A stretch of 64,000 nucleotides of DNA. Origin: Acidimicrobiia bacterium (lineage in GTDB: Bacteria; Actinomycetota; Acidimicrobiia; Spongiisociales; ZC4RG35). Positions 1 through 64,000 of the stretch are shown here, one piece after another. Each line of letters begins with the position of its first letter. Position 1 is the stretch's first letter. The notes beneath the pieces were generated by a model. The model was not told the DNA's origin, ran no database searches, and was given only the letters and a program-made list of their open reading frames with translations. A program made the position numbers and the translations under genes. Where the stretch lies: assembly GCA_012270885.1 (NCBI GenBank), contig JAAXHN010000009.1:48571-112570 (forward strand). The letters run 5' to 3'.

Positions 1-1
1 G

Positions 2-211
2 GCGCCCGATCCGTTCGTGCCGATCACCGTGGTGGAGGTGGAGTTCGTCTCCGAGGGAATCCAGGTGGTGGGTCCCCTGGTCGGTGCCTCGGCGGAGGGG
101 CTTCGGATGGGGATGGCGATGGAGACGGTGGTGGAGGTCTACTACTCCGACGACTCGGGAGAGGTGATCGGCTGGAAGTTCCGTCCCACCGAAGGAGATG
201 CCGATGAGTGA
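2..211 (+). CDS. DUF35-type OB-fold protein, C-terminal end (gene starts left of the window)
   Basis: The frame is open from the window edge. The C-terminal sequence is OB-fold-like (VVGPLVG...GMAMETVVEVYY...GWKFRP). Its stop (209-211) overlaps the start of the thiolase-like gene, which is the usual DUF35 + SCP-x thiolase pairing. Confidence 0.5.
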   Translation, partial: APDPFVPITVVEVEFVSEGIQVVGPLVGASAEGLRMGMAMETVVEVYYSDDSGEVIGWKFRPTEGDADE

Positions 212-1400
212 TGTGATAGTGGCTGGTGTGGGACTCCACCCCTGGGGCAAATTCCCCGAGAAGAGCTGGGTCGAGATGGGCGCCGACGTGGCACTGGACG
301 CGGTGTCGGACGCCGGCATGGAGTGGACGGACGTGGAGGCGATGGTCTCGGGCGCCATGCAGTGGGGAGGGTCGACGGGCATGCGGTCGGGCAACACCAT
401 CGCGGCGGCATTGGGGGAGACCGGGGTGCCGATCGCCAACATCAACAACGCCTGCGCATCGGGGGGTTCCCTGATGAGGGCGGCGTATGCCATGATCACC
501 TCAGGGATGCATGACTCGGTGCTGGTGATCGGGACGGACAAGTCCCCAAAAGGGTACTTTCCCAGCGTGCCGGTGCTGGCCGACGAGCCGCGTCCCCCCG
601 TCGACATGGTGCGCTGGCAGGTGGGAGTCCCCAATCCCGCCTACTGGGCGCTCGAGATGCGAAAGCGCATGGAGGCCTACGGGTCCACCGAGGAGCATCT
701 CGCCCAGGTGAAGGTGAAGAACTCCCGCCACGGCTCGCTCAATCCCTACGCCCGCTACCAGAAGGCATTCACGTTGGAGCAGGTGCTGTCCTCCCCGATG
801 GTGTGCGATCCCCTCCGCCTGCTGGAGATCTGCGCCACCTCCGACGGCGCGGCCGCGGTGGTGCTGGTGAGCGAGAAGAAGGCCCGTCGGTTGGGTGTAA
901 ACCCGCCTGTCAAGGTCGCGGCCTGCTCTCTGGCCAGCGGCGAGTTCGGGGATCCCACCATCCGCATCCCGCTCCTGGCGGCCACCTCCGACGGTGCAGC
1001 CACCGCGCCGCTGCTCTCCGAGAGCCGGCTAGCCGCCCAGATGGCCTACGAGCAGGCCGGTCTGGGGCCCGAGGATATGGACTTCGTGGAACTTCCCGAC
1101 AACTCCTCATGGCATGAATTGCAGTACCTCGAGACCATGGGGTTCTGCGGGGAGGGCGAGGCGGAGAAGCTCCTGGACGCGGGGGAGACCGCGCTGGGAG
1201 GACGGCTGCCGGTTTGTCCCAGCGGAGGATTCTCCTCCTTCGGGGAGGCCACCATGGCCCAGGGAATCCTCCAGATCGTGGAGGTGACCTGGCAACTCCG
1301 CGGAACTGCCGGCACCCGCCAGGTGGAAGGCGCCCGCAAGGCCATCACCGAGGTCTACGGCGCCCAAGCCAACAACTCCGCCTGCGTCCTTACTACCTGA
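204..1400 (+). CDS. thiolase-like lipid-transfer protein (SCP-x / nonspecific thiolase family)
   Basis: ORF 198-1400. It has the NNACASGGS active-site Cys region and the C-terminal CPSGGFSSFGEA...QLRGTAGTRQV. ATG 204 is preferred because GAAGGAG (191-197) directly abuts ATG 198. Confidence 0.85.
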   Translation: MSDVIVAGVGLHPWGKFPEKSWVEMGADVALDAVSDAGMEWTDVEAMVSGAMQWGGSTGMRSGNTIAAALGETGVPIANINNACASGGSLMRAAYAMITSGMHDSVLVIGTDKSPKGYFPSVPVLADEPRPPVDMVRWQVGVPNPAYWALEMRKRMEAYGSTEEHLAQVKVKNSRHGSLNPYARYQKAFTLEQVLSSPMVCDPLRLLEICATSDGAAAVVLVSEKKARRLGVNPPVKVAACSLASGEFGDPTIRIPLLAATSDGAATAPLLSESRLAAQMAYEQAGLGPEDMDFVELPDNSSWHELQYLETMGFCGEGEAEKLLDAGETALGGRLPVCPSGGFSSFGEATMAQGILQIVEVTWQLRGTAGTRQVEGARKAITEVYGAQANNSACVLTT

Positions 1401-1425
1401 GCCGGAAGCCTGGGGATCCGGGCCG

Positions 1426-2205
1426 TCAGGCGGCAACGCGCCGGATGATCTTTCGAGTGAAGTCTTCGTGTGAGGCCAGTGACGAGATCATTTCACCGCC
1501 AACGTCCGAGAGTCTTGCCAGGTCCATCCTGGGAATCTCGCTTTGGTCTGCGAAGACTAGGATCGACTCGAACTTGAGGGTGTGCCGATGAAAGTAGGAC
1601 AGCATTATTGTGGCCAGCCTTGCCTTGTCACGATTGGGTATACCGTAGACGTACAACGGCATGCCCTTGCCTTCAATCCTGTAGTCGACCGGATATGCTT
1701 GGGCATTGGGAATCTCAGGAAGGTAGTCTCGCTGTATCTTGGCTTCATCCACCAGGCTTGTCAATAGGTCTGCCAAGTCGTCGTAGAACGTGGAGCCAAC
1801 GTTTGTTCTGGAGAGCATGGTCAGATCAAATAGCCTGGTCAACGCCTGGCCGAGTCCGAACACGGCTTCCGAAAGCCTCTCAGGAGTCGTGTCCAAACAG
1901 AAAGCCCCGTCCTCCCAGCTAAGTCCGGTCTCGTTCATGATTCGTTCCATTAGCATGCCTCGCGTGCCGTCCATGAACGAGTCGATGTCATGCTCATAGC
2001 TGATGTGCATTAGAGTGTGGCCGCGGTCCGACAGGCGAAGGCCGCCGCCCGATAGCTCCGAGAGATAGATCGGATAGCCATCTCCATCAGGAAATCTGAA
2101 ATGGGTCCGCAACATCAATACACCGTCGGGGCGTTGCTCTATTCCCACGTCCTGGCAAAGACGTTCGCACAGCAGCCTCCTAAGAGTTTCGATATCTGAG
2201 ATCAT
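1426..2205 (-). CDS. hypothetical protein with DUF1828-like N-terminal and DUF1829-like C-terminal halves (function unknown)
   Basis: 259-aa ORF in a visibly low-GC segment. The motif FRFPDGDGYPIYLSE..LRLSDRGHTL is recalled from DUF1828. ATG 2205 overlaps the upstream gene's stop (ATGA at 2202-2205). Confidence 0.65.
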   Translation of the reverse strand: MISDIETLRRLLCERLCQDVGIEQRPDGVLMLRTHFRFPDGDGYPIYLSELSGGGLRLSDRGHTLMHISYEHDIDSFMDGTRGMLMERIMNETGLSWEDGAFCLDTTPERLSEAVFGLGQALTRLFDLTMLSRTNVGSTFYDDLADLLTSLVDEAKIQRDYLPEIPNAQAYPVDYRIEGKGMPLYVYGIPNRDKARLATIMLSYFHRHTLKFESILVFADQSEIPRMDLARLSDVGGEMISSLASHEDFTRKIIRRVAA

Positions 2206-2675
2206 TGGAATATCCTCGGCTGATCGTGCTGGGTTTGAAGCCCGCTGACATTGAAGTCTTCAACAAGACATGCAAGAGCCCCGCTCAGAGTTCTATATCG
2301 GTTGGTCTCCTCCGCCTCTGACTCGGGCTTCCTGCCAGCTAGAATGGCCTTTTGGGTTGCACGATGGATGTGGGGACGGTAGGAGATGTCCCCATGCGGA
2401 TGACTCGACCCGTTGTAACGAGCCAAAGTCAAAGATGGACTGCTCCGTGGAATGTAGAGGATCCCGCAAGAAAAGTCGCTGGTGTCATTGAGATTCTCAC
2501 GCAGATAAATAGAGAAGCGCGGCTCCGAATCTTGTCCGGTTACCTTATAGTTGCGTTGCCGATGTGAGGGTCGTCCCTTGGGCTTCTTCAACCAGCGTGC
2601 GTTCGGATTGGTGACGCGCTTCGGTAACGCTTGGAGTTGGGCGATCTCTTGATCGTCGTAGAGCTTGGTGTTCAT
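2202..2675 (-). CDS. hypothetical 157-aa protein, no recognisable family
   Basis: ORF 2202-2690. The internal ATG at 2675 has a GAGGG/GGAG-rich stretch just upstream. The protein has a very basic N-terminal third (KRVTNPNARWLKKPKGRPSHRQRNYK) and a His cluster (ARYNGSSHPHGD...PHIHR), and it uses low-GC codons. Confidence 0.6.
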   Translation of the reverse strand: MNTKLYDDQEIAQLQALPKRVTNPNARWLKKPKGRPSHRQRNYKVTGQDSEPRFSIYLRENLNDTSDFSCGILYIPRSSPSLTLARYNGSSHPHGDISYRPHIHRATQKAILAGRKPESEAEETNRYRTLSGALACLVEDFNVSGLQTQHDQPRIFQ

Positions 2676-2769
2676 CTCTCCAACCCTCATCGTGCAAAGG
2701 GGAATCCATCATCGCGCCGCGGGAAACCGTCGGGCTCAGTTCCTTGCAGAATGGTACCGTGCCTGGAGT

Positions 2770-3156
2770 CTACGGCGCGGGGCAGTCTTTCATAGGGAGG
2801 ATCCCCCGAGGGGTGAACGCCCAGGCCCACCCGAACCCCGGGATAGAACTGAAGTACCTTCTTCCGCTTCCGCTGGATACGGGAAGGGTGGCCACCACCC
2901 TTCCCTTTTCGACGAGGTGCAACACCTGCCTCTCGAGATCGACTTCCACCCTATTGGGCTGATCCGGCACTTCTGGAACCTGTGCTTCCCATGCCGATAG
3001 GACTTCCATGTCACCGGGTGTCAAGGTGGGGACACGATCCAGATCCGCCGCCTTGCAAAAGGCCACAATGGCATGTCGCATCTCCCCCCTCTGGTACCCG
3101 TCCACCGGCCCCCCGTAGAAGCCCTTGTCGGCCAGAAGGGCTTGGATCCGGACCAC
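2770..3156 (-). pseudogene. L,D-transpeptidase remnant (PG-binding domain plus only the first strands of a YkuD domain)
   Basis: LLADKGFYGGPVDGYQRGEMRHAIVAF is PG_binding_1-like, and VEVDLERQVLHLVEKGRVVATLPVSSGSG...FTPRG matches the start of a YkuD domain. The ORF then stops before the catalytic His/Cys region. No signal peptide is present, and an in-frame stop lies at 3238-3240 upstream. Confidence 0.5.
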
Positions 3157-3374
3157 TTCGAGATTGACAAGGTAGTCGTCCGGGACGCTACTGATTGCGG
3201 ATGTTCGCTCAGCCTGGGCATCCCTCAGCCGCGCCTGTCACCATCATCAATAGGAGTCGGATCCAACTGCGGCGGAGTTGGATCGATGGATACACCAGAC
3301 CGAGGGGTTTCTAGCTGTGGTATCCGACAGCCGTTAGTTCAGTTGAGTCGGCCCTGGCTAGGATTCCGGTCTGT

Positions 3375-3680
3375 ATGGGCCGCATCGCCGTCGTTGCCAA
3401 GCTGGTCGCCGCCGAGGGAAGGCGAGAGGAACTCCAAGCTCGCCTCACGGAGCACTTTCAGCGGGTGCAGGATGAGGAGGGGACGCTGGTCTTCTCCTGG
3501 CAGGTCGACTTCCGCAATCCAGACGCCTTCTGGGCCTATGAGGTGTACGCCAGCCGGGAGGCGCTGGCGGCCCATGCCGAGTGGGCGGCCTCAGCGGTGG
3601 AAGAGATGGCCGAACTGCTCGCTTCTGAGCCGGAAGTCTTCTTTTGCAGGCCCCTGATGGCCAAGGGCCTGCCGGAGTAG
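3375..3680 (+). CDS. antibiotic-biosynthesis-monooxygenase (ABM) domain protein
   Basis: 101-aa ORF with the typical ABM size and pattern (IAVVAKLVAAEGRREEL...GTLVFSW...FWAYEVYASREALAAH). Confidence 0.65.
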   Translation: MGRIAVVAKLVAAEGRREELQARLTEHFQRVQDEEGTLVFSWQVDFRNPDAFWAYEVYASREALAAHAEWAASAVEEMAELLASEPEVFFCRPLMAKGLPE

Positions 3681-3757
3681 TTACCCCAGACTCCCAACCG
3701 AGTTCTGCCCCGGTGGTAGGTGCTGCCGTCAGTTCCCAGGGTCGTTTGAGTTCGACG

Positions 3758-4273
3758 TCAGGTGGCCGACCAGGCGCGGATAGTCTCGACACGGACCTCT
3801 ATGACAGGTCCCGGCGGAGGTTGGGTGCTGTAGGGTTGGTATTTGCGGGTAAGGAGGGCGATTCCTTCTTGGAAGGCCGGCCCCGAGTCGATCACCCTCG
3901 CCCCACCGTCGATCCTTATCCACCACAGCCGGGTCCAGTCGTCGTCGTAGCGGTCCAGGAGCACCGAGACGTTGGGGTTGGCCTCGATGTTGCGGAGCCG
4001 CTTGAGCCGTAGGGTGGATTTGGGTTTGCGGTCCACGGCGGTGTAGAGACGCCCGTCCCGGTAGGCGAAGACGATCCGAACCAGGTGAGGCCGGCCAGCG
4101 CGGTCGACGGTTCCCAGAGTGGCCGACCGGGCCTCCGTCAGCCGCCGGGTGATCTCTTCGGGGTCGATCAGGCACCTCCTGGTCTGGAAACCTGTAGATG
4201 TAGGGATTGGGGACACCTCCCATTCTGCCTCCCGCGGAAGAAGTAAGGGGCGGGATGGTCGGTTTATCTTCAT
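3758..4273 (-). CDS. PPOX-class probable F420-dependent enzyme (Rv0121-like family)
   Basis: ARSATLGTVDRAGRPHLVRIVFAY...YTAVDRKPKST..LKRLRNIEANPNVSVLLDRYDDDWTRLWWIRIDG. The start is uncertain: ATG 4273 is used, and an AGGAGG at about 4170 suggests a shorter product is possible. Confidence 0.7.
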   Translation of the reverse strand: MKINRPSRPLLLPREAEWEVSPIPTSTGFQTRRCLIDPEEITRRLTEARSATLGTVDRAGRPHLVRIVFAYRDGRLYTAVDRKPKSTLRLKRLRNIEANPNVSVLLDRYDDDWTRLWWIRIDGGARVIDSGPAFQEGIALLTRKYQPYSTQPPPGPVIEVRVETIRAWSAT

Positions 4274-4338
4274 TCTCCGTCCTTCGTCTCTACAATCACC
4301 AGCGACGCAAACGGACAACGAAGGAAGGAGAGTTAGAG

Positions 4339-5460
4339 GTGGACTTCGCTCTGGCCTCGGCCGATGATCCCAGGCGCCTGCGGGTCCGCGACTGGCTCTC
4401 TAATCACCCCGATCCAAGCCCGGAACAGCTGGCCAGGGCCGGTTATGTGAAGCCCCGATTCCCTGCGCCGTACGGGCAGGGCGCCGATGTCCTCGAGGAA
4501 CTGATCATCGACGAGGAGTTGGCCTCGGCGGGCGTGAGCCGCCCGGACAACACCATCGCCCTGGGTTGGGCGGCGCCGACGCTACTCAACTTCGGCAACG
4601 CCGCCCAGCAGGAACGGCACCTGTGGCCGATTCTCACCGGTGAGGAGCAGTGGTGCCAGCTCTTCTCGGAGCCCAACTCCGGTTCCGACCTGGCTTCCCT
4701 TCAGACCCGGGCACAGCTTGACGGAGACGAGTGGGTCGTCAACGGCCAGAAGATCTGGACCAGCGGGGCGGAGGTCTCCCGGTACGGGATGCTTCTGGCC
4801 CGGACCGATCCCGACGCACCCAAGCACCGGGGGATCACCTGGTTCATCTGCCCGATGGAACAACCCGGGATCGAGATCCGTCCGATAATCGAAATGACAG
4901 GGAACCGGCACTTCAACGAGGTGTTCCTCACCGACGTGCGCGTTCCCGCCGAGAACGTGGTGGGAGAACTCCACACCGGATGGCGGGCGGCCCGCTACAC
5001 CCTGGCCAACGAGCGGGTGGCGCTTTCGGGGGGAGGAGCGATCTGGGGGATGGGACCCAGCGTCCACGATCTCTTGGAGCGGGCTCGCGCCGGAGGGGTC
5101 GATCGAAAGACCCACCGACAGGAGTTTGCCCGGCTGTACACCGAGGACAAGATCATCCACCTCATCGGCCTGCGGATCCTCACCGACCTGGTGGCCGGGC
5201 GGGAGCCGGGGGCGATAGCCGAGGTCAAGAAGCTGATGGCGGATCGGGCCGGTCAGCGGATCATGAACCTGGCCAAGGACCTGGCCGGGGCCGACGGGAT
5301 GCGTACCGACCGGGGTCCCTTCGGAGAGGAGACCGACGAGTGGAACTGGGGGTTCTTGTTCTCCCCGGCGCTCACCATCGGAGGGGGAACCTCCCAGATT
5401 CTTCTCAATGTGATAGCAGAGCGGATGCTGGGACTTCCCCGGGAGCTGCTCCTCAAGTAG
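4339..5460 (+). CDS. acyl-CoA dehydrogenase family protein
   Basis: LFSEPNSGSDLASLQTRAQLDGDEWVVNGQKIWTSGA. GTG 4339 is chosen because GGAAGGAGAG lies 6-7 nt upstream. The ORF track's start at 4207 would overlap the divergent PPOX gene. Confidence 0.85.
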   Translation: MDFALASADDPRRLRVRDWLSNHPDPSPEQLARAGYVKPRFPAPYGQGADVLEELIIDEELASAGVSRPDNTIALGWAAPTLLNFGNAAQQERHLWPILTGEEQWCQLFSEPNSGSDLASLQTRAQLDGDEWVVNGQKIWTSGAEVSRYGMLLARTDPDAPKHRGITWFICPMEQPGIEIRPIIEMTGNRHFNEVFLTDVRVPAENVVGELHTGWRAARYTLANERVALSGGGAIWGMGPSVHDLLERARAGGVDRKTHRQEFARLYTEDKIIHLIGLRILTDLVAGREPGAIAEVKKLMADRAGQRIMNLAKDLAGADGMRTDRGPFGEETDEWNWGFLFSPALTIGGGTSQILLNVIAERMLGLPRELLLK

Positions 5461-5494
5461 AAAGCCGAGCCGGGACGCCGTAGGGTTGGGGCCG

Positions 5495-6688
5495 ATGCGC
5501 ATCCTGGTCATCAACTGCGGCAGTTCGTCAATCAAGTACAAGCTGTACGGCGTGGAGGTGGGAGATTCCCTGGCAGAGGGGATCATTGAAGGGATCGGCA
5601 CCCCGAGCGCCCGGCACCGGCACCGGGTGGAGGACTGGGAGACCGCGGTGGAGGTGGCGGTCGTCGATTACCGCTCCGGGGTGTCACGCATAGTCGAGGC
5701 GCTGTCGGAGTGGGGGCCGACCCCTCCAGTGGCCGACTCCCGGGAGATCGTGGGGGTGGGTCATCGGGTGGTGCACGGCGGGGAGCGGTTCTCCTCCTCG
5801 GTGATCATCAATCCCTCGGTGATGGAAGCCATCGAAGCCCTGGACTCCCTGGCGCCCCTTCACAACCCCGCCAACCGGGCCGGTATCGAAGCGGCGGGCA
5901 ACCTTCTGCCCAAGGCCGTGGGGGTGGCGGTCTTCGACACCGCTTTTTTCTCGACGCTGCCCGAGCGCGCCTATCGCTACGCGGTCCCGGCGCAGTGGTG
6001 GAGTCGCCACGGTGTTCGGCGCTACGGCTTCCACGGGATCAGCCACCGCTATCTCGTGGAGCGGGCTTCTGAAGTGCTGGGCAAACCGCGCCCCAACCTT
6101 GTGACGTTCCACCTGGGCGCGGGGGCGTCGGCCTGCGCGGTCCGCGACGGCAGGGCCGTCGACACCTCGATGGGGATGACCCCCCTGGAGGGGCTGGTGA
6201 TGGGCACCCGGAGCGGCGACCTCGACCCGGCGGTGGTGTTTCACCTCATGAAGGCGGGTCTGTCGGCGTCCGAGATCCGCCGGGGCCTGGAGAGGGAGGG
6301 TGGCCTTTTGGGTCTGAGCGGGATCTCCTCGGACTTCCGGAGACTGACCGAAGCGACCCGCGCTGGGAACCCCTCCGCCGCCTTGGCGGTGGAGATCTTC
6401 GTCCATCGCATCCGCCGCTACCTCGGGGCGTTCCTGGTGCAGGCAGCGCCATGCGACGGGGTGGTCTTCTCCGGCGGGATCGGCGAGAACAGTCTCGAGG
6501 TGCGCCGGATGGTGATCAGTGACCTGGAATCCATGGGGTTGGTCCTCGATCCCTCGAGGAATGCCGTGACGGGAGGGAGGCGTATCTCCACAGAGGGCAG
6601 TCCCATCCCCATTTGGGTTTTGCCCACCGATGAGGAGTCTCTGATAGCCCGCGATACGGTCCGACTGGTTGTTGTCGGCCAGGTGTGA
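5495..6688 (+). CDS. ackA: acetate kinase
   Basis: It has the canonical N-terminus MRILVINCGSSSIKYKLY, followed by HRVVHGG and GFHGISH. No pta gene is adjacent. Confidence 0.9.
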   Translation: MRILVINCGSSSIKYKLYGVEVGDSLAEGIIEGIGTPSARHRHRVEDWETAVEVAVVDYRSGVSRIVEALSEWGPTPPVADSREIVGVGHRVVHGGERFSSSVIINPSVMEAIEALDSLAPLHNPANRAGIEAAGNLLPKAVGVAVFDTAFFSTLPERAYRYAVPAQWWSRHGVRRYGFHGISHRYLVERASEVLGKPRPNLVTFHLGAGASACAVRDGRAVDTSMGMTPLEGLVMGTRSGDLDPAVVFHLMKAGLSASEIRRGLEREGGLLGLSGISSDFRRLTEATRAGNPSAALAVEIFVHRIRRYLGAFLVQAAPCDGVVFSGGIGENSLEVRRMVISDLESMGLVLDPSRNAVTGGRRISTEGSPIPIWVLPTDEESLIARDTVRLVVVGQV

Positions 6689-6738
6689 GTCAGCGCACGG
6701 CGTTGAGACCCGGGCGCTGGCGGACTACATTTGGAGGG

Positions 6739-7263
6739 ATGAAGCTCTATGTGAAGGCCGCGGTGTTCACCCTGGTAGTGCTGGGTGGGTTCGGGGGCTT
6801 GGTCCCCGCCCTGCTGGTGCGGGGACGGGATGCGGCGGATGGGGCGCTATTTGTGCTGGCTGTCTGTTTGATGGCGATCGGGGCGGCCATGTACCTGCGT
6901 TGCGTCTGGGACTTCGCGGTGTTCGGGAAGGGGACGCCCGCTCCCATAGACGAACCGAAGCGACTCGTTGTTCGAGGTCTCTACCGCTATACCCGAAATC
7001 CCATGTACGTGGGACTGCTGACCCTGATCTCCGGGTGGGCCATCCTTTTCGCATCAGTGGTCCTGGCGTGGTGCGGGGTCTTCTTGTTCGTATTCTTCTC
7101 CATGTTCGTGCGCCTTTACGAAGAGCCGCACCTGTCCCGGAAGTTCGGCGCCGAATACGAGGTGTACAAGGCTCGGGTGGGCCGCTGGTTACCCCGGTTC
7201 TCTCGCAGTCGAGGGGGGGCGGTTAACCCTCCGGGGCTGTCCGGTGGCAGGGCCGACCGTTAG
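6739..7263 (+). CDS. isoprenylcysteine carboxyl methyltransferase (ICMT)/phospholipid methyltransferase family membrane protein
   Basis: RGLYRYTRNPMYVGLL...LYEEPHLSRKFGAEYEVYKARVGRWLP. ATG 6739 is directly preceded by GGAGGG. Confidence 0.8.
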   Translation: MKLYVKAAVFTLVVLGGFGGLVPALLVRGRDAADGALFVLAVCLMAIGAAMYLRCVWDFAVFGKGTPAPIDEPKRLVVRGLYRYTRNPMYVGLLTLISGWAILFASVVLAWCGVFLFVFFSMFVRLYEEPHLSRKFGAEYEVYKARVGRWLPRFSRSRGGAVNPPGLSGGRADR

Positions 7264-7291
7264 ATTGAATGCCCCTCTTGTTGCTCCCTGA

Positions 7292-8377
7292 ATGATGTTG
7301 GCGAGACTCCGCGAACTGCACAGGGGACTCCGGAACGCCCACCGCGGGACGGACGTGGTCCGTCGGGTGCAACGCTTCGACGGCTGGATCGACAGAACGT
7401 CAGCCGTTGAGGCAGACGGGAGGGGGTACGACCACGTTGAAACGGTCGGGGAGTACTACGACCTTTGCAATGAGTTCATGGTGTACGGTTGGGGCGAGTC
7501 CCTGCATTTCGCGCCGCTTTCGCCTCAGGAGACCTTGGGGGAGTCCCAGGTCCGGCATCAAAGACTGATGATCGCCAAACTGGATTTGCGTGAGGGCATG
7601 AACGTGGTCGATATAGGTTGCGGAATCGGCGGCCCGATGCGCCGCGTGGTCCGTGAGGCGGGTGTCAGAGTCGTCGGCGTCAACCGGAGTGGAGTCCAGC
7701 TTGACAGGGCGAGATCGTTGAACGCCGAGGCGGGACTCGACCACATGGTCGACTACCTGGAGTGCAGTTTCATGGACATGGGGGCCGTTCCTGACGACAC
7801 CTTCGACCGGGGGTACGCCATCGAGTCGACGTGCCATGCGCCGGACAAGGTGGGGGCGTTCACCGAGATCCACCGGGTGCTGAAGCCAGGAGCCCTGTTC
7901 TGGGGTCAGGAAATGTGCATGACGGACAGGTACGACCCTGACGACAAGCGGCACCGGGCCATCAAGCAGGAATTGATGCGCGGCATCGCGCTTCCGGAAG
8001 TTGCCACGGTGGACCAGGTGAACCGAGACCTTGTGGCGGCAGGATTTGAGGTCGTCGAAGGGATTGATCGGGCTGGGGAGGAGTACGGTCAGACAACACC
8101 GTGGTACCAGCCAATGGAAACCTCCCGGGAAACAGTGGGCCGCGGCCTGCACAGGATTCCGCTTGGTCGCAGGGCGCTCATGAAGGTATTCAGGGCGGCT
8201 GAGGTGGTCAGGGTGTTTCCCAAGGGTTCCGCGGAGATCGTCAGGCTGCTGGATCGGACCGCAAGGGCCTACGTTGCGGGCGGGAAGACCGGGATATTCA
8301 CGCCGCTGTACTGTTTCCTGGCCCGCAAGCCCAACAAGGCCGGGGCCGGACTTTCGACAGTAGATTCGGAGGGTTGA
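7292..8377 (+). CDS. SAM-dependent methyltransferase, sterol 24-C-methyltransferase (ERG6/SMT)-like
   Basis: All three SMT signature regions are present: YYDLCNEFMVYGWGESLHF, VDIGCGIGGP and YAIESTCHAP. It also has KPGALFWGQEMCMTDRYDPDDKRHRAIKQELMRGIALP. Confidence 0.8.
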   Translation: MMLARLRELHRGLRNAHRGTDVVRRVQRFDGWIDRTSAVEADGRGYDHVETVGEYYDLCNEFMVYGWGESLHFAPLSPQETLGESQVRHQRLMIAKLDLREGMNVVDIGCGIGGPMRRVVREAGVRVVGVNRSGVQLDRARSLNAEAGLDHMVDYLECSFMDMGAVPDDTFDRGYAIESTCHAPDKVGAFTEIHRVLKPGALFWGQEMCMTDRYDPDDKRHRAIKQELMRGIALPEVATVDQVNRDLVAAGFEVVEGIDRAGEEYGQTTPWYQPMETSRETVGRGLHRIPLGRRALMKVFRAAEVVRVFPKGSAEIVRLLDRTARAYVAGGKTGIFTPLYCFLARKPNKAGAGLSTVDSEG

Positions 8378-8389
8378 AGCCCCTTTCTA

Positions 8390-8512
8390 AAGGCCGCGGT
8401 GTTCACCCTGATGGTGCCCGGTGGGGTCAGGAGGTTTGGTCCCGGCCTAGCTGGTGAGGGCCGGGACCCGCCGATCGAGCTGATGATGCTGGCCGTCTGT
8501 CTGATGGCGATC
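8390..8512 (+). pseudogene. start-less 5' fragment of a second ICMT-family gene (duplicate of 6754-6879)
   Basis: The fragment includes a 21-nt perfect match (aaggccgcggtgttcaccctg) and is roughly four fifths identical by eye over about 125 nt. It encodes KAAVFTLMVPGG...LMMLAVCLMAI versus KAAVFTLVVLGG...LFVLAVCLMAI. It has no start codon and runs into low-GC non-homologous DNA. Confidence 0.6.
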
Positions 8513-8846
8513 TATCGAACTGTTTTGGCCTTTTTAGTTTGCTTTTGCCTGGGGGAAAGTCATACATGATTGGCTGAGTAGAAGGTTTTGTTTGCTTTTC
8601 TGGATGGGAAAATGTAACTGTTAGGGCTGTTGTAGCGGTTTAGTTAACCTTTGATCGAGCCAACCGGCACGTCTCTTCCGGTCTGCACCGCATATCGAGA
8701 GATGCTGTCGCGGTGTCGGGTTCGCTTTTTGGGGGAAAACGAACTAAATGTGAACCCATGGGCAGTTTCGGGGCGGTATGTTCGCACTTCGGTTGGGCCT
8801 TGGGGCGGTTACGGGCGGCTGGAGCTGACAGGTTAACCTCCCGGGG

Positions 8847-9614
8847 ATGAGTTATTTCGCAGGCAAGGATTTCGTGGTGACCGGGGCAGGGCGGGGGATC
8901 GGTCTGGCCACGGCTGAGATGTTGGTGGTCGAGGGTGGGAGGGTCTGGTGTTTCGACCTGGCCGAGGATCGACTCCGGGAGGCCATAGCGGACATGGACG
9001 GACCGGGGACCGCCTTGCCGGTGGTGACCGACATCTCCGACGAGGGATCGGTGGCCGGGGGTTACCGGCAGGTGGCGGAGGCAACCGGCGGGGTGCTGGC
9101 AGGCCTGGCCCACTGCGCGGCCATCGGACGGGCGCACCTCTTCGAGGAGATGACCTGGGAGGACTGGGAGGTGGAGCTGAAGGTGAACGTGTACGGCACC
9201 TACCTGATGACCAAGTACGCCGCCCCCCTGATGCGCGCCGCCGGAGGGGGTCGGATCGTCAACATCGCCTCCAACGCGGCGAAGGTCCCCGGCCCCTATT
9301 CCGCCCCATACAACTCCTCCAAGGCGGCGGTGATCAGCCTGACCCGTTCCTCGGCCAAGGCGTTGGCGCCCGACATCGCGGTCAACTCCATCTGCCCTGG
9401 ACACGTCGACACCCCGATGAGGAGCGGCTTCGGTGTGGAGGCGGGCCGGCTCGTAGAAGGGGTGGACCTCGACGCGGCGGCCGCCACCGCTCAGTTGGGA
9501 AGGCCTGCCCGGCCCGAGGAGATCGCCTCGGCGGTGCTGTTCCTGCTCAGTCCGGCCGCGGTGTTCATCAACGGTGAGGACCTGAACGTCAATGGCGGGA
9601 TAGTGATGTACTGA
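8847..9614 (+). CDS. SDR-family oxidoreductase
   Basis: It has the VVTGAGRGIGLA cofactor motif and the YSAPYNSSKAAV catalytic motif. Confidence 0.85.
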   Translation: MSYFAGKDFVVTGAGRGIGLATAEMLVVEGGRVWCFDLAEDRLREAIADMDGPGTALPVVTDISDEGSVAGGYRQVAEATGGVLAGLAHCAAIGRAHLFEEMTWEDWEVELKVNVYGTYLMTKYAAPLMRAAGGGRIVNIASNAAKVPGPYSAPYNSSKAAVISLTRSSAKALAPDIAVNSICPGHVDTPMRSGFGVEAGRLVEGVDLDAAAATAQLGRPARPEEIASAVLFLLSPAAVFINGEDLNVNGGIVMY

Positions 9615-9621
9615 ACCCGGC

Positions 9622-9641
9622 GCCCGGCGATGAGGCCGGGC
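9622..9641 (+). terminator. short GC hairpin after the SDR gene (possible attenuator/terminator)
   Basis: The sequence is gcccggc-gatgag-gccgggc (7-bp stem), 8 nt after the stop. It has only a weak T-tract. Confidence 0.25.
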
Positions 9642-9695
9642 CTGGCGTTCTGAGTAAGGTGATGTTTTGGGCCAAGACATGAAATCGAGCAGGAA

Positions 9696-10658
9696 ATGAC
9701 CGCGATCGCTCCCGCAACGCTCCTGGAACTCTACGAGTCGATGGTGACCATGAAGCTCTGGGACCAGACCGCCCTGCGGCTGCTGCAGGAGGGGAGAGTC
9801 CTGGCCGGGTACCACTCCGGACGAGGACAGGAGGCGATACCGGCGGGGGGCGTGGCGCCGTTGCGCCGCGACGACTATCTGATGTACGCCCACCGGGGAT
9901 TCGGGTACACGATCGCCAAGGGGATGTCGCTGGCCGCCATGTTCGGCGACCTGATGGCCAACACCGCGGGCACGACCGGGGGGCTGGGGGCGGGGATTCC
10001 GCACTTCGCCGACCCCGAGTTGGGGATCCTCGGCCAGGGGGGCACCCTGGGGAGTTGCTTCGGCATCGCCACCGGGGCGGCGTTCAGCGCCAAGTACCGG
10101 GGGACCGATCAGGTTGTGGTGTGCTTCTTCGGGGACGGGACCGCCAACCGGGGGGCCTTCCATGAGTCGGTCAACGCCGCCGCGGCCTGGAAGCTGCCGG
10201 TGGTGTGGATATGCGAGAACAACGGGTATGCGGTTTCGGTGCCGGTTGCGGAGTCTACCGCCGGACGGATTGTGGACCGGGCGGCGGGATACGGGATGCC
10301 GGGGGTTCGTATCAACGGCATGGACGTGACCGAGGTGTACAGGGCCACCTGCGAGGCGGTGCGCCGGGCCAGGGCCGGGGAGGGCCCCACCCTGATCGAG
10401 GCCATCTGCCATCGCTTCCGGGGACACTACGAGGGAGACCCGCAGGTGTATCGCACCGAGGAGGAGACCGAGCGCCTGCTGGCCCTCGACCCGATCACCA
10501 ACCTGGCGGACCGCCTGGTGGCGGATGGCATCGCCAGCGAGGAGCGCCTCGGGGAGTTGGAGGTCAGGGTCCAGGACAGGATAGACCGGGCGGTGCAGGA
10601 GGCGTCATCGGCGCCCATGCCCGGCCCCGAGCGGCTCTATGAAGGTCTCTACGTATGA
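9696..10658 (+). CDS. thiamine-diphosphate-dependent 2-oxoacid dehydrogenase E1 alpha subunit
   Basis: FFGDGTANRGAFHESVNAAAAWKLPVVWICENNGYAVS (TPP motif). Its stop overlaps the E1 beta start. Confidence 0.9.
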   Translation: MTAIAPATLLELYESMVTMKLWDQTALRLLQEGRVLAGYHSGRGQEAIPAGGVAPLRRDDYLMYAHRGFGYTIAKGMSLAAMFGDLMANTAGTTGGLGAGIPHFADPELGILGQGGTLGSCFGIATGAAFSAKYRGTDQVVVCFFGDGTANRGAFHESVNAAAAWKLPVVWICENNGYAVSVPVAESTAGRIVDRAAGYGMPGVRINGMDVTEVYRATCEAVRRARAGEGPTLIEAICHRFRGHYEGDPQVYRTEEETERLLALDPITNLADRLVADGIASEERLGELEVRVQDRIDRAVQEASSAPMPGPERLYEGLYV

Positions 10659-11641
10659 GCCAGGCCACCGCCACCCGCACGCTCACCTTCTCCCAGGCCA
10701 TCCGGGAGGCGCTCAGAGAAGAGATGGAGCGCGATGACCGAGTTTTCGTCTGGGGGGAGGACGTGGCCGTCTACGGGGGCATCTACGGGGCGACCGCCGG
10801 GTTGTTGGAGCAGTTCGGCCCCCGGCGGGTAATCGATACTCCCATCTCCGAGACGATGATCGTGGGAGCGGCGGTGGGCGCCGCCATCACCGGGCTGCGG
10901 CCGGTGGCGGAGTTGCAGTCCAGCGGGTACTTCGGAATCGCCATGGACGAGCTTTACCACAAGGTGGCGCGATGGCGATACATGCACGGGGGCGTCTTCA
11001 CCGTCCCGCTGGTGATCAGACTTCCCGAGGGCGCCAAGGGGGCCGGTCCCGAGCACGACGTCAGCCCCGAGGCCCTGTTCCTCTCCGCGTCGGGAGCGTA
11101 TGTGGTCATCCCGTCGGACCCCGCCGACGCCCTGGGTCTCATGAAGTCCTCGATCCGGGACGACAACCCGGTGCTGTTCTTCGAGCATGCCGGTTTGTAC
11201 GCCCACCGGGGGGAGGTGCCCGCCGGCGACCACCTGGTGCCGCTGGGCGAGGCTGCGGTGAAGCGGGAGGGAACCGATGTCACCGTGATCGCCTGGTCGC
11301 GCATGGTGGGGGAGTCCCTTCGGGCGGCCGCGCAGTTGGAAGCGGAGGGCATTGATGTGGAGGTGGTCGATCCCCGGGGGCTCCGTCCCCTGGACCTGGA
11401 CACGATCCTGGAGTCGGTGGCCAAGACCGGCCGGGTGGTGATCGCCCACGAAGCGCCGAAGACCGGGGGCGCCGGGGGAGAGGTGGCGGCCATCATCGCC
11501 GAGGAGGCGCTCGAGTACCTGGAGTCGCCGATCATACGGGTGGCGTCCGCCGACGTCCCCATCCCCCAGAGCCGCTATCTCCAACAGTTCCTGATACCCA
11601 CCGCCGCCTCGGTGACCGAAGCGGTAAGGAGGCTTGACTGA
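10655..11641 (+). CDS. 2-oxoacid dehydrogenase E1 beta subunit
   Basis: VFVWGEDVAVYGGIYGATAGL...RVIDTPISE, with the transketolase-like C-terminal domain. Confidence 0.9.
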   Translation: MSQATATRTLTFSQAIREALREEMERDDRVFVWGEDVAVYGGIYGATAGLLEQFGPRRVIDTPISETMIVGAAVGAAITGLRPVAELQSSGYFGIAMDELYHKVARWRYMHGGVFTVPLVIRLPEGAKGAGPEHDVSPEALFLSASGAYVVIPSDPADALGLMKSSIRDDNPVLFFEHAGLYAHRGEVPAGDHLVPLGEAAVKREGTDVTVIAWSRMVGESLRAAAQLEAEGIDVEVVDPRGLRPLDLDTILESVAKTGRVVIAHEAPKTGGAGGEVAAIIAEEALEYLESPIIRVASADVPIPQSRYLQQFLIPTAASVTEAVRRLD

Positions 11642-11644
11642 CTC

Positions 11645-12823
11645 ATGCACATCCTGAGACTCCCCGCACTGGGGGAAACCATGGAGATGGGCACCATCAT
11701 CGCCTGGTACAAGGCCGAGGGAGAGGAAGTAGCGGTGGGGGAGGCTCTCTATGAGGTGGAGAACGAGAAGAGCGCCATCGTGGTGGATGCGATGGGGGCG
11801 GGCCTGCTGGCCAAGATCGTCGCTCCCGTCTCCACCGAGGTCCGGGTGGGTGCGCCGGTGGCGGTCATGGCCGAGGTGGGCAGCATGCCCACACAGGAGC
11901 AGATCGCCACACTCCTCTCCGGGGAGTCGATCGCCGACGCCCCGGCGGGAGGGCCGTCGGCGCCCGGCCCGGCGACCCAGCTGACGCCGGAGAGAAAGGA
12001 ATCAGCCGCACGGGAACGCATCCGGGCCATGCCCAAGGCCCGAGCCCTGGCCAAGAGCCTCGGGGTCGATCTAGCCGGCGTGCAGGGCACCGGCCGGGCC
12101 GGAATCATCACGCCCGACGATGTGGAGGCAGCCGCTGCCGAGGCGGGCCCGTCCGGTCCCCGGGTCCGGGAACGGCGTCCCCTGCGGGGATATCCCCGGG
12201 CGATGGCGGCCGCCATGGCCCGCAACTGGACGGAGATCCCCCACTTCTCCCAGACGGTGTCGGTGTGGGCCGGGCCTCTCCTCATCCGTCTGGCGGCGTG
12301 CCGGTCGGAGGGCCTGGAGGTCTCTCTCAACGATCTGATGGTCTCCGCGGTGGCCGAAGCCTGTCGCGAGGTCCCGGAGGTGAATGCCGCTCTGTCCGGG
12401 AAGGCGGTGATCGTGTACGACGAAGTGAACGTGGCCGTGGGAGTCGACACCCCCCACGGGTTGGCCGCACCGGTGGTTCACGGCGCCGACCGGATGGGCC
12501 TGGGGGAACTGGCCGGGGAGATACGCCGTCTCGCCGATGCCGCCCGTCGAAGGAAACTCACATTCTCCGACATCGGGGGCGCCACCATCACCACATCCAA
12601 TCTGGGCCCGAGAGGAGTCGACTTCGGGACCCCGATCATCAGCGTGAACACGGCGGCCACCGTCTACTTCGGGACGATCGCGGAACGGCCGATGGTGGTG
12701 GACGGCCAGGTGGTGGCCGGGCCGACGTTCTATGTGTCGGGAGCTTTCGATCATCGGGTGGTGGACGGGGCTACGGGAGCCCGTTTCCTCCGGGCGCTCG
12801 GCGCTGTCCTGGAATCGGAGTAG
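11645..12823 (+). CDS. dihydrolipoamide acyltransferase E2 component
   Basis: It has an N-terminal lipoyl domain (LYEVENEKSAIVVDA), a PSBD (RAMPKARALAKSLGVDL) and a catalytic C-terminus (SGAFDHRVVDGA). Confidence 0.85.
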   Translation: MHILRLPALGETMEMGTIIAWYKAEGEEVAVGEALYEVENEKSAIVVDAMGAGLLAKIVAPVSTEVRVGAPVAVMAEVGSMPTQEQIATLLSGESIADAPAGGPSAPGPATQLTPERKESAARERIRAMPKARALAKSLGVDLAGVQGTGRAGIITPDDVEAAAAEAGPSGPRVRERRPLRGYPRAMAAAMARNWTEIPHFSQTVSVWAGPLLIRLAACRSEGLEVSLNDLMVSAVAEACREVPEVNAALSGKAVIVYDEVNVAVGVDTPHGLAAPVVHGADRMGLGELAGEIRRLADAARRRKLTFSDIGGATITTSNLGPRGVDFGTPIISVNTAATVYFGTIAERPMVVDGQVVAGPTFYVSGAFDHRVVDGATGARFLRALGAVLESE

Positions 12824-12836
12824 GTGAGCCTTTGAG

Positions 12837-14468
12837 ATGACCTCCGACGGGCCCGCTCGACGCGGGGATGGTCTGGTCGAGAACCTGCTGCGACGGGCCG
12901 CCCTCGGAGACATGGTCCGGAGGCAGGCGGCTCGGCAGGGGAACAAGCCGGCCATTATCGCCCGATCGGGGGACGAGAGCCGGCGGGTAATCACCTACCA
13001 GGACCTGCACCGGTTCTCCAACCGGGTGGCTCACGGGCTGGCCCGCCTGGAGGTGGGCCGGGGCGACCTGGTGGCATTGATGAGCCACAACGCGCCGGAG
13101 GCGGTCGGCATCTATTACGGCATCCTGAAACAGAGTTCGGTGTTCACTTCCCTGAATCCCTCCTATACCCCGGCGGAAGTGGCGCGCCAGGTCGACCACG
13201 CCACTCCCCGGGTGGTGATCGCCGGACCCGGAGTGGCCGAGCGGGCCCGGGCCGGAGTGGCCGGAACCCGCGCCAAGCCCCGCCTGGTAGTCATGGATGG
13301 GACTCCGCGACCGGGCGAGGTCAGCTTCTCCGAGATGCTGAACGGCGTCTCCGATGAGATACCCGAGGTGCTGGTGGAGGAGACCGACCTGGCGATGGTG
13401 ATGTACACGAGCGGCACCGAGAGCGTCCCCAAGGGGGTGATGGTCACCCACCGGGCGATGATGATCTCCACCACGCCCTCCTGGTCGTACGAAGGGTACG
13501 TGGCAAAATCAGATGTGTTCCTGCTGCTGGCGCCGATGTACACCATGGCCGGCACGGGAGCGGTGACCAACTTGATCTCGATGGGAGCGACGCTGGTGAT
13601 GATTCCCCGCACCGAACCTGGGGCGGTCCTCGAGGCGATCGAGGCCGAAGGGGTGACCAACACCTCGCAGACCCCCACGTTCTACCACCGCATGATCCGT
13701 CACCCCGACTTCCCCCGGCGGGATCTCTCCTCCCTTCGCCAGGCGCACGTGTACGGAGGCCCGATCCCCTTCGGGGTGGTATCCGAGTTGTCCGGGCGCG
13801 CTCCCGGGGTGACCTGGGCGACCTACTGGGGCCAATCCGAACTCAGCCAACTGGGTGTGATCGGGTTCTTCACAGACCCCTCGGAGATCCCGGAGGGGGA
13901 TTCCCGGTGGATCGGCCGACCGACTCCCCACGTGGAGGTTAGGGTGGTGGACGAAGAGGGCGCCGACTGCGAGGTGGGCGAGTTGCTGTGCCGGTCTCCG
14001 GGTGTGATGGAGGGCTACTACCGGAATCCCCGGGCCACCGAGGCCGTGCTCCGGGACGGCTGGCTGCACACCGGCGACGTGGTCCGCCTCGACTCCCGTG
14101 GGAACCTCTTCTTCCACGACCGGCTGAAGGACATGATCAAGACGGGAGGGATGAATGTCTCCTCGGCCGAGGTCGAGGAGACCATCCGAAGGCACCCCGG
14201 GGTGATGGAGGCGGCCGTGGTGGGGACGCCGCACCCGGAGTGGACCGAGGCGGTGACCGCGGCGGTGGTGCCGGGGCGGGAGCAAAGCGTATCCGAGGCT
14301 GAGTTGATCGAGTTCTGCCGGGCTCGCCTGGCCGGTTACAAGACCCCCAAGCGAGTAGAGTTTGTCTCTGATTTGCCGATCGACTCCCAGGGCAAGGTCC
14401 TCAAACGCGAGTTGAGAGAACTGCTGGGAGATCGTCGGCGTTCGCGTCCGCCAGGAGAGAGAACGTGA
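12837..14468 (+). CDS. AMP-dependent acyl-CoA synthetase/ligase
   Basis: MYTSGTESVPKGV AMP-binding motif, WLHTGDV and IKTGGMNVS. Confidence 0.85.
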   Translation: MTSDGPARRGDGLVENLLRRAALGDMVRRQAARQGNKPAIIARSGDESRRVITYQDLHRFSNRVAHGLARLEVGRGDLVALMSHNAPEAVGIYYGILKQSSVFTSLNPSYTPAEVARQVDHATPRVVIAGPGVAERARAGVAGTRAKPRLVVMDGTPRPGEVSFSEMLNGVSDEIPEVLVEETDLAMVMYTSGTESVPKGVMVTHRAMMISTTPSWSYEGYVAKSDVFLLLAPMYTMAGTGAVTNLISMGATLVMIPRTEPGAVLEAIEAEGVTNTSQTPTFYHRMIRHPDFPRRDLSSLRQAHVYGGPIPFGVVSELSGRAPGVTWATYWGQSELSQLGVIGFFTDPSEIPEGDSRWIGRPTPHVEVRVVDEEGADCEVGELLCRSPGVMEGYYRNPRATEAVLRDGWLHTGDVVRLDSRGNLFFHDRLKDMIKTGGMNVSSAEVEETIRRHPGVMEAAVVGTPHPEWTEAVTAAVVPGREQSVSEAELIEFCRARLAGYKTPKRVEFVSDLPIDSQGKVLKRELRELLGDRRRSRPPGERT

Positions 14469-15490
14469 CCGACTCCAAGCCCCTGCTGGAGGCCGAGGGC
14501 CTCCACAAGCACTTCGTCATGACCGGAGCGTTAGGGTTCGGCGGCCAGGGCGTGGTGAAGGCGGTGAACGGTATTGATCTGCGGCTGTGGCCCGGGGAGA
14601 CGCTGGGGGTGGTGGGCGAGTCGGGATGCGGCAAGACCACATTGGCCCGCCTGTTGCTGCTCTTGGAGTCTCCAACCGAGGGGCGGATTTTCTTCCAGGG
14701 CGACGAGGTGAGTATCAACTTCCCCAGGGAGCAACTGGTCGACTACCGCCGCAACGTGCAGGTTGTCTTTCAGGATCCCTTTTCCTCGCTCTCTCCCCGT
14801 ATGAGGATCCGCGACATAATCGCCGAGCCGATCAGGTCGGCCGGCGAGCAGAGCCGTCAGGAGACCACCGACCGGGTGGGAGAGGTGATGAGCCAGGTGG
14901 GACTGGACTACGGGGCCCACGCCGATCTCTACCCCCACGAGTTCAGCGGCGGCCAGCGGCAGCGGATCGCCATCGCCCGCGCCCTGGCGCCCAACCCGAA
15001 GGTGGTGATCCTCGACGAGCCGGTCTCCGCCCTGGACGTCTCCATCCGAGCCCAGGTGATGAACCTGCTGGCCGATCTCCAGGAGCGCTTCGACCTTGCC
15101 TATCTGCTCATCTCCCACGACCTGAGCGGAGTGGCCCATCTCTCCGACCGGGTGATGGTGATGTACGTGGGCAGGGTGATCGAGTTGGCCGGCGCCGAGT
15201 CGCTGTTCTCCACCCCCGCCCATCCGTACACCGAGGCCCTCCTGTCGGCCGTTCCGCCGGCGCATCCCGACATAGAGAGCCAGGAGATCATTCTGGAGGG
15301 AGAGGTCCCCAGTCCGATCGACCCTCCGGGCGGGTGCACCTTTCACCCGCGCTGTCCCTATGTGATGGACCAGTGCTCCGATCTCGCCCCCGAGCACGGT
15401 GAGTTGGAGCCGGGTCACGGGGTCTCGTGCCATCTCTATCCGGGATCGGGCACCCGGTCGTGGCAACAGGTTGCCTTCGGGAGCCGATAG
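14465..15490 (+). CDS. ABC transporter ATP-binding protein, OppF/DppF type
   Basis: It has Walker A GESGCGKTT, the signature FSGGQRQR, Walker B VILDEP and an oligopeptide-type C-terminal extension. Its GTG start overlaps the upstream stop (GTGA). Confidence 0.85.
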   Translation: MTDSKPLLEAEGLHKHFVMTGALGFGGQGVVKAVNGIDLRLWPGETLGVVGESGCGKTTLARLLLLLESPTEGRIFFQGDEVSINFPREQLVDYRRNVQVVFQDPFSSLSPRMRIRDIIAEPIRSAGEQSRQETTDRVGEVMSQVGLDYGAHADLYPHEFSGGQRQRIAIARALAPNPKVVILDEPVSALDVSIRAQVMNLLADLQERFDLAYLLISHDLSGVAHLSDRVMVMYVGRVIELAGAESLFSTPAHPYTEALLSAVPPAHPDIESQEIILEGEVPSPIDPPGGCTFHPRCPYVMDQCSDLAPEHGELEPGHGVSCHLYPGSGTRSWQQVAFGSR

Positions 15491-15494
15491 ATCG

Positions 15495-16472
15495 ATGGAG
15501 TTCGGAATCAGTATCCCCAATTTCAGGGGAGCCGCCCATGTCGGGACCTTCCGCAGGGTGGCCGAAGCTGCCGAGGAGGCGGGGTTGGACGATGTGTGGA
15601 TTGGAGATCACATCGTGCTGGCCAGAAACATCACCTCTCCTCACCCTTACAGCGGAAAGGAAGAGATCACCGGTCCCCGGCCGTGGAGCGAAGCGGGGAT
15701 CGGGGACATGGAGGCTGACGACCCAGTGTACGAGCCGTTGACGCTGCTCGGATTCCTCTCGGCGCTCACGCGGCGGATCCGGCTGGCCCTGGGGACATTG
15801 GTGGTGCCACTCCGGCACCCGGTGGTGGCGGCCAAGATGCTCTCCACCCTCGACGTACTGTGCGGAGGGCGGTTGATCCTGGGAGTGGGGGTGGGGTGGA
15901 TTCCCGAGGAGTATGCGGCGGTGGACGCCTCCTGGGCGGACCGGGGAGCGGTCACCGACGAGTACCTGGATGTGATGACCCTGTTGTGGCGAGAGGATCA
16001 CCCGGGATTCGAGGGGCGTTTCTACCGCCTCCCTCCCGACATCTGCTTCTTCCCGAAACCTGTGCAGAGGACCATCCCGATCTGGGTGGGGGGAAACAGC
16101 CTGCCGGCCCGCCGGCGGGCCGCCCGGATAGGCACGGGTTGGCACGGAGCGTTTGTGCTCCCCGACCGAATCCCGAGGATCCGGGAGGACATTACAGAGA
16201 GGCTGGCAGGGTACGGTCGGGATCCGGAGGGGTTCGTGTACTCGAACCGGGTAAACCTGCAGGTGACCGATCGCTCCGATCCGGACCACCCGTGCCGGGG
16301 ATCGGTGGACCGGATCGTTGATTCGATGGAAAGATACGCCGAGGCCGGGACGACGCACCTGCAGATCGCCACGCCTCCCGGCCCGGAGACCGAGAACATC
16401 CTGGAGCAGTTGGAACTGTTCGTGACGGAGATCCGCCCCAGGCTCTCGTGCGTGAGAGGATCGGGCGGATGA
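15495..16472 (+). CDS. LLM-class (luciferase-like) F420-dependent oxidoreductase
   Basis: MEFGISIPNF... GGRLILGVGVGWIPEEY. ATG 15495 is used rather than the ORF-track start at 15399. Confidence 0.8.
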   Translation: MEFGISIPNFRGAAHVGTFRRVAEAAEEAGLDDVWIGDHIVLARNITSPHPYSGKEEITGPRPWSEAGIGDMEADDPVYEPLTLLGFLSALTRRIRLALGTLVVPLRHPVVAAKMLSTLDVLCGGRLILGVGVGWIPEEYAAVDASWADRGAVTDEYLDVMTLLWREDHPGFEGRFYRLPPDICFFPKPVQRTIPIWVGGNSLPARRRAARIGTGWHGAFVLPDRIPRIREDITERLAGYGRDPEGFVYSNRVNLQVTDRSDPDHPCRGSVDRIVDSMERYAEAGTTHLQIATPPGPETENILEQLELFVTEIRPRLSCVRGSGG

Positions 16473-17353
16473 ACTACCGGGAGATCTTCTCCGAACTCTC
16501 CAACCGTGGCCGGTGGGGTGAGGACGATCAGCGGGGGACTCTCAACTACATAACGCCCGCCAAGGTGAAGGAAGCGCTCGCACTGGTGCGGTCGGGCCGG
16601 GTGGTCTCGATAGGAAGGGACCTCGACACCGTGTCTGGACCCTCCAATCCCCGGCCGGTGGTCCATTACCTTCTCTACGCCGCGCATCGCGCCGAGGCGA
16701 CCATGGACTTCGTGGGGATCGCTCCCCACGGCCTCTCGGTCACCCATCTCGACGCGGTGGGTCATGTCTACTTCGAGGGGGAGATGTACAACGGTCGGCA
16801 GGCGGCGGACGAGGTGGATCGCTACGGGATGAATTTCGGGTCGATAGAGGCGATGGCGGAGGGGGTGGTGACCAGGGGGGTGTTACTGGACGTGGCCTCG
16901 GCGCTGGGAATGGACTACCTCGATCCGACCGCCACCATCGGCACAGCCGAGTTGGAGGCGGCCGAGGAGTATTGGGGAGTCGAGGCGGAGTCCGGTGACG
17001 CGGTGCTGGTCCGCTCGGGGCGGATGGTCCATGAATCCGGGGATGATCCTCCCCCTCCGGGACAGCGGGCAGGCCTCGGCATCGACGCCATCCGCTGGCT
17101 TCATCGCAGGGAGGTGGCGGTGTACGGGGGGGATTGCATCGAGAGGATGCCCTCTCCATACCCGGGTCTCGAACTTCCTCTCCACTCCCTCGGACTGGCG
17201 GGGATGGGCCTCGCACTCCTGGATTGGCCGGACACCGAGGCGCTTAAGGCGGTGTGCTCCGCAGAGGGCCGGGCCGAGTTCGTCCTGATGATGGCGCCGC
17301 TGCGTCTCAGGGGAGGGACCGGGTCGGCGGTCAATCCCCTGTGCATATTCTGA
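16469..17353 (+). CDS. cyclase-family protein (kynurenine-formamidase-like fold)
   Basis: RGRWGEDDQRGTLNYITP ... THLDAVGHV. ATG 16469 overlaps the LLM gene's stop (ATGA). Confidence 0.7.
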   Translation: MNYREIFSELSNRGRWGEDDQRGTLNYITPAKVKEALALVRSGRVVSIGRDLDTVSGPSNPRPVVHYLLYAAHRAEATMDFVGIAPHGLSVTHLDAVGHVYFEGEMYNGRQAADEVDRYGMNFGSIEAMAEGVVTRGVLLDVASALGMDYLDPTATIGTAELEAAEEYWGVEAESGDAVLVRSGRMVHESGDDPPPPGQRAGLGIDAIRWLHRREVAVYGGDCIERMPSPYPGLELPLHSLGLAGMGLALLDWPDTEALKAVCSAEGRAEFVLMMAPLRLRGGTGSAVNPLCIF

Positions 17354-17451
17354 GATTGGCGGCGATGATTATTCCCTTCGCCCCGAGCGGTCCTCTAACC
17401 TGAAAATGGTTGGTTTCTACAGAAGCGGGAATCCCGGAGAGTGATGCAAAG

Positions 17452-18375
17452 ATGAGGCGCTTCGTTCTGGCAAGGCTGGCCCAGGCGGTCGTCTCCATCT
17501 TCGTCCTCATCACGGTGTTGTTCTTCCTGGTCCGGCTGACCGGGGATCCGGTGGAGAGGATGATTCCCCCCCAGGTGACCGAGGAGGTGGCCAACGACCT
17601 GAAGCGGGCGTACGGCCTGGACAAGCCTCTCATCGTTCAGTACGGGGTGTTCCTGGGAGGATTGGCGACGGGAGACCTGGGGACCTCACTGTATTTCCGG
17701 GGGCGCACCGTCAGCGAACTCCTGTCGCTTCGGATCCTGCCGAGCCTGGAGTTGTCGGTCTTCTCTATGCTGTTCGCCCTGCTGATTGCGTTGCCTCTGG
17801 GGGTCTATGCCGCCAAATACCGGGGGCGGGGCAGCGACTATGTGGCTCGGATCTTCTCCATCCTGGGAGGGGCGGCGCCGTCGTTCCTGGTGGGGCTGGT
17901 GATGCTGCGAATCTTCTCGGTGCAGTTGCAGTGGTTTCCAACCGGAGGGAGAGAGGGACTCCTCTCGGTGGTGCTGCCCACCTTTACCCTGGGGTGGTTC
18001 GTCTCGGCAGGCATCATGCGACTCACCCGCTCCTCCATGCTGGAATCCCTGTACGGGGACTATGTGAAGCTGGCTCGCATCAAGGGGGTGCGGGAGTCGG
18101 TCGTGATCTGGAAGCACGCCTTCAAGAACGCCGCCCTGCCGGTGATCACCTACGCAACGGTCATCTTCGCGGCCGTGATCGGCGGCGCCATCGTCACCGA
18201 GTACGTGTTCGCCTGGCCGGGTCTGGGGAGCCTCTTGATCAGAGCAGTGATCCAACGGGACTTCCCGGTCATCCAGGGAGCGGTGATCCTGATCGGGTCG
18301 GCCTTCGTGCTCTGCAACTTCCTGGCCGACCTGGCTTACGCATGGATCAACCCCAAGATCAGGTACACCCGATGA
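17452..18375 (+). CDS. ABC transporter permease, OppB/DppB type
   Basis: MRRFVLARLAQAVVSIFVL N-terminus and an EAA-like loop (DYVKLARIKGVRE). Confidence 0.85.
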   Translation: MRRFVLARLAQAVVSIFVLITVLFFLVRLTGDPVERMIPPQVTEEVANDLKRAYGLDKPLIVQYGVFLGGLATGDLGTSLYFRGRTVSELLSLRILPSLELSVFSMLFALLIALPLGVYAAKYRGRGSDYVARIFSILGGAAPSFLVGLVMLRIFSVQLQWFPTGGREGLLSVVLPTFTLGWFVSAGIMRLTRSSMLESLYGDYVKLARIKGVRESVVIWKHAFKNAALPVITYATVIFAAVIGGAIVTEYVFAWPGLGSLLIRAVIQRDFPVIQGAVILIGSAFVLCNFLADLAYAWINPKIRYTR

Positions 18376-19271
18376 CCACCACTGCGTCCGATTCGGGAGC
18401 GCCCCAGGCGGAAGAGCCGAGAGTGAAGGTGCGGGGGGCGGCCACCACCATCCGATTCCCCTTTGTCTCCATGGTGGTGCTGGCGCTGGTAGTGCTGGTG
18501 GCGGTCTTCGCCCCTCTGATCGCCCCTCACGATCCGGAGGTGGGACAACTCTCCAACAAGCTGATCCCGCCCGTGTGGCAGGAGGGAGGCCGAAGCGACT
18601 TTCTGCTGGGCACTGACACACTGGGCCGTGACATCTTCACCCGCATCCTCTATGGCGCCCGGGTCTCATTGATGGTGGCGATCCTGGCCACCGGGCTGGC
18701 CGGGGTGCTGGGGACCATAGTGGGTCTGATCGCCGGCTTCTACCGGGGATGGGTGGAGATCCTCCTGATGAGGATCACCGACATGACCCTGGCGCTACCT
18801 CTGATGCTGATGGCCATCGTGCTGGTGGCCCTGCTGGGGGCCAGCCTCACCAACGTGCTCCTGGTGATCGTGATCCTGCTGTGGCCCTACTACGCGAGGC
18901 AGATCCGCGGCGAGGCCCTGGCGATAAGCGAGGAGGACTTCATCGACCTCGCCCGGGTGGCGGGTCTCTCCAATCCCCGCATCCTCTGGAGACACATCCT
19001 CCCCAACGTGATGCCCACCATCGGCGTGCTAGCCACCCTGCAGGTGGCGCTGATCATTCTCCTCGAAGCCTCCCTCAGCTTCCTGGGGGTGGGTATCCCG
19101 CCTCCCACGCCCGCATGGGGGTTGATGGTGGCCGACGGGCGGGACATCCTGGGCCGGGCCTGGTGGGTCTCGATCATCCCCGGGATCGCCATTTTCGGAG
19201 TGGTGCTGGCCGCCAACCTTCTCGGGGACTGGGTGAGGGACCGTTTCGACCCCAAGCTGCGGCAGTTGTAG
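18372..19271 (+). CDS. ABC transporter permease, OppC/DppC type
   Basis: ATG 18372 overlaps the upstream stop (ATGA). It has LLGTDTLGRDIFTRILYGARVSL and FIDLARVAGLSNPRILWRHILPN. Confidence 0.85.
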   Translation: MTTTASDSGAPQAEEPRVKVRGAATTIRFPFVSMVVLALVVLVAVFAPLIAPHDPEVGQLSNKLIPPVWQEGGRSDFLLGTDTLGRDIFTRILYGARVSLMVAILATGLAGVLGTIVGLIAGFYRGWVEILLMRITDMTLALPLMLMAIVLVALLGASLTNVLLVIVILLWPYYARQIRGEALAISEEDFIDLARVAGLSNPRILWRHILPNVMPTIGVLATLQVALIILLEASLSFLGVGIPPPTPAWGLMVADGRDILGRAWWVSIIPGIAIFGVVLAANLLGDWVRDRFDPKLRQL

Positions 19272-19273
19272 CC

Positions 19274-20263
19274 ATGTTGCTGGAAGTAGAGGACCTGCGC
19301 GTCCAGTTCCACACCCGTCGAGGAGTGGTGAAGGCGGTGGATGGGGTGAGTTTCTCCCTCGACCGGGGGGAAACTCTGGGACTGGTGGGAGAGTCCGGCT
19401 CGGGAAAGAGCGTGAGTTGCATGGCGCTGATGCGACTGGTGGAAGCGCCTGCCGGGCGCATCGTCGGAGGGAGCGTCCGCTTGGACGGAGAGGAGTTGTT
19501 GGACCTCTCCGAGCGGGAGATGAGACAGATCAGAGGGGGCCAGATCTCCCTGATCCTCCAGGATCCCCTCAGTTCCCTGAACCCCGGATACACGGTGGGC
19601 AACCAGGTGGCCGAGGCGATCCGCATCCACCAGGGACTGCGGGGAAGGGCACTGCGGGACAGCGTCGTCGAGATCCTCAGCCAGGTGGGCATCCCCCAGG
19701 CGGAGCGGCGCCTTAAGCAGTACCCGCACCAGATGTCGGGCGGGATGCGCCAGCGGGTGGCGGGCGCCATCGCCCTATCGTGCCGTCCCTCGCTTCTGAT
19801 CGCGGACGAACCCACCACGTCCCTGGACGCGACCGTCCAGGCCCAGTACCTGCGGCTACTGTCGGAGTTGCAGCAGGAGTTCCGGTTCGGGATGATCTTC
19901 GTCACCCACGACCTGGGAATAGTCGCCCGGCTGTGTGACCGGGTGGCGGTCATGTACGCGGGTCGGATCGTCGAGACGGGGAGCACCCGCCAGATTTTCA
20001 ACGAGCCCGCCCATCCCTACGCCAAGGCGCTGCTGGCGACCCTTCCCAGCCTGGAGTCGCGCAAGAAGCGACTGCTGACGGTGAGCGGGCAGCCTCCCCT
20101 TGCCATCGATCTCCCCCCGGGTTGCTCCTTCGCTCCCCGGTGCCCGGAGGTGATGGATGTCTGCCGGGAGGAGTTTCCCGGCGAAGCCACCACGGGCGAC
20201 CTCCATCGGGTGCTTTGCTGGCTGCACTCGGCGTCCGCAGAAATGTCGCTGCCTGCGCGGTAA
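19274..20263 (+). CDS. ABC transporter ATP-binding protein, OppD/DppD type
   Basis: MLLEVEDLRVQF, Walker A GESGSGKS, signature MSGGMRQR and Walker B LIADEPTT. Confidence 0.85.
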   Translation: MLLEVEDLRVQFHTRRGVVKAVDGVSFSLDRGETLGLVGESGSGKSVSCMALMRLVEAPAGRIVGGSVRLDGEELLDLSEREMRQIRGGQISLILQDPLSSLNPGYTVGNQVAEAIRIHQGLRGRALRDSVVEILSQVGIPQAERRLKQYPHQMSGGMRQRVAGAIALSCRPSLLIADEPTTSLDATVQAQYLRLLSELQQEFRFGMIFVTHDLGIVARLCDRVAVMYAGRIVETGSTRQIFNEPAHPYAKALLATLPSLESRKKRLLTVSGQPPLAIDLPPGCSFAPRCPEVMDVCREEFPGEATTGDLHRVLCWLHSASAEMSLPAR

Positions 20264-20301
20264 TCGAGGTAGTTCTGCAGCCGTTTCCCGAAACGCTTGA
20301 C

Positions 20302-21414
20302 ATGGGGCCCGCGGAAGAGGATCTCCGCACCGAGCTCCGCGCTTGGATCGCCGATCACGATCCGGGCCCGCCCCCCGCCGAGTACGGGGCGCGCATCCAG
20401 GCATTGACAAGCTGGCAGGCCGCTCTGTGCGAGGCCGGTTTCATGGGACTCTCCTGGCCGGTGCGATACGGGGGGCGCGGGATGTCCCTCGCCGCCGAGG
20501 CCGTGGTGGCCGAGGAACTGGCCCGGAGCGGCGCCGCGGAACTGATCAACCGGCTAGCCCTCTACACCTGGGGACCCACCCTGATGGACATGGGCGAGCC
20601 CTCCCAGTTGCGGCGGTTCCTGCCCGGGATGCTGGACGCCTCGGAACTATGGTGCCAGGGGTTTTCCGAGCCCGACGCCGGCTCGGACCTGGCCGGTGTC
20701 CGGACCCGAGCGGAGGTGGACGGCGACGAGTTGGTGGTCACCGGCCAGAAGGTGTGGACCTCCCGCGCCGAGTTGTCAACCTGGAACGCCCTCCTGGTGC
20801 GGACCGGCGGGGAGCCCGGGCAGCATCGTGGGCTCACCCTGCTGATCACCGACATGAAAAGCGACGGGATCACCATCCGCTCCCTGCCCCAGATGCTTGG
20901 CGAGCCGCACTTCAGCGAGGTGTTTTTCGACGAGGTGCGGGTCCCGGTCACCAACGTGCTGGGCGGCATCAACGAGGGATGGCGGGTCTCGATGAAGGCG
21001 ATGGGGTATGAGCGGGGGATCTTCGTGCTGGAGCGTTCGATCCGGCTGCGGAGAAGGCTGTCGGAACTGGCGGCGCGGGTCCGGGCATCGGGAGCCGCCG
21101 ACCGGGCCGCCCTGGCCGGAATCGGACGCATCCACGCATCCTTGGAGATGCTCACTGCCCAGGCTTACCGGACCCTCGCCCATCAGCAAGCCGGGACGCT
21201 GCTCCCCGGAGCCACCTCGGTGGACAAACTTTATCTGGCCGAGGTCTACCAGGACCTGTTCGGCACCGCGGCCGAGATCCTGGGACCGGAGGTGACGCTG
21301 GCCGACGACGGCTGGACACATGACCTCCTGGAGTCCCGCTCGGTGAGCATCTATTCGGGTACATCCGAGATCCAGAAGAACATCATCGTCGGTCGTCTCC
21401 TGGGGATCAGATGA
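20302..21414 (+). CDS. acyl-CoA dehydrogenase (alpha-type partner)
   Basis: CQGFSEPDAGSDLAGVRTRAEVDGDELVVTGQKVWTS. ATG 20302 was chosen. Confidence 0.85.
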   Translation: MGPAEEDLRTELRAWIADHDPGPPPAEYGARIQALTSWQAALCEAGFMGLSWPVRYGGRGMSLAAEAVVAEELARSGAAELINRLALYTWGPTLMDMGEPSQLRRFLPGMLDASELWCQGFSEPDAGSDLAGVRTRAEVDGDELVVTGQKVWTSRAELSTWNALLVRTGGEPGQHRGLTLLITDMKSDGITIRSLPQMLGEPHFSEVFFDEVRVPVTNVLGGINEGWRVSMKAMGYERGIFVLERSIRLRRRLSELAARVRASGAADRAALAGIGRIHASLEMLTAQAYRTLAHQQAGTLLPGATSVDKLYLAEVYQDLFGTAAEILGPEVTLADDGWTHDLLESRSVSIYSGTSEIQKNIIVGRLLGIR

Positions 21415-22433
21415 GCGATCTCGCCGCGGCCTTCCACCAGGCCCTGGGGGAGTTGCTCCCATTCTCGGAAGCGCTGGACCGGGCCAGGGAGTTCCGGTCG
21501 CTGTCTCCCCGAGTACGAGCGGAGATAGTCGGTATGGGTTGGAACGGGCTGCTGACGCCCCAGGAGGCCGGTGGTTTGGGGTTGAGGGTCGGGGAGGTCA
21601 TTGACTTGTGCGCGGTGGCCGGTGAGCACCTCCTGCCCGTGGCGCTGCTGGACGAGTCGCTGCTCTTGGCGCCGGCCCTGGCCGCGGCCGGCCACTCCGG
21701 TCTGGCGGGGGTTGTGGAGGGTGAGGTGGCCGGGGGAGCGGGATACGTCACCGAAGGATCGGGGGATGTGGATGCCGGCGGGATGCTGACGGTCTCCGGG
21801 GTGGGAGTGAGGCTTTCGCCGGGAGCCAGGCTAGCGGCGCTCTGCCATCCTCGCTGGACGGCAGTGATCTCCCTCGAGGACCCGCGTGTGCGCCTGGAGC
21901 GGGCCGACGCCCTGGACCGGGGCCAGGGCGTTCATACCCTGTCGGCCTCGGATGTCCAGCTCGAGGTGATGCTGGATAGCTGGACCGACGGTGGGGCCGT
22001 GGCTGCCGGATGGCTGGCGGGGCTCCTGGCCGACCTGGTGGGCGGGGCGGAGCGGATCATGACGCTGTCGGTCTCCCATGCCCGCAGCCGCCAGCAGTTC
22101 GGACGCCCTCTCACCCGTTTCCAGGCGGTGACGCACCTCCTGGCTGAGATGAAAGCACGTTTGGAGTTGATGCGCTCGGCCGTGGCCCGGCTGGCCTTCC
22201 TGATGGATGAAGGCTCCGGGGACCCCGGGTTCCTGGCGGGACTGCTCTGGTCGGTCCCCGCCTATGCGCGGGAGGTGTGCGAGTCTGCCATCCAAGTGCA
22301 CGGCGGGATCGGATTCACCTGGGAGTACGGCCTCCACCTCTACTACCGCAGAATTCTCTCTCTCCAATCGATGCTGGGCGGCGCCCTGAACACCGCAGCC
22401 CAAGCCGGCCGGGCCTACATGGACGTCGGCTAG
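21411..22433 (+). CDS. acyl-CoA dehydrogenase-like protein (beta-type partner lacking the SEPxAGSD motif)
   Basis: Its start overlaps the upstream ACAD's stop. The C-terminal ACAD domain is HARSRQQFGRPLTRFQAVTHLLAEM ... IQVHGGIGFTWEY. Confidence 0.7.
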   Translation: MSDLAAAFHQALGELLPFSEALDRAREFRSLSPRVRAEIVGMGWNGLLTPQEAGGLGLRVGEVIDLCAVAGEHLLPVALLDESLLLAPALAAAGHSGLAGVVEGEVAGGAGYVTEGSGDVDAGGMLTVSGVGVRLSPGARLAALCHPRWTAVISLEDPRVRLERADALDRGQGVHTLSASDVQLEVMLDSWTDGGAVAAGWLAGLLADLVGGAERIMTLSVSHARSRQQFGRPLTRFQAVTHLLAEMKARLELMRSAVARLAFLMDEGSGDPGFLAGLLWSVPAYAREVCESAIQVHGGIGFTWEYGLHLYYRRILSLQSMLGGALNTAAQAGRAYMDVG

Positions 22434-22601
22434 GGTGAACTCCTATGTCCTGTCGCGGTGTCGGGGCGACGCCTACCGCAGCCTGTGAATAAAGCGATAG
22501 GGACTAAGAAATCTTCGCGCTTATGTGATTATTGGGGTGGGAGGGAAAAGAAATGGCGTGCGGGCACAGTCTCAGTCTCCAACCCGTGGAGGACAACACC
22601 A

Positions 22602-22896
22602 CTAGCCCAGGATCAGACTCAACGCCGCCACCGCGATGCCGACCATGGCAATGGTCGTGCCGCCCAGCCACTTGATCAACTCGAGTTTCAGGTCTCTCAG
22701 ATCTGCCCGGACTTCTGCCCGCAGAAGGTCCAGATCCGCCCGCCACTCCGTCCGTAGGAGATCCAGATCTGCTTTGGTCGCCAGTCCGGCACGCCCTGCC
22801 ATGACAGTGCCAACCACCGCCTCAGCCTGGGGGTTCTTCGAATCCGGCGCCCACGAGATTCTTCACCTCTCTATGAGTATCTACGTTTGTTGCCAT
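22602..22896 (-). pseudogene. DUF1640-family small coiled-coil, C-terminally membrane-anchored protein, with the frame broken at a C5 (plus-strand G5) run
   Basis: ATG 22896 opens MATNVDTHREVKNLVGAGFEEPPG*. The annotated 71-aa ORF (22602-22817) continues in another frame. Removing one base of the run at 22829-22833 gives ...GFEEPQAEAVVGTVMAGRAGLATKADLDLLR..., a typical full-length DUF1640 of about 97 aa. Confidence 0.55.
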
Positions 22897-22997
22897 CTTA
22901 CGTCGTCCCCTTTCCCGGCTGGCTCCCGAGTACTCCACTGCACCGCACCCCCAACCGCGGGAGTATGTGATCACTATACATCGGCGCACGCCACAAG

Positions 22998-23016
22998 GCC
23001 CGGGAACGACCGGGCC
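22998..23016 (-). terminator. GC hairpin just after the enoyl-CoA hydratase stop
   Basis: The sequence is ggcccgg-gaacga-ccgggcc (7-bp stem). The downstream T-tract is poor (TTGTGG). Confidence 0.25.
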
Positions 23017-23022
23017 GAGTGG

Positions 23023-23814
23023 TCAGCGGCCTTTGAAGTTGGGGGGCCGCCTCTCGGCGATGGCCCGGAGGGCTTCGTCGTGGTCGTCGGACAGGAAGGT
23101 AAAAAGCTCCCATCCTGCCGCCGAGTCGAAGGCCACGTTCAGCGCGTCCTTTATCAGCTTGTTGACGGCCATCTTGGTGAAGCGGATGGCCAGGGGAGCA
23201 CCTCGGGCGAGCCGTTCTGCAAATGCGACGGCCTCGGGGAGAAGTTGGTCGGGAGGAAACACCCTGTTCACGAGCCCGATCCGCTCCGCCTCTTCTGCGG
23301 AGAGGGGATCCCCTGTCATCAGGTACTCCTTGGCGCGGGCCGGGCCCACCAGAAGCGGCCAGATGGCGGTGCCCCCGTCTCCCGCCACCAGGCCCACCCG
23401 GACGTGGGGATCGGAGATGACGGCGTCGGCGGACATGAAAATCACATCGCACAACAGGGCTATGGAGGCACCCAGGCCCACCGCCGGGCCGTTGACGGCG
23501 GCGATGATGGGGATCTCTATATCCACCAGGTCCCAGATGAGCTGCTTGGCGTCCCGGCGGAGATGATCCAGGGTCTCTGTGTCCCGCAGAGTCGGGAACC
23601 ATCCGAAGTCCCCGCCCGCCGAGAACGCCCGCCCTCTGCCGGTGAGGATCGCCACCCGGGCCTCGTCTTCTCGCTTCAGCATCCTGAACAGGGCGGTCAG
23701 GTCCTCGTGGAGTTGGCCGTCCACGGTGTTGAGAGGCGAACGGGGGTTATCTATGACGGCGGTCAGCACATCTCCTGTACGCTGGATACCGATGGTGGGT
23801 AATTGGCGTTCCAT
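23023..23814 (-). CDS. enoyl-CoA hydratase/isomerase (crotonase) family protein
   Basis: LTGRGRAFSAGGDFGWF ... IAAVNGPAVGLGASIAL. Confidence 0.85.
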   Translation of the reverse strand: MERQLPTIGIQRTGDVLTAVIDNPRSPLNTVDGQLHEDLTALFRMLKREDEARVAILTGRGRAFSAGGDFGWFPTLRDTETLDHLRRDAKQLIWDLVDIEIPIIAAVNGPAVGLGASIALLCDVIFMSADAVISDPHVRVGLVAGDGGTAIWPLLVGPARAKEYLMTGDPLSAEEAERIGLVNRVFPPDQLLPEAVAFAERLARGAPLAIRFTKMAVNKLIKDALNVAFDSAAGWELFTFLSDDHDEALRAIAERRPPNFKGR

Positions 23815-23913
23815 GTCGCTCCTTGACGGACAACTGCCAGGCTACTCCGTCGACGGGCTGAGTTTCGAAGACGCACCCCGCGCCGTGCCGTTCATGCCCG
23901 AAAAGAGGACGTG

Positions 23914-25269
23914 ATGTTCGAGTCCCTCACCGAGAGATTCTCGTCCATATTTACCCGCCTCAACCGAAAGGGCCGGCTCTCGCAAGCAGACTTGCGATCG
24001 GCGCTCCGGGAGGTGCGCCTGGCCCTGCTGGAAGCAGACGTCAACATTCACGTGGTCAACAGTCTCTGCGAACGGATCGGCAGGAGAGGCCGGGGTGCGG
24101 AGGTGTCGAAGAGCCTCACACCCGGCCAGCAGGTGATCAAGATCGTCCACTCCGAGTTGGTCAAGACCCTGGGTGAGACGCCCGCGCCCCTGGTGGTGAA
24201 GGGATCTCCGCTAACCGTGATGGTGGTAGGCCTCCAGGGGTCGGGAAAGACCACAACTGCCGCCAAGCTGGCGCTTCACCTGCGGGAGAAGTACCAGAAG
24301 CGGCCTCTCCTGGTGGCCGCTGACCTGCAGCGCCCTGCCGCGGTCGAGCAGTTGGTCACGCTCGGAGAAAGAGCGGGGGTGGCCGTCTATCAGGAGCCGG
24401 AGGAGTCCGGTCCCCAGCGAGTGGTGCGGGCCGGTCTGCGATACGCGCGCGGCAAGGGCAACGACGCGGTGGTGATAGACACCGCCGGTCGGCTGCAGAT
24501 CGATCAACGGCTGATGAACGAACTGGCCGCCATGGCCGAGATCGCACATCCCCAGGAGACGCTGCTGGTGGTGGACGCCATGACCGGCCAGGACGCGGTC
24601 ACGGTGGCGCAGGGGTTCGCGGAACGGGTGGACCTGACCGGGATCGTCCTCTCCAAGGTGGATGGAGACGCCCGGGGCGGGGCGGCCATCTCGGTCAGTG
24701 AGGCCACCGGGCAGAGGGTCAAGCTGGTGGGAGAGGGAGAGGAGTTGTCGGCACTCTCGGTGTTCCATCCCGACCGCATGGCGTCCCGGATCCTGGGGAT
24801 GGGAGACGTGCTCACCCTGATAGAGAAGGCCGAAGCCGTGACCCCCCGGGCGGATGCGGAGAAGTTCGTCCGGGCCGCTACCACGCAGAGTCTCGGCCTC
24901 GACGACTTCTTGGAGCAACTTCACAGCCTGGGTCGGATGGGGGGAATGGACGCGGTTCTTGCTATGATGCCCGGTGGGGCCCGATCAGGCATCGCCGGGT
25001 TGAGCGATGACGAAATGCGCCGCACTGTGGGGATCATCCACTCGATGACCCCCGAGGAACGGCGCAGTCCCAAGTTGATCACCGGTAGCCGTCGGCGCCG
25101 GATCGCTTCGGGGTCGGGCACCACCGTTACGGCGGTGAACCGGTTGCTGAAGAGGTTCGCCGATACCCAGAAAATGATGAACATGCTGTCCGGAAGGGGG
25201 AAGTTTCCCGGAATGGGAATGGAAGGGCTTCTCCAGCCGGCCAGGACCCGACGACGACGCAAGAGGTGA
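23914..25269 (+). CDS. ffh: signal recognition particle protein
   Basis: MFESLTERF..., the GTPase motifs GLQGSGKTTT, DTAGR and SKVDGD, an M-domain and a basic tail. Confidence 0.95.
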   Translation: MFESLTERFSSIFTRLNRKGRLSQADLRSALREVRLALLEADVNIHVVNSLCERIGRRGRGAEVSKSLTPGQQVIKIVHSELVKTLGETPAPLVVKGSPLTVMVVGLQGSGKTTTAAKLALHLREKYQKRPLLVAADLQRPAAVEQLVTLGERAGVAVYQEPEESGPQRVVRAGLRYARGKGNDAVVIDTAGRLQIDQRLMNELAAMAEIAHPQETLLVVDAMTGQDAVTVAQGFAERVDLTGIVLSKVDGDARGGAAISVSEATGQRVKLVGEGEELSALSVFHPDRMASRILGMGDVLTLIEKAEAVTPRADAEKFVRAATTQSLGLDDFLEQLHSLGRMGGMDAVLAMMPGGARSGIAGLSDDEMRRTVGIIHSMTPEERRSPKLITGSRRRRIASGSGTTVTAVNRLLKRFADTQKMMNMLSGRGKFPGMGMEGLLQPARTRRRRKR

Positions 25270-25275
25270 AATGAC

Positions 25276-25659
25276 ATGGCGGTACGCATCCGTCTTATGA
25301 GGATGGGGAAGAAGAAGACGCCCAGCTACCGGGTGGTGGTGACCGATGGCCGGAAGCCCCGCGACGGGCGATACATAGAACAGATCGGCCGTTACGATCC
25401 CCTGGCCGAGCCGTCGCTGATCGAGATCGAAAACGACCGGGCGGTGGACTGGCTGGTGAAGGGGGCCCAGCCGTCTGATCGCGTCCGCAAGCTGATGGAG
25501 ATCTCCGGCGCATGGACCCGTTACCGCGTGACGGCGGGCAAGGCGCATCGAGTCAGTGACGAGACATCTGCCGCGGCGCCGGACCCCGGTTCCGCCTCCG
25601 GTGAGGCGGAGGCTTCCATGGAGAGACCGGTGGCAGCCGCCGAGACGCCGGCGTCCTGA
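25276..25659 (+). CDS. rpsP: 30S ribosomal protein S16 (with C-terminal extension)
   Basis: [24 protein letters not shown]. Confidence 0.95.
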
Positions 25660-25664
25660 GCAAG

Positions 25665-25919
25665 ATGGCTATGAGCGACACCGAGAGGGTGGAACGGCTG
25701 GTCGGATACCTGGTCAGAGAGATCGTCGAGCGGCCCTCGGAGGTAACCGTGACAATGGTCAAGAACCGGCCGAGGCGGGTGCTGGCCGAGGTCCGGGCCG
25801 CCAAGCAGGACATGGGGCGGTTGATCGGTCGTCGGGGGAGGACCGCCAACGCCATACGCACCCTGGCTCAACTGGTCTGTGACGATGACTGGATTGTCGA
25901 GATCGAATTTCTCGACTGA
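25665..25919 (+). CDS. KH-domain RNA-binding protein (YlqC/UPF0109 family)
   Basis: It lies in the conserved position between rpsP and rimM, and carries MGRLIGRRGRTANAIRTL. Confidence 0.8.
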   Translation: MAMSDTERVERLVGYLVREIVERPSEVTVTMVKNRPRRVLAEVRAAKQDMGRLIGRRGRTANAIRTLAQLVCDDDWIVEIEFLD

Positions 25920-25923
25920 CCAG

Positions 25924-26406
25924 GTGGTGGTCGGACGGGTGGGGCGCCCGCACGGATTGGACGGCGCCCTATATGTGTGGCCGGACACTGATGATCCCCG
26001 CCGTTTCGAGTCCGGAGCAAGGGTCATGGTGGCGGGAAGGGGAGCTTTGGAAGTGGAGAGGACCCGCATCCACCTGGACAGACTGCTGGTCAAATTTGTG
26101 GAGGTGTCCGACCGGACATCAGCCGAGAGGCTGCGGGGCGCCGAGATCTACATCGAGGAGCGCCAACGTCGACCGCTGGGATCGGAGGAATTCTGGCCTG
26201 ATGAACTGGAGGGACTGGAAGTCAGGACGCCGACAGGGCAGACGGTGGGGACGGTGAGGGGAGTGGAGTGGTCCGACGCCCAGAGCCGGCTGGTGATCGA
26301 GACCGAATCCGGGTTGCGGGAGGTTCCCTTCGTGGACGAACTCGTGCCGTCCGTGAATCTTCCCGACGGATACCTGACCCTCGTGGACATTCCCGGATTG
26401 CTCTAG
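25924..26406 (+). CDS. rimM: ribosome maturation factor RimM
   Basis: VVVGRVGRPHGLDGALYV ... a PRC-barrel C-terminus. GTG 25924 is preferred over ATG 25879, which overlaps the KH gene. Confidence 0.85.
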   Translation: MVVGRVGRPHGLDGALYVWPDTDDPRRFESGARVMVAGRGALEVERTRIHLDRLLVKFVEVSDRTSAERLRGAEIYIEERQRRPLGSEEFWPDELEGLEVRTPTGQTVGTVRGVEWSDAQSRLVIETESGLREVPFVDELVPSVNLPDGYLTLVDIPGLL

Positions 26407-26489
26407 CGCGTCTTTGCCCCCCGGTGGGCTTAGCACCCTACGGGGTTCGGTGCGCCGGCCGGCCGTTGTTGCTTCCCAGGGCGGTGCTT

Positions 26490-27407
26490 TTAGTTCTCGA
26501 AGAACAGCCTGGCCTGGGCGTCCTCCACTTGCAGGGTGGCCCATCCACCGGGTCCTTCCAGGAAGACCGCCACGAAACTCGACCACAGGTCGTTGGTGCC
26601 CGCCAAGGGGAATCTGGCTTCGGTTACGGTCCCGTCCCGACCGGTGAGGGTGGCCACCGACTCATCGATCCCGGGGCGGAGATACCCGTTCACCGTGAAG
26701 GGATAATGGATCTCTTCCCGACCCGACGGTAGGAAAAGGACCGCCTTGGAGCCGACTACCGGCCTGTGGAAAAACGGGATGTCCCCGGGCTTGAGGTCGA
26801 GTGTCAAGGTGGCCGGTGCGGAACTGGGAATCATCCTCGCCGAGACCGCTTCGGAGACGTGAAGATCCACGACCAGTCCTGCGTCGGGCGCCTTCACCAC
26901 GTAGATGCGGTCAACCAGGGGGGTGTTCACCAACTGGAAGGAGACCGCCGAGGTTTCATCCCCCTCACCAAGATGTAGACGGATCACCCCTCGTTCGGGT
27001 AAGGAGGTCAACAGTACGGGGGGTGGCACCAGGGTGGGCGCTCCCTCCGGGCTGGCCATGGAGAGCAGGAAACGCTCGCACTCCCCCCAGGACTGCCAAT
27101 CGATTGAGGCCAATATCGCCGAGTCCGAACCGGTCGGGTTGTAGCTGCCGATCTCCCCTTCGTCTCCGAAAGGGGGCTCGGGGGTCAGGCAGGGAGGGAT
27201 GGGCTGGGGATCGGCGGTCTCCGAAATCCGGGTTGTGGAGGTGGTAAACACCGGAGGTGGGCTGGTGGTCGTGGTGGCGGCGGCGGTGGTCGAGGTGGGC
27301 GCAGCCGTCTCGGTAACCGGCGCGGCGGCGGTAGTGGAGGTGGGCGCCTCCGCCGGTATGCAGGCCGCGATCAGAACCAGTCCGGCCATGAGCCCCCTGC
27401 GAAGCAT
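26490..27407 (-). CDS. secreted lipoprotein of unknown function with a Thr/Ala/Pro-rich linker
   Basis: It has a signal peptide plus lipobox (GLVLIAAC), then a low-complexity linker, then two beta-rich regions. The C-terminal part (FTVNGYLRPG...TLTGRDGTVTEA...WSSFVAVFLEGPGGWATLQV) is reminiscent of Gmad2-type Ig-like domains, a tentative assignment. Confidence 0.6.
   Translation of the reverse strand: MLRRGLMAGLVLIAACIPAEAPTSTTAAAPVTETAAPTSTTAAATTTTSPPPVFTTSTTRISETADPQPIPPCLTPEPPFGDEGEIGSYNPTGSDSAILASIDWQSWGECERFLLSMASPEGAPTLVPPPVLLTSLPERGVIRLHLGEGDETSAVSFQLVNTPLVDRIYVVKAPDAGLVVDLHVSEAVSARMIPSSAPATLTLDLKPGDIPFFHRPVVGSKAVLFLPSGREEIHYPFTVNGYLRPGIDESVATLTGRDGTVTEARFPLAGTNDLWSSFVAVFLEGPGGWATLQVEDAQARLFFEN
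27276..27347 (-). repeat. in-frame tandem-like repeat encoding APTSTTAAA twice within the lipoprotein linker
   Basis: The repeat occupies aa 21-29 and aa 36-44 of the lipoprotein. The corresponding DNA is ggtggtcgaggtgggcgc / ggtagtggaggtgggcgc. Confidence 0.6.
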
Positions 27408-27438
27408 CTATCCAGGCTAGTTGAGGCCGGTCCGGAGG

Positions 27439-28029
27439 TCAGCCGCGGTTACTCCAGCGTTGGTAGTGGACGGTCTCCGAGCGGGGCCGCTTTCCCCGGG
27501 CCAGGGAACCGGAGCGGCGGTCAGCAGCGGGGTAGCCGACGGTCACCACGCCCAGCGGAGCGGTGTCATCGGGGATTCCCAGCAGCCGGGACAGCCCCGG
27601 CACGGAGTGGGCGCCCAGGAATCCCGCAGCCAGGCCCTCGTCCACCGCGGCCAGCAGTACGGCCATCAACGCGGCGCCGCCGTCCACCCACCAGTAGGGA
27701 ACCGGCCAGGCGTCGCTGGCCCCCTTGTCGGGTTCCTGATAGCGACGGTGATAGGCGTCGGCGGAGACGCACACCACTATGTGCACCGGAGCGCCGGACA
27801 ACCAGGGGTCGAAGCCGCGGTCTGAGTAGCGGGGCTCGTCGGCCAACCGGGCGATCTGCGCCCGGGTCCCGGCGTCGGTCACCACCACCAGGGACTGTCC
27901 CTGGGAGTGGCCCGCCGAGGGAGCGGACAGCCCGGCGGTCACGATCCGCTCCACCGCCTCGGGAGAGACCGCTAGAGGCCGGTAGTTTCGCACCATCCGT
28001 CTCCGCCGGATCGCCTCGCTGAACTCCAT
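27439..28029 (-). CDS. nitroreductase-family protein
   Basis: MEFSEAIRRRRMVRNY... SAPSAGHSQG. ATG 28029 was chosen. Confidence 0.75.
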   Translation of the reverse strand: MEFSEAIRRRRMVRNYRPLAVSPEAVERIVTAGLSAPSAGHSQGQSLVVVTDAGTRAQIARLADEPRYSDRGFDPWLSGAPVHIVVCVSADAYHRRYQEPDKGASDAWPVPYWWVDGGAALMAVLLAAVDEGLAAGFLGAHSVPGLSRLLGIPDDTAPLGVVTVGYPAADRRSGSLARGKRPRSETVHYQRWSNRG

Positions 28030-28233
28030 GGCTGCCTTCTTTCCGGATGGCGGGTGTGGTCGGGGTGCTGAACCGTGCTTGCCGGGTTCCGTCACGACGA
28101 TACCGGTCTCCGGTTTCTCCCCACGGACGACCGGGGAGATGCTGTGATGTCACAATGAGCCGCCCTATGACCTCCCCGAAGAGGTCTCCGAGGCTTGTGG
28201 TGGCTCCGCCCGGCCACAGAGTGGTCCAGGTAT

Positions 28234-28494
28234 TCAGGAACGGGGGTCTTCGGGCTCCCGTTCCTGGTATTCGCGCCACTCGGCGATCGAGCGGGAAACG
28301 AGGACCATGATCACCGCCATCCCCACCAGGCCCAGAGCGAAACCCACCCCTCCCCAGAAAAGGGATCTGCCCACGCATCCCGATCCGAAGTCGGAACGGC
28401 AGGCCACATCGTTCACCACCCACCCCAGACCGCCGCCGAACAACCCGGCTGCCAGCGACGGGATGGCTATCCAGGGGTTGGGCCGGCGCCTCAT
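28234..28494 (-). CDS. small (86-aa) two-TM membrane protein, unknown function
   Basis: MRRRPNPWIAIPSLAAGLFGGGLGWVV ... GFALGLVGMAVIMVLV. ATG 28494 overlaps the upstream stop (ATGA). It is the C-terminal part of an over-extended ORF in the track. Confidence 0.5.
   Translation of the reverse strand: MRRRPNPWIAIPSLAAGLFGGGLGWVVNDVACRSDFGSGCVGRSLFWGGVGFALGLVGMAVIMVLVSRSIAEWREYQEREPEDPRS
28235..28266 (-). terminator. long hairpin covering the stop codon of the 86-aa gene
   Basis: The sequence is caggaacgggggtc-ttcg-ggctcccgttcctg. The outer 10 bp are perfect on either strand. There is no clear U-tract, so the role (terminator or RNA stabiliser) is uncertain. Confidence 0.3.
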
Positions 28495-29258
28495 ACCTGG
28501 TCTCGGTTCCGCTCGACTGCCGGGCGGGATCCGGTGGTCTCCCTCGCTGACCTGATGCGGAGAGGCGTGGGGCCGGGCACGGGTTCCGGTCGGGTGTCCA
28601 CCAGGGGCCGGACCGCCAGACGCGCATCTTCCGACCAGGCGGCCCAGGCGGCGAGGCCGCCCCCGGCGACTATCACGGTCCAACCCGGCCAGGGAGTGGT
28701 GACCGCAGCCGGCAGGGCAACCGCCGGGACGACAAAGCGGGTGATGAGGAGAGAACCCGCCACAGCCTTGGCGTAGATCGCCGCCGTGGCCGCGGAGAGG
28801 GCCGCAAACGCCCAGCCCCCGCCCAACCCGTTCACGGAGACCGCAGCCAGTGCGACCGGCAGACCGGCCAGCACGCAGAGGAGCAGCACGGCTCGGGCGG
28901 GAGGACCGAGGGTGGGCGCCCGGCGACGCCCGGACTCTGCAAGCCAGGGGCCCACCGCCAGGGTCAGGGTTGCCGCGGCCGTGCCGACACCCACCCACCA
29001 CCACCCTGAAAGGGAGATGGCCATCGCCAGGCCCAACTCTCCCGCAGCCAGCCCACCGGCCATCCTGCGTCCCCATCGGGAGTTCTTCACCACCACGCCT
29101 ACCAGGGCGGCCGTGGAGAGCACCACCAGTCCGGCGGCCAGCACGGCCGACTGGACGGGCTCCCAGGGGCCCCCGCCCGCGGAGATGGCGCCGGCCCACA
29201 CCAGGGCGGCCAGCAGGCAGAGCCCTCCCGCGGTGGCGGCGGCGGGAGAGGGCGTCAC
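28491..29258 (-). CDS. polytopic membrane protein, unknown function
   Basis: 255 aa, Ala/Leu/Gly-rich with about 6-7 hydrophobic spans. It has a GTG start 15 nt after the topA stop and coding-like codon bias. Confidence 0.5.
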   Translation of the reverse strand: MTPSPAAATAGGLCLLAALVWAGAISAGGGPWEPVQSAVLAAGLVVLSTAALVGVVVKNSRWGRRMAGGLAAGELGLAMAISLSGWWWVGVGTAAATLTLAVGPWLAESGRRRAPTLGPPARAVLLLCVLAGLPVALAAVSVNGLGGGWAFAALSAATAAIYAKAVAGSLLITRFVVPAVALPAAVTTPWPGWTVIVAGGGLAAWAAWSEDARLAVRPLVDTRPEPVPGPTPLRIRSARETTGSRPAVERNRDQV

Positions 29259-29272
29259 CGTTCTTTCGCGAT

Positions 29273-31828
29273 CTACCGGCGCCGCCGTGACCGGGCTTTC
29301 CCCTTCGAGGCGCCCCTGGTCCGGCGGCGCCTCTCCAGGAGTTCGCTGGCCCGCTCAGCGGTAATGGCGTCGGGGTTGTCCGTCTCACCGAGAGAGGCGT
29401 TGGTGACCCCGTCGCTCACGTACATCCCGTATCTGCCGTCCCGGAGTTCGACCGGCTTTCCGGTGCGGGGATCGGCGCCGAGTTGCCGGAGGGCCGGGCT
29501 TCCTCCCCGCCGGTAGGGTGTGGCCAGCACCCCGAGCGCCTCCTCCAGGGTAATGGTGAAAAGTTGCTCCACGTCCGGGAGGTTGCGGTTGGTCTTGCCC
29601 CGGGAGATGTAGGGACCGTACCGGCCGTACCGGGCGATCACCTCGTCGCCGGTCTCGGGGTCCACCCCAACGGTCCGGGGAAGACCGAGCCAACGCAGCG
29701 CTTCGGGAAGGCTGAGACCCCCCAACTCGGTCCCTTTGGGTAGAGAGACCCGCTTGGGCTTGGGTTTTCCGCTCTCCGTCTCTCCCAGTTGCAGGTAGGG
29801 ACCGTACCTACCTTCCAACGCCAACACCTCGAGCCCGCTTCCGGGATCGGTCCCGAGTATCTTGCGGTCGCCTCCCGACCTCCCCTCGGCCAGCATCTCC
29901 AGCGCCTTCTCCGGGGTCAGCTCGTCAGGGGGCATCCGATCAGGGATGGAAACTGTTTGACCCTCCCAGTACAGGTAGGGCCCGTATCTGCCGATCCGAG
30001 CTGCGATCTCTTTCCCGTCGGGGTCGTGGCCTATCACGATCCTTCGGGAGAGCCGGGTGTCGACTTTCTCAAGACTTGTCTCCACGCCGGCCCGGAGGCC
30101 GTCGGGGCCGAAGTAAAAACGCTCCAACCACGGCCTGGTCTGTTCCTGGCGCGAGGCGATCCGGTCCAGATCGTCCTCCATCTTGGCGGTGAACTGGTAG
30201 TCGACCAGCTTGGGGAAGCTCTGCTCCAGCAGGGTGATTACCGCGAAGGCCGTGAAGGTGGGCACTAGGGCTCGGCTCTGGCTCCAGACATAGCCGCGGT
30301 CCTGGATGGTGCTCATTATCGAAGCGTAAGTCGAGGGCCTGCCCACACCCAGCCTCTCCAGTGTCCTGATCAGGGAGGCTTCGGTGTACCAAGCCGGTGG
30401 TCTGGTCCGGTGATCCCTGGCGGTCAAGCCGTCCGCTTCGATCTCTTGCCCGACAGAGAGCGCCGGAAGGGCCGTCGAGGCGTCCTTTCCCTTGTCGCCG
30501 TCCGCCTTGCCCCCGGATCCGAGGGCCCTGAGGAACCCGGGGAAGGTGATTGTCCGTCCCTGTGACTCGAAGTCCACGGCCTCACCCCCCGAGGAGACAC
30601 CGCCCAGGGTGAGCGTGACGCTCTCCCCCGTGGCGTCCTTCATCTGGGATGCAAGGGCCTGTCTCCATATCAACTGGTAGAGCCGGGATGCATCCCCCTC
30701 GCCTGTGGCGGAGGTTACCTGCCGGGGGGTCTTCCAGGACATGCCGGAGGGTCGGATCGCCTCGTGCGCCTCCTGGGCTCCCCTCACCCTGGATTTGTAG
30801 ACCCGCGGCCGGGAGGGAAGGTACTGGTCGCCGAAGACGCTCCGGATCAGGCTCCGGGCGGTGGCGATGGCCTCGTCGGAGACGGAGACCGAGTCGGTAC
30901 GCATGTAGGTGATGTATCCGTTCTCGTAGAGTTGCTGGGCGGCTCGCATGGTGCGGGAAGGGCTCATTCTGAGTCTTCTCGAAGCCTCCTGCTGGAGGGT
31001 GGAGGTACGGAAAGGGGGAGAAGGCGAGCGTTTGTACGGTCTTTGTTTCAGGGCCGTGACAGAGAATGCCGAGTCAGCCAGTTCGGCTGCCAGGCGCTCG
31101 GCGTCGTCCTTGGCCAGTTTGAGCGTCTTGGGCTTCTTCAGTTCGCCGCGGGAAGTGAAATCCCTGCCGGTGGCCACCCGCCGTCCCTCCACCGAGACAA
31201 GGTGGGCCTCGAACCGGTCGGCCGACTTACCGACCGGGTGAAAGACCCCTGCGAGGTCCCAGAATTCGGCTCTTACGAACTTGATGCGCTCCCGGGCCCT
31301 CTCCACAGCCAGGCGGACCGCCACGCTCTGCACCCGTCCGGCGGAGAGGCCGGTCTTGATCTTCTTCCACAGCACCGGCGAGACCTCGTATCCGTAGAGG
31401 CGATCCAGGATCCGCCTGGCTTCCTGGGAATCCACCAGGGCCGTGTCGAGTTCCCGCGGGTTGTCGAAAGCGTGGCGGATGGCGTCGCGGGTTATCTCGT
31501 AGAAGACCATTCTCCTCACCGGCACCTTGGGCTTCAGCAACTGGGTCAGGTGCCAGGCAATGGCTTCGCCCTCCCGGTCGCGGTCGGTGGCCAGGTACAG
31601 GGATTCGGCGGTCGCCAGCGCCTCACGGAGCTTTTTGACCTGCCCGGACTTGCCCGGAGAGGTGACGTACTTGGGTTGGAATCCGCCCTCCACATCCACT
31701 CCGAGTTCTTTTTCGGGCAGGTCTCGCACATGCCCCATAGAGGATCTCACCTCTACATCAGGCCCCAGGTAAGAGGAGATGTTGCGCGCCTTGGTGGGCG
31801 ATTCGACGACGACTAACGCCTTGCTCAT
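29273..31828 (-). CDS. topA: DNA topoisomerase I (actinobacterial type, no zinc fingers)
   Basis: MSKALVVVESPTKA (Toprim), four C-terminal GRYGPY-type repeats and the Lys/Arg tail RRRRTRGASKGKARSRRRR. Confidence 0.95.
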   Translation of the reverse strand: MSKALVVVESPTKARNISSYLGPDVEVRSSMGHVRDLPEKELGVDVEGGFQPKYVTSPGKSGQVKKLREALATAESLYLATDRDREGEAIAWHLTQLLKPKVPVRRMVFYEITRDAIRHAFDNPRELDTALVDSQEARRILDRLYGYEVSPVLWKKIKTGLSAGRVQSVAVRLAVERARERIKFVRAEFWDLAGVFHPVGKSADRFEAHLVSVEGRRVATGRDFTSRGELKKPKTLKLAKDDAERLAAELADSAFSVTALKQRPYKRSPSPPFRTSTLQQEASRRLRMSPSRTMRAAQQLYENGYITYMRTDSVSVSDEAIATARSLIRSVFGDQYLPSRPRVYKSRVRGAQEAHEAIRPSGMSWKTPRQVTSATGEGDASRLYQLIWRQALASQMKDATGESVTLTLGGVSSGGEAVDFESQGRTITFPGFLRALGSGGKADGDKGKDASTALPALSVGQEIEADGLTARDHRTRPPAWYTEASLIRTLERLGVGRPSTYASIMSTIQDRGYVWSQSRALVPTFTAFAVITLLEQSFPKLVDYQFTAKMEDDLDRIASRQEQTRPWLERFYFGPDGLRAGVETSLEKVDTRLSRRIVIGHDPDGKEIAARIGRYGPYLYWEGQTVSIPDRMPPDELTPEKALEMLAEGRSGGDRKILGTDPGSGLEVLALEGRYGPYLQLGETESGKPKPKRVSLPKGTELGGLSLPEALRWLGLPRTVGVDPETGDEVIARYGRYGPYISRGKTNRNLPDVEQLFTITLEEALGVLATPYRRGGSPALRQLGADPRTGKPVELRDGRYGMYVSDGVTNASLGETDNPDAITAERASELLERRRRTRGASKGKARSRRRR

Positions 31829-31911
31829 TTGGCCTATCAAGTTACCCGTACGCGCCGGCCAATGCCTAACCGAAGTCCGACAGGCCGGGTTGGTGGGTTA
31901 GTGTTGTCAGG

Positions 31912-33303
31912 GTGGATTCGGTGGAAAACATCCGCGGCAAGGAGCTGATACGCCGAGGTCCATTCGCCAAGTTGTGGTGGGCGAACAGTATTTCCAGCCT
32001 GGGCGACTGGGTGAACATCTTCGCCACGCTCGCCCTTGCGGCCCGCATCGGCGGTGGGGGGGACGCCTCCACCGTGGCCATCATCGTTCCTCTGGTGGCG
32101 CGCTTTTTGCCGGGGATGGTGGCGGGGATGCTCGGAGGAGTGGTGGCGGATCGCTGGAACCGGAAGGTGACAATGGTGGTCTCCGACTTCGGGCGGGCGA
32201 TCCTGGTGTGCAGTCTGCTGTTCGTTTCCACCCTCTCCCAGCTATTCCTGATCATCGTGCTGGTGGAACTCCTGGGGCTCTTCCGCCAGCCGGCCCGGGA
32301 GGCGGTGGTGCCCACCCTGATAGCCTCACGGCATCTGGCGGCGGCCAACGGGCTCAACCTGGTCTCGATGTACGGCACTGCCCCGATCGGCTCGGCGCTG
32401 TTCGCGCTCTTGACCGAATTCAGCGAACTTCTTCCCTACACGGGCCGGTTCGGCGCCTGGGTGCTGCCCGCCTTCGTGTTCGACATGGCCACCTTCATGG
32501 TTTCGGGGCTGATCACTCTCACCATCCCCATCAAGCGGACCCTGTTGCCGGAGCGGCGACGCATGCGGTTGAAGGCCAAGTCGCTGGCGGCCCCGGTGCG
32601 GGATCTCCTGGAAGGGTGGGCCCTGGTGGGGAAGAAGGGCCCGGTGCGGCGGCTGGTGTGGGGAATGGCGGTGGCGCTCCTGGGAGGAGGGGGGCTGTTC
32701 GTGATGGGACAACCGTTCAGCCAGCAGGTCCTGGAGGCGACTGAGAGTGGGTACGGGGCGTTACTCACCTCACTCGGCCTGGGGGTCACAATCGGGATGG
32801 TGCTTCTGGCCGGTCTCGGGAAGAATCTTTTGCACCGCGAGCCGATCTTCTGTCTGGGCCTGTGGGCGGCGGGCTGGGGAATCATCTTCACCAGTTTCTC
32901 CCGGTCGGTCATCTCGGCAGTGGGATGGGTGCTGTTGCTGGGGGTCGGAACCGGCATGGCCTACGTGGCCGGGTTCACCCAACTTCACTCGGAGGTGACC
33001 GACGAGATTCGGGGGAGGACTTTCGGGGCGCTGTACACCCTGGGACGGATGGCGCTTCTGATCTCACTGACGGTGGCGGGGGTGGGGGCAGTGGCGCTGG
33101 AGGGGGTTCTCCCCGGTCTGCTTACCAATGGAATCCGGGCCGTGCTGTTCATCAGCGGCGTGGCGGTGCTCCTCACCGGACTGGTCACCATCTGGGCGGT
33201 ACGGTCCCAGTTACGAGTGGTGTTCGACAGGTCGATGACCGCCATGAGAGACACCGGCCAGGCCTTGGGGACGCTGAGAAATCGGAGATCCGAGAAGCCG
33301 TGA
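31912..33303 (+). CDS. MFS transporter
   Basis: About 12 hydrophobic spans, with the VADRWNRK loop motif after TM2. The start is GTG. Confidence 0.75.
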   Translation: MDSVENIRGKELIRRGPFAKLWWANSISSLGDWVNIFATLALAARIGGGGDASTVAIIVPLVARFLPGMVAGMLGGVVADRWNRKVTMVVSDFGRAILVCSLLFVSTLSQLFLIIVLVELLGLFRQPAREAVVPTLIASRHLAAANGLNLVSMYGTAPIGSALFALLTEFSELLPYTGRFGAWVLPAFVFDMATFMVSGLITLTIPIKRTLLPERRRMRLKAKSLAAPVRDLLEGWALVGKKGPVRRLVWGMAVALLGGGGLFVMGQPFSQQVLEATESGYGALLTSLGLGVTIGMVLLAGLGKNLLHREPIFCLGLWAAGWGIIFTSFSRSVISAVGWVLLLGVGTGMAYVAGFTQLHSEVTDEIRGRTFGALYTLGRMALLISLTVAGVGAVALEGVLPGLLTNGIRAVLFISGVAVLLTGLVTIWAVRSQLRVVFDRSMTAMRDTGQALGTLRNRRSEKP

Positions 33304-33920
33304 GGCGGGCTCGGTATCTGGCGACCGAGGGTACGGAGGGGGTGGGCAAGTCCACCCTGTGCGATCTGGTGGCCGCCCGCCTGAGAGAGCGCGGCATCGA
33401 GGTGGTGAGGGTCAGAGAGCCGGGAGGGACCCGCCTGGGGGAGGCGGTCCGGGAAGTGCTCCTGCATGGAGGTGAGATGAACGACTGGAGCGAGGCGCTC
33501 CTGTTCGCCGCCCAGCGAGCCGAGTTGGTGGAGAGGGTCGTACGCCCATCGCTCTCAGAGGGAAAATGGGTGCTATCCGATCGGTGTTATTACTCGTCCC
33601 TGACTTACCAGGGGTATGCCCGCCGCCTGGGGATCGGCCGGGTCTGGTCGGTAAACAGATCGGCTTTGGGTGGGACCCTGCCCGACCTGGTGGTGTGGCT
33701 GGACATGGATGCCGGGGCGGCCCTCGCTCGCCAGCAGGGGACCGATCGCATCGGAGCGGCCGACCTTGCGTGGCATCGGGAGGTGTGGAAGGGTTACCGG
33801 AGTCTGTGGACCTCCGATCGCGGTCGGATGGTGAGGGTTGACGCCGCGGCGCCCGCCGAAAGGATCGCGGAGCGCCTGGTTTCGGTCTTGGAGATGCGGG
33901 GATGGCTGACCGACTGCTAG
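33300..33920 (+). CDS. tmk: thymidylate kinase
   Basis: The GTG start overlaps the MFS stop (GTGA). It has the P-loop EGTEGVGKST, REPGGT and DRCYYSSLTYQG. Confidence 0.85.
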   Translation: MRRARYLATEGTEGVGKSTLCDLVAARLRERGIEVVRVREPGGTRLGEAVREVLLHGGEMNDWSEALLFAAQRAELVERVVRPSLSEGKWVLSDRCYYSSLTYQGYARRLGIGRVWSVNRSALGGTLPDLVVWLDMDAGAALARQQGTDRIGAADLAWHREVWKGYRSLWTSDRGRMVRVDAAAPAERIAERLVSVLEMRGWLTDC

Positions 33921-34975
33921 CGGCGCCGCAAGGTCCTCCACCGATCATCGGGCATGGGCCTGTCTGGGAGCGGCTGATCGCCGAATCCCGCGCTCCGACC
34001 GGCGCCTACCTGTTTGTGGGGCCGCGGGGGGTCGGCAAGAGCCTGGTGGCTAGGCGCTTTGCCGAGCGGTTGGTGTGCGGGCTGGGCGGTGAGCACCCCG
34101 ATGAGTGTTCTTCATGTGAGAAGGCCCGGGCAGGTGGACATCCGGACATCGTGGTCGTGAGCCCTTCCGAAAGACAGCGGATCGGGGTGAATGACGCCCG
34201 GGGGGTGGTCCAGAGGGCGGCGCGGACCCCGGTGGAATCGGATCGCAAGGTCTTCATAATCGACCGGGAGATGACCGAACCGGCAGCCAATGCGCTGCTC
34301 AAGACGTTGGAGGAACCCACCGGCTCCACGGTGTTCATACTGGTGTCTGTCTCTGCCGAGGACTATCCGACCACGGTGGCCAGCCGCTGCCGCATCATCC
34401 ACTTCGGCAAAGTGGGCGCTTCCGAATTGGTGGAGGCCCTGGTGATCAGAGGGGTGAACCGCTCCGAGGCGGAGGTCGTGGCGGAGGTGGCGGGAGGCCG
34501 GCCACAGATGGCGCTGCAGCTCAGGGGGGAAGCCCCGACGGCGCGGTTTCGCTTCGCCTGGAGGGAGAAGGCCGAGCAGCTGGCCGAGCGTGACCACCTG
34601 GGGGCGGGCCAGGCCCTGGCCATGGTGGATGAGGTGCTGACTCACACCGAGCGGATGCTCGATCGGGTTCGGCCCTCCCGGTCGATGGTTGGCCGCGAGA
34701 GGGAAAGAGCGCAGCGGGAGACGCGCCGACAGCGCCGGTTGCTGTGGGTGTCGGGGTTGGAGATAATGGCGGGGTGGTTTGTGGACGCCGCAGCCCGGGA
34801 GTTGTCAGGGTCCGGCGGAGGACCGGGGAAGGGGATGCGGCCGGCGTCGGTTGAGCCCGCCAGGGCACTCCGCTCAGCAGACCTGATCTTGCAGGCCGGG
34901 GTGGAGCTTTCCCGGCTCAACCTCCGTCCCCGGGCCCGCTTGGCGGAGCTCTTCTGCAGGCTGGTCAGGCAATGA
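33902..34975 (+). CDS. holB: DNA polymerase III delta-prime subunit
   Basis: YLFVGPRGVGKS, a Cys-containing segment (CSSCEKARAGGHPD) and ALLKTLEEP. Confidence 0.8.
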   Translation: MADRLLAAPQGPPPIIGHGPVWERLIAESRAPTGAYLFVGPRGVGKSLVARRFAERLVCGLGGEHPDECSSCEKARAGGHPDIVVVSPSERQRIGVNDARGVVQRAARTPVESDRKVFIIDREMTEPAANALLKTLEEPTGSTVFILVSVSAEDYPTTVASRCRIIHFGKVGASELVEALVIRGVNRSEAEVVAEVAGGRPQMALQLRGEAPTARFRFAWREKAEQLAERDHLGAGQALAMVDEVLTHTERMLDRVRPSRSMVGRERERAQRETRRQRRLLWVSGLEIMAGWFVDAAARELSGSGGGPGKGMRPASVEPARALRSADLILQAGVELSRLNLRPRARLAELFCRLVRQ

Positions 34976-35547
34976 GCGGGAGACGTTCCGGCAGGTCGCG
35001 GATACTCACCGTTCCCAACCTGGTCTCCTTCTCGCGTATGCTTCTGGTGCCGGTGTTCTGGTGGGTCCTGCTGGGGGGTCGCCCCACGCCGGCCGCGCTG
35101 ATCCTGGTGGTGATGGGAGTCACCGACTGGCTGGATGGCTGGCTGGCCCGCCGCCTGGACCAGGTGACCGATCTGGGAACCCTCCTGGACCCGGTCGGGG
35201 ATTGGCTGATGATGGCATCGGCGGTGTTGGGCGGGATGGTGGAGATGCTGCTGCCCGTCTGGGCCGGAACGGTCATCTTGTCCAGATCGGTGGTGGTCGG
35301 CTTCTGGTCCGGGTGGATGACTGCCCGGCGATCCGCACTCGACGTCCGCATGAGCGGGAAGGTGGCCATCACCTTTCTCTACATTGCGATTCCCCTGTTC
35401 TACTTCTCTTCCGACCTCACCGGTCTATTCGGGACCGTCCTCGAGGGGATAGCCTGGGTGGCGGTGTTGGTGGGAATGGCGCTCTACTGGTGGTCGGGAA
35501 TCCTGTACATCCGGGACGGACTGGGCGTGGTCCGGGAGAAGCGGTAG
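34972..35547 (+). CDS. CDP-alcohol phosphatidyltransferase family protein
   Basis: It carries the DG(x)2AR(x)8G(x)3D(x)3D motif (TDWLDGWLARRLDQVTDLGTLLDPVGD). Its ATG overlaps the holB stop. Confidence 0.8.
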   Translation: MSGRRSGRSRILTVPNLVSFSRMLLVPVFWWVLLGGRPTPAALILVVMGVTDWLDGWLARRLDQVTDLGTLLDPVGDWLMMASAVLGGMVEMLLPVWAGTVILSRSVVVGFWSGWMTARRSALDVRMSGKVAITFLYIAIPLFYFSSDLTGLFGTVLEGIAWVAVLVGMALYWWSGILYIRDGLGVVREKR

Positions 35548-35634
35548 CCGCGCTTGGGGGCCGGTGGGTACCGAGCCGGGAGGGGTGGCGGAGAAGCGGC
35601 AGGGCTATGCCATTTCCTGATAAGGTATGTTCCC

Positions 35635-36024
35635 ATGGAAGAAAACGGTATCGAGATCCCCGACCACCTCTTGTACACCGCCGAGCACGAGTGGGTTCTG
35701 GTCGGTGACGGCAAGGCTCGATTGGGCATCACCGACTATGCACAGGACGCCCTGGGTGATGTGGTCTATGCCCAGTTGCCCCAGGTTGGGGACGAGGTGT
35801 CGAAAGGAGAGATCATCGCCGAGTTGGAGTCGACCAAGTCGGTGGGGGAGATCTACGCGCCTTTCGACGGTGAGATCCTGGCGGTGAATGAGGAATTGGA
35901 GACCCGACCGGAGTTGGTCAACCACGATCCCTATGGCGTGGGCTGGATCTTGGATCTGTCCCAAGCCGGCTCGCTGCCCTCTGCCCTCCTGGACGCGGCA
36001 GGTTACCGGGACCTGGTCTCCTGA
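35635..36024 (+). CDS. gcvH: glycine cleavage system H protein
   Basis: YTAEHEWV and the lipoyl-lysine motif ELESTKSVGEIYAP. ATG 35635 was chosen. Confidence 0.9.
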   Translation: MEENGIEIPDHLLYTAEHEWVLVGDGKARLGITDYAQDALGDVVYAQLPQVGDEVSKGEIIAELESTKSVGEIYAPFDGEILAVNEELETRPELVNHDPYGVGWILDLSQAGSLPSALLDAAGYRDLVS

Positions 36025-36079
36025 GACCGGGCGGTTTCGGGCCGAACTGGCAGGTCCGGCGGGGGGAGGGCAAGTTACA

Positions 36080-36529
36080 ATGAATACTGTGCACTTTCCG
36101 CTGCTGTCTGGGGAACAATCTTCCGGCGCCGGGGCGTCGTCCGGTCGGGGGAGTGATCCCACCGCCGTCTTCCGGCCGGTGGATCCCGACTCGGCGCTTC
36201 GCAGGGAGGTACTTGGGCGCTTGGAGGGGTTCGGCGGATGGGGGCTGATGGTGGAGAAAGGGGCCCAGGCGGGCAGGACCTACACCCTTTCGAAAGGGAT
36301 TACCGAAGTAGGGCGCCATCTGCACAGCGGGATCCTCCTGGATGACATCACGGTATCCCGCCGGCATTGCCGCCTGACAGCGGAGGGGGACCGATTAACG
36401 GTGGAGGACGAGGGCTCCACCAATGGAACCTACGTAAACGGCGCCAGGATGGAGGAAAGCCGGCTGCAGCCCGGAGACAGGCTGATGGTGGGACGCTTCC
36501 ACCTGGTTGTAGTCCGGGGTGATGACTGA
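36080..36529 (+). CDS. garA: FHA-domain regulator GarA/OdhI
   Basis: It has an N-terminal TAVFR phospho-motif-like segment and an FHA core (ILLDDITVSRRHCRL...GSTNGTYVNG). It lies directly after gcvH, as in other actinobacteria. Confidence 0.8.
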   Translation: MNTVHFPLLSGEQSSGAGASSGRGSDPTAVFRPVDPDSALRREVLGRLEGFGGWGLMVEKGAQAGRTYTLSKGITEVGRHLHSGILLDDITVSRRHCRLTAEGDRLTVEDEGSTNGTYVNGARMEESRLQPGDRLMVGRFHLVVVRGDD

Positions 36530-37205
36530 TCAGCAAAGCCTTTCCATCGGGGAGGTGATCAAGGTCCTCAGGAAGGACTTTCCCGAGATCACCGTCTCCA
36601 AGGTGCGGTTCCTGGAGACCAAGGGCATGATCCTCCCGAGGCGCACCGCAGGCGGATACCGGCGGTTCGACCGGGCCGACGTGGCCCGGCTTCGGTACAT
36701 CTTGGGGCAGCAGCGGGATCACTTTCTACCTCTCAAGGTGATCAAATCCAAGCTGGCTGCCTGGGAGCGGGGAGACGACCCCTATGACCCGGCGGGCTCG
36801 GACGGCTCCCTCCTCGAAGAGGCCGGTGAGCCGATAACCCGCATCGACGTGTTGCGACGCAGCGGCCTGACCTCCGATCAACTGGACGATCTGGTTGCCC
36901 ATCGGCTCATCGCCCCGCTGCCGGGGGATGAGGACATCTTTCCTCCCGAGGCGGGTCCGGTGGCGTCGGAGGCCAAGCGCCTGATGGACCGGGGTCTGGG
37001 TGGCCGCCATCTCCGCGCCATCCGTCTGGCGGTGGACCGGGAAGTGGATCTGTTCCGGTCGGTGGCGGGCCCCCTGGTGAGGGTGCAGTGGCTGGGCGAG
37101 GGCGGCGAGCACGTCCAGGAGTTGCTGGTGGGGTGCGCCGACGCGCTGGTTGGCATCCACCGGGCCTTGCTTCTGGCTTCCCTCCGGGCGGAGTTGGGCC
37201 GCTGA
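36519..37205 (+). CDS. MerR-family transcriptional regulator (Rv1828/FtsR-like)
   Basis: LSIGEVIKVL..ITVSKVRFLETKGMILPRRTAGGYRRF...QRDHFLPLKVIK. Confidence 0.8.
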   Translation: MMTDQQSLSIGEVIKVLRKDFPEITVSKVRFLETKGMILPRRTAGGYRRFDRADVARLRYILGQQRDHFLPLKVIKSKLAAWERGDDPYDPAGSDGSLLEEAGEPITRIDVLRRSGLTSDQLDDLVAHRLIAPLPGDEDIFPPEAGPVASEAKRLMDRGLGGRHLRAIRLAVDREVDLFRSVAGPLVRVQWLGEGGEHVQELLVGCADALVGIHRALLLASLRAELGR

Positions 37206-37225
37206 AAACCGCTACCGGCCTCGGG

Positions 37226-38296
37226 TTGAGGGTCGCGTGCCTGGCCACGCTCCTGGTGGCGGTGATGTGCGCCACAGCCACGGCCAGTCCCCTGTGGGTG
37301 GAGCCACCTCCCCTTCCCTGGACGCTGGTTCCCGAACCACCCGACCTCGCCGCCGAGTCGTGGCTGCTGTTCGATGAACGCCACGGGGTGGTGCTGGCGG
37401 AGCACAACGCCGACCAGCCCAGGCCGATGGCTTCAACCACCAAGCTGATGACTGCCCTCCTGGCGGTAGAGGTAGGTGATCTCTCCTCTCCGGTGCGGGT
37501 GAGCGAGGCTGCCGTATCGGTGGGGGAGGCGGGAGTGGATCTCGTGGAGGGAGAGGTCTTCCTGCTGAGAACCCTGGTAAGGGCCCTTCTGATCCGCTCG
37601 GGTAACGACGCGGCCTATGCGGTGGCCGAGAACGTGGGCGGAAGCGCCCAGGAGTTTGTGGCGATGATGAACCGCCGGGCCTTGGAACTGGGTCTGCAGA
37701 ATACCTCCTACGCCAATCCCCATGGTCTCGATCATCCCGACCATTACTCCACGGCTCGGGATCTCCTGGTCCTGAGCCGGGCGGTTCTATCGCATCCCGA
37801 GTTGGTCGAGGCGGTGGCCACCCGTCAGATCTCTCTTCGGGATTCGCCGGACGGCCAGGAACGGGTATACACGAACACCAATCAACTGCTCTTCGACTAT
37901 GAGGGAACGATCGGCGTGAAGACCGGATACACCGACGACGCCGGGAGGGTGCTGGTGGCGGCGGCCGAGAGACAGGGCAGGAGGATTCTGGCGGTGGTGA
38001 TGAACACCGAGGATCACTTCACCGAGGCCAAGACGCTGCTCGATTACGGGTTCGAGTCATTCGGATCGGTCCCCGGGTTGGCCTTCGCCGATCTGCGGAT
38101 AAGCCGCAGCCAGCTACTGGCCGAGTTCGCCACCACCACCACGACCCCCGGAGTCCCGGCGGATACCGCGGAGGCCCCGGCGGTGGAGGTGGTGATCACC
38201 CGCCAGCCGGTGGCGATCCGGGTGGGTGAACCTCCCGGGGGGCTGGCTGATCTCTTGAGTTGGATGCTGGGGGTCTTCTCCTCCGAGAACTCATAG
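37226..38296 (+). CDS. D-alanyl-D-alanine carboxypeptidase (serine-type, PBP5/DacB-like)
   Basis: It has SxxK (ASTTKLMTA), SxN (SGND) and KTG (KTGYT). The TTG 37226 start gives the signal peptide LRVACLATLLVAVMCATATA, but the start is uncertain. Confidence 0.8.
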   Translation: MRVACLATLLVAVMCATATASPLWVEPPPLPWTLVPEPPDLAAESWLLFDERHGVVLAEHNADQPRPMASTTKLMTALLAVEVGDLSSPVRVSEAAVSVGEAGVDLVEGEVFLLRTLVRALLIRSGNDAAYAVAENVGGSAQEFVAMMNRRALELGLQNTSYANPHGLDHPDHYSTARDLLVLSRAVLSHPELVEAVATRQISLRDSPDGQERVYTNTNQLLFDYEGTIGVKTGYTDDAGRVLVAAAERQGRRILAVVMNTEDHFTEAKTLLDYGFESFGSVPGLAFADLRISRSQLLAEFATTTTTPGVPADTAEAPAVEVVITRQPVAIRVGEPPGGLADLLSWMLGVFSSENS

Positions 38297-38306
38297 CCCC
38301 GGGCTC

Positions 38307-39041
38307 CTACCGCCCACACCTTCTCAGGAGCAACCGGGTGTCGGAGGTTATGGTGCGCCAGTTCAGCTTGGACTCCCCGGCGACCCGATCCCTGATCACC
38401 GTCCGGACGCCCGTGGACCGGAGCCGTCTGGACATCAGGACCGCGATCAAGACCTTGAAGCCATGCGGCGCCATCCCCTCCAGGGCTTCGGCCAGAACCA
38501 ACCGGTGGGTTCCGAAGAAACCGGACTGGGGGAATAACAGCCCCCTGGTCCGGCGAGGCATCCGCAGGCGGGTCAGCAGTATGGAGGTCCGGGTGAGGGC
38601 CATGCGGTACCACTCCTTGCCCTGTTGCTCCAGCTCTCCCACACACAGGTCATACCCGCTGGTGAGGGCCGCGACCATCTCTTCCACCACGGCCGGATCG
38701 TGTTGCCCATCGGCGTCCATCACCACCACCAGTTCGTGACGGGCTGCATGTGCGGCGTTGCGGACTGCTTCGGTGAGTCCTCCTCCCTCGCACACTCGTA
38801 CCCGGCGGTCTCCGCCGGCGAGGGCCCTCTGCCCGGTTGGGCTGTCCTTCCCTCTCACGACCGAGTCCTCGACATGGTCGGCGGCGGCCACCAACACTTC
38901 GGCCTCCTGCGGAAGGTACTCCAACAACTCGGCCAGCGTGGTCCCGATCACGTCCGTCTCGTTGTAGGCGGGCATGAGAACCGAGAAGGGGACTCCTGAG
39001 GGGGGGTGACCGTTGCGGGTCTCGGTCTCCGACGCCTTCAT
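38307..39041 (-). CDS. family-2 glycosyltransferase (polyprenol-phosphate glycosyltransferase-like)
   Basis: FSVLMPAYNE... VVMDADGQHDP. Confidence 0.8.
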   Translation of the reverse strand: MKASETETRNGHPPSGVPFSVLMPAYNETDVIGTTLAELLEYLPQEAEVLVAAADHVEDSVVRGKDSPTGQRALAGGDRRVRVCEGGGLTEAVRNAAHAARHELVVVMDADGQHDPAVVEEMVAALTSGYDLCVGELEQQGKEWYRMALTRTSILLTRLRMPRRTRGLLFPQSGFFGTHRLVLAEALEGMAPHGFKVLIAVLMSRRLRSTGVRTVIRDRVAGESKLNWRTITSDTRLLLRRCGR

Positions 39042-39165
39042 GGGCAGTAGTTTGGCGGCATGGCGATGAGATGCTAAACCGGTCGGGATGGAGATCGCCC
39101 GCCAGTCGGCCTCAAGCAGTCGGATCCTCAGTCATAGGATGGGGGCCATTAAGATTAGGAAAACC

Positions 39166-39756
39166 ATGAGCGACGCTGACCGGCTGTTCGGCCCGGGCAC
39201 CGTCTCGGAGGTGTTCACCTCCGAGGAGATCTCGGAACGGGTGGCCGAACTGGGCAGGGCCCTCACCACCGAATACCGGGACCGTTCCCCGGTGATGGTG
39301 GGGATAATGAAGGGATCGGTGTGCTTTCTGGCGGACCTGGTAAGGAACATGGATCTTGAGATGGAGATCGAGTTCCTGGCGCTCAAGCGCTACAGGGAGG
39401 GCGCCTATGTCGGTATCGCCATGGATCTTTTCACTGACATCGGTGGACGGGACGTGATTGTGGTCATGGACATGGTGGACACCGGTTTCAACCTCGATGC
39501 CATCCACCAGTTGTTGAGAGAGCGCGCCCCGGCTTCCATTGCCACGGTTGCCCTTCTGGACCGGAGGGTGCGGCGGCTGATGGAGGTGCCTCTGGAATAC
39601 CGCGGCTTTGAGGTCGGATACGACTTCCTGGTGGGATACGGCTTGGACTGGGATGGCCGCTACCGGGGGCTGCCTTCGATTTGGGCAGTGCTCGATCGGT
39701 CGGCCCTCGAAACCGATCCCCATTTGCTGGACCGCCACGTGTTTGCGGAGAGGTAG
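39166..39756 (+). CDS. hpt: hypoxanthine phosphoribosyltransferase
   Basis: The PRPP loop is VIVVMDMVDTGFNL, and the C-terminus is FLVGYGLDWDGRYRGLPSI. ATG 39166 was chosen. Confidence 0.85.
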   Translation: MSDADRLFGPGTVSEVFTSEEISERVAELGRALTTEYRDRSPVMVGIMKGSVCFLADLVRNMDLEMEIEFLALKRYREGAYVGIAMDLFTDIGGRDVIVVMDMVDTGFNLDAIHQLLRERAPASIATVALLDRRVRRLMEVPLEYRGFEVGYDFLVGYGLDWDGRYRGLPSIWAVLDRSALETDPHLLDRHVFAER

Positions 39757-39763
39757 CCCTCCT

Positions 39764-39819
39764 CCAGTCGTGGAGAGCGCGCCCCGGCGTCGATTGCTAC
39801 GGTCGCCATTCTTGACGGG
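39764..39819 (+). pseudogene. internal fragment of a second hpt copy (matches hpt nt 39507-39564)
   Basis: About 47 of 56 aligned nt are identical by eye, with a 2-nt indel in a GA repeat. It encodes ERAPASIATVAILDGS versus ERAPASIATVALLDRR. Recognisable similarity ends at the purN stop. Confidence 0.6.
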
Positions 39820-39822
39820 TCG

Positions 39823-40437
39823 TCAGCGCCCCTCCTCGAGAAGTGTCGTCACCGTGTCGACTAGTAGCCGGTGCTCTACCCGGTGGATCCGCTCGGTGAG
39901 GATGTGGATCGAGTCGTCGTTGTGTATCGGTATCTCTTCGCAGGTGATGACGGGACCGTCATCCACGCCCTCGTCCACGACGTAATGAACCATCACGCCG
40001 GCGGAGGTGACTTCCCCGGCTCGGTAGGCGGCCCACGTGTCTTCAATTGCAGTAGCTCCCGGAAACATCCCGGGAAGCGCGGGATGGAGGTTGATCACCT
40101 GTTTCGGAAATCGGTCGAGAAACGCCGTTGACAACAGGTGCATCCACCCGGCCAGCACCACCAGATCGGGCCGGGCGTCGGCTACGGCGTCGGCCAGGTC
40201 GGCGTCGTAGCGGGAACGGGCCGCCAACAGATCAGGTTCACCTTGGACATAGGGCCCGAGCAGGCGGCATTCCTCGGGGATTCCTGCATGGCGGGCCCGT
40301 TCCCGAGCGGGTGCCCCCCGGCGATTGACGATCACCTTGGTCACTTCGGCTGGAACCCGACCGGCTGCGACCGCGTCGATCAGTGCTTGAAGGTTGGTCC
40401 CCGAGCCCGAGGCCAGGACGACCAGCCGTCCCGTCAC
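39823..40437 (-). CDS. purN: phosphoribosylglycinamide formyltransferase
   Basis: LVVLASGSGTNLQALIDA ... INLHPALP. Confidence 0.9.
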   Translation of the reverse strand: MTGRLVVLASGSGTNLQALIDAVAAGRVPAEVTKVIVNRRGAPARERARHAGIPEECRLLGPYVQGEPDLLAARSRYDADLADAVADARPDLVVLAGWMHLLSTAFLDRFPKQVINLHPALPGMFPGATAIEDTWAAYRAGEVTSAGVMVHYVVDEGVDDGPVITCEEIPIHNDDSIHILTERIHRVEHRLLVDTVTTLLEEGR

Positions 40438-41435
40438 CGCCAGGACCCGGCCAACGCCACCCGGTCACCCCCGTCCCGGATGGGTATCACTTCCCCGATC
40501 TCCAGACAGCCCAACTCGATGGCTCGCCTCCCCAGGACCCTGTCGATGACCGCCGCCATACCGATGCCCATGTTCCATGTGCGGAATGCCTCAGCATCTT
40601 CGATCCCGCTCCAATCCACAAGGGTGACGAAGGGCTCCGGTATCCTCCACGATCCCAGTTCGACCGTCACACCCAGGCCAAAGGGGAGCACTCTGGGAAG
40701 GTTGTCGACCAGGCCACCGCCGGTCACATGCGCCAAGGCCTTGGGCGCCACTCCCTCGGCTAGCAGCGAGCGCATGAACGGCAGGTAGCTGCGGTGCGGG
40801 GCCAGCAGGCGATCGATCATGGGTTTCGGCGGTTCCCGGTTCTCGATCAGCCGACGGATCAGCGAATACCCGTTGGTATGCGGCCCGCTGCTCGGTAGGC
40901 CGACCAGCAGGTCCCCTTCCCTCACCTCGTCCAAACGGGGGAGAAGACCATCACGGTCGGCTGTCCCGACGATCGTTCCGACGACGTCCACTGCCCCGGC
41001 CGCATAGACACCCGGCATCTCCGCCGTCTCACCTCCCAGCAGGGCACAGCCCGCCTCCCGGCATGCGTCCGCCATACCCGCAACGATTGCGACCACCACT
41101 TCGGGTATCAGTTTCGAGGTCGCGATGTAGTCGAGGAAGAATCTCGGCTCGGCACCGACCACGAGGATGTCGTTGATGCAGTGGTTGACCACATCGACGC
41201 CTACTCCGTGCCAGCGGTCGTACCGAGCCGCCAGCGCGACCTTCGTGCCGACCCCGTCAGTAGATGCCACCAGCACCTTCCCGGGTCCGAGCCCGTCGGC
41301 CGCGTAGAGGCCGCCGAATCCTCCCCCGCCCTCCAGTACCTCGTCGGTAGTGGTGGAGGCCACTGCCGAGGCCAGGAGTTCCACGGTTCTGTTGCCGGCA
41401 TCTATATCGACCCCCGCGTCGCGATAGGTGATCAT
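40434..41435 (-). CDS. purM: phosphoribosylformylglycinamidine cyclo-ligase (AIR synthetase)
   Basis: MITYRDAGVDIDAG ... DGVGTK. ATG 41435 overlaps the purD stop (ATGA). Confidence 0.9.
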   Translation of the reverse strand: MITYRDAGVDIDAGNRTVELLASAVASTTTDEVLEGGGGFGGLYAADGLGPGKVLVASTDGVGTKVALAARYDRWHGVGVDVVNHCINDILVVGAEPRFFLDYIATSKLIPEVVVAIVAGMADACREAGCALLGGETAEMPGVYAAGAVDVVGTIVGTADRDGLLPRLDEVREGDLLVGLPSSGPHTNGYSLIRRLIENREPPKPMIDRLLAPHRSYLPFMRSLLAEGVAPKALAHVTGGGLVDNLPRVLPFGLGVTVELGSWRIPEPFVTLVDWSGIEDAEAFRTWNMGIGMAAVIDRVLGRRAIELGCLEIGEVIPIRDGGDRVALAGSWR

Positions 41436-42745
41436 CCGACGTCCACCTCCCGGCACGGCAGTGATCGGGCCTCTGGTGGGAGGCGGCGGCCGATGTCCCG
41501 CCGGTAATGCGCACCCTCGAAGGAGATCGACTCGGTGCCCGCGTAGGCACGCTCCGTCGCCTCCGCCAGGGTGCTCCCCAGGGCGGTGACGCCCAGCACC
41601 CTCCCGCCGGCGGCGAGGGTCACGCCTTCGATGCGGTCGGTCCCGGCGTGGAACACCAGGCATCCAGTCAGTTTCGCCTCTTCGAGACCTGTGATCGGTG
41701 CAGGTGGAGCAGAACCGGTCGGATAACCGGCGGAGGCCATCACCACGGTGGCGGACGCCGACCGCGACCAGTCGACGGGGATGCCGTCCAGCGAACCCGT
41801 GGCACATCCGAGCATGACCTCGAAGAGATCACTCTCCAAGAGCGGCAGCACCGCTTGCGCTTCAGGATCGCCCATGCGGCAGTTGATCTCCAGCACCTTG
41901 GGTCCGGCGTCGGTGATCATAAGCCCGAAGTAGATCACGCCTCGATACGGCGTACCGGTCTCCCCGAGCGCGTCAAGGGTCGGGCGGATGATGCGGTCGC
42001 TCACTTCGGCGATGAGCGCTCCGGTGGCGACCGGAGACGGCACGAAGGCACCCATTCCTCCCGTATTCGGTCCCCCGTCACCGTCGAGGAGCCGTTTGTG
42101 GTCCTGCGCCGAGGGCATGACGACAAAGTCGGTCCCGTCGCTGAAGGCGAGCACCGACACCTCGGTGCCCCACAGCCGTTCCTCCACCACCACCTCACGA
42201 CCTGCTTCTCCGAACCGCCCTTCGATTAGCATCGCCCGGAGAGCCGCAGCCGCCTCCCCATGGGTCTCGGCAACCACCACTCCCTTGCCGCCCGCCAGTC
42301 CGCTGGCCTTGATGACCGGGGCGGAAGGGAGTTGCTCAAGATAGGCGATGGCGAGGTCCGGATCACGGAACGAGGCCGATGCGCCGGTCGGTATCGAGAG
42401 CGCGTTCAAGAAGGTCTTGCAGTAGGCTTTCGAAGCCTCTAGGCGAGCGCAGGCAGCGGTAGGGCCGAAGGCAGGGATACCGACCGCATCCAGCGCATCG
42501 GTAAGTCCCGCAGCCAGCGGAGCTTCGGGACCTACTGCCACCAGGTCTACCGATTCATGGCGGGCAGCGGCCACCAACCCGGCGATGTCACCTGCTCCGA
42601 CTGGCAGGTTCTCGCAATGCTTCTCCGAAGCCGTGCCCGGGTTACCGGGCGCTACGAGGATCCGGTCCACCCGGGGGGACTTGCCCAGGGACCAGGAGAG
42701 CGCATGCTCGCGGCCTCCTCCACCCACCACAAGCACCGTGGTCAC
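41432..42745 (-). CDS. purD: phosphoribosylamine-glycine ligase
   Basis: TTVLVVGGGGREHAL, with an ATP-grasp core. Confidence 0.9.
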   Translation of the reverse strand: MTTVLVVGGGGREHALSWSLGKSPRVDRILVAPGNPGTASEKHCENLPVGAGDIAGLVAAARHESVDLVAVGPEAPLAAGLTDALDAVGIPAFGPTAACARLEASKAYCKTFLNALSIPTGASASFRDPDLAIAYLEQLPSAPVIKASGLAGGKGVVVAETHGEAAAALRAMLIEGRFGEAGREVVVEERLWGTEVSVLAFSDGTDFVVMPSAQDHKRLLDGDGGPNTGGMGAFVPSPVATGALIAEVSDRIIRPTLDALGETGTPYRGVIYFGLMITDAGPKVLEINCRMGDPEAQAVLPLLESDLFEVMLGCATGSLDGIPVDWSRSASATVVMASAGYPTGSAPPAPITGLEEAKLTGCLVFHAGTDRIEGVTLAAGGRVLGVTALGSTLAEATERAYAGTESISFEGAHYRRDIGRRLPPEARSLPCREVDVG

Positions 42746-42749
42746 CTGC

Positions 42750-44180
42750 TCACTCTCCCCACACTGAAGCCAAGCGATCCTTGAGACCTAGTTGCAACTG
42801 AACGAAGCTCTCAGGCTCGAACGGGTACTTGCCGGTGAAACAGGCGTTGCAGTAGCCGTCTTCGGAAGAGAGTGCTCTCATCAGACCCTCCAGCGAGAGA
42901 TAGGCGAGGGAGTCGGCGCCGATCTCCTCACAGATCTCGGGCACCGAAAGGCGGGCGGCGACCAGATGCTCCGGGGAGTCTATGTCGATCCCCATATAGC
43001 AGGGATGGGTGATGGCGGGGCACGCCACCCGCACGTGCACCTCCGCGGCCCCGGCGTCGCGCAACATACGCACCAACTGTCCGACAGTCGTCCCCCTCAC
43101 GATCGAATCGTCGACCATCACGATTCGCCGGCCTACCAGGTTATCCGTGAGGGGATTGAATTTCATGGCCACACCGGCATCGCGCAGTTCCTGGGTCGGT
43201 TCTATGAAGGTCCGGCCCACGTAGCGGTTCTTGATCAGCCCCTCTGTGTAGGGCAGATCCGATTCTTGGGCGAATCCGACCGCGTGGGGCGTTCCCGAGT
43301 CGGGCACGGACAGAACCAGGTCCGCTTCGACCGGGGCTTCTCGCGCCAGTTCCCGGCCGAGCCGCTGTCGCACGCTGTGCACCAGGTCGCCGTCGTGGAC
43401 GGTGTCGGGCCGTGAGAAGTAGATGTGTTCGAAGGTGCAGAAGGCCCGGGCGGGCGGCGGCGCCCCCTGTTCGATGTTCAGCCCGGAAGCGTCGATCCTG
43501 GCAATCTCCCCTGGCTGCAACTCGGCCACGAAGCTGGCGCCGGTCGTTGAGAACGCACAGGTTTCCGACGCAAGTATGTAGCCATCATTGATCTCCCCGA
43601 TCACCAGGGGACGGAATCCACGCGGGTCGCGCACTCCGTATATAGCCTGGCGGGTGAGAATGGTGAGCGAGTAGGCTCCCTCGACCCGCCTCATGAGCGT
43701 CCGGATCCTATCCAGCCAGCTACCCGACGCCCCGGTGAGGACATGAACCATCAGCTCGGTGTCGGAGGATGTCTGCAAGCCCACGCCCTGTTCCAGAAGC
43801 TCCCGGCGAAGCTGGGGGGCGTTCACGAGGTTGCCGTTGTGCGCCACCGCCAGCGGACCGTCGATGGTCTCGATCACCTGCGGCTGGGCATTGCGAAGGG
43901 TGGAACCGCCGGTGGTGCTGTAACGGTTGTGGCCGATGGCGACCGAACCTTTCAAAGTCGAGAGGATGTCCTCGTTGAAAACCGAGCCAACCAGCCCCTC
44001 ACCCTTGTGCACGTGGGTGAATAGGCTGTCGTAACTGACGATCCCGGCGGCCTCCTGACCCCGATGCTGCAAGGCGAAGAGCCCGAAGAACGCTATCCGG
44101 GCCGCTTCCCGGCCGGGCGCATAGACGCCCACCACCCCGCACTTCTCGCGGGGGCTGTCACGGTCAAGGTCGCCGATCAT
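42750..44180 (-). CDS. purF: amidophosphoribosyltransferase
   Basis: A short propeptide precedes CGVVGVY. It has the PRPP loop VMVDDSIVRGTT. ATG 44180 overlaps the purK stop (ATGA). Confidence 0.9.
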   Translation of the reverse strand: MIGDLDRDSPREKCGVVGVYAPGREAARIAFFGLFALQHRGQEAAGIVSYDSLFTHVHKGEGLVGSVFNEDILSTLKGSVAIGHNRYSTTGGSTLRNAQPQVIETIDGPLAVAHNGNLVNAPQLRRELLEQGVGLQTSSDTELMVHVLTGASGSWLDRIRTLMRRVEGAYSLTILTRQAIYGVRDPRGFRPLVIGEINDGYILASETCAFSTTGASFVAELQPGEIARIDASGLNIEQGAPPPARAFCTFEHIYFSRPDTVHDGDLVHSVRQRLGRELAREAPVEADLVLSVPDSGTPHAVGFAQESDLPYTEGLIKNRYVGRTFIEPTQELRDAGVAMKFNPLTDNLVGRRIVMVDDSIVRGTTVGQLVRMLRDAGAAEVHVRVACPAITHPCYMGIDIDSPEHLVAARLSVPEICEEIGADSLAYLSLEGLMRALSSEDGYCNACFTGKYPFEPESFVQLQLGLKDRLASVWGE

Positions 44181-45343
44181 GACCGCCGCCGAAGCCTGCG
44201 GCGCGCCGCCAGAGCGCGTTGCAAAGCCCGCTCGACTGTGGTGTCTGTGCACGTGATGTGGCCCATCTTGCGACCGTTGCGGACCTCCTCCTTGCCATAG
44301 AGATGGAGGTGCACGCCAGGGTCGGACATGGCCTCCGACCAGACAGGTTGGCGGCCGGAATGATCCTTCCAAAGATCACCGAGAAGCTGCACCATGGCCG
44401 CAGGACGGCAGGAGCCGTCACCGAGGGGCAGGCCGCATATCGCACGGATGTGCTGACCGAACTGGCTGGTGGAGGCCGCCTCGATGGTGCAGTGGCCGCT
44501 GTTGTGCGGACGCGGAGCGATCTCGTTCACCACCAGGCTGTCTCCGGCTACGAACATCTCAACGCAGAGCACCCCGACCAGGTCGAGGTGGCGGACGATC
44601 GCGGTTGCGAGTTCCACGGCAGCTCCGACCACCCTGGGCGGGACCGATAAGGGTGGCGTAACCGTCGTGTCGAGTATCCGGTTGACGTGGACGTTCTCCA
44701 AGACGCCGTGATGGGCCACCTCGCCATCGATCCCCCGGGCTACGACCACCGAGATCTCCACGTCGAAGGGAACCACCTCCTCGACCAGCAGGCGCTCGGG
44801 ACCGAGTGCCTCCACGACCCCGCCCACCGCGGCCTGGTCAGCCGTCGTGAGTCGAACCTGGCCGCGGCCATCATATCCGAACCGCATGCGCTTGACGATG
44901 ACCGGCAGACCGAGGTCCGCTACGGCGCGATCCAGATCGGTTGCCGTAGCGACTTCGCGAAACGCCGCCACCGGCGCTCCGGCGGCCATCAGGGCGCGGC
45001 GCTCCCGACCCCGGTCCTGGGCGGCCGTTATAACCGATCCGGCCGGCCGAACCGGTACATCCGACCGGGCAGCCAACTCTGCAAGCAGACTCACTTCCAC
45101 ATTCTCGAACTCCCACGTGATGACGTCTGAGAGGTCTACAAACTGCTGCACGGCCAGATCGTCATCGTACGAGGCCGCCACCTCGACGTCCGCCACCCGC
45201 CCGCCAGGGGTGTCCTTGGCCCCTCCGGTCAGCACGGCCACGCGGTAGCCGAGCCGATGAGCCTCGAAGGACAGCATCCTTCCCAGTTGTCCGCCACCCA
45301 CGATGCCGATCGTGCCTCCGGGCTCCAACGGGCGGTTCATCAT
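44177..45343 (-). CDS. purK: N5-carboxyaminoimidazole ribonucleotide synthase
   Basis: [16 protein letters not shown]-grasp fold. Confidence 0.9.
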
Positions 45344-45831
45344 AGTTCGAGCTCGACCCCGCTCGCGGCCGCGGCCCGCCTTTCACGGTACGCCTTGAGC
45401 CTCCCGGCCAACCGTGGATCGTGACGGGCCAGCATCGCCACCGCGTACAGGCCGGCATTGGTGGCCCCCGCCTCGCCGATCGCCATGGTGGCGACCGGTA
45501 CCCCGGCCGGCATCTGCACGATCGACAGGAGCGAATCCATACCCCTCAGGGCGCGGCTCCGGATCGGGACGCCGATGACCGGGACAATCGTGTGTCCGGC
45601 GACCATCCCCGGTAGGTGCGCGGCGCCACCGGCCCCGGCGATGATCACCTCGAGTCCCCGATCTGAAGCAGAGAGGGCGTAGTCCGCCATGAGGTCAGGG
45701 GTGCGGTGCGCCGAGATGACCCTGGACTCATATGGAACTCCGAAGTCTTCGAGGACTTCAGCGGCTCGTCGCATGGTTGGCCAATCGGACTCGCTGCCCA
45801 TGATGATCCCAACGAGCGGGGGTCCGGTCAA
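45340..45831 (-). CDS. purE: N5-CAIR mutase
   Basis: [14 protein letters not shown] ... [10 protein letters not shown]. Confidence 0.9.
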
Positions 45832-45967
45832 GCTCCTTCTCCTCCGCCCCCCGCCGGCGAGCTGCCGGACAAGGCAATCACTCTATGTAGACAGACCAGT
45901 GCACCGGTCCTTTCCCGCTTCCGAAGCCAGCGAGGAACTGGTCCACCCGCCGGAGCCTTGGGCACCA

Positions 45968-46978
45968 TTATGCACGGTGGTGCAAGCGAACCGCGGTAAC
46001 GACGCGAGGTGTCGCCGGGTAGCAAGCCGGAACCAGCGGATGGCCGGTGAGGACCTCGAACACCTCCAGATAAACTTCTGCGGTTCTGATTGCCAACCCG
46101 GTTGCCAGCGGCGGCGGGTCACCCTCTCCCACAAAGCCCTGAGCGGCGAAGGCAAGACGGACGATTTCCTTGTCCAGATTCTCGGGCTGCCCACCGGCAG
46201 CGAGGCGCTCCTCCACAGTTGCCGCCCTCCAGAAACGTGACGAGTCGGGTGTGTGGACCTCGTCGATGATGACCACCCTGCCATCCGGGTCGAGACCGAA
46301 CTCGTACTTGGTATCGACCAACACCAAGCCGGCTTCCGCAGCCGTCCGTGCGCCCCGCTCGAACAGGGCTAGAGCGATACTCCGCACCTCATCCCAGCAC
46401 CGGGCCTCCACCAGCCCGCTCTCGACGATGTCCCGCTCGCTGATCGGACGATCGTGGGCGCCCATGGCGCCCTTGGTGGTCGGGGTGATGATCGGTCGCG
46501 GCAACTGATCGTTCTTCTTCAGACCATCAGGAAACCGCATGCCGTAGACGTGGCGGGCGCCGGCTGCGTAGAGGGTCCACAGCGAGGTGCCGGTCGTTCC
46601 GGTCAGCCGGCTTCGGACCACTACCTCCACCGGCAGAGGCCGACACTTGCGGGCGATCATCACATTGGGATCCGGCACCCCGACCATGTGGGTGGGGACC
46701 AGATCGGCGATCCGGTCGAACCACCAAGCCGACAACTGGTTGAGAACCTGGCCCCGGTACGGCACTGTTCCCAAGATCCGGTCGAAGGCCGACAGGCGAT
46801 CGGTGGCGATCAAAGCCAGCCGGTCACCTAGATCGACGACGTCACGCACCTTGCCCCGCACGACGGGACCGACGTCCTGTACGTCGGCGGCTTCGATTCC
46901 TGTGAAGGGTTGGGCCAGGGGGAGCCTGAGGTCGGGTCTCACGACCTCGATCTCGTCGGGCTGCTCACCGGGCGGCAT
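45968..46978 (-). CDS. purC: SAICAR synthetase (long form)
   Basis: LIATDRLSAFDRILG ... LVDTKYEFG. Confidence 0.85.
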   Translation of the reverse strand: MPPGEQPDEIEVVRPDLRLPLAQPFTGIEAADVQDVGPVVRGKVRDVVDLGDRLALIATDRLSAFDRILGTVPYRGQVLNQLSAWWFDRIADLVPTHMVGVPDPNVMIARKCRPLPVEVVVRSRLTGTTGTSLWTLYAAGARHVYGMRFPDGLKKNDQLPRPIITPTTKGAMGAHDRPISERDIVESGLVEARCWDEVRSIALALFERGARTAAEAGLVLVDTKYEFGLDPDGRVVIIDEVHTPDSSRFWRAATVEERLAAGGQPENLDKEIVRLAFAAQGFVGEGDPPPLATGLAIRTAEVYLEVFEVLTGHPLVPACYPATPRVVTAVRLHHRA

Positions 46979-47756
46979 CGACGAATGCCTTGAAGAGAGG
47001 GAGCCCCCGCGCCCCGGGCGGCCCCCCGGGCCGTTGCCAGTCGACCACGTGGTCCTCGGGATGCGGCATGAGCCCGACTACCGCCCCGGTGGCGTCGCAG
47101 AGACCGGCGATGTCACCTACCGAGCCGTTGGGATTGGCCGGATACAGACCGCCCGCCACCCGGTCCCCGCCTTGCTGGCCGTCCCCCGACAGGTAACGGA
47201 AGGCGATCCTTCTCTCGGCCTCGAGGATGCCGACTACCTCGGGATCGCTCACCGCCACCCGGCCCTCCCCATGGGCCACCGGGCAGCGGATCTTCATACC
47301 CGCCAGGGAGCCGAGCCAGCCGGACCGGAACACCGGCTCGACGCGCAACGTCACCCACCGGCATTCGAAGCGTCCGTTGGCATTGTCGGTGAGCGTGACT
47401 CCCAGTCGCCCTTCCGGTCCGCTCGATTCCCCCAGCAGGCCGGATTTGAGCAGCGCCTGGAAACCGTTGCAGATTCCCAGCACGGGCCGCCCCAACCGGA
47501 CCGAGTTGGCAAGTTCCTCGTACAACCACGTGCGCATCTCGAGAGCCAGACGCACTCCGGCTCCCAGTGCGTCGCCATACGAGAACCCGCCCGGCAGCAC
47601 CAGGCCGCCGAAATCGGACATCGAGGCAACCCCTCTGCGGAGGTCGGTCATGGAAACGATGCGCGGGTCGCCTCCGGCCAACTCCACAGCCACAGCCGCC
47701 TCGGCGTCGCGGTTGGTTCCCGGCGCGTGAAGGATGAGGATCGGTGGCGAGGTCAC
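46965..47756 (-). CDS. purQ: FGAM synthase glutaminase subunit
   Basis: The GTG start overlaps the purL stop (GTGA). It has ILILHAPGTNRD, the catalytic Cys in GICNGFQ, and MPHPE. Confidence 0.85.
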   Translation of the reverse strand: MTSPPILILHAPGTNRDAEAAVAVELAGGDPRIVSMTDLRRGVASMSDFGGLVLPGGFSYGDALGAGVRLALEMRTWLYEELANSVRLGRPVLGICNGFQALLKSGLLGESSGPEGRLGVTLTDNANGRFECRWVTLRVEPVFRSGWLGSLAGMKIRCPVAHGEGRVAVSDPEVVGILEAERRIAFRYLSGDGQQGGDRVAGGLYPANPNGSVGDIAGLCDATGAVVGLMPHPEDHVVDWQRPGGPPGARGLPLFKAFVDAAR

Positions 47757-50608
47757 GACTCTCGACTCCGACCGGTGAAGGCCCGCACGGCTGAATCGAG
47801 GCTGATTGAAACCGGCTCTCGGTGAAGCGGTTGCGGCTCGGCCGCCCCTGCGACGGCGATCTCGATCGAGGAACTCCCGGTCACCACACCGATGCGACGA
47901 CCCAGCGGGCCGAGCCGGGCCGCAAGGTGGCCGCGCCTTGCCGGGGGCGACTCCAACAACAGCCGGCCGACCGCCTCGTTGGTGAGGGCGGCGAGGATAC
48001 CTCCTGATCCCGCCGCAGGGACGGTTGCCTCGACCCCGAGCCTTCCACCGATGGCCATTTCTGCGATCGCCACCGCGATGCCCCCGTCGCTCACATCGTG
48101 GGCGGCTGTCACGCTGCCGTCGGCGATCAGGCGATGAACAGCGATGTAGCGCTCCAGCGGCTCGTCCAAGGTCGGCGGCACCCGACGGTCGCAGATCCCC
48201 AGCAGGTCGTCGACGAGAGAGCCGCCGAGTCGGTCCGACGGGTCGCCGACCAGCCAGAGATCGCACCCGGCCCGGGTGAATGCGCTGGCAACCGTCCGGT
48301 GTAGGTCGGGTACCAGTCCGAGGGCCGAGATGAGCAGAGTGCCGGGGATTGGCTCTCCCGCGTATTCGTTGAACAGGCTGTCCTTCCCGGAAATGAACGG
48401 CATGCGGTAGCGGCGCGCTCCCTCCAAGCATCCCTCCAGCGCCCTGACCAGCGATCCGAGCCGGTCGGGTTTGGTGGGGTCGCCCCAGCAGAAATTGTCG
48501 AGCAGGGCGACCCTGGCCGGATCGCCCCCCACCGCCACGAGATTCCGGACCGCCTCGTCGATGGCATGCAGCGCCATCGACCAGGGATCGAGACGGCCGA
48601 TACGCGGATTGATACCCACCGACAGGGCAACGGCCGCGTCATGGTGCCAGGTGCCCAGGGGTTTAAGCACCGCGCCGTCCCCCGGGCCATCGGCCCGGAC
48701 GCCGACGAACGGACGGCCTACGGTGCCGCCGCGTACCTCGTGGTCGTAGGTCCGCACGATGGCCTCCTTCGAGGCTACGGTCGGATGGGACAGGAGTTCG
48801 AGGAGCACCCGGGTGGGGTCGACCTCGGGCATCTCCACGGGCTCGGGGACGGGGTCCGCCCACCGCCCGACCATCTCTTTCCGCGGGGCTCCGCGATGGA
48901 GAAATTCCATGGGAAGGTCCACTACCGGCGTTTCACCATGTCGCACCACCAGACGCCCGGTCCCCGTGAACCGTCCGAGGTCGGTCATCTCCACTTCATG
49001 GTGCTCGCACAGCTCCCCCAAAGTTCCAACCCTGCTGCTCGGCACTGCCAGAACCATGCGCTCCTGGGCCTCGGAGAGCCAGATCTCCCACGGTTCCAGG
49101 CCCGCGTACTTGAGGGGCACGCCTGACAGGTCCACTTCGGCTCCGAGATGCTCTCCCATCTCACCGACCGCCGAGGAGAACCCGCCGGCTCCGCAGTCGG
49201 TGATGGCGTGATAGATGCGCAGATCCCGGGCCTGCTCGACCACCTCGATACAACCCTTCTGGGTGATGGGGTCGCCGATCTGTACGGCAGTTCCCGCTTG
49301 CTCGGCGGTGGCTTCGTCCATCCCAGCCGAGGAGAAGGTGGCGCCATGGATGCCGTCCCGGCCGGTTCGGCCTCCGATGGCGATGATCCGATCGCCGGCC
49401 TGCGGTTCGGTGGGATGCGACCCCGAGGGCAGCAAACCCAACGCCCCGCAATAGACGAGCGGGTTGGCGACGTACCCCTCGTCATAGATCACCGCGCCGT
49501 TGACCGTGGGAAGGCCCAGCTTGTTGCCGTAGTCGCCAATACCGGCCACGACGCCGTCGCGCACCCGGCGGGGATGGAGTACGCCCGGGGGCAGGTCACG
49601 GTCGGCAGGGTCGGGTGGACCGAAGCACAGGACGTTCGTGCAGGCGATCGGGCGCGCCGACACCCCCATTACGTCCCGAACCACTCCGCCGATACCCGTA
49701 TTGGCGCCCCCGAAGGGTTCGAGCGCCGATGGATGATTGTGGGTCTCGACTTTGAAGGCGAGATCGAAGTCATTGTCGAAGGCCACGATGCCGGCGTTGT
49801 CGTCGAAGGCGGAGCGCAGCCAGGGTGGGGCAAGTTCCTCCGTGACCTCTCTGAGTGCGGCCAGCAGGCCCTCGTGGGAAGAGATCGCAACCGAGCCGTC
49901 CGACTTCGTGTGTTCCAGGCGGATGCGAGCCCGGAATGTCTTGTGCATGCAGTGTTCCGACCAGGTCTGGGCCAGCGTCTCGAGCTCGGCGTCGGTCGGA
50001 TCCCTTCCTTCACGCTCAAAGTGCTCCTGGATGGCCCTCATCTCCCCAAGGTCCAGGGATAGGAGGCCTTCTCTGCTGAGACGCACCAGATCGGCGTCCC
50101 CCAAACCGGCCAGCTTCACGGTATTGACCTGCGCCTCCCCCGAAGCCGGGGAGTCGAAACAAGGCTGGACCGTGCCAAGCGAATGCAACTCGATGATCTC
50201 GTTGGCCAGCAGCTGCCGGCTTATGGCGGATACGGCCGCCTCGTCGAGATCGCCAATCAACTCGTAACGGCGGGCGGTGGAAGCCCGTAGCGGGGGTAGG
50301 CCCAGGGCGGCCGCTGCTCGTTCCAGCTCCCGAGCCTCCACATCCGTCACTCCCGGACGCGGCGCAACCTCCACCACCGGATAGGAAGTGGGCGAAGGGG
50401 AACCCACAATCACCTCGTTCACGACCGGGTCGATCAGGACTTCTCGACTAAGCCGGTCGATGTCGTCGGCGGGCAGATCGCCCTGCAGGTAATAGACCCT
50501 GCTGACCCGGCAGCCGACCAGACCCATCACTCCAAGCAGGCGAACAAGGTGGACGATTCGGGCCGCTCTCGGGTCGTCGACAGCGGTCACCTCGATACGG
50601 GTCGTCAC
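47753..50608 (-). CDS. purL: FGAM synthase subunit PurL fused to two N-terminal PurS-like repeats (PurS-PurS-PurL)
   Basis: The PurL core is HCMHKTF, ETHNHPSALEPFGGANTGIGGVVRD. The N-terminal ~170 aa contains two PurS-like units (IEVTAV...VSRVYYLQGDL...VLIDPVVNE and VVEVAPRPGVTDVEAREL...RYELIGDLD...QLLANEIIE). The start is GTG 50608 or GTG 50614. The ORF-track start at 51223 is an over-extension. Confidence 0.85.
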   Translation of the reverse strand: MTTRIEVTAVDDPRAARIVHLVRLLGVMGLVGCRVSRVYYLQGDLPADDIDRLSREVLIDPVVNEVIVGSPSPTSYPVVEVAPRPGVTDVEARELERAAAALGLPPLRASTARRYELIGDLDEAAVSAISRQLLANEIIELHSLGTVQPCFDSPASGEAQVNTVKLAGLGDADLVRLSREGLLSLDLGEMRAIQEHFEREGRDPTDAELETLAQTWSEHCMHKTFRARIRLEHTKSDGSVAISSHEGLLAALREVTEELAPPWLRSAFDDNAGIVAFDNDFDLAFKVETHNHPSALEPFGGANTGIGGVVRDVMGVSARPIACTNVLCFGPPDPADRDLPPGVLHPRRVRDGVVAGIGDYGNKLGLPTVNGAVIYDEGYVANPLVYCGALGLLPSGSHPTEPQAGDRIIAIGGRTGRDGIHGATFSSAGMDEATAEQAGTAVQIGDPITQKGCIEVVEQARDLRIYHAITDCGAGGFSSAVGEMGEHLGAEVDLSGVPLKYAGLEPWEIWLSEAQERMVLAVPSSRVGTLGELCEHHEVEMTDLGRFTGTGRLVVRHGETPVVDLPMEFLHRGAPRKEMVGRWADPVPEPVEMPEVDPTRVLLELLSHPTVASKEAIVRTYDHEVRGGTVGRPFVGVRADGPGDGAVLKPLGTWHHDAAVALSVGINPRIGRLDPWSMALHAIDEAVRNLVAVGGDPARVALLDNFCWGDPTKPDRLGSLVRALEGCLEGARRYRMPFISGKDSLFNEYAGEPIPGTLLISALGLVPDLHRTVASAFTRAGCDLWLVGDPSDRLGGSLVDDLLGICDRRVPPTLDEPLERYIAVHRLIADGSVTAAHDVSDGGIAVAIAEMAIGGRLGVEATVPAAGSGGILAALTNEAVGRLLLESPPARRGHLAARLGPLGRRIGVVTGSSSIEIAVAGAAEPQPLHREPVSISLDSAVRAFTGRSRES

Positions 50609-50727
50609 ACACACCGAACTTAGCCGGGGAGAAAGCCGATAAGGTGTATTCCGGGGCGGCCTGGCCGTTGCGCCCTGACGGCTATGCCGGTGATCGCAGC
50701 CGAGCAGACTGCGGAGAGAGCATCGAG

Positions 50728-50836
50728 TGGGATGGCCGCGGTCGGGAACTGCCTTCGATTCCGGCCGGTACCGGATCGGCCGGATCTCCAAACCGAGCCC
50801 CACATTCTCGACCGCCACGTGTTCGCGGAGGGGTAG
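50728..50836 (+). pseudogene. 3'-terminal fragment of the second hpt copy (matches hpt nt 39649-39756), frameshifted
   Basis: tgggatggccgc and ctgccttcgatt are identical to hpt. The last 16 codons give QTEPHILDRHVFAEG* versus ETDPHLLDRHVFAER*, with mostly synonymous differences. A 1-nt length difference breaks the frame between the two conserved blocks. Confidence 0.65.
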
Positions 50837-50848
50837 TATCGGCTGGCG

Positions 50849-51388
50849 ATGGCGGAAAATATTCCCATGGCGATCGACGGTGTCCAGGTCGGGTTCTCCT
50901 CCGCTACGCCGGTGGTGTTGCTCAAGGAGGCCGAGGGGGAGCGTTACCTTCCCATCTGGATCGGGGCGGTCGAGGCCACGGCCATCGTGGCGGCGCTGGA
51001 GGAGATGGTGCCGCCCCGACCCCTCACCCACGACCTGTTGCGGATGGCGGTGGAATCTCTGGGGGCGGAGGTGGACAGAGCGGTAGTTACCGAGGTCCGC
51101 GACAATGTGTTCTACGCTGAGTTGGTGCTGACGACCAGCGGGGGAGAGGTGACGGTCTCCTGTCGTCCTTCGGACGCCATCGCCCTGGCGGTGAGAACCG
51201 AGGCGCCGTTGTTCGCCCACCACGAAGTGCTGGACGAGGCCGGGGTGATGATCAAAGCGGCCGAGGAACCCGAGGAGCAGATCGAGGAATTCCGGCGTTT
51301 CCTGGAGGCCGTCAGCCCGGAGGACTTCTCGTCCGGCGAGCCTTCCGTGGGTCCGGACGATCCCGACCCGGACCCGGCTTCTCCCTGA
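50849..51388 (+). CDS. bifunctional-nuclease-domain (DUF151/BFN) protein, Rv1829-like
   Basis: VVLLKEAEGERYLPIWIGAVEATAI ... RPLTHDLL ... VFYAELVL ... SCRPSDAIALAVR. Confidence 0.8.
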   Translation: MAENIPMAIDGVQVGFSSATPVVLLKEAEGERYLPIWIGAVEATAIVAALEEMVPPRPLTHDLLRMAVESLGAEVDRAVVTEVRDNVFYAELVLTTSGGEVTVSCRPSDAIALAVRTEAPLFAHHEVLDEAGVMIKAAEEPEEQIEEFRRFLEAVSPEDFSSGEPSVGPDDPDPDPASP

Positions 51389-51492
51389 GGGGCGTCCGGC
51401 CGGCTTCGAGAGATGGTTGGAGATGGGGGTCGGAGCCGGTATGGTTGATGCTTTGGAAAGTCACCCATCTGTAATCACAAAGGAGTAAGGCG

Positions 51493-51978
51493 GTGAACCA
51501 AGCCGAGAAGGGCTATCGCGCTCCCCAGGTCTGCCGGATGGTCGGCATCACCTACCGGCAGTTGGACTATTGGGCCCGCACCGGGTTCATGGTGCCCTCC
51601 CTACAGCAGGCCAGGGGGTCGGGCAGCCAACGCCTGTATTCCTTTGCGGACCTGGTGCAACTGAAGGTGATCAAGAAACTCTTGGACGCCGGAATGGACC
51701 TCAGGCGGATCAGGGCGGCCTTCGGGGCGCTGTCCAATCGGAGGAGTTCCTGGAGCTGGGAGGACGGTGAGGTGACCCTGGCATCCGACGGCGCCTCGAT
51801 CTACGCCTTGAAGAGTCCCGAAGAAGTGATCGACCTTCTCCAGAAGGGCCAGGGGGTGTTCGGAGTGGCCTTGGGGCCGCTGGTTGAAGAGATTGCCGGA
51901 GAGGTTCACCAACTGGCCGGGACTACAGACGTCGAGGAGGGGTACTGGACTTCCTCGTCCCGGTCGGAGGTGATCTAG
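51493..51978 (+). CDS. MerR-family transcriptional regulator (Rv1830-like)
   Basis: ITYRQLDYWARTGF..PS...GSGSQRLYSFADLVQLKVIKKLLDAGM. The start is GTG with AAGGAG upstream. Confidence 0.8.
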   Translation: MNQAEKGYRAPQVCRMVGITYRQLDYWARTGFMVPSLQQARGSGSQRLYSFADLVQLKVIKKLLDAGMDLRRIRAAFGALSNRRSSWSWEDGEVTLASDGASIYALKSPEEVIDLLQKGQGVFGVALGPLVEEIAGEVHQLAGTTDVEEGYWTSSSRSEVI

Positions 51979-52057
51979 GCGTCCGAGCCGCCCGGTCGAC
52001 TCCCGACCGCCCGATGCCCTTAGACTACGGATTCGATCGTTGCATCCCCTCAGGACC

Positions 52058-53104
52058 ATGCCACAGTCCCCTCTTCATCACTATCACCAGGAACTCGGCG
52101 CCCGCTTCGTGGACTTCGGAGGTTGGGAGATGCCCCTGTCCTATGGATCCGCCCTGACCGAGCACCGGGCCGTCAGGGAACGGAGCGGATGGTTTGACGT
52201 ATCGCACCTGGGTCGTTTTTCGTGGAGCGGGGAGGGATGGGACTCTGCCCTCTCGAGGCTGCTGTGCAACGACCATGAGCGGATAGGCGCCGGGCAGGCC
52301 CAATACACCATGATCCTCAACTCCCGCGGTGGGGTGATCGATGACCTGATCATCTGGAAGCGCACCGCAGACGAGGTGACGGTCATGCCCAACGGGGTGA
52401 ATCACCTGCGGGTCATGGATGCCTTCAGCTCGGCCGAACCCCGGGCTGACCTCTTGGACCTGCGTCCGGTCACCGTCAGCCTCGCCGTGCAGGGCCCCGA
52501 GGCTCCCTCCCGGGTGGAGGCCCTGCTGGGGAGCGTCCCCCGGCCCTTCAGGGTTAAGAGATCCACCTACCGGGGCGAGGAGGTTTGGGTGGCGGGGACC
52601 GGCTACACCGGAGAGCGGGGAGTGGAACTGGTCACCGATTCCCAGACAGCGGAGACGCTGGCCCGGGATCTGACCGCAGGCGGGGCCATGCCCTGCGGGC
52701 TGGCCTCCCGCGACCTGCTGCGGCTGGAGGCGGGCTTAATGCTCTGGGGTCACGACTTGAATGACGACATCACCCCGCTGGAGGCGGGTTTGGACTGGAC
52801 GGTCCGGTTCAACCGGGACTTCGTGGGCAGACAGGCGTTGGAGCGTTCCAGGAAGGAAGGTCTTCGCCGGAGCATGGTCTCCTTCCGTATGGGTGACAGG
52901 CGCATTCCCCGGGAGGGGTATGCCCTCAGGGCGGGTGGGGCCGCCGGGGCGGTGACCAGTGGCAACTTCAGCCCCATGTTGGGAGTGGGCATCGGGATGG
53001 GATACCTGTCCACGCCTTTTGACGCTTCTTCGGTAGAGGTGGAGATCCGTGGCCGTTGGGTCTCCGCGGAGGTTGTCGAGGGGGCCTTCTACCGCCGGAG
53101 TTGA
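52058..53104 (+). CDS. gcvT: glycine cleavage system aminomethyltransferase
   Basis: HQELGARFVDFGGWEMPLSY ... EHRAVRERSGWFDVSHLGRF. Confidence 0.9.
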   Translation: MPQSPLHHYHQELGARFVDFGGWEMPLSYGSALTEHRAVRERSGWFDVSHLGRFSWSGEGWDSALSRLLCNDHERIGAGQAQYTMILNSRGGVIDDLIIWKRTADEVTVMPNGVNHLRVMDAFSSAEPRADLLDLRPVTVSLAVQGPEAPSRVEALLGSVPRPFRVKRSTYRGEEVWVAGTGYTGERGVELVTDSQTAETLARDLTAGGAMPCGLASRDLLRLEAGLMLWGHDLNDDITPLEAGLDWTVRFNRDFVGRQALERSRKEGLRRSMVSFRMGDRRIPREGYALRAGGAAGAVTSGNFSPMLGVGIGMGYLSTPFDASSVEVEIRGRWVSAEVVEGAFYRRS

Positions 53105-53107
53105 GTT

Positions 53108-53770
53108 GTGGCTCCGACCGAATTTTGGATCTCCGACGGGGTCCCCTCCGAGGTTCTGGCGCGGTGTCTACCGGCTCGGGGAGGTTCGGTCCTGCGCCTC
53201 CCCCTGGTGGGAGGGGTGACCGTGTGGGGAGACCCACCCACCGACGGGGTGAGGGTGGCGGTGGCCTGTCCCAACCGGTTGGGTGTCCACGAGCCCCTGC
53301 CCCCCGGAGAAGGATGGGCGGAGATCTGGTGGTGGTCGGACCCCCTTTGCGCTGCTCGCTCGTACTACCGGGACGCGCCCCGGGTGCGCCGGGTGACCGC
53401 CCCGGTCCCCCTACCGGAGGGACGCTCGGCGAGCGAGGCTTCGGAGCGCTGCCGGCGGGCAGCTGATTACCTGGCCCGCAGGATCCGCCAGCTCCGGGAT
53501 GTTCACATACCATCTGTCCCCTATGGCCGTGGCTTTCCCGTGCTGCTCCCGACCGAACCCGCCCCTCTGCTGGAGGGGGTGGCGGAGGAGCTTTCGGTTC
53601 CCGAACGGCCTGTGGACGGATGGCCCGGGCTGATGGTGTGCGAGGTCGGCTGGTGGCAGACGCGGTCACGGCTGGATGCCCTGGTGGAGACGGTGGCGAG
53701 GGTGGCGAGAGGGAAGAGGTCTCCCCTCCTGGGCCGGAGCGATCGGGTGTGGCCGGCCCAAGGGCTGTGA
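53108..53770 (+). CDS. hypothetical protein; the C-terminal half resembles the C-terminal domain of glycine dehydrogenase subunit 1 (GcvPA)
   Basis: The GTG start lies 4 nt after the gcvT stop. AADYLARRIRQL...GRGFPVLLPTEPAPLLEGVAEE...PGLMVCEVGWWQTRSRLDALVETV follows the GcvPA C-terminal pattern (from memory). The protein is only 220 aa and has no PLP-fold N-terminal part. Confidence 0.4.
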   Translation: MAPTEFWISDGVPSEVLARCLPARGGSVLRLPLVGGVTVWGDPPTDGVRVAVACPNRLGVHEPLPPGEGWAEIWWWSDPLCAARSYYRDAPRVRRVTAPVPLPEGRSASEASERCRRAADYLARRIRQLRDVHIPSVPYGRGFPVLLPTEPAPLLEGVAEELSVPERPVDGWPGLMVCEVGWWQTRSRLDALVETVARVARGKRSPLLGRSDRVWPAQGL

Positions 53771-53772
53771 GG

Positions 53773-54828
53773 CTATCGGGTCCAGGAGGAGACCCGTGCT
53801 CCCTCGGCGAGGTAGGCGGGGACGATCCGCCGCTCCCACAACTCGGCTTTCTGGCGCTCGTCGCAGAACGCCGCCTCCAGGGCCCTTCGCGTGACCCTGG
53901 CGAGATCATCCACCCCGAACCCCTGGTGGTTCACCGCCAGTAGGAACTCGTTGGTGGGCGAAGTGCTGCTCATCAGCCGATTGTCCGTGTTGAGAGTCAC
54001 CGTGAAACCGGCCCGATGCAGCATCCCCACCGGATGGCGCTCCGGTGGCCAGCCTTTGGTGTCCAGGTTTGACTTGATGCAAACCTCAAGGGGAACTCCC
54101 CGCTCCAACACCTCGGTGGCGATCGGTCCCGTCTCCGCTATCTCGCCGGCGGCGACACGGCAGTCCTCTATCACCTCCACCCCGTGACCGATCCGCTCCG
54201 CACCGCATGACAACGCGTCTGCGATGCTGGGAACCCCGGCCGCCTCTCCTGCGTGGAGCGTCACCCTGACGCCCGCGTCCAGGGCCGCCTCGATAGCCGG
54301 CAAGTGCTCCACGGCAGGGTATCCTGCCTCGGGTCCGGCCAGGTCGAAGCCCACCACACCCAGTGGGGATGTCCGGGCAGCCAGGCGAGCCGTCTCCAGA
54401 GAGGTGGAGGTTTGGCGGAGAGAACACAGGATCAGGGACCAGCTCACACCCGTCCTGGCCTCGCCTTCGGAGAGACCTTCGCTCACCGCCTGTACGGCCT
54501 GCGTGGGGCTCATGCCTCCATTGGTGTGGAGGTGGGGCGCGAAGCGGATCTCGGCGTACACCACGGAATGGGAGGAGAGGTCATCCACCGCCTCGGAGGC
54601 CACCCGTCTGAGGGCGTCGGCGTCCTGGGTGACCCCCACCGTGTGGGAGAAGGCTTGCAGGTACCTCTCCAGGCTGTGGGCGCCGGATTGGTGGAACCAA
54701 TCACCCAGCTGGTCGGGCCTCTCCACCGGGAGCCGGTGTCCCGCCTTTTCCGCCAGGCGGTGGAGCGTGCGGGGACGCAGGCTGCCGTCGAGGTGCTCAT
54801 GCAGGATGACTTTGGGAAGGTGACGCAT
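53773..54828 (-). CDS. add: adenosine deaminase
   Basis: KVILHEHLDGSLRP, HAGE, TLNTDNRLMS. ATG 54828 was chosen; the ORF track over-extends to 55428. Confidence 0.9.
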   Translation of the reverse strand: MRHLPKVILHEHLDGSLRPRTLHRLAEKAGHRLPVERPDQLGDWFHQSGAHSLERYLQAFSHTVGVTQDADALRRVASEAVDDLSSHSVVYAEIRFAPHLHTNGGMSPTQAVQAVSEGLSEGEARTGVSWSLILCSLRQTSTSLETARLAARTSPLGVVGFDLAGPEAGYPAVEHLPAIEAALDAGVRVTLHAGEAAGVPSIADALSCGAERIGHGVEVIEDCRVAAGEIAETGPIATEVLERGVPLEVCIKSNLDTKGWPPERHPVGMLHRAGFTVTLNTDNRLMSSTSPTNEFLLAVNHQGFGVDDLARVTRRALEAAFCDERQKAELWERRIVPAYLAEGARVSSWTR

Positions 54829-54879
54829 CGTGGCTTTTTGTCGGAGGCGGTTCGCGCCAACATTAGGGAGGTGGATTAT

Positions 54880-55407
54880 TTGTCGGGACAGCTCCTGGTT
54901 GCCTCGCCCCGGCTGGTGGACCCCAACTTTGTCCGCACAGTGGTGGTGCTGTTGAACCATGATGGCCAGGGTGCGATGGGAGTTGTCATAAACCGTCCGA
55001 GCGAGATGCCGGTCGCCGATTACCTTCCCGAGTGGGTAGACAGACTGGCCCCTCCGGATGTGGTCTTCTACGGCGGTCCGGTGGAGCAGACGGTTGCAAT
55101 CGGGCTCCGGGAGAGTTTCGAAACCGGGGTGAACACCACCCCCGTTCAGGGACTTGGCATGGTCGACCTCGGTGAGGACCAGGAAGACCTGGCGGAAGGC
55201 CGAGTGCGGGTCTTCGCCGGTTATGCCGGGTGGGGGCCCGGCCAACTGGAGGAGGAGATCGAGGAGGAGTCCTGGATCACGGCACCCGCCTTCGCCAGGG
55301 ATGTCTTCTCCCCGGTTCCCGGAGACTTGTGGGCAGCGGTTCTTAGCCGCCAGGGCGGCCAGATCGCCCTCCTGGCCTCCATGCCGCTCGACCCCGAACT
55401 CAACTGA
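54880..55407 (+). CDS. YqgE/AlgH-family (UPF0301) protein
   Basis: LLVASPRLVDPNFVRTVVVLLNHDGQGAMGVVINRP. TTG 54880 lies 9 nt after GGGAGG. Confidence 0.8.
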   Translation: MSGQLLVASPRLVDPNFVRTVVVLLNHDGQGAMGVVINRPSEMPVADYLPEWVDRLAPPDVVFYGGPVEQTVAIGLRESFETGVNTTPVQGLGMVDLGEDQEDLAEGRVRVFAGYAGWGPGQLEEEIEEESWITAPAFARDVFSPVPGDLWAAVLSRQGGQIALLASMPLDPELN

Positions 55408-55788
55408 GACAGGCTCAAAAAACGTCACCTGGCGTTTTTCATTCTTGGGTTTACCCTCCCGACCCGCCGCCGCCGTTCCGGTTGAATTTTTCCGGATGGG
55501 CGCAGGCCCTTCAGAAACCGAGGATCTGGTGATCGGCTAGTTAGCTCCCAGTCCGGAGATAGCGAGTGGATATCTCCGGAGACGGGAGACTTGACGATGA
55601 TCGACTTTGGCCCGGGCCATTCGTGATGTTTGTTCCAGACAGCGTGGTCGGGTGGTGAGACATTCGGCCAGGGGGTGGTTCCCCCGGGTTTCGCAACTGA
55701 GAGATTCTTTTTCCACCTTGGGGATGGGAGACAGTTCCGGAGACGGTCCGGCTGTCCACAAGGCCCTCCCGGGAAGGTGGGTACGTCT

Positions 55789-56562
55789 ATGCTGGGCCGG
55801 GTGGTGACCACCACCGTACCCCGGTTGCGCAAGTCCATCGCCGCCCGTCCCCCGGGGTTGAAGGCGGAGCGGGAGATGTGGGAGGCGGGCCGGGAGGTGG
55901 TGGCCGGGATGGACGAGGTGGGCAGGGGAGCATGGGCGGGGCCGATCACGGTGGGAGCGGTGGTGGCGCCCCGGAATCGCCGCGTCTACAAGGTCCGGGA
56001 CTCCAAGCTCCTCAAGCCCTCGGAACGGGAGGCTCTTTTCGACCGGATCGCCGGTTGGTGCGTGGCCTGGGCGGTTGGGCACGCCAGCGCAGCGGAGTGC
56101 GATCGGCTGGGGATGTCCGACGCCCAGCGGTTGGCGGCTCGCCGAGCCCTCGCCGGGCTGGGTATGCCGGTGGACGGGGTGCTGGTCGACGGCCGGTGGG
56201 ACTTCGTGGGCCATCGGATGACCCGGCGGATAGTGGGGGGTGATCGAACTTCCCTCTCGATCGCCGCCGCCTCTGTCCTTGCCAAGGTGACCCGCGACCG
56301 GATGATGATCACCGAATCCCCCCGCTTTCCCGCCTACAACTTCGAGGACAACAAGGGATACCCCTGTCCGGTGCACCGGGCGGCCCTGCACGCGGTTGGC
56401 CCGAGCGCCATTCACCGGCGGTCCTGGGTATTCATGGAAGGCCTGGTCTGGACGGGCGTTCCCCGGCACCGCCGTCCGGATTCCCAGGGCGTCCTCCCGT
56501 TCGAGGACTCGCCGTCTCGCGCCCACCTCTTTCCCCCTCCCGCCAGCAATAACGTTGGCTAG
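55789..56562 (+). CDS. rnhB: ribonuclease HII
   Basis: GMDEVGRGAWAGPITVGAVV ... DSKLL. ATG 55789 was chosen and the start is uncertain. Confidence 0.85.
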   Translation: MLGRVVTTTVPRLRKSIAARPPGLKAEREMWEAGREVVAGMDEVGRGAWAGPITVGAVVAPRNRRVYKVRDSKLLKPSEREALFDRIAGWCVAWAVGHASAAECDRLGMSDAQRLAARRALAGLGMPVDGVLVDGRWDFVGHRMTRRIVGGDRTSLSIAAASVLAKVTRDRMMITESPRFPAYNFEDNKGYPCPVHRAALHAVGPSAIHRRSWVFMEGLVWTGVPRHRRPDSQGVLPFEDSPSRAHLFPPPASNNVG

Positions 56563-56596
56563 CCTGCCCCGAAGGCCTAGAATGTCCTAGCACAAC

Positions 56597-59098
56597 GTGG
56601 CTACCAGGACGCCCACCCGTCGGAGGCAGAGCGGGCGGAGGCGGGTGTCCTCCAGGAAAACCAAAAAGCCGGTCAAAGGGAAGTCGGCACCCAGGCGGCC
56701 GGTGAGTCCCCCTCAACCCAAGTTGCCCCTGCGGAGTCGGCTGTGGTCGGCCGCCTCGGACCGGATAGGCAAGGTGGGCGCCGAGGCGTGGGGAGTGATC
56801 CTCGTGTTGTTCTCGGTTATCCTCACCCTGTTTCTGGTGGGCGCCGGAGGACCGGCGGGAGGGGCGGTCAAAACCGCATTTACGTACCTGTTCGGTCAGT
56901 GGTCCGCCTTGACTCCCCTCGCCCTGCTGGGAATGGGCTTGGTGCTGGTTTTGGGAAAGCCGGCCTTGAGCAAGCGACGGCTCTTCTTCGGGGTGACGGT
57001 GTTCTTCTTCTCAACCCTGGGGCTGTTCCATCTCCTGACCGGCGCTCCCTCCCTGGCGAGCGGGGCCGAGGTCATCGGAGAACGCGGCGGGGCAGTGGGA
57101 GCGCTGGTCGCCTTTCCCCTCCAGCGCTCGATCGGGTACGCCTCTACTTTCGTGATCCTGGTGGGGGGAGTGACGATGAGCATCCTGCTGGTCAGCAGGA
57201 CACCGCTCCGAGAGTTCTTTGTGGCCTTGGGGGAGTTGGTGGTGTGGGCGCCCCGGATGATTCGTCGGCGACGGGCGCTGTCCCGCATCTCCAAGGCGGT
57301 GGCGGCCTCCGCGCCGAAATCGTCGTCGACGGTCGCGCATGCGCAGGCCAGGACCGCCGGGAGGCGCCGGGGATGGCGAAGGAGATCCCTCGGGTCGGGG
57401 CCGTGGCCGATCGCTCAGGTAGTGCAAGTTCCGGACACCGATCCCGTGGTTCCGGAGGCGGAGGTCGTCGAGGTGTTGGAAGGGGATCCGGAGACCGAGA
57501 CCGTCGTTCCGGGTTCACCTCGCCTGCAGGTGGTGGAGGATTCCCCCCCGGGCGGTTCGGACCTGTCCGGGCAAAACGGGCGGGTGAGCGAAGCGGGAGA
57601 CACACCGGCCGGCCGTGCTCCTGCTGAGAAGGCTGCCCCGGACGGCGGGGCCACTTCATCCTCCGAATACCGCCTTCCCCCGCTCGATCTGTTGAGGAAG
57701 GGAGGAAAGGCGACGGGCAATTCCGAAGGCCTGAAAACCACCGCCGCCGCCCTGCGCAAGGCTCTGTCGGACCACGGGGTGGATGCCCGGATCACGGGAG
57801 TGGTTTCGGGGCCTTCGGTTACCCGTTTCGAGATAGAACTGGCCCCCGGGGTGAAGGTGCAGAAACTGTCGGCTCTCTCCAACGACATCGCCTATGCCCT
57901 GGCCACCCCGGATGTACGGCTGCTGGTTCCCATCCCGGGTCGCTCGGCGATCGGCGTTGAGGTTCCCAACGTGCAGCGGCGAATTGTGAGGCTGGGTGAC
58001 ATCCTGTCCAGCCCCGAGGCCCGGGGGGACCACGGTCCCCTAGTGGTGGGGCTGGGGATGGACATCAGCGGTAAGCCATGTTTCCTCGATCTGGCTGAGC
58101 TTCCCCACGTGCTGATCGCCGGCGCCACCGGGGCTGGTAAGTCGTCCTGCATCAACTCCATGATCACCTCACTCCTGACCAGGGCCCGTCCCGAGGATCT
58201 CAAGCTGGTCCTGGTTGATCCCAAGCGGGTGGAGTTGCGCCAGTACGAGGGCGCTCCCCATCTTCTCACCAGGGTGATCACCGATCCGAAGAAAGCCGCC
58301 GAGGCTCTCAAATGGGTCGTGGCCGAGATGGACCGCCGTTACGACCTTCTGGCCGAGGCGGAGGTCCGGGACATCTCCGGCTACGCGGCGAAGTGGAGGA
58401 TGGGACCGCTGGATCCGAAGGAGTTCGATCTCTTCCCCTATCTGGTGGTGGTGGTGGACGAGCTGAACGACCTGATGATGGTGGCGGGGCGGGAGGTGGA
58501 GATGGCGATCGTGCGCATCGCCCAGATGGCCCGGGCGGTCGGCATCCACTTGGTGCTGGCCACCCAGCGCCCGTCGGTGAACGTGATCACCGGTGTGATC
58601 AAGGCCAATGTCCCTTCCCGGCTGGCGTTCAGCGTGGCGTCCCAGACCGACAGCCGGGTGATCATAGACTCGGTCGGCGCCGAGAAGCTGGTGGGACAGG
58701 GTGACATGCTGGTTGTGACCGCCCGCCAACCCCGACCCCAGCGGATTCAGGGAGCCTGGGTCGACGAGGCCGAAATTGCCCGGGTGGTTTCCTGGGTGAC
58801 CCGGCAGGGCCGTCGGGAGGGGTCGATCGACGAACTGCTGGAAACGGCCCTCTCCGCAAGGTCGGCCGGGGCTCCTGCCGAGGACGACGATGACGAGGAG
58901 TTGCTGAGACAGGCAATGGAGCTGGTGGTTCGCTCCCAACTCGGCTCCACGTCCATGCTGCAGAGAAAACTGCGGGTTGGATTCGCCCGGGCCGGCCGCC
59001 TGATGGACATCCTGGAGCGTCGCGGGGTGGTGGGACCCTCCCTCGGGTCGAAGGCTCGGGAGGTGCTGATCGGTCCCGACGAGTTGGGAGTTCGCTGA
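56597..59098 (+). CDS. ftsK: DNA translocase FtsK
   Basis: It has N-terminal TM segments, a Pro/Gly-rich linker, Walker A GATGAGKS, Walker B VVVVDELNDL and the gamma domain SMLQRKLRVGFARAGRLMDILE. Confidence 0.95.
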   Translation: MATRTPTRRRQSGRRRVSSRKTKKPVKGKSAPRRPVSPPQPKLPLRSRLWSAASDRIGKVGAEAWGVILVLFSVILTLFLVGAGGPAGGAVKTAFTYLFGQWSALTPLALLGMGLVLVLGKPALSKRRLFFGVTVFFFSTLGLFHLLTGAPSLASGAEVIGERGGAVGALVAFPLQRSIGYASTFVILVGGVTMSILLVSRTPLREFFVALGELVVWAPRMIRRRRALSRISKAVAASAPKSSSTVAHAQARTAGRRRGWRRRSLGSGPWPIAQVVQVPDTDPVVPEAEVVEVLEGDPETETVVPGSPRLQVVEDSPPGGSDLSGQNGRVSEAGDTPAGRAPAEKAAPDGGATSSSEYRLPPLDLLRKGGKATGNSEGLKTTAAALRKALSDHGVDARITGVVSGPSVTRFEIELAPGVKVQKLSALSNDIAYALATPDVRLLVPIPGRSAIGVEVPNVQRRIVRLGDILSSPEARGDHGPLVVGLGMDISGKPCFLDLAELPHVLIAGATGAGKSSCINSMITSLLTRARPEDLKLVLVDPKRVELRQYEGAPHLLTRVITDPKKAAEALKWVVAEMDRRYDLLAEAEVRDISGYAAKWRMGPLDPKEFDLFPYLVVVVDELNDLMMVAGREVEMAIVRIAQMARAVGIHLVLATQRPSVNVITGVIKANVPSRLAFSVASQTDSRVIIDSVGAEKLVGQGDMLVVTARQPRPQRIQGAWVDEAEIARVVSWVTRQGRREGSIDELLETALSARSAGAPAEDDDDEELLRQAMELVVRSQLGSTSMLQRKLRVGFARAGRLMDILERRGVVGPSLGSKAREVLIGPDELGVR

Positions 59099-59199
59099 CC
59101 CACCGGCGGGGGGCATCCCGTCGGCGTGCGGGTCCCGCAGTTGAAGACCGCCCCGGCCGGGGGTGGTAGTCTGGCGTTCACCCCGGCCATTATCCAGCT

Positions 59200-59853
59200 G
59201 TGGAGTTTGACCGGCTAACCTCCGCCGGGCGAAAGGTAGTGAACGATTTGAAAGTCCCTCCCGCCCTGGCGTCTGTCGCCAAGGTAACCGACTGGACAGT
59301 TCGGTCCTACATCAAGGTCGCCGACGGTCTGACCGATGCGGCGGGTTGGATTGCCCGGGCGCTGGTGTTGATCCTCATCCCTATCGGCTTTTTGAACGTC
59401 TTCCTTCGCTACGTGGGCCAGTATGTGCAGGCACAGCTCGTCAACAACACCTGGATCGAGGCGCAGTGGTACCTGTACGGGGTGATTTTCCTTCTGATGT
59501 TCCCCTACCTCCTCCGCTACGACGGCAACGTGCGGGTCGACTTCTGGTACGCCGAGCGCACCGACCGCGTCAAGGCCCGGATCGACCTGATCGGACATCT
59601 GGTCGGGCTGATCCCGTTCACACTGCTCGCCATCTGGGTTTCGTGGAAACCGGTTCGGGAAGCATGGGTGTACTGGGAGATGTCGCCCGATCCGGGCGGT
59701 CTCCCCCGGGCGCCGATCAAGGCTTTGATCCTGGTGGCGTTCATACTCCTGGGAATCCAGGCGCTGGCCTCCCTGATTCGCCTGGCGGCGTTCTTCACCG
59801 GGCGGGACGAGGAACTGTTCTTGGGACGCGAAGCTCCCATGAGAATCGAGTGA
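59200..59853 (+). CDS. TRAP transporter small permease subunit (DctQ type)
   Basis: It has four hydrophobic spans and lies immediately upstream of the DctM-type gene. The start is uncertain (GTG 59200 or GTG 59239). Confidence 0.7.
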
Positions 59854-59890
59854 TGAGAGCCGGCCTCCGAGCGACGACGAGGATCGGCTG

Positions 59891-61255
59891 ATGAGCGTCG
59901 AGTGGCTTGCCATCGTCATGTTCGCGGTCTTTCTCGTTCTGCTGCTGGCGGGGTATCCGGTGGCGTTCTCCTTCGCCGGCACCGCCATCGTTTTCGGGGC
60001 AATCGGCATCCTCCTGGGGGAGTTCGATTTCAACCGGCTGATCATCCTGTTCAGCCGATGGTTCAAGGCGGTGGACAACTTCACCCTGCTGGCGGTTCCC
60101 TTTTTCGTCTTCATGGGGGCGATATTGGAGAAGTCCGGTTTGGCGGAACGTATGTTGACCACCATCGGCATGGCCCTCGGGCGCCTGAAGGGCGGATTGG
60201 GTTTGACGGTGGTCCTGGTTGGAGCCATGCTGGCGGCAGCCACCGGCGTGGTAGCTGCAACCGTGATCGTCATGGGTCTCCTCTCCCTTCCCACCATGGT
60301 GCGCTACGGCTACGACCACCGCCTCGCCACCGGGCTGATCACCGCTTCGGGGACCCTGGCCCAGCTCTTGCCGCCCTCTCTCGTGCTGATCCTCCTGGCC
60401 CAGGTGGTGGGAGTCTCGGTGGGGGATCTGTTCCTGGGCGCCATGGTTCCGGGCTTCATGCTGGCGGCTATATACGGGCTCTATGTCATCTACCGCGCCT
60501 ACAAGGACCCGGAGGCGGCGCCTGCCCTGCCTGACGAAGCCCGGACCATCCGGGGTCTGCGCCTCGCACGAGAACTCCTGATCGCGGTCGTGCCGGTGAT
60601 CCTGCTGATCCTGGCGGTGCTGGGCTCGATCTTCACCGGCATCGCCACCCCCACCGAGGCGGGAGCAGTCGGCGCCACCACCGCCGTGGCCCTGGCGGTC
60701 GCCAACCGGAACCTGAACCGCTCCGTTCTGGTCGGAGCGTCCCGGTCCACGGCCAGCATAACCGGCCTGGTCCTGATGATCCTCTTCTGCTCGACCTTCT
60801 TCCAACTGGTCTTTGATCAACTCGGCGGCCAACGCCTCGCCCAGGAGATCCTCACCGGTCTTCCCGGAGGGTTCTGGGGTTTCATCATCATCGCCAACAT
60901 CGCCGTGTTCCTTTTGGGGATCAACCTGGAGTTCATCGAGATCACCTTCATAGTGATGCCCATCTTCGTGCCTGCGGTGAAGGTGCTGTTCGAAACCGGC
61001 GCAACTCCCTTCGACACCCTTCCGGCACTGATGATCTGGTTCACCGTGATGATGGCCATCAACCTCAACATGGCCTTCATCTCCCCTCCGGTGGGCTTCT
61101 CCCTCTTCTACCTGCAGAGCGTGGCGCCTCCCGAGGTGAGGACGGCTGACATCCACAGGGGCGCCCTGCCTTTCATGGTCCTCCAGGGCTTGGCGCTGGT
61201 GCTGGTGATGATCTTCCCCCAGACCGTGATCTGGTTGCCGAGCGTGATCGGCTGA
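59891..61255 (+). CDS. TRAP transporter large permease subunit (DctM type)
   Basis: 454 aa and polytopic, with [23 protein letters not shown]. Confidence 0.9.
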
Positions 61256-61313
61256 GGCCTGTCCCTCCGACCGGGTCGCGCCTCTTTTGCCGCCTGGCTT
61301 CTATCAAATTGAA

Positions 61314-61341
61314 GGAGGGACGGGCAGAGGCCCGTCCCTCC
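61314..61341. terminator. perfect 12-bp-stem hairpin between convergent TRAP genes (likely a bidirectional intrinsic terminator)
   Basis: The sequence is ggagggacgggc-agag-gcccgtccctcc, followed by TTTG on the plus strand and flanked by an A/T-rich stretch (caaattgaa) on the other side. Confidence 0.6.
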
Positions 61342-61363
61342 TTTGCGTCTGGGCGAGGACCGA

Positions 61364-62584
61364 CTAAGCCCTGCGACCCGTCCAGCTGACCATGGCGGTC
61401 TCGGCGAGACCGTGCCACTGGGTGATTCCGGCGCGGAATTCCTTCCATGCCTCGTAGATCGTGGCGAAGTCGTCATCGGATGCCGCGGTCTCGTCGAACA
61501 ATTCGAAGGCCGCATCCTCGGATGCCTGCATCACGTCATCCGGGAAGGGACGCAACTCGATGTCGGACTGGAGGATCTCCGCCAGGGACACCGGGTTCTT
61601 GGCGTCGTAGCGGGCCATCATGGTGGCGTTAGCCCCGTAGGCCGCTGCTTCGACGATCGCCTGGTACTCCTCGGGCAGTTCGTTCCAGCGGGACAGTGGG
61701 ATGAACGTATCCAACTGCGGGCCCGGCTCCCACCACCCCGGGTAGTAGTAGTACGTGGACACCTGGTGGAAACCCATGGTGGTGTCGTCGTAGGGCCCCA
61801 CCCACTCGGTGGCGTCGATGGCGCCGGTCTGGAGAGCCTGGAAGATTTCGCCTCCGGGCAGCACCTGGACGGTGACCCCCAGCCGCTCCAGCACCTTGCC
61901 GCCGAAGCCCGGGATCCGCATGCGCAGACCCTCGAGATCGGCCACCGAGTTGATCTCCTTGTTGAACCAGCCTCCCATCTGCACGCCGGTGTTACCGGCC
62001 GGGAAGTTGATCACTCCGAAACGGTCGGCGTAGAAGTCCCGCATCAGGGGAAGTCCGCCTCCCTCGTACATCCACGCGTTCTGCTGGCGATAGGTCAGTC
62101 CAAACGGGAGTGCGGTCGAGAAGGCCGTTGCCGGGCTGAGACCCACGTAGTAGTAGGAAGCGGTGTGGCCGACCGGGATGGCGTCCTGCTGGACGTTCTG
62201 GAGCACCTCCAAGCCGGGGACGAGCTCGCCTCCCGCGCGGGGTGTGATCCGGAAGCGTCCACCTGAAAGGTTGCTGACCCGCTCGGCGAAGTCAACCGCG
62301 CCGCCGTAGATCGTGTCGAGCGACAGCGGCCAACTGGTGCCCATCTCCCACTCGATCTCCGGACCGCCTTCCGCAGCCACCACCTCGGCTGCCTCGGCGG
62401 CTGCCGTGGTGGCCGGCGCGGCGGTGGTGGCCGGCGTCTCTTCCTCTTCGCTGGCACAGGCAGCCACGGCGGTCAGCAGACCACCGGCTGCCACGGTCAT
62501 CCCGGCTTTCTTCAGAAAATCACGCCGGTCGACCTTGGTCTCGATTGTCTCTTCCAGGGAAGGTCTTGGGTTCTCATTTGCCAT
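61364..62584 (-). CDS. TRAP transporter substrate-binding protein (DctP family) with a Tat signal and lipobox
   Basis: Twin-arginine motif RRDFLKKAGMTVAAGGLLTAVAAC, followed by a Thr/Ala/Glu linker and a DctP-like body. Confidence 0.85.
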   Translation of the reverse strand: MANENPRPSLEETIETKVDRRDFLKKAGMTVAAGGLLTAVAACASEEEETPATTAAPATTAAAEAAEVVAAEGGPEIEWEMGTSWPLSLDTIYGGAVDFAERVSNLSGGRFRITPRAGGELVPGLEVLQNVQQDAIPVGHTASYYYVGLSPATAFSTALPFGLTYRQQNAWMYEGGGLPLMRDFYADRFGVINFPAGNTGVQMGGWFNKEINSVADLEGLRMRIPGFGGKVLERLGVTVQVLPGGEIFQALQTGAIDATEWVGPYDDTTMGFHQVSTYYYYPGWWEPGPQLDTFIPLSRWNELPEEYQAIVEAAAYGANATMMARYDAKNPVSLAEILQSDIELRPFPDDVMQASEDAAFELFDETAASDDDFATIYEAWKEFRAGITQWHGLAETAMVSWTGRRA

Positions 62585-62649
62585 CTCTTCTCCTTCCTGT
62601 CTCGTACCTTTTGCTTGGTGGTTTCATTCTATTGGGACTCACATACCTG

Positions 62650-62667
62650 ACACAACCGAGGTTGTGT
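62650..62667. promoter_or_regulatory. perfect palindrome ACACAACC-GA-GGTTGTGT in the divergent TRAP-SBP / deacetylase intergenic region (candidate operator)
   Basis: The palindrome has 8-bp arms and a 2-nt spacer. It lies in a lower-GC intergenic stretch 66 nt upstream of the SBP start codon. Confidence 0.3.
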
Positions 62668-62817
62668 TGGGTGACACTGTCCGGCGATGTCCACCAGCAA
62701 CCACCCGGCGAAGCGTGTCCCGGATGGTCGCATCTTGGCAGGCCGGCCCGCCGGGAGGGGCCCGGAGGGTTTATTGATCGAGATTGGACCGCTGCGTCCT
62801 TACCATTCGATGCAAGC

Positions 62818-63639
62818 GTGATCGGTTCTGGCAACATCCTTGCGGCGGGTGCGGTGGCACTGGTGGCCTTGTTGGGTGTCGGACCGCCCGGAGGAGGCGT
62901 CTCCGCCGGCTTCCACGCCGATCGGGTGCCCGTTTCACACCCCGAGGACCCTGCACCCGGACCGGATCCGGTGGAGAACCCGCGCCCGGTCGTCTACCTC
63001 ACCTTTGACGACGGGCCTCACCCCGTCTACACACCCCAGGTGCTGGAAGTCCTGGCTTCCCATGAGGTGAAGGCCACTTTCTTCGTGGTGGGGGACATGG
63101 TGCGGAGGTGGCCGGAGGCCGCCCGGCAGATAGTTGAGGAGGGCCACTCCATCCAATCGCATGCCTGGAATCATGACACCCTCACGGCATTCAGCCGCAA
63201 GGAATTCATTAGGGACATGAACAGGACCCAGACCGAACTGCTCTATGCCACCAAGACACAGGCCACCTGCCTGCGGCCTCCCTACGGCGCCACCAGTTCC
63301 AGGGTGGAGAAATGGGCGAACGAGTTGGGGCTGACCGTCGAACTGTGGGATGTGAGCGGAAGCGACTGGACCGACATCTCGGCCGGCGGGATCGCCAGGA
63401 GGGTGATACGCCGGGTGGCTCCGGGATCGGTTGTGCTCCTTCATGATGGGGGTGGTCCCCGCTCCCGCACGGTCTCCGCCCTGGAGGTAATCATTCCCGC
63501 CCTGTTGGAGGAGGATTACCGATTTGGACTGCTATGCCGTCCCAACCCGCTGTCCGTGGAGCCCGCGGTGTGTGCGTTCGCCCTTGCCTGGCCGAGGGTG
63601 GGAACCTGTGACCGTTACTGGCAGCAAGAGGTTCAGTAG
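62818..63639 (+). CDS. polysaccharide deacetylase (NodB homology domain) family protein
   Basis: VVYLTFDDGPHP, HSIQSHAWNH, LRPPYG. The GTG 62818 start gives an N-terminal TM anchor. The ORF-track start at 62545 would overlap the SBP gene. Confidence 0.8.
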   Translation: MIGSGNILAAGAVALVALLGVGPPGGGVSAGFHADRVPVSHPEDPAPGPDPVENPRPVVYLTFDDGPHPVYTPQVLEVLASHEVKATFFVVGDMVRRWPEAARQIVEEGHSIQSHAWNHDTLTAFSRKEFIRDMNRTQTELLYATKTQATCLRPPYGATSSRVEKWANELGLTVELWDVSGSDWTDISAGGIARRVIRRVAPGSVVLLHDGGGPRSRTVSALEVIIPALLEEDYRFGLLCRPNPLSVEPAVCAFALAWPRVGTCDRYWQQEVQ

Positions 63640-64000
63640 CGTCGGGCCGAGGCGGGAAGGCCCAATCCCTTCAGGCTGATGGCGAAACCCTCGGCCTGCA
63701 GGACTGCTGCAAGGGGGTGCTCGGCGGCGGGTAGGTCGTTGATCCGGTCTATCCGGAACCGGCGGTGGCGACTCCCCAGCTTGGCCAACCCTTCAGCCAG
63801 CATCTGGGAGGACAGCCCGCCTATGTCCCGCACTGTTAGCCGGCGGTGGTTCAAGAAGGCGGCCAACTCTCCGTTCCAAAGCGCCACATAGCAACCCGCA
63901 GCTCTGGCGAAACGGACCTCGTGGAGCTTGGGCCAGGGAATCGCCGCTCCGAAGGGGTTGGCGGGATCGGTGGCCGCCAGCACCACCAGCCGGGGCTCGG
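63633..64000 (-). CDS. C-terminal end of an Lhr-type ATP-dependent helicase (partial; the gene continues right of the window)
   Basis: AATDPANPFGAAIPWP and the following winged-helix-like tail are typical of Lhr C-termini (from memory). The frame is open to the window edge. Confidence 0.5.
   Translation of the reverse strand, partial: EPRLVVLAATDPANPFGAAIPWPKLHEVRFARAAGCYVALWNGELAAFLNHRRLTVRDIGGLSSQMLAEGLAKLGSRHRRFRIDRINDLPAAEHPLAAVLQAEGFAISLKGLGLPASARRY

Follow-up and report, generated by a model that had tools for sequence, protein, structure and literature searches.

A low-GC gene pair of an Acidimicrobiia bacterium: a putative divergent branch of the candidate phage-defence system PDC-M24

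Two overlapping minus-strand genes, here called A and B, form a low-GC cassette in the 64-kb stretch of DNA that was analysed (the window), which comes from a sponge symbiont of the Acidimicrobiia. On balance, and with moderate confidence, the cassette is read as a horizontally acquired, functional DUF6978-DUF1828 pair that most likely acts as a two-component anti-phage module of the abortive-infection or toxin-antitoxin (TA)-like kind. By sequence comparison, the pair is to be regarded as a divergent branch of the catalogued candidate system PDC-M24 and not as family-less. The defence role would follow from the genomic context of its relatives, which lie in restriction-modification (R-M) operons and in prophages. 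The features of the locus are collected in Table 1.

Table 1. Features of the A-B locus, in window coordinates.
Feature	Position	Strand	Properties	Basis
Gene A	2202..2675	(-)	157 aa, basic, pI 9.6	ORF list and homologue starts
Gene B	1426..2205	(-)	259 aa, acidic, pI 5.0	ORF list
ATGA overlap, stop of A / start of B	2202..2205	(-)		sequence
Low-GC block matching genes A and B in extent	1401..2800	.		GC profile
L,D-transpeptidase pseudogene remnant	2803..3186	(-)		tblastn with the L007 orthologue
Convergent spacer, B stop to thiolase stop	1401..1425	.	25 nt

Both ORFs are intact. The ORF of gene A includes an in-frame upstream ATG at 2690 (2202..2690(-), 162 aa); the homologues always start at the second ATG (MNTKLY, 2675), and A was therefore taken as 157 aa, the length also given by the first-pass annotation. 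The ATGA overlap recognised in that annotation is present in the sequence and implies translational coupling of the two genes. GC content is 0.52-0.57 in the low-GC block versus 0.60-0.70 in its flanks. When 1265-nt tiles were compared, the module had a GC content of 0.540 versus a window mean of 0.654 (sd 0.025; z = -4.65), the lowest value among all 1255 tiles; GC3 was 0.60/0.66 in the module genes, as compared with 0.86/0.80 in the genes next to them, which encode a thiolase and an acyl-CoA dehydrogenase. The deviation in base composition and codon usage that had been suspected at first reading was thus borne out, and the A/T-rich string quoted there was located at 2487-2517. Module GC was also below flank GC in most of 23 related loci.

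Towards the thiolase gene, whose stop is at 1400, the B stop codon begins at 1426, so that the distance of 25 nt given earlier was correct; no terminator was detected in this spacer. The other flank retains only residues 36-163 of the 265-aa L,D-transpeptidase orthologue of L007, a syntenic Acidimicrobiia genome. As first annotated, it has lost both ends: neither the one with the signal peptide nor the one with the catalytic His/Cys remains, and its PG_binding_1 and YkuD matches are both sub-threshold. This remnant is a scar beside the insertion. Window positions 1-2801 align with the close relative L001 at 91% DNA identity, and the whole segment 2802-3374 is deleted in L001; L007 has the pair in this neighbourhood as well, but at another position. 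A search of the window for repeats, promoters, terminators and Rfam families gave nothing meaningful and no convincing promoter, and neither an integrase, a transposase, a flanking repeat nor an Rfam match was found in the window, as the first-pass annotation had stated for mobility genes and direct repeats. The pair is surrounded by metabolic genes, with no further defence gene nearby.

Protein A had been described as belonging to no recognisable family. Direct searches agreed, as no match was obtained in Pfam, NCBIfam or PADLOC, nothing at E <= 1 with the PDC-M24A HMM and nothing at E <= 0.1 with Pfam DUF6978 (PF22398); profile searching, on the other hand, led to phrog_27326 (E = 3.5e-42) and to the DUF6978 / PDC-M24A superfamily. 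The 242 close homologues, each of about 157 aa, share the motif RxN...DFSCG...LxRYNGxxHxHx[D/N]...HIHRA[ST]E. The profile search found 992 clusters (50% identity), and among 83 remote members scanned, 38 matched Pfam DUF6978 and 24 matched PADLOC PDC-M24A (best E = 2e-8). Three of ten remote members tested passed the DUF6978 gathering score; P0354, P0382 and P0387, which were found by the A profile at E = 1e-19 to 1e-22, exceed it over almost their full length. Transitively, through these relatives, protein A is accordingly assigned to the DUF6978 / PDC-M24A superfamily as a putative divergent member.

For protein B (1198 homologues), the DUF1828 domain (PF08861) that had been suspected in the N-terminal half was recovered by Pfam at 62.6 bits (gathering cutoff 22; E = 4e-17; residues 34-124, profile positions 1-90 of 91), and B also matches phrog_5059 (E = 2e-31). 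The accompanying DUF1829 assignment for the C-terminal half was not upheld: the isolated C-terminal half gave no match to DUF1829 (PF08862) at E <= 1, and in the precomputed Pfam column of the 240 B homologues listed PF08862 never occurs and PF08861 appears alone. Residues from about 140 to 259 form an uncharacterised C-terminal domain. B thus shares DUF1828 with the DUF1828-DUF1829 proteins and differs from them in that DUF1829 is undetectable in B and in the listed homologues. DUF1829 is implicated in defence by DS-6B/HipAD (DUF3037 + DUF1829), a validated defence system from DefensePredictor (PMC13092281), from which the A-B pair differs by the absence of a HipA-like kinase partner.

PDC-M24 is a "guilt-by-embedding" phage-defence candidate of Payne, Hughes, Fineran and Jackson, one of 145 PDC systems listed as candidates; its cassette (CAS_00098, FAM_00129>>FAM_00065) has 153 RefSeq instances and was proposed because it is nested in BREX, DISARM and Type I R-M systems, in a screen of these three and Hma (10.1101/2024.01.29.577857). 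Among the papers found by a literature search, PDC-M24 was in none, and DUF1828 and DUF6978 were mentioned only incidentally. The window pair resembles PDC-M24 in having two adjacent genes on the same strand in the order A>>B, in members that are embedded in other defence systems, in the matches of B to PDC-M24B models (PDLC04540, E = 1e-11; PDLC04539, E = 1.8e-11) and in the matches of relatives of A to PDC-M24A models. One of these relatives is encoded by a Pseudomonas phage pair that is 43% and 37% identical to A and B (E = 1e-43 and 1e-61), has the same gene order and 4-nt overlap as the window pair, and matches both PDC-M24A (PDLC04538, 1.2e-8) and PDC-M24B. It differs from PDC-M24 in that A itself is too divergent for a PDC-M24A match, in that the B matches cover only the N-terminal half (residues 19-150 of 259), and in that the present clade occurs in Type III R-M and among sponge-associated MAGs. 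The earlier proposal of an uncharacterised TA or defence-type module is therefore supported from context as a candidate, although the system was already catalogued; the proposal had itself been hedged as a "candidate".

Neighbouring homologues, which had been named as a check, were found: B directly follows A in 23 of 25 related genome loci, and the two are also neighbours in phages. The genomes span at least nine phyla or classes (Acidimicrobiia, Chloroflexota, Nitrospirales, Vicinamibacterales, Pseudomonadales, Alphaproteobacteria, Spirochaetia and others), with identities to the window proteins of 55-92% (A) and 68-97% (B), and an overlap of 4 nt or 1 nt between the genes is found again in the prophage copies and at most of the related loci. 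In an inspection of 27 loci, no conserved non-coding ends and no att-like or attC-like sites were found, and conservation ends with the two ORFs; a plasmid collection queried with A and the phage B protein gave no match. The foreign base composition of the low-GC segment and the different position of the pair in L007 are consistent with horizontal acquisition. Alternatively, A and B might be a mobile pair of enzymes for housekeeping or niche metabolism. The metabolic neighbours in the window and at some solitary loci would suit such a pair, but neither A nor B matches an enzyme or other housekeeping family (Pfam, NCBIfam), a possibility left open by the first-pass annotation, and the patchy distribution at these identities, the foreign base composition and the relatives in phages and R-M operons make it scarcely credible.

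Since the split from L001 (dS about 0.23-0.26), gene A has evolved at a dN/dS of 0.17 and gene B at 0.046, comparable to the 0.089 of the thiolase gene, which indicates that A and B are under purifying selection. All family-invariant residues are present in both window proteins, and an identical copy of protein A occurs on five contigs from several samples. All this stands against the view that the pair is an inert hitch-hiker, left over from a prophage or a decayed R-M island and no longer active in the window genome, as do the full-length ORFs. What speaks for inertness is the decaying L,D-transpeptidase gene alongside, the absence of Res and Mod nearby, the unsuccessful promoter search and residue Q108 of A, at a position where at least 90% of the relatives have Glu; A could be attenuated by this substitution. 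Taken together, inertness is considered improbable.

In 13 of the 25 loci the pair is located exactly between Res (~1030 aa, ResIII / PD-ExK) and Mod (930-1090 aa, N6_N4_Mtase) of a Type III R-M operon, in some cases with an ATGA overlap with Res; because the loci were gathered through A, this share is not an unbiased frequency. Such positions might suggest that the pair is an accessory subunit or regulator of Type III R-M (controlling, for instance, the expression or specificity of Res/Mod) that was stranded in the window after loss of the R-M genes. Neither A nor B was found, however, in any of 80 metagenomic sister operons that share this Res family (73-80% identity), about 38 of which have Res abutting Mod, and Res and Mod are missing from every prophage copy and from roughly every second A-B locus. 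With no Res or Mod beside the window pair, the pair was rejected as an integral Type III R-M component. Movement of A-B with Res/Mod as one block was likewise rejected, as pairwise B divergence was uncorrelated with Res or Mod divergence (rho = 0.05 and -0.04). An accessory role is thus very improbable. About 32 of the 80 sister operons carry 0.45-3.1 kb of other cargo in the Res-Mod slot, including Abi_2, GmrSD_N, Fic, NYN, PIN + antitoxin, Schlafen/HATPase_c_4, RhuM and Bro-N. This Type III R-M family is very widespread and highly conserved, and the junction between its Res and Mod genes is a hotspot for cargo, which could be mined for further defence genes.

PrrC is nearly always embedded in R-M operons (10.1101/2024.01.29.577857). 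The embedded A-B pairs resemble PrrC and RloC of Type I R-M in that a separate suicide or defence function would be nested in an R-M operon, dispensable for restriction and missing from most sister operons. Unlike these, A-B comprise two genes with no ABC-ATPase or anticodon-nuclease domain in domain scans, and occur also alone and in prophages; guarding of R-M by A-B is hypothetical, and the PrrC-like location applies to the embedded relatives only and not to the window copy.

In prophages of three genera, the pair is found 3' of a cI-like repressor gene (HTH + Peptidase_S24), on the same strand and opposite cro. The cI-linked pairs come from P. aeruginosa (243 collection blocks), Comamonas aquatica and Kushneria sinocarnis, and the A partners in the prophages are annotated as PF22398. 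The site after cI, like embedding in R-M operons, is a classic place for defence genes, and downstream of a prophage repressor it is lysogen-expressed exclusion genes that are classically found: rexA-rexB of phage lambda are exclusion genes co-transcribed with cI, and RexB is a membrane protein. The Pseudomonas, Comamonas and Kushneria pairs share with rexA-rexB the layout of a two-gene unit right downstream of the repressor on the same strand. They differ from it in that A-B show no sequence or family similarity to rexA-rexB, A and B match no membrane-protein family, and the window copy lies outside a prophage. The check proposed at first reading, whether relatives lie in defence islands or prophages, came out positive for the R-M operons and prophages but does not extend to the window copy among its metabolic genes; solitary A-B copies have mixed neighbours, some of them metabolic, and are not decisive for a defence-island context.

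Toxin-first type II TA pairs are exemplified by higBA, hicAB and mqsRA. A-B resemble them as a compact coupled operon with a basic and an acidic partner in mobile or defence regions and with an orphaned acidic partner: in three related loci (L021, L022 and L023) A is frameshifted or truncated and B fully intact, the B-only orphans keeping all invariant residues, and an intact A with a broken B was not seen among the related loci. This asymmetry predicts which of the partners is toxic. The pair might accordingly serve pure addiction, with A as toxin and B as antitoxin, stabilising itself and the neighbouring R-M system or prophage with no direct anti-phage role. The two small genes with their 4-nt overlap, the B-only orphans, the spread of the pair by horizontal transfer without mobility genes and the TA parts hosted by the same Res-Mod slot (PIN-antitoxin, MNT, DUF2283, HicB-like) fit this picture. 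However, scans with Pfam, NCBIfam and PADLOC found no TA family and no HTH/RHH domain in A or B, neither protein has a recognised motif of a toxin, an antitoxin, a nuclease or an HTH, and there is no likeness to a known toxin or antitoxin fold. At 259 aa and with two domains, B is large and is conserved more strongly than A, a combination rarely seen in an antitoxin, and the positions after cI and within R-M operons point to defence genes. Pure addiction is thus judged unlikely, if worth keeping in mind, all the more as TA and abortive-infection functions can coexist.

For the favoured reading as an anti-phage module, translational coupling would cause A and B to be made in a fixed proportion. 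The two proteins probably act as a complex, in which one would sense or restrain the other; both the complex and the identity of the effector are inferred. In the sub-model that is preferred with low confidence, basic A would be a nucleic-acid-directed effector carrying the invariant His cluster, and acidic, more conserved B its partner, regulator or sensor. In an AF2 model of A (pLDDT 88, pTM 0.85), this cluster sits on an element predicted to consist of a beta-hairpin plus a helix. By using Foldseek, this model gave no match to the PDB at E <= 1e-3, and its sole match in BFVD was one uncharacterised siphovirus protein. To read the His cluster as a His-Me finger (HNH-like) is speculation from the predicted beta-beta-alpha element and the motif spacing only, with no supporting match in the fold and profile searches. 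When every PDB chain was searched by sequence with narrow and with broad profiles of the A and B families, nothing significant emerged.

In the reverse model, B would be a PD-(D/E)xK-like nuclease activated by A. The AF2 model of B (pLDDT 81, pTM 0.52) had as its top, weak Foldseek matches the PD-(D/E)xK nucleases Bax1, Can2, Card1, Cdn1, VC1899, BsoBI and Cas4, at E about 1e-2 (>= 8.6e-3), probability 0.9-0.97 and TM about 0.3 (<= 0.32); B may therefore resemble this class weakly. Invariant residues of B include D40/G41/D42, S59/D60 and D174, and E71 and D73 are nearly invariant. B is like Can2, Card1, VC1899 and Bax1, its best structural matches, in having two domains and conserved acidic residues, and unlike them in that no alignable D...(D/E)xK, CARF signature or PDB-chain sequence match was found; a conserved D...(D/E)xK was not detected, as E178 and K180 vary in a diverse alignment.

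It is possible, though doubtful, that DUF6978-DUF1828 constitutes a mechanistically new two-component immune system in which A, whose fold has no solved relative, is a new metal-dependent nuclease-like effector with the signature HxHx[D/N]...HIHxATE and B is its sensor or inhibitor. If so, the pair nested between Res and Mod would be a PrrC-like second-line back-up that fires once restriction has been bypassed, and the clade in sponge symbionts, unusually conserved at the identities given above, would represent a defence cassette common to the holobiont community.

New, independent support for a defence role of PDC-M24 is provided by the embedding in Type III R-M, which lies outside the system types of the original screen, by the recurrent position after cI in prophages of three genera, and by the purifying selection on A and B. 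Among sponge symbionts, one cassette is shared across phyla. The P. aeruginosa prophage pair offers a tractable allele, and candidate residues for mutation are H92, H94, H102, H104 and E108 in A and D42, D60 and D174 in B.

The coupled minus-strand genes of the window, A (upstream) and B (downstream), are not a new kind of module; they form a divergent clade, from sponge symbionts, of PDC-M24, a two-gene candidate phage-defence cassette already listed by PADLOC. On balance, the pair probably acts as a two-component anti-phage or abortive-infection module. Family links and genomic context of two independent kinds support the hedged reading of the first-pass annotation, a candidate TA/defence-type module. 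The defence function is putative, and the window copy stands alone among metabolic genes. The family as a whole is found widely, lacks structural relatives and could be tested directly through a Pseudomonas prophage allele.

Coordinates of the module and its decayed neighbour in the window
Feature	Position	Strand	Remarks
Gene B	1426..2205	minus	ORF, 259 aa
Gene A	2202-2675	minus	157 aa; longer ORF form 2202..2690
L,D-transpeptidase remnant, upstream of A	2803-3186 (ORF 2770..3156)	minus	alignment to L007 orthologue

The two ORFs lie in the interval from the thiolase stop (1400) to about 2800; the stop of A overlaps the start of B in ATGA (2202-2205), and the convergent thiolase stop lies 25 nt from the end of B. 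The shorter form of A was adopted because all close homologues start at the second ATG (MNTKLY..., position 2675). Module composition is clearly foreign: GC is 0.540 over 1265 nt, compared with 0.654 ± 0.025 for same-size tiles of the whole window (z = -4.65, lowest of all 1255 tiles), and GC3 is 0.60 in A and 0.66 in B, compared with 0.86 in the neighbouring thiolase and 0.80 in the acyl-CoA dehydrogenase. Searches around the module in the window revealed neither flanking repeats nor mobility genes, and no convincing promoter or terminator and no Rfam family.

The transpeptidase remnant was aligned to residues 36-163 of the 265-aa orthologue in L007, a syntenic locus from Acidimicrobiia. It has lost the signal peptide at one end and the catalytic His/Cys at the other, and PG_binding_1 and YkuD matches are sub-threshold only. 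In L001, the closest relative (91% DNA identity to the window), the whole 2802-3374 segment is deleted. Stages of decay can be seen in these three related Acidimicrobiia: the gene is intact in L007 (17445-18242), truncated at both ends in the window and gone from L001 (9844-9866). The first-pass account of layout, composition and flanks (157-aa upstream gene, ATGA overlap, GC and codon deviation, 25-nt spacing, truncated transpeptidase, no mobility genes or repeats) was thus upheld, as was its DUF1828 assignment in B; its assignment of DUF1829 to the C-terminal half of B was not.

Residues 34-124 of B match Pfam DUF1828 (E = 4e-17). B also matches phrog_5059 and, over its N-terminal half only, the PADLOC PDC-M24B models (E = 1e-11). 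DUF1829 is not supported as the C-terminal half: the isolated half gave no match to it at E <= 1, and PF08862 is absent from all 240 listed homologues (precomputed Pfam column). A has no direct match in Pfam, NCBIfam or PADLOC, and PADLOC's own models only half-recognise the pair; A does match phrog_27326 (E = 3.5e-42). A profile built from close homologues of A was searched against 1.84 billion representative proteins and found 992 clusters, nearly all single-domain and about 155-165 aa long. Among 83 remoter members scanned, 38 matched Pfam DUF6978 and 24 matched PDC-M24A; 3/10 scanned individually passed the DUF6978 gathering score over nearly their full length. By these profile matches, A is assigned as a divergent member of the DUF6978 / PDC-M24A superfamily. 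In one remote member, P0285 (342 aa), the A-type domain is joined C-terminally to a fragment of an AAA_14 ATPase, and this fragment matches PADLOC PDC-S01; the fusion could be real or a gene-calling artefact.

PDC-M24 derives from Payne et al. (bioRxiv 10.1101/2024.01.29.577857), where cassette CAS_00098 (FAM_00129>>FAM_00065; 153 RefSeq instances) was "assigned as candidate" on the grounds that cassettes of this sort occur within BREX, DISARM or Type I R-M systems; the authors present all 145 PDC systems as untested candidates.

Scanning a single genome from each species gave 25 loci, all from MAGs, and A is followed directly by B in 23 of them, which answers the question of neighbour conservation in favour of the pair. 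Carriers are Acidimicrobiia, Chloroflexota (Caldilineaceae, Dehalococcoidia), Nitrospirales, Vicinamibacterales, Pseudomonadales, Alphaproteobacteria, Spirochaetia, Latescibacterota and Rhodothermales. These copies share 55-92% (A) and 68-97% (B) identity with the window proteins, which is unusually high across phyla, and module GC is below that of the flanks in most loci. The window is 91% identical to one "SB06xx" bin of Acidimicrobiia; bins of this series represent symbionts that live in the sponge Ircinia ramosa (PMC11706023). Among 27 loci compared, no common end sequence was found, and conservation ends exactly at the two ORFs. The L007 pair (9926-11196) lies between acyl-CoA dehydrogenase and PNPOx genes, the window pair (1426-2675) between L,D-transpeptidase and thiolase; the two copies are 66-76% identical, no closer than copies from other phyla. 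This suggests that the same roughly 12-kb neighbourhood acquired the cassette twice independently, or that the cassette was relocated locally. In three solitary copies (L014, L015 and L017; Acidimicrobiales, Ca. Aldehydirespirator), a stretch ~60-110 nt ahead of the start of A is conserved; it may extend A by ~20 aa at the N-terminus or be a regulatory region that the three have in common. The other loci have no upstream sequence in common.

At 13 loci the pair sits between the Res and Mod genes of a Type III R-M operon, which encode a ResIII protein of roughly 1030 aa bearing a PD...ExK motif at its C-terminus and a 930-1090-aa N6_N4_Mtase (in two pieces at some loci); one locus shows an ATGA overlap between the Res stop and A. 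Small genes of TA type (MNT nucleotidyltransferase, DUF2283, HicB-like) are scattered among them, and a UvrD helicase or SIR2 protein sometimes follows. Two Nitrospirales loci (L003, 15301-19104; L020, 16197-20015) read Res-A-B-Mod and then a roughly 1270-aa SIR2_2 protein, which suggests a larger composite defence island. A Caldilineaceae locus (L008) has a second, divergent A'-B' pair (18637-19911; 36% / 34% identity; DUF1828 in B', E = 1e-23) ~8 kb downstream of its R-M-embedded copy and adjoining an IS4/5-type DDE transposase.

Because the loci had been picked through A, a reverse test was run on 80 operons from metagenomes whose Res belongs to this family (73-80% aa identity). None carries A or B. 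Res abuts Mod (gap under 150 bp) in about 38, and other cargo of 0.45-3.1 kb occupies the slot in about 32 (roughly 40%), including HATPase_c_4 / Schlafen-AlbA_2, DUF4062, 23S_rRNA_IVP, Bro-N, Fic/DOC, NYN, RhuM, Abi_2, GmrSD_N, DUF3800, and PIN plus antitoxin. On this evidence A-B is optional cargo at an embedding hotspot whose other occupants are abortive-infection, TA and nuclease genes. The 0/80 count speaks against a role as an R-M subunit, as does B divergence, which is uncorrelated with that of Res or Mod. The hotspot was seen in L002-L011, L020, L022, L023, L029 and L032-L111; at least 561 metagenome stretches contain this R-M family, whose Res is very conserved.

A coupled A-B pair (43% / 37% identity to window A / B; E = 1e-43 / 1e-61) is encoded by three temperate Pseudomonas phages (5399, phita81A and 5371). 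It sits just past the gene for the cI repressor, shares its strand and matches both PDC-M24A (1.2e-8) and PDC-M24B (1.3e-13). P. aeruginosa genomes (protein listed in 243 collection blocks), Comamonas aquatica and Kushneria sinocarnis show this layout again: cro points leftwards, whereas cI (HTH + Peptidase_S24), 0-2 small ORFs, DUF6978 and DUF1828 point rightwards. Lambda keeps rexAB at this position, where many prophages keep lysogen-expressed exclusion genes.

The AlphaFold2 model of A is confident (pLDDT 88, pTM 0.85; antiparallel sheet and flanking helices); no PDB entry matches it at E <= 1e-3, and its sole BFVD match is an uncharacterised siphovirus protein. The invariant core comprises K19, R59, D67/S69/C70, R86/N88/G89, H92, H94, H102 and H104, then A-[ST]-E. 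A predicted beta-loop-beta-helix element carries the histidines, an arrangement that would suit a metal site; this, like a His-Me-finger assignment, is speculation, because no fold or profile match backs it. The B model is moderate (pLDDT 81, pTM 0.52; two domains). Its best Foldseek matches are PD-(D/E)xK nucleases (Bax1, Can2, Cdn1, VC1899/Card1, BsoBI, Cas4), with probability up to 0.97 but E about 1e-2 and TM about 0.3; D42, D60 and D174 are invariant and E71 and D73 nearly so, and no alignable (D/E)xK was found. Neither family has sequence relatives among PDB chains.

A is destroyed in three loci, by a frameshift in L021 and by truncation to the last 45-50 residues in L022 and L023, both of which have gained insertions of other small genes there; B survives intact at each of these loci and keeps its full set of 44 invariant or near-invariant residues. 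The converse was not seen at any locus. Together with the charge pattern (pI 9.6 for A, 5.0 for B), this asymmetry fits A as a harmful effector with B as its harmless partner, and also fits B as an effector inert without A; either protein may thus be the effector.

Comparison of the window with L001 gave dN/dS values of 0.17 (A) and 0.046 (B) at dS 0.23-0.26; the adjacent thiolase has dN/dS 0.089 at dS 0.36. Both window ORFs are full-length and keep every family-invariant residue. Residue 108 of A (codon 2352-2354) is Q, where at least 90% of close homologues have E; Glu is also found here (HIHRA[ST]E) in most remote DUF6978 members and in L001. Judged from this alignment, Q108 could be an attenuating substitution.
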